Shown: positions 1 to 20,000 of the stretch, one piece after another
Layout of the letters: the number at the start of each line of letters is the position of its first letter
Position numbering within the stretch: position 1 is the stretch's first letter
Origin: an uncultured virus (IMG/VR IMGVR_UViG_3300033571_016245)
Taxonomy: Duplodnaviria; Heunggongvirae; Uroviricota; Caudoviricetes
Direction: 5' to 3' (one strand)
DNA length: 20,000 bases
IMG/VR virus record: IMGVR_UViG_3300033571_016245
Notes under the pieces: generated by a model
The model's database searches: none
What the model was told of the DNA's origin: nothing
What the model saw: the letters and a program-made list of their open reading frames with translations, nothing else
Program-made: the position numbers and the translations under genes

Positions 1-668
1 TGAGATTAGACTTAATCGCAGCACATCCTGAAAGCATAGAGCTATTAAAAAATATAGGTGTTGAATCTGCTAGTTTTGGCATTGAATCAATGAATTATGA
101 AGCAAATAAAACTATTGGAAAAGGCATTGGCAAAACTAAAATTATCGAAACATTACATCAGCTTAGAGAAGAATGGCCCAAGGATGTTATACTAGAAGCA
201 CAATTTATCATGGGCTTGCCTAATGAAACCGAAGAAACTATTACTGAATGGTTAGATGAATTACTAGATCCTGCATTTCCTTTAGATTCAGCAAAAATTG
301 AACCCTTGTGGCTAAGTGATCTCAATGCATCGGGAATGAAAAACAAATTATGGAAAAGTAAATTTGAATTGGATCCTGAAAAATATGGCTATACTTTTCC
401 TAATCCAACAGTACCTACATATTGGGTCAATAATAAAGGATTCAGTCTACAAGATGCAGAGGCATTGAAGAAAAGTTACGGATCGAGATGGAAAATTAAA
501 GAACGACCTGGTTGGGTTGGCGACAGAGGTACTGCTAATATAGGTGTGTCTGAAAATGAGATTAAATCTCGTCGAGAAAGCAACTTTTCAATTCCAGTTG
601 GAAAATCAGATCATTTTAAAAGATTAGAATTTGTTAAAAACTATGTTCAAAAGCTTCTAACACTTTAA
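1..668 (+). CDS. Radical SAM protein, C-terminal part (B12-binding/class B-like); 5'-truncated by window edge
   Basis: The frame is open from nt 3 (RLDLIAAHPESIELLKNIGVESASFGIESMNYEANKTIGKG...FIMGLPNETEE). FGIES, IGKG and FIxGLPxET are typical radical SAM barrel motifs. The CxxxCxxC motif would lie upstream of the window. Confidence 0.8.
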   Translation, partial: RLDLIAAHPESIELLKNIGVESASFGIESMNYEANKTIGKGIGKTKIIETLHQLREEWPKDVILEAQFIMGLPNETEETITEWLDELLDPAFPLDSAKIEPLWLSDLNASGMKNKLWKSKFELDPEKYGYTFPNPTVPTYWVNNKGFSLQDAEALKKSYGSRWKIKERPGWVGDRGTANIGVSENEIKSRRESNFSIPVGKSDHFKRLEFVKNYVQKLLTL

Positions 669-1687
669 TTATTGAACAAATTTTTAACCATATCTAATCC
701 TTGCTGTACTTTGTTACGATCAGCTTGGGCTCTTGCTTTAGCTTCAGGAGTTTCTGCTTTGTTTCGTTTAACAGCATTAATATCTGCTTGTGCTTTTTCT
801 TCATATCTTTGAATAAATTTATTCAAAAATTCTTGAGCATTAGTAAAGTTTTTTAAATTACCTTTACCAAACATTTCATTTTGTTCAAAACTATAAGCTA
901 ACCCTTTTATGCCATTAACTAATGTACTAATTTTCATATTGTTGATATCTGCCCCAGGATTATCTCTTAACATAGGATTGATGTTGGCAGACTTGCCTAA
1001 TATTCGGTTAGCTTCAAATTGAAATATATCGTATATAAATGTTTTTGGATTTTTAGTTAAAGTTTGTACCTCAACATCTTTATGTTTACTAAATGGAACT
1101 TGTTGGCCATTTTGTGTTTTGAGTTGAACACCTGCATGTTGAATGCTCATGCCTAACATTTCGCCTAAAACACTATACATATTTCCAGTAAGCAGTCCTT
1201 TAACACCTCGTTCAGGTGTTACTCTTGTAGCTCCCCATTGTGACAATTCTGGTGTGTGCCACATAAAGTCAACTTGTACATAAGCATCTTCCCCTATTTT
1301 AACAATAGGATGACCTATTTTACTTTCAATAGGATGAACATAATTAGGTTGTGTTTCTCTTACAAATTGATCAGCTAATCCGTTCCAATAATTTGTAAAC
1401 TGCCCTTGAGTAGCACCTTCAACTGCGGGCCCAATCATCTGTAAATCAATGTCGCCGTATACTTTTTCAGGGTCATCGCGTTGATCTTGCTCGTGATATG
1501 CGCCTGACCCAGTTGGTCTACCCATTTGAACAGGTCCAACACCTTTAGGTTCCAACCATTTATTAAAGTCTTGTACAAATTGTTGTATTATATTCAATAC
1601 AATTTTAACAACAGCAGGTTTTATTACAGTGCCTTGAGTTACTGTGGTGTCCCAACCGCCTTCACGAACAACATCTAAAATACGCAT
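665..1687 (-). CDS. Putative Pol-beta-superfamily nucleotidyltransferase-like phage protein, probably late-expressed
   Basis: 340-aa ORF with TGSG...YGDIDL and a downstream VQVDF (GS, DxD, third Asp pattern). TATAAATA lies 4 nt upstream of the ATG. The stop overlaps the convergent stop of the radical SAM gene. Confidence 0.55.
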   Translation of the reverse strand: MRILDVVREGGWDTTVTQGTVIKPAVVKIVLNIIQQFVQDFNKWLEPKGVGPVQMGRPTGSGAYHEQDQRDDPEKVYGDIDLQMIGPAVEGATQGQFTNYWNGLADQFVRETQPNYVHPIESKIGHPIVKIGEDAYVQVDFMWHTPELSQWGATRVTPERGVKGLLTGNMYSVLGEMLGMSIQHAGVQLKTQNGQQVPFSKHKDVEVQTLTKNPKTFIYDIFQFEANRILGKSANINPMLRDNPGADINNMKISTLVNGIKGLAYSFEQNEMFGKGNLKNFTNAQEFLNKFIQRYEEKAQADINAVKRNKAETPEAKARAQADRNKVQQGLDMVKNLFNN

Positions 1688-1691
1688 ATGC

Positions 1692-1699
1692 TATTTATA
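1692..1699 (-). promoter_or_regulatory. T4-type late promoter box TATAAATA
   Basis: Exact TATAAATA on the minus strand, followed by GCATATG (start at 1687). Confidence 0.55.
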
Positions 1700-2195
1700 G
1701 CACTCTTAGCGACTCAATATTTACAGGAGTATAGTTAATAGCTTCAACACTGACATTAATATATCGTTCATCAGCTAGCTTGCGCTGATGTATATGCCCA
1801 TGTACATTTTTGTGTGCTTTAATACCCAGTGAGCTTTCGTGTACAGGAACATGAGTTAGCAGCAGGCCAAATTCTGGAAACATCCGCCACATCATGATCT
1901 TACCAAAAGTACGCTGTAGATGCGGATCTTTGCCGTCATCATGATTGCCTAATATCAATCGCTTGCGCCCACGACAACGATTAAGCAGTTGGCCAAGTTC
2001 TTCAAAGTAAACATCGCCAAGATGATATACAATGTCGCCATCCTTAACGACACTGTTCCAACGTTCTATCATATGTTCATTCATTTCTTCAACACTAGAA
2101 AAATCAGGCCGTATTAGTTGGCCGTCATCACCTTTAAATGTAAGAACATTACGATGATTAAAGTGTGTGTCGCTTATAAGCCAAATATCACTCAT
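1695..2195 (-). CDS. Calcineurin-like metallophosphoesterase
   Basis: Motifs SDTHF, LGDV, GNHD, THVP, HGHIH. Start placed at MSDIW (ATG 2195), which overlaps the end of the upstream ORF. Confidence 0.92.
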   Translation of the reverse strand: MSDIWLISDTHFNHRNVLTFKGDDGQLIRPDFSSVEEMNEHMIERWNSVVKDGDIVYHLGDVYFEELGQLLNRCRGRKRLILGNHDDGKDPHLQRTFGKIMMWRMFPEFGLLLTHVPVHESSLGIKAHKNVHGHIHQRKLADERYINVSVEAINYTPVNIESLRVL

Positions 2196-2433
2196 TAAAT
2201 TCAAGCATAAACATAGTTGCTTCCTCTTCATTAACAAATTCTAATACAAAAATCCATTTATCGAGTTCAAAAGATTTATCGCGATGTATTGTTTTGATTG
2301 TATTGTGATTTTGTTTGTACCACTCGCACATTGCCTCTGTCCAATTTGGATAGCTTTCTCTTGATTTTAAGTCTGATAGGATTTGTCCGTTGCAAACTTT
2401 TGACAAAGTATCAATTCTAACGAATCTAGTCAT
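2188..2433 (-). CDS. Small hypothetical protein, divergent LRW-family member
   Basis: MCEWYKQN helix and C-terminal FVNEEEATMFMLEF; ATGA overlap with the upstream stop. Confidence 0.7.
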   Translation of the reverse strand: MTRFVRIDTLSKVCNGQILSDLKSRESYPNWTEAMCEWYKQNHNTIKTIHRDKSFELDKWIFVLEFVNEEEATMFMLEFNE

Positions 2434-2639
2434 GCCCACGTTAATAAAAACAAAGTTAGATCTTCATCACTCATAATAAATTTGATCTTTTGCCAACGAC
2501 CATCCGCATCAGTGATAACAGTTATGTCTAAGTATGATAACACAATTTCAGCTTCTTGTCTACTATTAACGAATCCATAATAGTCAAAAATATTTTTATG
2601 TAGTCTGCGCCAGGCGTTGCTATTAATTTCTAATTCCAT
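2430..2639 (-). CDS. Small hypothetical protein, LRW family
   Basis: Ends MSDEDLTLFLLTWA*. Confidence 0.75.
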   Translation of the reverse strand: MELEINSNAWRRLHKNIFDYYGFVNSRQEAEIVLSYLDITVITDADGRWQKIKFIMSDEDLTLFLLTWA

Positions 2640-2867
2640 TTAGTTGTCTTTTTTTATTTTTACTTCAGATTCAGTTTCAACCCAAACCTTAGCACCACAA
2701 CTCAGCGGTTTATCTGGACTGTATACTACTGTGCTGGGTCCCAGTATTTCAACTTCATGTGCGTAGGTATTGGTGCGACCCTGCTTGACTGTAATCACAG
2801 GTTCACGTTCACCTGTCTTGCTGTTGCGTTTAACAACATGTTGATTAACATGAATACGAGTTTTCAT
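2640..2867 (-). CDS. Conserved phage hypothetical protein (not LRW family)
   Basis: MKTRIHVNQH...PVITVK...YSPDKPLSCGAKVWVET resembles a widespread large-phage family of unknown function. Start coupled to the upstream AGGTGG. Confidence 0.8.
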   Translation of the reverse strand: MKTRIHVNQHVVKRNSKTGEREPVITVKQGRTNTYAHEVEILGPSTVVYSPDKPLSCGAKVWVETESEVKIKKDN

Positions 2868-3181
2868 TCTGACCACCTAAGCGCAAACAATGTAGCATCT
2901 TGTTGGCGTTTAAAATATATATTATAATCCGTTGCAAAATATTTGTCAATCATGTTTTCATCCAGCCATGCTTGAAGCGTAAGATCCCAAATTGGGACAG
3001 GAATTTTAGTCCAACCTTTACTTTCTAAGTCAGCACCTTTAATTTCATTTAAAATTTCTTTATCAACAGCCTCTTGAAGAAGCTTAGCCAGTTCGTCTGC
3101 TACATCATCTGGCATTAAATGTTTAATTGATTGAGCAACTTCCTTTGTGTATACGCTACTGAGTTTTGTTTTTTTCTTCAT
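2864..3181 (-). CDS. Small hypothetical protein, LRW family
   Basis: LQAWLDEN...IYFKRQQDATLFALRWSE*; ATG overlaps the upstream TGA. Confidence 0.8.
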   Translation of the reverse strand: MKKKTKLSSVYTKEVAQSIKHLMPDDVADELAKLLQEAVDKEILNEIKGADLESKGWTKIPVPIWDLTLQAWLDENMIDKYFATDYNIYFKRQQDATLFALRWSE

Positions 3182-3381
3182 GACCACCTCAGTGCAAACA
3201 TTATGTAGGTATCCATATCAGGACAAACTATGTACATTTCTTCCATTCGACAATCATTTTGCCAACACCATTCCACTAATTCATCATCGTGCTCTAAACG
3301 ATGTTCACTTAATAGTTCGTTTGTGGATCTATCCCAAAACCAATGTAGAATATGATGTTGAGATACCCATTTCTTCTTCAT
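3178..3381 (-). CDS. Small hypothetical protein, LRW family
   Basis: LVEWCWQN...CPDMDTYIMFALRWS*. Confidence 0.8.
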   Translation of the reverse strand: MKKKWVSQHHILHWFWDRSTNELLSEHRLEHDDELVEWCWQNDCRMEEMYIVCPDMDTYIMFALRWS

Positions 3382-3647
3382 CACTGTTTGACCATTAAAT
3401 CAAATACATCCAGTGCATAATCGTATTCATACTGAGTGCGACCTTTTACATAATACAATTCAACTCTGCTACGCACCCAATAATGACGCAACCAAATACG
3501 TTTAGTAGTTTTTGTTTGCCAGAATTTTATAGCGCCACTGGAAACAGATTCTTTTATATCTATCTGTTTTGGCAACCAAGCAAAACGCTGTTCCCAATTA
3601 CTCCAGTCACGTAGACTGTAAATTTTTGGCCCCGGATCTCTTACCAT
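3381..3647 (-). CDS. Phage hypothetical protein (WxxxFAWLP...IWL type; not LRW family)
   Basis: Trp-rich 88-aa ORF; TAATG overlap with the upstream LRWS stop. Confidence 0.7.
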   Translation of the reverse strand: MVRDPGPKIYSLRDWSNWEQRFAWLPKQIDIKESVSSGAIKFWQTKTTKRIWLRHYWVRSRVELYYVKGRTQYEYDYALDVFDLMVKQ

Positions 3648-3868
3648 TATGACCACCTCAGGATGAAATACAGCCTGTCCTCTTCGCGTGGTACTAGAAA
3701 CATATCGCCGCTGTTAACACCCAGTCTACTATTATCAAACCAAATAACGCCTGGAGTTTTTTTAATTTCCTCAGCGTTTTCCTGTGCCCACGTGTGATCC
3801 ATAACAATGCCTAATTCTGGTGTGCCTAGATCATCACAGAAATTGAACTTGTGTGTATGGTTATTCAT
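3647..3868 (-). CDS. Small hypothetical protein, LRW family
   Basis: Ends FLVPREEDRLYFILRWS*. Confidence 0.8.
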   Translation of the reverse strand: MNNHTHKFNFCDDLGTPELGIVMDHTWAQENAEEIKKTPGVIWFDNSRLGVNSGDMFLVPREEDRLYFILRWS

Positions 3869-4094
3869 TACTCCACCTTAGCACAAATAATAACATGTCT
3901 TCTTGTTTTGTAAAGAAGAAATTATCACCATGTAGATTACAGTACCAATTGTCGCGACTGTCTATACCAAAATTATCCAAGCACCAATTGCAGACTTTTT
4001 TGTGAAGTGTATCCCAGCGATCAATTTTGACTGTAGCAACATAATATTCTGGGAACACCTTACCTTCGGGCCATTTTTCAACTTTGGCTATCAT
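3861..4094 (-). CDS. Small hypothetical protein, LRW family
   Basis: VCNWCLDNFG...FFFTKQEDMLLFVLRWSNE*. Confidence 0.8.
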   Translation of the reverse strand: MIAKVEKWPEGKVFPEYYVATVKIDRWDTLHKKVCNWCLDNFGIDSRDNWYCNLHGDNFFFTKQEDMLLFVLRWSNE

Positions 4095-4360
4095 GACCAC
4101 CTCAAAGCAAAATAAGTAGCATCTTCTGGTTTTTCAAAATACCAATAGTGACCCATACATATATACTTTCCTGACAAATATTCTTCAGGCCAACTATTTG
4201 GAACTCGATCATAAAATTTACAAATTACCATAGTCCAGCCTTGATCTTCAGCTTCGATTATTTTCTTTGCCATAAAGTTCAATTGATGATTTCTAATGCG
4301 TTCATTTAGATCACTCATAGTTAAAGTATCAGCGCCTAAACTTTCCCAAAAATATTTCAC
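4091..4360 (-). CDS. Small hypothetical protein, LRW family (GTG start)
   Basis: Ends WYFEKPEDATYFALRWS*; GTG at 4360 overlaps the upstream TGA, behind GAGGTGG. Confidence 0.78.
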   Translation of the reverse strand: MKYFWESLGADTLTMSDLNERIRNHQLNFMAKKIIEAEDQGWTMVICKFYDRVPNSWPEEYLSGKYICMGHYWYFEKPEDATYFALRWS

Positions 4361-4599
4361 GACCACCTCAATGCAAACATCACAGCATCCTCTTGATCGC
4401 GGATAACAAATCGATAACTGTGGGATTCTTTTGGACCGCCCCAACCACACATCCACTTACCCTCTCGATTATATCTCATGTCGTAGCATGGACCCATCTC
4501 GGACTCACACCATTCCTTACGCTTACGAAAGAATGAGACTAGTCTTTCGTTTTCAGGTGCATGTATTGTGATCACATGCCAGCCTTTGGTAACAGTCAT
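4357..4599 (-). CDS. Small hypothetical protein, LRW family
   Basis: RKEWCESEMG...FVIRDQEDAVMFALRWS*. Confidence 0.8.
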   Translation of the reverse strand: MTVTKGWHVITIHAPENERLVSFFRKRKEWCESEMGPCYDMRYNREGKWMCGWGGPKESHSYRFVIRDQEDAVMFALRWS

Positions 4600-4808
4600 G
4601 CCCACCTCAATAAAAAGTAAATAAGATCTTCATCTTTAACAAAATCTATGTCCATGCTTCCAGCTTCGAGCGTGACATTGCTAGCATTGTATTCAGTCAT
4701 CAGCAAGCGACAGGCCGCAGTCCATATATCCTCGCCTGATTTTATTTCTACACTGATTATGAACTTCTCAAAAAAATTCGAAGTAACGACCTCGGCCGGT
4801 GATATCAT
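4596..4808 (-). CDS. Small hypothetical protein, LRW family; true start may be 4833 via a +1 frameshift
   Basis: Ends IDFVKDEDLIYFLLRWA*; see the finding on the T7 run at 4770-4776. Confidence 0.7.
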   Translation of the reverse strand: MISPAEVVTSNFFEKFIISVEIKSGEDIWTAACRLLMTEYNASNVTLEAGSMDIDFVKDEDLIYFLLRWA

Positions 4809-4813
4809 GATAG

Positions 4814-5008
4814 TTAACCCGTAACAGCGCCATTAGCCCACCTCAACACAAACAATAATTCATCTTCATCAGTTTTAAACCATATTTGTCCGTTACCCCA
4901 TTGATAGGTTATACCGCTATCACGCAACCAGTTTAAAATTTCTAAGCAGTTGTCTTTGTTAACAGTTAAAAAATAACTGCGTTTTTCGAATGGATTCTTA
5001 GTGATCAC
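4814..5008 (-). CDS. Small hypothetical protein, LRW family (GTG start)
   Basis: ILNWLRDS...IWFKTDEDELLFVLRWANGAVTG*. Confidence 0.8.
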   Translation of the reverse strand: MITKNPFEKRSYFLTVNKDNCLEILNWLRDSGITYQWGNGQIWFKTDEDELLFVLRWANGAVTG

Positions 5009-5193
5009 ACCCACCTCAACAAGAAGTATGCATAAGCACCGCGATTATTAAAAAAGATTGTTTCAAAACCATTATAGCCATAAGAATCAGGTATATGCTC
5101 CTCGCACCATGCAAGTATTTCTTTAAATGGTGCAGCACCATTATACTGCCAATCGTATAAGAAACCAGGGTGACAAGCTGCTTGTTTTGTCAT
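5005..5193 (-). CDS. Small hypothetical protein, LRW family
   Basis: ILAWCEEH...IFFNNRGAYAYFLLRWV*. Confidence 0.8.
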   Translation of the reverse strand: MTKQAACHPGFLYDWQYNGAAPFKEILAWCEEHIPDSYGYNGFETIFFNNRGAYAYFLLRWV

Positions 5194-5432
5194 GACCATC
5201 TCAATATAAAATAACTCAGTTGATCTTTATTGCGAAACTTAAATTCGTTATAGGCAGTGCGATGACCACATTCATTTTCTTCACACCATTTACCCATTTC
5301 ATCTAAGTAGTACCCTTCGCTCAAATCCGCAAAAGTATTGATCCAATGTTCATTATCTTCGTGTTTGATTTGAATTTTAATAGGGGTGTAACCTTCTTTG
5401 GTTACAACTTCTATTTTATAATCTTTAGGCAT
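5190..5432 (-). CDS. Small hypothetical protein, LRW family
   Basis: MGKWCEEN...FKFRNKDQLSYFILRWS*. Confidence 0.8.
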   Translation of the reverse strand: MPKDYKIEVVTKEGYTPIKIQIKHEDNEHWINTFADLSEGYYLDEMGKWCEENECGHRTAYNEFKFRNKDQLSYFILRWS

Positions 5433-5829
5433 TTGATAAAATTTCAGGCTTCGCTAACCACAGCATAGCTTCTTTAAAGCTATATGTTTGGGTTAACTCA
5501 ATAAACAAATTATTATTATTCTTTAACACCCACTTACGAAGTCTAGATAGATAATCAGTTGGATCGGTATTGTATATTGTTCGATCCCAATTAACATCTC
5601 CAAATGCACCGCTGTAATAATATTGTTTAAACTGTTTGAATGCACTGTCCTTCATTGTAGGAGTAGAATAACTCTGCGCCCAGTTTTCTTGAATTAACAT
5701 CAATGCGTATACTCGAGTCATTATAATACCTTGCCAATAAACAATGTCACTGCAAGTTTCTTCATCATAGCAATATATGGGAGTTGGACTTAGAATACTC
5801 CAAGCATAAACACTTTGTCTATCAAGCAT
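5425..5829 (-). CDS. Hypothetical protein
   Basis: 134-aa ORF overlapping both neighbours by 8 nt; no motif recognised. Confidence 0.65.
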   Translation of the reverse strand: MLDRQSVYAWSILSPTPIYCYDEETCSDIVYWQGIIMTRVYALMLIQENWAQSYSTPTMKDSAFKQFKQYYYSGAFGDVNWDRTIYNTDPTDYLSRLRKWVLKNNNNLFIELTQTYSFKEAMLWLAKPEILSNA

Positions 5830-6481
5830 AATGATCGGTCCCTGTTAAAGTCCAGTCGATGTTATCACTGTTACAAACTTGTTCAAAAGTATGATGTGCT
5901 GGTTGATATCCATAAGCCATATACTTGACCAAACGCTTGTGACTTTGTGGATTTACGTTATCAAACTTTAACAACTTGTATTTTTCATCACGAGCAAATG
6001 TACTGCGTACGACAACTCGATTACCGTCAAACCCAATCTTACATACAGTAATGTCAAAATCATCTAGTACTGCTTCTAGATTTGATTGAAAATTCTTTTT
6101 GATTAACTGTACATTCCATTTTTTATCTGTTTTTATATCTGTAACTCCATAAGTCAACGCATTATCACTAGTTGATTTAATGGCATAAGATGCTTGTTCT
6201 TTAAACATTGCACTATGTTCAAAATTATCTTTAAAAGATTCCATATGAAAGCGACTGTGAAAGTAAACATCAATGTCACTATCAACAGGACGATTTTGAT
6301 ACCATGCTAAACAAGCCCCTCCAGCAATATAAGGAGTATCTTTACTACAACCAAATATATTATCAACAATGGGACGATCTTCAGGATGAACAAATAGCCC
6401 ATTTACTTTTGGAGGTTTGGGGAAAACTCCAGTAATATCGTCACCAAAAATACTACTAAAAATGCCCGATAAGTTACCCAC
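5822..6481 (-). CDS. tRNA nucleotidyltransferase/poly(A) polymerase head-domain-like protein
   Basis: YIAGGAC...SDIDVYF, VQLI and DDFDITVCKIGFDG match class II NTase head motifs (GG, DxD, and a degenerate RRDFT-type motif); GTG start behind GAGGT. Confidence 0.72.
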   Translation of the reverse strand: MGNLSGIFSSIFGDDITGVFPKPPKVNGLFVHPEDRPIVDNIFGCSKDTPYIAGGACLAWYQNRPVDSDIDVYFHSRFHMESFKDNFEHSAMFKEQASYAIKSTSDNALTYGVTDIKTDKKWNVQLIKKNFQSNLEAVLDDFDITVCKIGFDGNRVVVRSTFARDEKYKLLKFDNVNPQSHKRLVKYMAYGYQPAHHTFEQVCNSDNIDWTLTGTDHYA

Positions 6482-6689
6482 AGGAATACCTCATTAAAAA
6501 CAAGTTACGATCTTCGATGCTGCGAAATTTACAAAACATACCTTCTTGTTCAAAGTTTTCCAAACATTCTGTTACCCATGTTTTGATATCAGTTTGATGT
6601 TGAGCAAACCAAATGTAATCTTTAATCAATAACCAACACTCATTTTCTGGAATCAGTTTGGTTGTAATTATTAAAAATCGTTCGCTCAT
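6474..6689 (-). CDS. Small hypothetical protein, LRW family (outlier)
   Basis: IKTWVTEC...KFRSIEDRNLFLMRYSCG*; the ATG AGG T codons supply GAGGT for the next gene. Confidence 0.75.
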   Translation of the reverse strand: MSERFLIITTKLIPENECWLLIKDYIWFAQHQTDIKTWVTECLENFEQEGMFCKFRSIEDRNLFLMRYSCG

Positions 6690-7342
6690 CAATAACAATA
6701 TCTAGTAAAAAGTTTCAACATCTCACTGTTTATTTTACTATAGTTGTTATCAAAGTCAACTGGCATTTTGGTCCATATTTCTGGATTAACATATGGGCTG
6801 GTTCTTTGTGTATATGATCTATGATGCGCAGCAGCATGATAATAAAATACATATGCATTGGATTTTTGAATATATTCAGTTAAATTTATTGGTAAATTGT
6901 GCTTTTGTATTTTGGCTACTGCACGTTTCTCACAATCCAATTCAACTTGAACTACGTGTTCTAATATGGGTCGTAATTGGTGTTTTTTAAGTTCAACATG
7001 ATGATCTATCCACATGTCAAATATTTCTAATGCATCATAGCTGTCACCTATTTTTACATTCCAAACATCTGATTTTTCCAAGTACTGATCTTTATGACAA
7101 GTTTCATGTACAAAAATAGACAACCATTCGTTTATGTTTTTAGATATATTAACAGTTAAGCAAGGAACGGGTTCATCCACAAAATATCCACTGCATTCGT
7201 GACCGTTCCAATCTACAGGTGTATTAATTAATTCAACTTTAATTTTATTTTTAGTGCAATGATCTAATTCAGACTGTATGAAATTTTTAATATTTTCGTT
7301 TTCAATAGTATTGATATCTAGTTCTATTTTATTTTTCTTCAT
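6689..7342 (-). CDS. Putative zinc metallopeptidase-like protein (HExxH)
   Basis: FVHETCHKDQ with a downstream ELDCE. Confidence 0.55.
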   Translation of the reverse strand: MKKNKIELDINTIENENIKNFIQSELDHCTKNKIKVELINTPVDWNGHECSGYFVDEPVPCLTVNISKNINEWLSIFVHETCHKDQYLEKSDVWNVKIGDSYDALEIFDMWIDHHVELKKHQLRPILEHVVQVELDCEKRAVAKIQKHNLPINLTEYIQKSNAYVFYYHAAAHHRSYTQRTSPYVNPEIWTKMPVDFDNNYSKINSEMLKLFTRYCY

Positions 7343-7372
7343 ATATTACCACACAGTCTGAATCTCTATTAA

Positions 7373-7525
7373 TTATGCATCAAATTTATATGCTAACCAA
7401 CCTATGGTTGCAATAATCCAAGCAAAAGCTTCTGGTGGTCGACTCCACGTAAGTACCACTTCCAACAGACAAATTGCAATAACTGCCCATGGTACATACT
7501 GATGAATAAAATGTCTTATTTTCAT
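7373..7525 (-). CDS. Small 50-aa membrane protein (not in ORF track)
   Basis: MKIRHFIHQYVPWAVIAICLLEVVLTWSRPPEAFAWIIATIGWLAYKFDA*; GAGGT SD; two hydrophobic segments. Confidence 0.7.
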   Translation of the reverse strand: MKIRHFIHQYVPWAVIAICLLEVVLTWSRPPEAFAWIIATIGWLAYKFDA

Positions 7526-7532
7526 ATTAACC

Positions 7533-7871
7533 TCACACGGGATGCCAAAACAAAGGTTCTTCGATACCTTCTGAGATCCACTTTAAACAGAATAACAGAC
7601 GATCTTCGTCTTTGTCAAAATAAAATGTGGCGCCTGATCTATAGTGTTGATTACAAACTTCGTTAATGTGATCTATTATAGATCTATTATCAACATTTTT
7701 AACTACAGGATCAACTGGTGGATCCCAATCAAATTGCCAACAATCCAAACCTACATTTTCATGTAACCATTCTATTACTTCTGTAGTTGGAAATTTACCT
7801 TTTTTACCATTTTGGTATTCAGTTACTTTGTTATCATAACCAACATAAACAGAGTAGGGTTTAAACTGCAT
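7533..7871 (-). CDS. Hypothetical protein, LRW family (outlier, LKW with C-terminal extension)
   Basis: VIEWLHENVG...FYFDKDEDRLLFCLKW. Start moved to ATG 7871, downstream of tRNA-Leu and preceded by AATAAATA. Confidence 0.72.
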   Translation of the reverse strand: MQFKPYSVYVGYDNKVTEYQNGKKGKFPTTEVIEWLHENVGLDCWQFDWDPPVDPVVKNVDNRSIIDHINEVCNQHYRSGATFYFDKDEDRLLFCLKWISEGIEEPLFWHPV

Positions 7872-7884
7872 ATGTCTATTTATT

Positions 7885-7967
7885 TGGTGGGCACGGTCGG
7901 GCTCGAACCGACAAGCCGAAGCGAGAGATTTTAAGTCTCTTGAGTTTACCAATTTCTCCACGTGCCC
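7885..7967 (-). tRNA. trnL: tRNA-Leu(TAA)
   Basis: Acceptor GGGCACG/CGTGCCC, anticodon arm AGAGA-CTTAAAA-TCTCT, long variable arm with TTCG, T arm GTCGG-TTCGAGC-CCGAC, encoded ACCA end. Confidence 0.95.
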
Positions 7968-7975
7968 ATACTCTT

Positions 7976-8003
7976 ATAATACATTCTTCTAATTATTTGT
8001 CAA
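7976..8003 (-). promoter_or_regulatory. Sigma70-type promoter for tRNA-Leu and downstream genes
   Basis: TTGACA-N16-TATTAT, ending 8 nt before the tRNA. Confidence 0.7.
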
Positions 8004-8417
8004 TTGTTTTAATTTCTCACCAATTTTTTTATATTCTATTAAATTCGGTGGATGAATTCCGTCTGGGCCAATATGATCATGAATTGACAATACTTTATCA
8101 TGGAATTCATTAGCAAGTTCTCTTATTATAGTAACTTGAACAGGTTTTAATGTACGATTAGGCAAAATCCAAACTACTAATGGTGCTGTTATCTTTTGAC
8201 GAACATTAAACAACATCTCAGATGTCATTCCCCGCATGTCATTAGTACCTAAACTGATGACAACAACTTTATAAGGATCTCGAAAATAAGGATTATATGC
8301 ATAACCCTTATACCATGCTTCGCTCGTGATACCAGAACGGGCAAGCGTGACACATTCTGGCCTTGCTTGCCCAATCCCTACTGCAATGCTATCTCCTAAG
8401 ATCAAGCATTCTAGCAT
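7989..8417 (-). CDS. SGNH/GDSL-type hydrolase (esterase)
   Basis: LGDSI, G, LGTND and DGIHP catalytic blocks. Confidence 0.88.
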   Translation of the reverse strand: MLECLILGDSIAVGIGQARPECVTLARSGITSEAWYKGYAYNPYFRDPYKVVVISLGTNDMRGMTSEMLFNVRQKITAPLVVWILPNRTLKPVQVTIIRELANEFHDKVLSIHDHIGPDGIHPPNLIEYKKIGEKLKQLTNN

Positions 8418-8418
8418 A

Positions 8419-8952
8419 TTAACCCTTTAGATACTTTAATAGATTTTCAGGACTGCTTTCGCCATATGGATCGGTTTCGCAATTGTTTGAATATCCAGGT
8501 TCTTCAAACCAAGCTTCAATTTCGCCATCATTGATAATAGCAGCATATCTCCAGGATCTCATTCCAAATCCTACATTAAATTTGCCTACAAGCATTCCTA
8601 GTTCTTTAGTAAAATGGCCATTGCCGTCTGGAATTACCTTAACTTTAGTAATATTTTGACTGTTGGCCCAAGCATTCATAACAAACGAATCATTCACTGA
8701 CATGCAATAGATTTCAGCAATGCCCAAAGATTTGAATTCTTCAAATTTTTCTTCAAAACCTGGTAACTGATATGTTGAGCAAGTTGGTGTAAATGCTCCG
8801 GGTAGAGAAAACAAAATAACTCGTTTTCCCTTAAAATAATCGTCAGTATACATGTTCTGCCAGCGATAAGGATTTGGTCCTTCGATCGAATCATCACGAA
8901 CACGAGTTTTAAAAACAACTTGTGGTACTTTAGTTCCTGTCATATTAGCCAT
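8419..8952 (-). CDS. Peroxiredoxin (Prx5/redoxin family)
   Basis: LPGAFTPTCS active site, SVNDSFVMNAW, IPDGNG and RSWRY. Confidence 0.95.
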   Translation of the reverse strand: MANMTGTKVPQVVFKTRVRDDSIEGPNPYRWQNMYTDDYFKGKRVILFSLPGAFTPTCSTYQLPGFEEKFEEFKSLGIAEIYCMSVNDSFVMNAWANSQNITKVKVIPDGNGHFTKELGMLVGKFNVGFGMRSWRYAAIINDGEIEAWFEEPGYSNNCETDPYGESSPENLLKYLKG

Positions 8953-8964
8953 TTTTGTTTTCCT

Positions 8965-9669
8965 TTATTCCTTTCTTTCGCCCAATAGATTGAGCAGGCT
9001 GGTGAAAATATTGATGAAGTTCAAATATAAACTAAATGCTCCAACCACTCCACTCTTTTCCATTTCTTCATCGTATTGAGTGTCATAAATTGTTTTTAAA
9101 TTTTGAACATCAAAAGCTGTTAGCCCAGTAAACACCAGAACTGCAATACAACTAATAACCATACTCATCATTGCACTCTGTAAAAATAGATTTACAACAC
9201 CCGCAATAACCAACCCAATAGCACCCATCATTAAAAATGAACCCATTGAACTTAGATCACGTTTAGTTGTATATCCCCAAATACTTACAGATCCAAATGT
9301 TGCCGCAGTAATAAAGAATACTTGCGCAATACTGCCCAACTTAAAAACTAAGAATATTGAACTTAAACTCAAACCCATAACTGCACTGAATGCATATAGC
9401 ATAAGCCTAGCAGTTGAACTTGACATTGATCCAACAGTAAATCCAAACACCAAGCTGAAAGCCAGCGGTGCAAAGATTGCTACCCATTTAAATGCTGTGC
9501 CCCAAATTAGTGCAGTAAGTGCCGGGCTCATACTAATGCCTAGACTAACTAATCCACTAATTGCTAAAGCAATAGACATATTATTAAAAACACCCAACAT
9601 GAACTTACGCAGGCCTTCGTCGTACTCGACACTAGCAACTCTTGCTGTTGACGTAGAATATAAATCCAT
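8965..9669 (-). CDS. Bax inhibitor-1/YccA family membrane protein
   Basis: About 7 hydrophobic segments, GYTTKRDLS, LTAFDVQNLK and C-terminal LYLNFINIF. Confidence 0.92.
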   Translation of the reverse strand: MDLYSTSTARVASVEYDEGLRKFMLGVFNNMSIALAISGLVSLGISMSPALTALIWGTAFKWVAIFAPLAFSLVFGFTVGSMSSSTARLMLYAFSAVMGLSLSSIFLVFKLGSIAQVFFITAATFGSVSIWGYTTKRDLSSMGSFLMMGAIGLVIAGVVNLFLQSAMMSMVISCIAVLVFTGLTAFDVQNLKTIYDTQYDEEMEKSGVVGAFSLYLNFINIFTSLLNLLGERKE

Positions 9670-9688
9670 TACAAAACTCCTTTAATGT

Positions 9689-11143
9689 TTAGTATATAGG
9701 TATATTATGTGTTTGTCTAAATCTTTCTGCATCTAACCAGTTATTTACTAATGGTTCTCTTTTAATATTTAAACTAGTATTCATTAATACTGGACAATTA
9801 GTGACTCTATTCCATTCTTCAAGGATAGTTCTAAAATGACTGCCGTTGCTGTCATGTACAGTTTGAACTCTGCTTGTATTATCTATATGACAAATTCCAG
9901 GCAATTCATTTGGAACACGACAAGTGGCTACAAATTGCATATATGGACTTGAGTCAACTGGCATATCAAAATATGATTTGACATGTTCAGCTAATATAGC
10001 CGGCGCAAAAGGCCTAAACTGTTCTCTTTTCTTTATAGTGTTCATCCTAATTTTAGCATCATTGCCTCTGGGATCGCACAACAGACTACGATTACCCAAA
10101 GCTCGAGGTCCAAATTCAGCTCTGCCATTAGCTACTGCAACTACTTTACCATTTAATAAATCTTTTATTATTGATTCAATATCTAACGATCGATTGATAT
10201 CTGTACCAAGATAGGGTGTTTCCCATTTCAATTTAGTTTGTGTTAATGCAGCTATTGATCCAATAGCCGATCCTGCATCCCCAGGATTGGGCATGATCCA
10301 AATGTTTTTATACAGATTCTTAGCTGCTACTTTTGTATTTGCAACACAATTTAAAGCAACGCCGCCCATGATAATTAAATTATCGCTTGGTATTTTTTGC
10401 TTCATCCACTTAACAGTGAATTTCATATATTCTTCGACAATAGCTTGGGCACTGGCTGCTATGTCAAATTTATTGTAATTTTCTGTTTTGGCCCAATCTA
10501 AACACCCACGATGCAAATTGTTTTTTAGTTTAAAATATGGTGGATCCCATTCACTAAAAAAAGTTTCTAATAATAAGTCTTTGTATCTAACAGTACCATA
10601 TGCACTCATGCCCATTAGAATATATTCTTCTTCATTGGGTTTAAGACCGGCCCATTGTGTGATAGCACTGTAAAATAACCCTATACTGTGAGGATAATAT
10701 TTTCGCCATATGCATTTTAATTGATTATTTTTTGCTTGCCAGATACTTACAGTGTCCCATTCCCCTATAGCATCTACGACCAGTATTGCAGCATCTTCAA
10801 ATTCACTTGTATAAAAACCTGCTGCGGCGTGACTTTCGTGATGTCCTACATAATCAATTGGTAAATGTCCAAGCCCTATTGCTTCTAATTGTTCTTTAGG
10901 ATTTTGCCAGAATGGTTTTTGTCCGGCGTATAACTTTCTAATTGATTTAGTATAAGGATTTTCAAACCATACAGCTCGTTTGGGTATTCCGTATTTTAAT
11001 AAATCTTCAACCATAATAGGGTGAAGTGTGGTGTCATTTTTAACTCGGCTATATCTTTCAGAGTGAGCTGCCCAGACAATTTTGTTATTGTCTACTAAAG
11101 CTAGACTAGCATCATGATTGTTTGCGTTTATACCTAATAGCAT
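9689..11143 (-). CDS. Carbamoyltransferase (CmcH/NodU family)
   Basis: NHDAS, SERYSRVKND, HHESHAA, DAIGE, GGVALNC, PGDAG, EFGPRALGNRS, REQFRPFAP, NTSLN. Confidence 0.95.
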   Translation of the reverse strand: MLLGINANNHDASLALVDNNKIVWAAHSERYSRVKNDTTLHPIMVEDLLKYGIPKRAVWFENPYTKSIRKLYAGQKPFWQNPKEQLEAIGLGHLPIDYVGHHESHAAAGFYTSEFEDAAILVVDAIGEWDTVSIWQAKNNQLKCIWRKYYPHSIGLFYSAITQWAGLKPNEEEYILMGMSAYGTVRYKDLLLETFFSEWDPPYFKLKNNLHRGCLDWAKTENYNKFDIAASAQAIVEEYMKFTVKWMKQKIPSDNLIIMGGVALNCVANTKVAAKNLYKNIWIMPNPGDAGSAIGSIAALTQTKLKWETPYLGTDINRSLDIESIIKDLLNGKVVAVANGRAEFGPRALGNRSLLCDPRGNDAKIRMNTIKKREQFRPFAPAILAEHVKSYFDMPVDSSPYMQFVATCRVPNELPGICHIDNTSRVQTVHDSNGSHFRTILEEWNRVTNCPVLMNTSLNIKREPLVNNWLDAERFRQTHNIPIY

Positions 11144-11250
11144 TAATAGATAAAAGGATCTTTTTCTCGTAACTCTTTTAATCTCTTTTTAACTTGTCTT
11201 TTATATAAGAAGTTTCTATAAAGATTTTTAAAAAAATTAATAATAAACAT
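11143..11250 (-). CDS. 35-aa basic peptide coupled to the carbamoyltransferase (not in ORF track)
   Basis: MFIINFFKNLYRNFLYKRQVKKRLKELREKDPFIY*; TAATG overlap with the carbamoyltransferase start. Confidence 0.7.
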   Translation of the reverse strand: MFIINFFKNLYRNFLYKRQVKKRLKELREKDPFIY

Positions 11251-11260
11251 GTTCTATACC

Positions 11261-11509
11261 CTACAGTAACTTAGCAGAAATTAAATTTTCAATTCTAAAG
11301 CTTCGCCACTGCTGAATATCAGTAACAAATACTCTTAGAGTATCTGTATTTAATTTGCGTGGTACTTTACGATCTTCAACTATGTCAATCTTTGGCAAAA
11401 GTTCAGCTGCTAAGGTACACGGCATAGTTCGTTCAGTACCATCTACTTTTGTGAATGTAATTTCACATGCGCCTTTTTCTAATAGAAAAATAATTTCTTG
11501 TCTTGTCAA
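11261..11509 (-). CDS. WYL_2/SH3-like beta-barrel phage protein (DUF2693-like)
   Basis: ITFTKVDGTERTMPCTL...WRSFRIEN; probable TTG start behind GGAG, overlapping the upstream TGA. Confidence 0.75.
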   Translation of the reverse strand: MTRQEIIFLLEKGACEITFTKVDGTERTMPCTLAAELLPKIDIVEDRKVPRKLNTDTLRVFVTDIQQWRSFRIENLISAKLL

Positions 11510-12207
11510 AACTTTCTCCAATGCTGCCAATTAAACTTACCAGATTCAAAATTAATTATGTCTGGTTTCATAATCATGTTAATATCACCTGCTATTCCCA
11601 CTCGCTTGCCTGGAAAATTATTTTTAGGATTATCAGGATGTGATTCTGTACCATGAAATAATTTGCATGGAAACAAAATTAATTGCCCAACTTTTGGTTC
11701 TATGCGATATGTTTTACAGTTTAGTTCAGTAATTTCTCTAATCATGTTTCGTTCAGGATAAGGTCTAGTGTCAAACAATCCATCAAACATGCAATTAGCT
11801 AAATTTCTATCTTGAAAACTTAACATATCACTCAATGGAGGCACTTGTGCATAATACACAAAACTAATATGTCCAGCACTGTGCATGTGATATTGTATGT
11901 GATGATCTGCTCGATTGATAATCACATACCAACTTTTAGTAATGAAGTAATCAAACAATTCATTTTTAACACTTAATAGATCCATATAATTTTTTGTATG
12001 TTCTGTTATTTGAGTAAACAGACTATTAAATGCTTCATCGCAGTGTACTAAACTTTTTCCCTCAGGCTCTCCAGTAATTAATTCATATGAATCAAAACCG
12101 TGCTTGTTCATATTGTCCAAAATAACTTTATTAATAGCATCAGTATCATCCAACTGTACACTATAGATTACAGTTGGAAACATAGCTATAAGTTCTGGTT
12201 TTGACAT
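11506..12207 (-). CDS. Putative 2OG-Fe(II) oxygenase (TIGR02466-like)
   Basis: N-terminal FPT, HMH...ISFVYY, GQLILFPCKLFHG and distal RVGIAGDI. Confidence 0.8.
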   Translation of the reverse strand: MSKPELIAMFPTVIYSVQLDDTDAINKVILDNMNKHGFDSYELITGEPEGKSLVHCDEAFNSLFTQITEHTKNYMDLLSVKNELFDYFITKSWYVIINRADHHIQYHMHSAGHISFVYYAQVPPLSDMLSFQDRNLANCMFDGLFDTRPYPERNMIREITELNCKTYRIEPKVGQLILFPCKLFHGTESHPDNPKNNFPGKRVGIAGDINMIMKPDIINFESGKFNWQHWRKF

Positions 12208-12209
12208 GT

Positions 12210-12386
12210 TTACTTTTTAGTAGCAGTTGCAGTATTAGTAGCAGTAGCAGGCTTTCTACCTCTACCCATAACAAAAGTTTGAATAGTTTCAGGGTCGCTA
12301 CGTAGCCCGGCGGTAAAAACTTTTACATTTCCACCCGACGCTAGAAACTCTGCTACATAGTCTCGTGTATCTACTTCTTTTGTCAT
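12210..12386 (-). CDS. 58-aa SutA-like putative RNA polymerase-binding protein (not in ORF track)
   Basis: MTKEVDTRDYVAEFLASGGNVKVFTAGLRSDPETIQTFVMGRGRKPATATNTATATKK*; GGAG SD; EFLxxGGxV motif. Confidence 0.65.
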   Translation of the reverse strand: MTKEVDTRDYVAEFLASGGNVKVFTAGLRSDPETIQTFVMGRGRKPATATNTATATKK

Positions 12387-12407
12387 TTAACTCTCCATTG
12401 TTGTATG

Positions 12408-12482
12408 TGGTAGTCGCGGTGTGACTCGAACACACACTAAGACCGTTATGAGCGGCCGGCTTCACCTTTAAGCTACGCGACT
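12408..12482 (-). tRNA. tRNA with CAT anticodon (Ile2 or elongator Met)
   Basis: Acceptor AGTCGCG/CGCGACT, anticodon arm GGCCG-CTCATAA-CGGTC, T arm GTGTG-TTCGAGT-CACAC, ACCA end. The paired 1-72 position and lack of the GGG/CCC anticodon stem argue against initiator tRNA. Confidence 0.9.
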
Positions 12483-12488
12483 ATTATA

Positions 12489-12580
12489 TGGTAGGGACGC
12501 TTGGGATCGAACCAAGTCAAGAACACCCATCTAGTGCTAAAGGGTTTATAAAACCCTCCCGTGTACCAACACCCGCCCCC
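12489..12580 (-). tRNA. Atypical 92-nt tRNA with TAT anticodon (nominally Ile), short D-loop and long variable arm
   Basis: Acceptor GGGGGCG/CGTCCCT, D arm GTGT-TGGT-ACAC, anticodon arm AGGGT-TTTATAA-ACCCT, variable hairpin AGCACT/GGTGTT, T arm CTTGG-TTCGATC-CCAAG, ACCA end. Confidence 0.8.
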
Positions 12581-12586
12581 GTGATA

Positions 12587-12796
12587 TTATTTAATGACCT
12601 CAAAATTCACGCGATATATCTGGTAAAGGTCCCCATCATCTATCTTTTGACGTCTCACATATTGCAACAATCCTTCTGCGTCTTTATCAGTACCATATTG
12701 GATCTCAGAATTATGAAACACATATATGCAGAGGTTGTTGGGATCGCTATCCTCCCATGGTCTACCAATTACAAAACTAAAGCGTTTTTCGCTCAT
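12587..12796 (-). CDS. Hypothetical protein
   Basis: ORF with ATGA overlap to the upstream gene (MSEKRFSF...). Confidence 0.65.
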   Translation of the reverse strand: MSEKRFSFVIGRPWEDSDPNNLCIYVFHNSEIQYGTDKDAEGLLQYVRRQKIDDGDLYQIYRVNFEVIK

Positions 12797-13074
12797 GCTT
12801 TGATACCATATGACCAAGCGAGATCTTTGTACTGTTCATAAGGATACTTTTCGCGCACCTTAGCACTAAGGCCCCAAGTTTGCTTCAATGCAGCAGCACC
12901 AGACTTTGCAAACACAGTATCCTCAATAGGATCCAAATACTGTTTGATATAAGGTCGAGCAACAACTGTATATGCTGTCTTACCTTTTGCTCGTTTATTA
13001 TAATCCTTTAGCCAACCAACTGAACCATTAGTCCAAACAGATTCAAGCTGTTCTTTGCTGGGAGGATGTGACAT
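12793..13074 (-). CDS. Hypothetical protein
   Basis: 93-aa ORF, translationally coupled at both ends. Confidence 0.7.
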   Translation of the reverse strand: MSHPPSKEQLESVWTNGSVGWLKDYNKRAKGKTAYTVVARPYIKQYLDPIEDTVFAKSGAAALKQTWGLSAKVREKYPYEQYKDLAWSYGIKA

Positions 13075-13511
13075 TACTTCTTATCCTTATCTTTCAATTC
13101 TGAACGGGGCCATGGTTCTTTTTGAGCAGGCTCTTCTAATGTATGTACAAACTCAACTTTACTAACAGTCGGTGTAGTATTTGTATCTGGTGTTCTTACT
13201 GCATTTAAATCTCTAGGTTGCACCAAAGTATCACTTGCAATAGCTCCAATTCTATTATCAGGACGCAATGTTCTGTGATAATTGAAACTTTCAGCTAGCA
13301 TTTTATACTGATGCTCGCGTTCTGCACGAAACCAACTATAAATTAAAATTAGCAAACTAGCCCAAAGAACTGCAATTACTGTTGCCATAAAATCATCGCG
13401 TAAAATATTCTTTGTTAATAGAAATTGCCCAATAGAACTACTAACACCAATACTAATAAAAAACAGTGTACGTGCTAGATGTTTAATATACAATTCACTG
13501 AAAATGTTCAT
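13074..13511 (-). CDS. Hypothetical membrane protein (2 TM segments)
   Basis: AGGAG SD before ATG 13511 (MNIFSELY); two hydrophobic helices followed by a polar tail. Confidence 0.7.
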   Translation of the reverse strand: MNIFSELYIKHLARTLFFISIGVSSSIGQFLLTKNILRDDFMATVIAVLWASLLILIYSWFRAEREHQYKMLAESFNYHRTLRPDNRIGAIASDTLVQPRDLNAVRTPDTNTTPTVSKVEFVHTLEEPAQKEPWPRSELKDKDKK

Positions 13512-13674
13512 TTGTTGCTCCTGTAGTTTGGGCACGGCAATTGGCTTCCAAAAGTTCTCGTTCAAGTTCTGAAATTCGCTGCTCATAATCATACTTCATT
13601 TGTTCATATTGCGCACGAAGAATGTCTAGTGTAGACTCTGTCTCAGCAGCTTTTGAAAGCCAATAACTGTCCAT
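13495..13674 (-). CDS. Small coiled-coil hypothetical protein
   Basis: MDSYWLSK...LRAQYEQMKYDYEQRISELERELLE heptad pattern. Confidence 0.6.
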   Translation of the reverse strand: MDSYWLSKAAETESTLDILRAQYEQMKYDYEQRISELERELLEANCRAQTTGATNEHFQ

Positions 13675-13675
13675 G

Positions 13676-13891
13676 TTAGTCGTTCCGTTCCATATCAGTG
13701 GCTTCACGAACAAGTGTAATTAGATCTTCAACTGTGGGACACATAATCTTAGCAGTTACCCATTCATTATCTGAATCGCGACCGCCAATTTCAAACATAA
13801 AACCATTATCATACATATTAATAGAAAAACTTTCGTTTACAGTAACCATCTTGTCACTGATCTTTGTAACTGACTTCTTTGATTTAGCCAT
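13676..13891 (-). CDS. Conserved phage hypothetical protein
   Basis: AGGAG SD and own promoter; NMYDNGFMFEIGGRD...W pattern. Confidence 0.75.
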   Translation of the reverse strand: MAKSKKSVTKISDKMVTVNESFSINMYDNGFMFEIGGRDSDNEWVTAKIMCPTVEDLITLVREATDMERND

Positions 13892-13910
13892 GTCCATCTC
13901 CTATTGTTTT

Positions 13911-13939
13911 ATAATATACTACTATTTTGGCACTGTCAA
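13911..13939 (-). promoter_or_regulatory. Sigma70-type promoter
   Basis: TTGACA-N17-TATTAT in the intergenic gap. Confidence 0.75.
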
Positions 13940-13942
13940 CTA

Positions 13943-14137
13943 TTAATGAATAGTACCTGATACTAGCTCAGTGATTTTTAAATCCAATTCTTCTGGGATA
14001 GCATTCATATCAGACATTGAGGAAATAGCTTCTAGAACAATTTCTTTAAGCTCATCAGGATCCATCTCAGGACCTTCCATGATAATTTCGTGCTCTTCAC
14101 CGGTATTTGGATCGATAAATTCAACTTTAATTTTCAT
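13943..14137 (-). CDS. Small acidic hypothetical protein
   Basis: Very Glu/Asp-rich 64-aa ORF with an AAGGT SD. Confidence 0.7.
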   Translation of the reverse strand: MKIKVEFIDPNTGEEHEIIMEGPEMDPDELKEIVLEAISSMSDMNAIPEELDLKITELVSGTIH

Positions 14138-14148
14138 TTTCAAAACCT

Positions 14149-14427
14149 TTATTCATGTTTCATATTTGCCCAAATTACCGAAGGCAAAAATTCACAGTGT
14201 AAATCTTCATTGTCTTCTTCGCCCCAAGCAATTACAACATCATTATCCATATTGGGTCCAAGAAAAATATGATGAAAAATTAATTCGCTTACCCGATCTA
14301 AACCCCATAGACTGCGTTCACAATCTTCAATTATTGCTTGTTCATAGTTGGGAATGTTTGGCACATCACTGTGCCAAACTATTTTTACTTCGTGCCAGTT
14401 TATCACTGGCTCTTGTTCGTCTATCAT
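14149..14427 (-). CDS. Acidic hypothetical protein
   Basis: 92-aa ORF with ATGA overlap to the RNA ligase stop. Confidence 0.65.
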   Translation of the reverse strand: MIDEQEPVINWHEVKIVWHSDVPNIPNYEQAIIEDCERSLWGLDRVSELIFHHIFLGPNMDNDVVIAWGEEDNEDLHCEFLPSVIWANMKHE

Positions 14428-15686
14428 GCGTCGGCCTCAAAGCGATAGTCCCACCGTGCATTGCCCCAGAGGTCACGCACTGAATCTATCTTAGTCTGAG
14501 TTCCAGTATTCTTCTTAATCTCGTTAATAACTAGTTCACGCGGATCCTTATCACCAAACCGAGCAAACACATAAGAAGGAGCAAATGGATCGTTGTCGCG
14601 GATAGTAGGCATCCACTCTAAGGCATAACGCTTACGATCTAATCCTGCTGCTAATACCATCTTAAAATACTTTTCGTACTTGTCAACGCTGTTAGCAACA
14701 CCTGACCAAAACTCAGTTTCAAAACGTTCAACACGCACACGATCTTCGTCCATCATGAAAGCCTTTGCGTCATCCATCTTCTCGTTTACCAGCAGATCAA
14801 TGACATTCTTTTCATGAGTGAGGTTGTCCTTGGTCTTGTGGATCCGCAGATACCACTCGCCCTTGACCTTGAGCATATGCCCATCATCAAACCGTATGAT
14901 CCAACCTTCAATGCCCTCTGCTGCCTTAGTTTCAGCCATGAGATGACTCATGTTGGCAGCAGTGCCCTCATAGGCCTTAACTACCTCGATGCTATACTTC
15001 TTGCCATATGCCTGCAACCAATCGTAATTTACATACGAGCCATTGCGGACATCACGAGCAGCAATAAGCACCAAACGATCAGTGGGATAGTCTACAACGA
15101 TACGCTGCTTACGACTGCACCATTCAAAGATAGGAGTTACACCAGCTTCGTCTATACACCAACGAGCAAAGGTATCATACTGTATGTTACGAGCAACATA
15201 CTCCTCAGCCTGCATAGACACATCAGTGATACCCATCTTGGTACCCCAACGTATGCCAGCATCAGTAACTACAGGAGTAATCATGCTGCCATCCAGCTTC
15301 TCAAGAATGACATGAGGCTGGAAGAAGTTGATAAGAGCAAACTGAGTCTCATCACGCTCGTTGATGTTGAAGAACTTGTGCAGGCGCCGAGCCATAATGG
15401 TACCGTCCTTGTAGAACAACATACCACGACATTCGCGACGGATAGCAGCCAAGTTTACTGCTTCTGGGCAACGCTGTGAGCTGCACCATTCAGTTTCGCA
15501 TATAGGCTTCTTGCAACCGGGACACCAATATTCCTCTTCTCGAATTGGAGGAAAAGTGTCAGTCATTGCTACCATGTAGTTGACTACATAGCCCCAATCA
15601 CGCTCAGCAATGATGAACTCGTCACGCCCTTCAATAGCAGGGCGCACATCATCCAAATGATTGATCACAGGAAATTGATAATTCAT
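14424..15686 (-). CDS. rnlA: RNA ligase 1 (T4 Rnl1/RnlA family)
   Basis: RECRG, KFFN, motif I EKLDGS, TPIFEW, motif IV EGWII, motif V LKVKGEWY; AAGGAG SD. Confidence 0.93.
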   Translation of the reverse strand: MNYQFPVINHLDDVRPAIEGRDEFIIAERDWGYVVNYMVAMTDTFPPIREEEYWCPGCKKPICETEWCSSQRCPEAVNLAAIRRECRGMLFYKDGTIMARRLHKFFNINERDETQFALINFFQPHVILEKLDGSMITPVVTDAGIRWGTKMGITDVSMQAEEYVARNIQYDTFARWCIDEAGVTPIFEWCSRKQRIVVDYPTDRLVLIAARDVRNGSYVNYDWLQAYGKKYSIEVVKAYEGTAANMSHLMAETKAAEGIEGWIIRFDDGHMLKVKGEWYLRIHKTKDNLTHEKNVIDLLVNEKMDDAKAFMMDEDRVRVERFETEFWSGVANSVDKYEKYFKMVLAAGLDRKRYALEWMPTIRDNDPFAPSYVFARFGDKDPRELVINEIKKNTGTQTKIDSVRDLWGNARWDYRFEADA

Positions 15687-15705
15687 AACCCTGCTCCTTT
15701 CTTAT

Positions 15706-15733
15706 ATAATACACTAGTTAGACTAATTGTCAA
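15706..15733 (-). promoter_or_regulatory. Sigma70-type promoter for the RNA ligase
   Basis: TTGACA-N16-TATTAT upstream of AAGGAG and ATG 15686. Confidence 0.72.
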
Positions 15734-16131
15734 CTGAAACTGATTCCTACACCAGGTGACTTCTTTACATCCTCACCTGTTTTAAGAATGTGCAGTAGTC
15801 GATCATGCTCTTGCTTTTCGCGAGCCTTTTCTAACTTCACAATATACTTCTGCTCTGCCTTCTTAATGTCCGCAGGACTTTTGTTTAGCAATATACTGTG
15901 ATACTGACTACTGCGAATCCATCCACTAAGAAACGCCAAACACTCTTCTACTGAGCCACCAAAGATAGCAGTGCTTCGAGTGTAGACTGGCAATTGATCA
16001 CCATCAGCTACTACATTGATATAAACGCTAGCATTGTCACTGAAGTCGTGTGGACTACGTCCAACCTCGAAGCCAAGGCTTTTACAGGTCTCATCCAAAA
16101 ATTTAACACGCTCGTAGTCTCGGTACTTCAT
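15730..16131 (-). CDS. Hypothetical protein
   Basis: 133-aa ORF with ATGA overlap; no motif recognised. Confidence 0.7.
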   Translation of the reverse strand: MKYRDYERVKFLDETCKSLGFEVGRSPHDFSDNASVYINVVADGDQLPVYTRSTAIFGGSVEECLAFLSGWIRSSQYHSILLNKSPADIKKAEQKYIVKLEKAREKQEHDRLLHILKTGEDVKKSPGVGISFS

Positions 16132-16466
16132 TGTCCTGTCCTGTAATTATGCAACCAATGCGTCATATAGTTACGGATATTGTTAGCACCAACTGGATTC
16201 ATGCTGTGAACATAAAAATCAAAGTTGGCTGGTAGTGTTATATTGCGCTCACTTACATAAGTTGTCAACCACTTGGCAAAAGTATATCCAGTCTTTTCAC
16301 CGTCACCAATAATATAATGATCAGCAGCCAAATCGTGATCAAAACTAATAAAAAAAGGCACTCCATGGTTTTTAATATACCAAACAGCATCATCCATATT
16401 ACGAGCAATGATCCAATCGCTGGTAGCAGGAAAACGAATGTCGTCTAAGAATAGCTTATAAGTCAT
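16128..16466 (-). CDS. Cyclic-phosphate-processing receiver-like domain protein (cREC)
   Basis: LFLDDIR-P, ISFDHDL, TGYxFAKWL and VHSMNPVGA motifs. Confidence 0.82.
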   Translation of the reverse strand: MTYKLFLDDIRFPATSDWIIARNMDDAVWYIKNHGVPFFISFDHDLAADHYIIGDGEKTGYTFAKWLTTYVSERNITLPANFDFYVHSMNPVGANNIRNYMTHWLHNYRTGQ

Positions 16467-16750
16467 TCGCTTGTTTCTCTTTCCATGATAAAAATCAATC
16501 TATCCTCTTCATTGAGGAACTTGTATAGGATGCCGTACTGAGTCTTATATTTGCGACCGCTTAAAGCTGTATTTGTTGCCCATTGTCGTTCGATGACAAC
16601 AGGGATTTTATTTTTTAGAAGATCTAACTTTTTATAAACGTGTGGTAAATCTTCGTAATGTGGCAATTGTCTGTCCTTATAGTGAAACAGAATCCAATAA
16701 GGCCATTTTGATTTGGGCTTGTTGATTACTTTCATATCTCCGGGAGACAT
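16463..16750 (-). CDS. Hypothetical protein, distant LRW-family member
   Basis: Ends YKFLNEEDRLIFIMERETSE*. Confidence 0.6.
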   Translation of the reverse strand: MSPGDMKVINKPKSKWPYWILFHYKDRQLPHYEDLPHVYKKLDLLKNKIPVVIERQWATNTALSGRKYKTQYGILYKFLNEEDRLIFIMERETSE

Positions 16751-17199
16751 TAGAAATCTCCCGGAGCAACCTGCAGAACTCGAATACCCTGTGCGCGGAT
16801 AGCGTCAACAACCTGCTGACGGTCGTCAACCCACAGATATGGGTTGCCATAATCCTTACGGATCTGCTCCAGCAGCTCAACCTTTACGATTGAGTCCTTG
16901 CGATTATCCCGCTCTGCTCTCATGTACAGAGCATTATAGAAGATATTATGCTTCTCCAGCCAAGCTTCAGTAGCTTCCCGCAGTTTGCTGTCACGACCAC
17001 TACACAGAATAATACGGGTCACAGGGTTGTCAGCAAAGTTTTGCAGCATCCAAACAATTTCCTCGTTGGGAGTATCGTTTGGCAGGCCAGCGTCCCAAGC
17101 AGCCCAGTTCTTAGGCTTGCTTGCGACCCAGTGCCTTCGATGATTGACATTACAGATTGTGCCGTCCAGGTCGAATACAATTACCTTGCCTGTAAACAT
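16750..17199 (-). CDS. HAD-family polynucleotide 3'-phosphatase (PseT phosphatase domain, stand-alone)
   Basis: FDLDGT, CSGR, LYMRAERDNRKDSIVK, VDDRQQVV and LQVAPGDF; no P-loop kinase domain. Confidence 0.88.
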   Translation of the reverse strand: MFTGKVIVFDLDGTICNVNHRRHWVASKPKNWAAWDAGLPNDTPNEEIVWMLQNFADNPVTRIILCSGRDSKLREATEAWLEKHNIFYNALYMRAERDNRKDSIVKVELLEQIRKDYGNPYLWVDDRQQVVDAIRAQGIRVLQVAPGDF

Positions 17200-17210
17200 T
17201 ATAGTCCCCG

Positions 17211-17717
17211 CTATTCATCTTCGTCATTGATCCAGCTGCTGATATCAAAAATATCTTCTAGTTCATCTGGAATTTCATCTTCGCCTACTTCAAAATATTC
17301 ATCATCGCCATCTTCGTAGATGCCGCAGAACATCATACCCGGTTCAAAATAATAAGCCTTAACCTGCCAACCCATTTCTTCTAGCTTGGTATAAAAAGTA
17401 ATAGGTGGAGACCAAGCAGTATCGAAAACCAAAGTAATGCTGCCTTCAGACTGATCAGCAATGGCTCCATCGCCGCTGTTAGCGTCCCACTTGGTTCCCC
17501 AATTAGCTACACTCCAGTCATACCAATTGTCTGCTCCATATTTCTCAACAAGCACGGGATTAGGCTTATCATTAGGACTAGAAGTGCCCTTAAGTTCTTC
17601 AGGCATAGGCACTAAGGTATGAAAGAATTCATCCTTGTTAAAACCTTCCTCTGCTTTAGCAATCATTGCGGGATCAGCATGACGCAAGGTAACATGATTA
17701 GCACACCAATTTGGCAT
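17211..17717 (-). CDS. DUF1281/YubB ferredoxin-like domain protein
   Basis: MPNWCAN, WYDWSVANWGTKWD, FDTAWSPP and YFEPGMMFCG. Confidence 0.8.
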   Translation of the reverse strand: MPNWCANHVTLRHADPAMIAKAEEGFNKDEFFHTLVPMPEELKGTSSPNDKPNPVLVEKYGADNWYDWSVANWGTKWDANSGDGAIADQSEGSITLVFDTAWSPPITFYTKLEEMGWQVKAYYFEPGMMFCGIYEDGDDEYFEVGEDEIPDELEDIFDISSWINDEDE

Positions 17718-17721
17718 TGTA

Positions 17722-17928
17722 TTACTCCTTTGTTACAAGACGGAAGTTAAAGAAGAGGCCTACTGCAATCACAGCAAAGTAAGTCTCCAACGTGTATGGA
17801 ATACCAAGATGGAACAGAGTGTTCAGCCCCCAAATGGTAATGAACGGTCCAAAGATTACCATCGCAACAAAAGCGAGTACACCAACAGCACCAACAGCAC
17901 CCAGCATACCAAAGAGCACGTTCTTCAT
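17722..17928 (-). CDS. Small membrane protein
   Basis: 68 aa, strongly hydrophobic; GGAGG SD. Confidence 0.75.
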   Translation of the reverse strand: MKNVLFGMLGAVGAVGVLAFVAMVIFGPFITIWGLNTLFHLGIPYTLETYFAVIAVGLFFNFRLVTKE

Positions 17929-17929
17929 G

Positions 17930-18346
17930 TTAAGCCTCCACGTTCATATCATTAAGATTAATATGGATACCATCATAATCCCAGCAACGCCACATATCAT
18001 TAATCCATAAGTAGACGTAGTCTGCACAATGGTCGCCAGCAGCATTGCTAATGTAATCATCGTAGCTGGCATAGCAAGTGGCGTTTTGATCAGGCTCATC
18101 TCTATCGCGACCATAAGCAAGACACCAGTTACGGTCAGTAGGCTGGTCAAAATCCTGCTGCTCGCCAATCTCTTTACCAAGGTAGCTAAGGTTACCTAAA
18201 GCCATCAAATGGTCGATGAGGTAAGCATCGTTCCAATACTTAACAAGCAAGCGACCGTTGTTGTCAGGGTAGCCGTCCCAGTGACAATAGATTGCAGTAA
18301 CTGAGCCGTCGTCTTCTACAATACCAATCATGCTGCGAGTACCCAT
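17930..18346 (-). CDS. Conserved phage hypothetical protein
   Basis: MGTRSMIG...IYCHWDGYP...AYGRDR...DYVYLW; AAGGAG SD. Confidence 0.8.
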   Translation of the reverse strand: MGTRSMIGIVEDDGSVTAIYCHWDGYPDNNGRLLVKYWNDAYLIDHLMALGNLSYLGKEIGEQQDFDQPTDRNWCLAYGRDRDEPDQNATCYASYDDYISNAAGDHCADYVYLWINDMWRCWDYDGIHINLNDMNVEA

Positions 18347-18357
18347 TGTAGTTCTCC

Positions 18358-18624
18358 TTAAGCTGCTTCAAGCATGTTAGCAGGCACTCGCCACATTGTC
18401 ATGCCTTCTTTAACCTTAACATTCTTCTGCATGATCTTCATTACAGTACCGCGTACTTCGCGTCCGCGAGCTACAAACTTCACAGTATCACCAGGATTAA
18501 AAGAATACTTGTTCTTCTTACCCAGCTGAGTACGGGCATACTTGATAGCCATTGACATGCTATCTAACTGCTCGTTAGTCCACTTGCCCCACATAATAGC
18601 TTGGTTGATTTCATTGATGTTCAT
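18358..18624 (-). CDS. Hypothetical protein with C-terminal SH3/KOW-like beta barrel
   Basis: FNPGDTVKF...GTVMKI...VKV...WRVPANML; AGGAG SD. Confidence 0.7.
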   Translation of the reverse strand: MNINEINQAIMWGKWTNEQLDSMSMAIKYARTQLGKKNKYSFNPGDTVKFVARGREVRGTVMKIMQKNVKVKEGMTMWRVPANMLEAA

Positions 18625-18643
18625 GTCAAGCTCCTATATATTG

Positions 18644-18671
18644 AGTGTAACATAAAGAGGGAGGCTGTCAA
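18644..18671 (-). promoter_or_regulatory. Sigma70-type promoter with extended -10
   Basis: TTGACA-N16-TACACT with TGn before the -10. Confidence 0.65.
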
Positions 18672-18684
18672 CCTCCCTTTTTTT
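18653..18684. terminator. Likely bidirectional intrinsic terminator overlapping a promoter -35 box
   Basis: Inverted repeat AGGGAGG...CCTCCCT with a T8 run on the plus strand and TCTTT on the minus strand, immediately after the stop at 18684. Confidence 0.65.
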
Positions 18685-19142
18685 TAGAACGTGCGAATTG
18701 CACGAAGACGGTCAGTAACCTTACGCATGGTCTCGAGATTCTTAGACTTGATCTTAGCAATCTCTTCCATGCTCTTAGTTGTAGGAGCACCGTTCTTAGC
18801 AACTACAAGACCAACTTCTTCGATAATTTCAGCAGCAGGCACTTCCTTGGTCTTCTTAACTTTAGCAGGAGCCTTGGTCTTGACAACCTTCAGCTTGGGA
18901 GCAGGCTTGGACTTAGCAGTCTTAGCAGGCTTGCTACCCTTGCTCTCACTATAGCCCGAACGCACAAGATGAGCAAAAGCTTCCTCCTTGGTCATGGGCT
19001 TGCTAAGAGCAAACAGATCAATATCGGTATGTCCGGAACGCTCGAGCACCTTAGCACGAGCAACAGGCGTACCGTTGGCAACACGAAACTTAACAACACC
19101 CTCAAGCGTCGAAACGCCAGCAACAGTAAAGGTCTTAGACAT
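18684..19142 (-). CDS. Basic Lys/Ala/Pro-rich phage protein, possibly DNA-binding
   Basis: Globular N-terminal domain (FTVAGVS...FRVANG...GHTDIDL...MTKEEA) followed by a KPAK-type linker; GGAG SD before ATG 19142. Confidence 0.75.
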   Translation of the reverse strand: MSKTFTVAGVSTLEGVVKFRVANGTPVARAKVLERSGHTDIDLFALSKPMTKEEAFAHLVRSGYSESKGSKPAKTAKSKPAPKLKVVKTKAPAKVKKTKEVPAAEIIEEVGLVVAKNGAPTTKSMEEIAKIKSKNLETMRKVTDRLRAIRTF

Positions 19143-19200
19143 GCTTGACTCCATTTTTTGAGCGGGGCAACAGCACCCCAGTCCTCATTCCCTATAATAC

Positions 19201-19228
19201 ATAATAGCATGGGGCGGCATAGCGTCAA
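19201..19228 (-). promoter_or_regulatory. Sigma70-type promoter with extended -10
   Basis: TTGACG-N16-TATTAT, with TGC before the -10. Confidence 0.72.
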
Positions 19229-19265
19229 CCAGAAAAGATAGCCAAAAACCCCAAAAATCCAACTT

Positions 19266-19287
19266 TTTTGTTACAATTTTAGTTACA
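19266..19287. repeat. 22-bp operator-like box (copy 1)
   Basis: TTTTGTTACAATTTTAGTTACA, closely matching the copies at 19605-19648. Confidence 0.7.
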
Positions 19288-19348
19288 AAAAACTCTAGCA
19301 AAATCAGTAGGTTACATATAGCAGTTAAGTTGTTGAAATTATTAAATT

Positions 19349-19528
19349 TTAAGCGTAACGACGAGCTTTACGACCATAATTGGGCTTACCAGCATGGCGA
19401 CTAGCTAAGGTCAATCCCTTGCGCTTTGAACGCTTTTCAACACGAGTAACAGCGTTAGCCTTAAGGAATTCAACGACTAACGCTTCAATTTCGGCATTTT
19501 GGGACTTAGCAGTAGTAAAAAGCGACAT
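19349..19528 (-). CDS. Small basic hypothetical protein
   Basis: TAAGGAG SD before MSLFTT...; EALVVEFLK helix and Arg/Lys-rich tail. Confidence 0.75.
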   Translation of the reverse strand: MSLFTTAKSQNAEIEALVVEFLKANAVTRVEKRSKRKGLTLASRHAGKPNYGRKARRYA

Positions 19529-19569
19529 TTTACGCTCCTTAGCAACGGGCCTCATTGCCCTATATACAC

Positions 19570-19597
19570 ATAATAAGCTCAAACAGGGATACGTCAA
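19570..19597 (-). promoter_or_regulatory. Sigma70-type promoter
   Basis: TTGACG-N16-TATTAT. Confidence 0.72.
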
Positions 19598-19604
19598 CCA
19601 GAAT

Positions 19605-19648
19605 TTTTGTAACATTTTCAGTTACATTTTGTAACAATTTCAGTTACT
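19605..19648. repeat. Tandem 2 x 22-bp operator-like boxes with internal dyad TGTAAC-N7-GTTAC(A)
   Basis: TTTTGTAACATTTTCAGTTACA followed directly by TTTTGTAACAATTTCAGTTACT (20/22 identical). Confidence 0.8.
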
Positions 19649-19829
19649 TAGATATCCATTCTTTATGGTATTTTATAAGGTTTTCTACAATCTGTCCCGC
19701 ATCTGAGTCGCCGATCCCGTTTGGGTCCAAAAGGGCATCCAAGTAGCAATTCACATCCAAATTTCGTGAATTAGCATAATCTGTAGCAAGTGTAACAAGT
19801 TCTATTACACGATCTTCGGTCAGCAACAT
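19644..19829 (-). CDS. Small hypothetical protein
   Basis: ORF behind TAAGGA and its own promoter; the start could be 19829 or 19838. Confidence 0.6.
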   Translation of the reverse strand: MLLTEDRVIELVTLATDYANSRNLDVNCYLDALLDPNGIGDSDAGQIVENLIKYHKEWISK

Positions 19830-19854
19830 GATTAACATTCCTTATTGAGCTTTG

Positions 19855-19882
19855 ATAATACATTCATTCTAGAATGTGTCAA
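19855..19882 (-). promoter_or_regulatory. Sigma70-type promoter
   Basis: TTGACA-N16-TATTAT. Confidence 0.7.
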
Positions 19883-20000
19883 CTGTTCTTATCGTACCAT
19901 TGGGCATACAGCCCAATTTCTCTACCGTGTGCTTCAATTTCCCAAGGTTGATCCCAACGATCAATTTTATCTGCTTTGTAAATTTTATTTTGCCATCTAA
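19879..20000 (-). CDS. C-terminus of a probable phage metallopeptidase-like protein (truncated by window edge)
   Basis: RWQNKIYKADKIDRWDQPWEIEAHGREIGLYAQWYDKNS*; PWEIEA is the typical third-ligand segment of phage HExxH proteins. The HExxH itself is not in the window. Confidence 0.55.
   Translation of the reverse strand, partial: RWQNKIYKADKIDRWDQPWEIEAHGREIGLYAQWYDKNS

Follow-up and report, generated by a model that had tools for sequence, protein, structure and literature searches.

Introduction

Unmodified-type UAU anticodons that serve AUA codons, combined with A73 and without lysidine, are known from the tRNA-Ile(UAU) of Mycoplasma mobile and from the B. subtilis G34U suppressor, and the gene described below likewise has these features (PMC3575796, PMC3919564; here and throughout, PMC identifiers refer to excerpts of the papers). 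Both are class I tRNAs, the UAU loop of which is read by an Arg-type IleRS (PMC3575796). E. coli IleRS charges a UAU tRNA at 1.1% relative kcat/Km, and Trp905Arg rescues this defect; the unmodified U34 also misreads AUG on E. coli ribosomes (PMC3575796), such misreading being weak in B. subtilis (PMC3919564). The C29-G41 pair is a determinant for E. coli IleRS, and t6A37 is reported to be a strong determinant for bacterial IleRS (PMC9976931). In the S. aureus IleRS complex, A35 and G34 are read, positions 32 and 33 are exposed, and U36 is turned inward toward position 33 (PMC11685878, PMC13752280); the bacterial enzyme makes no base contact with positions 32, 33 and 36 (PMC11685878).

Several other described tRNAs share structural traits with the present gene. 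The allo-tRNAs, including their (8/4) UAU group, have in common with it a long extra arm, UAU, a small D-loop and a mobile or phage origin (PMC5389517, PMC7609411). Analogously, tRNA-Pyl and mammalian mt-tRNA-Ser(UCN) possess a single connector base, a small D-loop and a lengthened anticodon stem (PMC7609411), and the nematode nev-tRNA-Ile(UAU), in the excerpts available, combines UAU with a long arm. Engineered tRNAs with a pseudo-anticodon variable arm demonstrate that a second arm is compatible with translation and can raise charging (Mukai 2020; PMC7590224). Here we describe a phage tRNA gene in which a UAU arm is followed by a second arm of the anticodon type with GAU at the centre of its loop.

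Results

A tRNA gene with two anticodon arms

The gene occupies positions 12489..12580 of the window, i.e., the whole 20,000-nucleotide stretch of DNA analysed, which belongs to a large phage encoding an Rnl1 RNA ligase, a PNK phosphatase, a carbamoyltransferase, a 2OG oxygenase and a nucleotidyltransferase. It lies on the minus strand, a point absent from the first-pass annotation of this DNA, and is transcribed from 12580 to 12489. ARAGORN, suggested there as an isotype check, calls it tRNA-Ile(tat); Rfam RF00005 misses it, yet detects both ordinary tRNAs of the window.

The predicted fold of the minus strand is a cloverleaf, its minimum free energy and centroid structures being identical. 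The 5' strand of the 7-bp acceptor stem (12574..12580) takes part in the pairs G1-U72, G4-C69 and G5-U68 and is without the C4-G69 Ile element. A single G connects it to a 4-bp D stem with the 4-nt loop UGGU (12561..12573), which keeps G18 and G19; U8, A14, R15 and A21 are absent from the D region. The first anticodon-type arm (arm 1, the proposed decoding arm; 12539..12559) has a 7-bp stem, consisting of five pairs extended by two G-U pairs, and the loop UUUAUAA, in which UAU (12548-12550, minus strand) is accompanied by U33, A37 and A38. Arm 2 (12522..12538), the proposed synthetase handle, has a 5-bp stem and the 7-nt loop UAGAUGG; it carries GAU at 12529-12531 (minus strand), A33 and a C29-G41 pair formed by 12536 with 12524. 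Five unpaired nucleotides (12517..12521), equal in number to a class I variable loop (44-48), separate arm 2 from a canonical T arm with a 5-bp stem (12500..12516). The 3' strand of the acceptor stem, discriminator A73 and the encoded CCA complete the molecule (12489..12499).

This fold agrees with the first-pass annotation in its 92-nt length, encoded CCA, 7/5 branch, acceptor G-U pairs including 1-72, single nucleotide before the D stem, UGGU D-loop and anticodon stem extendable by G-U pairs. The extra hairpin reported there also exists, but a 5-bp stem closing a 7-nt loop describes it better than the 6-bp variable hairpin given there, and its resemblance to an anticodon arm with a central GAU had been overlooked. 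Thus, the gene combines UAU in a 7-nt loop, U33, a purine at position 37 and A73, as does canonical tRNA-Ile(UAU), and departs from the latter in its length of 92 nt and its second arm, in place of a short variable loop and a single anticodon arm.

Taken alone, the window sequence is no more stable than expected by chance (z -1.44; 15 of 200 shuffles are equally stable). The evidence for the fold is comparative. Across 49 distinct relatives with the same 92-nt layout, 25 of the 28 pairs show changes in both partners, and pairing is kept in 99.3% of cells, a level matched by none of 500 shuffles. Because of this covariation the gene is not a pseudogene, an outcome that had been named earlier as the one to check in homologues.

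Two-way coupling of UAU and GAU

Viral contigs were scanned for UAU tRNAs whose variable region is long, leaving the content of this region free, yielding at least 120 loci and at least 94 distinct sequences. Six ill-formed sequences were dropped; in 82 of the 89 well-formed ones, the window included, the best extra hairpin had a 7-nt loop centred on GAU (among the matches listed). Excluding the window, GAU stood 14–16 nt before G53 in 80 of 88 long UAU tRNAs among the matches listed, vs. a mean of 4.8 and a maximum of 14 in 1000 shuffled sets; the anticodon-to-G53 distance of an ordinary tRNA is 16 nt. In the opposite direction, a scan for a CAGAU loop close to a T arm, with nothing required upstream, returned at least 116 distinct sequences, 104 of them well formed. 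All 99 of the well-formed sequences of 88 nt or more, among the matches listed, contained an upstream UAU loop. The two motifs are therefore coupled in both directions. As a control, long-arm CAU tRNAs carry GAU at that place in 5 of 82 cases. These 82 well-formed distinct sequences, from phage tRNA(CAU) genes (L550-L669), often have GNRA-type loops; their long variable arm is notable in itself, as Met, fMet and Ile2 tRNAs normally belong to class I.

A third scan, of GTDB genomes, used a pattern requiring GAU and gave 100 well-formed sequences out of at least 113 distinct ones, a sample biased by the required CCA; the 80 titles among the matches listed are mainly from Acidobacteriota and Pseudomonadota. 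Pooling gave at least 264 distinct sequences, with 127 representatives at <85% similarity, 124 of which have a parsed D arm; one sequence is from an unpublished genome (G009), and none of the conclusions depends on it by itself. The 60 loci scanned include many tRNA arrays as well as solitary genes, and a considerable part of them was either not detected or named wrongly by ARAGORN. Cultured phages with a two-arm tRNA comprise Phosso, PhiM1, qsb1, S-SRM01 and Thalassa, the hosts being Sinorhizobium, Pectobacterium, Acinetobacter, Synechococcus and Vibrio. BLAST with the window gene itself retrieved only T-arm fragments, in 7 cultured-phage records, and no plasmid match to one tRNA-array member was found. 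In 401 sampled Bacillota genomes, 45 pattern matches in 40 genomes were mostly chance, with a few short UAU tRNAs and one of the sister type described below; this pattern overlooked a known GAU-arm copy in genome G039 and hence is weakly informative.

When the UAU hairpin is treated as a gap, seven members line up position by position with the tRNA-Ile(GAU) of phage Thalassa. The simplest history would be insertion of a UAU hairpin, after the D arm, into a tRNA-Ile(GAU).

Some long UAU tRNAs have a different extra arm. A sister group of at least 33 sequences (viral contigs L737-L854; G039:C89) has A73 and is without GAU; its extra hairpin reads CU-N-R-C-AA, a consensus partly set by the search pattern. 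A Val anticodon in this arm was considered and rejected, position 35 being A in 20 and G in 13 of the 33. Four further long UAU tRNAs (L018, L117, L096, L008) lack both a GAU in its usual position and an N-R-C loop in the extra arm, and two of the four show CAU there.

Division of labour between the arms

The loop of arm 1 resembles that of a decoding anticodon. Position 37 is a purine in all 264 sequences and position 38 varies freely (A 205, C 36, U 22, G 1), both among the matches listed, in a set for which U33 was fixed by the parser and two of the three scans required A37 and A38. The number of bases from the D stem to the UAU loop is 8, 7 and 6 for D-loops of 4, 5–6 and 7 or more nt, respectively, a length compensation with rho -0.72 over the 124 representatives (among the matches listed). 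According to a rule attributed to Steinberg and Cedergren, lost tertiary layers are offset so as to keep the elbow-to-anticodon length, and the lengthening of the arm 1 stem fits compensation of this kind. Such compensation would account for the odd D-loop and the long stem of the window tRNA as an adjustment of one subtype, i.e., the compact-D-arm subtype.

Arm 2 is different. In the unbiased set, among the matches listed, its position 33 is A in 76 of 82 sequences and U in 2, and its position 37 is U in 46, G in 20, A in 13 and C in 3. Judged by their bases, these positions appear poorly suited to decoding. The exposure of positions 32 and 33 in the IleRS complex suggests that A33 should be tolerated by the synthetase. 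A non-U33 loop is not by itself proof of non-decoding, because 23 of 52 ordinary-length tRNA-Ile(GAU) sequences in phages and arrays have C33 instead of U33, some with U37. These C33 tRNAs (e.g., L702:18824-18899, L703:11953-12028 and Acidobacteriota arrays) possibly reflect nuclease evasion. An A33-U37 pair within the GAU loop was also considered and dropped, since it can form in only 130 of 264 sequences (among the matches listed) and shows no clear covariation.

The C29-G41 pair segregates with GAU. Among the matches listed, it is found on arm 2 in 104 of the 124 representatives and 61 of the 82 unbiased sequences, and on arm 1 in 17 and 6, respectively (counts uncorrected for shared ancestry). 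For comparison, it occurs in 131 of 1158 background tRNAs, 40 of 52 Ile-GAU tRNAs and 49 of 101 short UAU tRNAs. The pair is rarer on the UAU arm of two-arm tRNAs than in short UAU tRNAs (17/124 vs. 32/69, p 2e-6, again uncorrected).

Geometry of arm 2

For IleRS to reach arm 2, this arm must move under the D stem. In members with a canonical D arm whose arm 2 has three or fewer pairs of its own, a strand swap creating pairs 26:44, 27:43 and 28:42 is possible in 14 of 15, vs. 7 of 53 (uncorrected for shared ancestry), at a cost of about 4 kcal/mol; 1.93 vs. 1.52 pairs were obtained in a permutation test (0/2000). The swapped folds of the compact subtype, to which the window tRNA belongs, cost 7.7–10.7 kcal/mol, and the best swap register of this subtype pairs in 97.4% of cells with no compensatory change. 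Restacking of the arms without re-pairing may also be possible.

ATA codons, neighbouring genes and hosts

The first-pass annotation had raised recoding of AUA as one option. In 22 ATA columns of two window proteins, aligned with 119 and 25 homologues, the residues are Ile (0.39), Val (0.32), Leu (0.09) and Met (0.03), Ser and Ala lying outside the top seven; the Ile/Val shares in the same alignments are 0.59/0.18 for ATT and 0.68/0.09 for ATC. These alignments give no indication that ATA is reassigned to Ser, Leu or Met, which argues against recoding. Reading of AUA as Val was examined separately in 36 RNA ligases and is not supported, the Val share being 0.19 at ATA vs. 0.16–0.17 at ATT and ATC. 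ATA makes up 113 of the 420 Ile codons (27%) in 47 window ORFs. Two ATA-free blocks, 16463-19615 (0 of 52 Ile codons) and 12793-14143 (0 of 30), may mark early or highly expressed genes. In a crude comparison, the ATA share around carriers was 0.27, vs. 0.27 and 0.24 in controls. A promoter scan stayed at chance level (10 vs. 8.1).

Six nucleotides downstream of the two-arm tRNA, on the same strand, lies a tRNA(CAU) gene (12408..12482) called Met by ARAGORN. It is probably a lysidine-type Ile2 rather than Met, because it has C4-G69, U12-A23 and C29-G41 (features from PMC1635315, PMC9976931). If so, the two-arm tRNA would be the second AUA reader of this phage. Several related phage loci also have an Ile2-like CAU gene beside the two-arm tRNA. 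In large arrays, i.e., loci with 8 or more tRNAs, a single CAU gene predominates (36 of 54), and this gene is often fMet-like. Thalassa has the two-arm tRNA together with two CAU genes resembling fMet and Met; in its relative S124, three CAU genes are present and no gene is annotated UAU in the stretch examined (one phage pair). Overall, the picture with respect to mutual exclusion of the two-arm tRNA and Ile2(CAU) is mixed.

The T4 Rnl1-type RNA ligase (14424..15686, minus strand) and the PNK phosphatase (16750-17199) form a tRNA-repair pair, which is context to the two-arm tRNA only. A likely tRNA/RNA repair set of the window includes a nucleotidyltransferase-like gene (5822-6481), the Rnl1 gene and a cREC receiver domain with the PNK phosphatase (16128-17199). 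ARAGORN further finds a tRNA-Leu(UAA) at 7885-7967; a 142-codon ORF (7533-7961) starts within this tRNA gene, and its true start is probably further down. Region 2188-5432 holds about 14 small ORFs, many ending in F-x-L-R-W-S/A, that constitute a repeated paralogous family.

With regard to the hosts, the 30 best loci from 40 carrier genomes encode IleRS of the Trp type in 26 cases and the Tyr type in one, three being without the zinc motif, and no Arg/Lys-type enzyme was found among them. This test is weak because bacteria with tilS normally have a Trp-type IleRS. An explanation by loss of tilS was rejected, as the gene is kept in 4 of 5 carrier genomes. Thus, carriers are not characterized by absence of tilS or by an Arg/Lys-type IleRS. 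BLAST with a short UAU tRNA did not separate the hosts.

Discussion

The arrangement of conserved elements suggests that decoding and identity are split between the two anticodon arms of one Ile tRNA. On the ribosome, the UAU arm would stack under the D stem and read AUA without lysidine. For charging, the host IleRS, poor on U34, would instead read the GAU arm through G34, A35 and C29-G41, together with A73. Before charging, arm 2 would probably take the position of arm 1 under the D stem, either by restacking or through a short strand swap, and A33 with a mostly non-A residue at position 37 would stop the GAU arm from decoding. If the gene is expressed and charged in this way, the phage would gain an AUA reader with no TilS requirement. 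We regard this reading, in which UAU decodes AUA and GAU recruits host IleRS, as somewhat better than evenly supported by the sequence patterns; of the roles proposed in the first-pass annotation, TilS-independent AUA decoding is the one with the best support.

Certain observations weigh against it. t6A37 is a reported determinant for IleRS, yet A37 is seen in arm 2 of only 13 of 82 unbiased sequences among the matches listed. The window copy has G37 and G38 in arm 2 and is without the C4-G69 and U12-A23 Ile elements. The sister long UAU tRNAs, at least 33 in number, carry an extra hairpin without GAU. Short UAU tRNAs are common in phages and half of them lack C29-G41; therefore, a second arm is not the sole solution.

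An unlikely alternative is that the molecule is an AUA-reading Ile tRNA charged via its UAU arm, in the manner of Mycoplasma mobile, and that the GAU arm is a protective decoy or inhibitor which binds a nuclease, toxin or modifying enzyme. Presence of tRNA-repair genes in the phage fits this alternative, as does the sister group with its extra arm without GAU; the non-canonical residues 33 and 37 could give an uncleavable mimic, and redundancy with tilS and the probable Ile2 suggests a backup role. Charging through arm 1, however, does not agree with the scarcity of C29-G41 on the UAU arm compared with short UAU tRNAs, nor with the freedom of position 38 in the UAU loop. Moreover, the fixed 14–16 nt spacing and the class I variable loop fit docking of a whole tRNA, and the two-arm tRNA is found within 6 kb of only 3 of 57 RNA-ligase loci.

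The purpose of the molecule might also lie outside translation, as an uncharged mimic (a regulator, a sensor decoy or an integration site), or it might be a precursor from which one arm is excised. We consider this quite improbable. Watson-Crick pairing of acceptor positions 2-71, 3-70 and 4-69 holds in all 264 sequences among the matches listed, with many compensatory changes, and a decoding-type UAU loop with length compensation is hard to reconcile with a non-translating RNA. A two-arm tRNA is, in addition, the sole tRNA of one 44-kb phage, and a 4-nt D-loop occurs in none of 99 short UAU tRNAs. What speaks for a mimic or precursor is the RNA ligase nearby and the precedent of the Lactobacillus plantarum UAU tRNA, which is reportedly uncharged.

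Decoding by both arms, with one conformer reading AUA and a second one reading AUU/AUC, is very unlikely: arm 2 has canonical spacing, the swap can complete it in one subtype and C33 exists in ordinary phage Ile-GAU tRNAs, but its position 37 is a pyrimidine in 49 of 82 and its position 33 is A in nearly all (among the matches listed), a separate Ile(GAU) gene is kept in many arrays, and the length compensation follows arm 1. Equally improbable is the non-Ile synthetase proposed in the first-pass annotation, i.e., a class II-like tRNA charged by an anticodon-blind LeuRS or SerRS so that AUA is mistranslated or recoded, since this would leave the invariant GAU and C29-G41 unexplained, the orientation of the extra arm is unlike that of Ser and Leu tRNAs (mode of 5 unpaired bases after it, 115/212, vs. 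1 in Ser, 52/66, and 2 in Leu, 39/61), the window copy is without U8 and A14, and ATA columns are rich in Ile and Val, even though a long extra arm with A73 is compatible with LeuRS in canonical-D subtypes and UAU allo-tRNAs and nematode nev-tRNAs exist.

If the split of decoding and identity is correct, it would account for TilS-independent reading of AUA by phages in hosts with an IleRS that rejects U34, and the family would be a natural exception to the principle that one anticodon serves both ribosome and synthetase. Whether it forms a natural class of switchable tRNAs, the synthetase reading one anticodon and the ribosome the other, with identity uncoupled from the codon even though the synthetase is one that ordinarily inspects the anticodon, is in our opinion evenly balanced. 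In such a class, changing arm 1 would direct Ile to any codon while the host IleRS stays unmodified, making the two-arm tRNA a ready scaffold for genetic code engineering. The family is widespread but has been annotated as plain tRNA-Ile or overlooked. We found no natural tRNA with a second anticodon arm in the full-text papers searched, which come mostly from outside the subscription journals; the supplements of PMC5389517 and PMC3575796 may list members, and the excerpt of PMC5377504 names only "a single tRNA-Ile".

Comparison with known tRNAs

The architecture falls outside every tRNA class tested, while the job, UAU reading AUA as Ile, is already known. Unlike the Mycoplasma mobile type, the family bears GAU and C29-G41 on an additional arm and occurs together with Trp-type IleRS and tilS. 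Allo-tRNAs have an 8/4 or 9/3 branch, whereas the window tRNA is 7/5 with compensatory changes. They mostly carry G73 or U73 (PMC5389517), and their Ser/Ala identity finds no counterpart in the two-arm family, which has A73 in 82 of 82 unbiased members (among the matches listed) and G3-U70 in none of 264; these counts also argue against the non-Ile synthetase. The invariant GAU on the extra arm, followed by about 5 unpaired bases, is a further difference from allo-tRNAs. Analogously, in class II tRNAs (Ser, Leu, Tyr) the variable arm has a free loop and is followed by 1–3 unpaired bases, in contrast to the conserved GAU and the mode of five in two-arm tRNAs.

The compact D arm links the window tRNA to tRNA-Pyl and mt-tRNA-Ser(UCN), but these have 6-bp stems and 3-nt variable loops, compared with 7 bp and a whole second arm here (PMC7609411). 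Of the tRNA-Pyl features, the 1-nt connector, small D-loop and long stem are present, and the 3-nt variable loop, CUA and G73 are not; moreover, the compact D arm is confined to one subtype of the two-arm family, unlike in tRNA-Pyl. The nematode nev-tRNA-Ile(UAU) is eukaryotic, has a leucine-type variable arm and is charged with Leu in vitro, and the excerpts available mention no GAU arm. The nearest precedent is the engineered pseudo-anticodon arm of Mukai 2020. Those tRNAs are synthetic, had a modest effect and relied on HisRS fused to an extra anticodon-binding domain, with no UAU, GAU or IleRS in the paper (PMC7590224); the two-arm family carries both anticodons on one natural tRNA.
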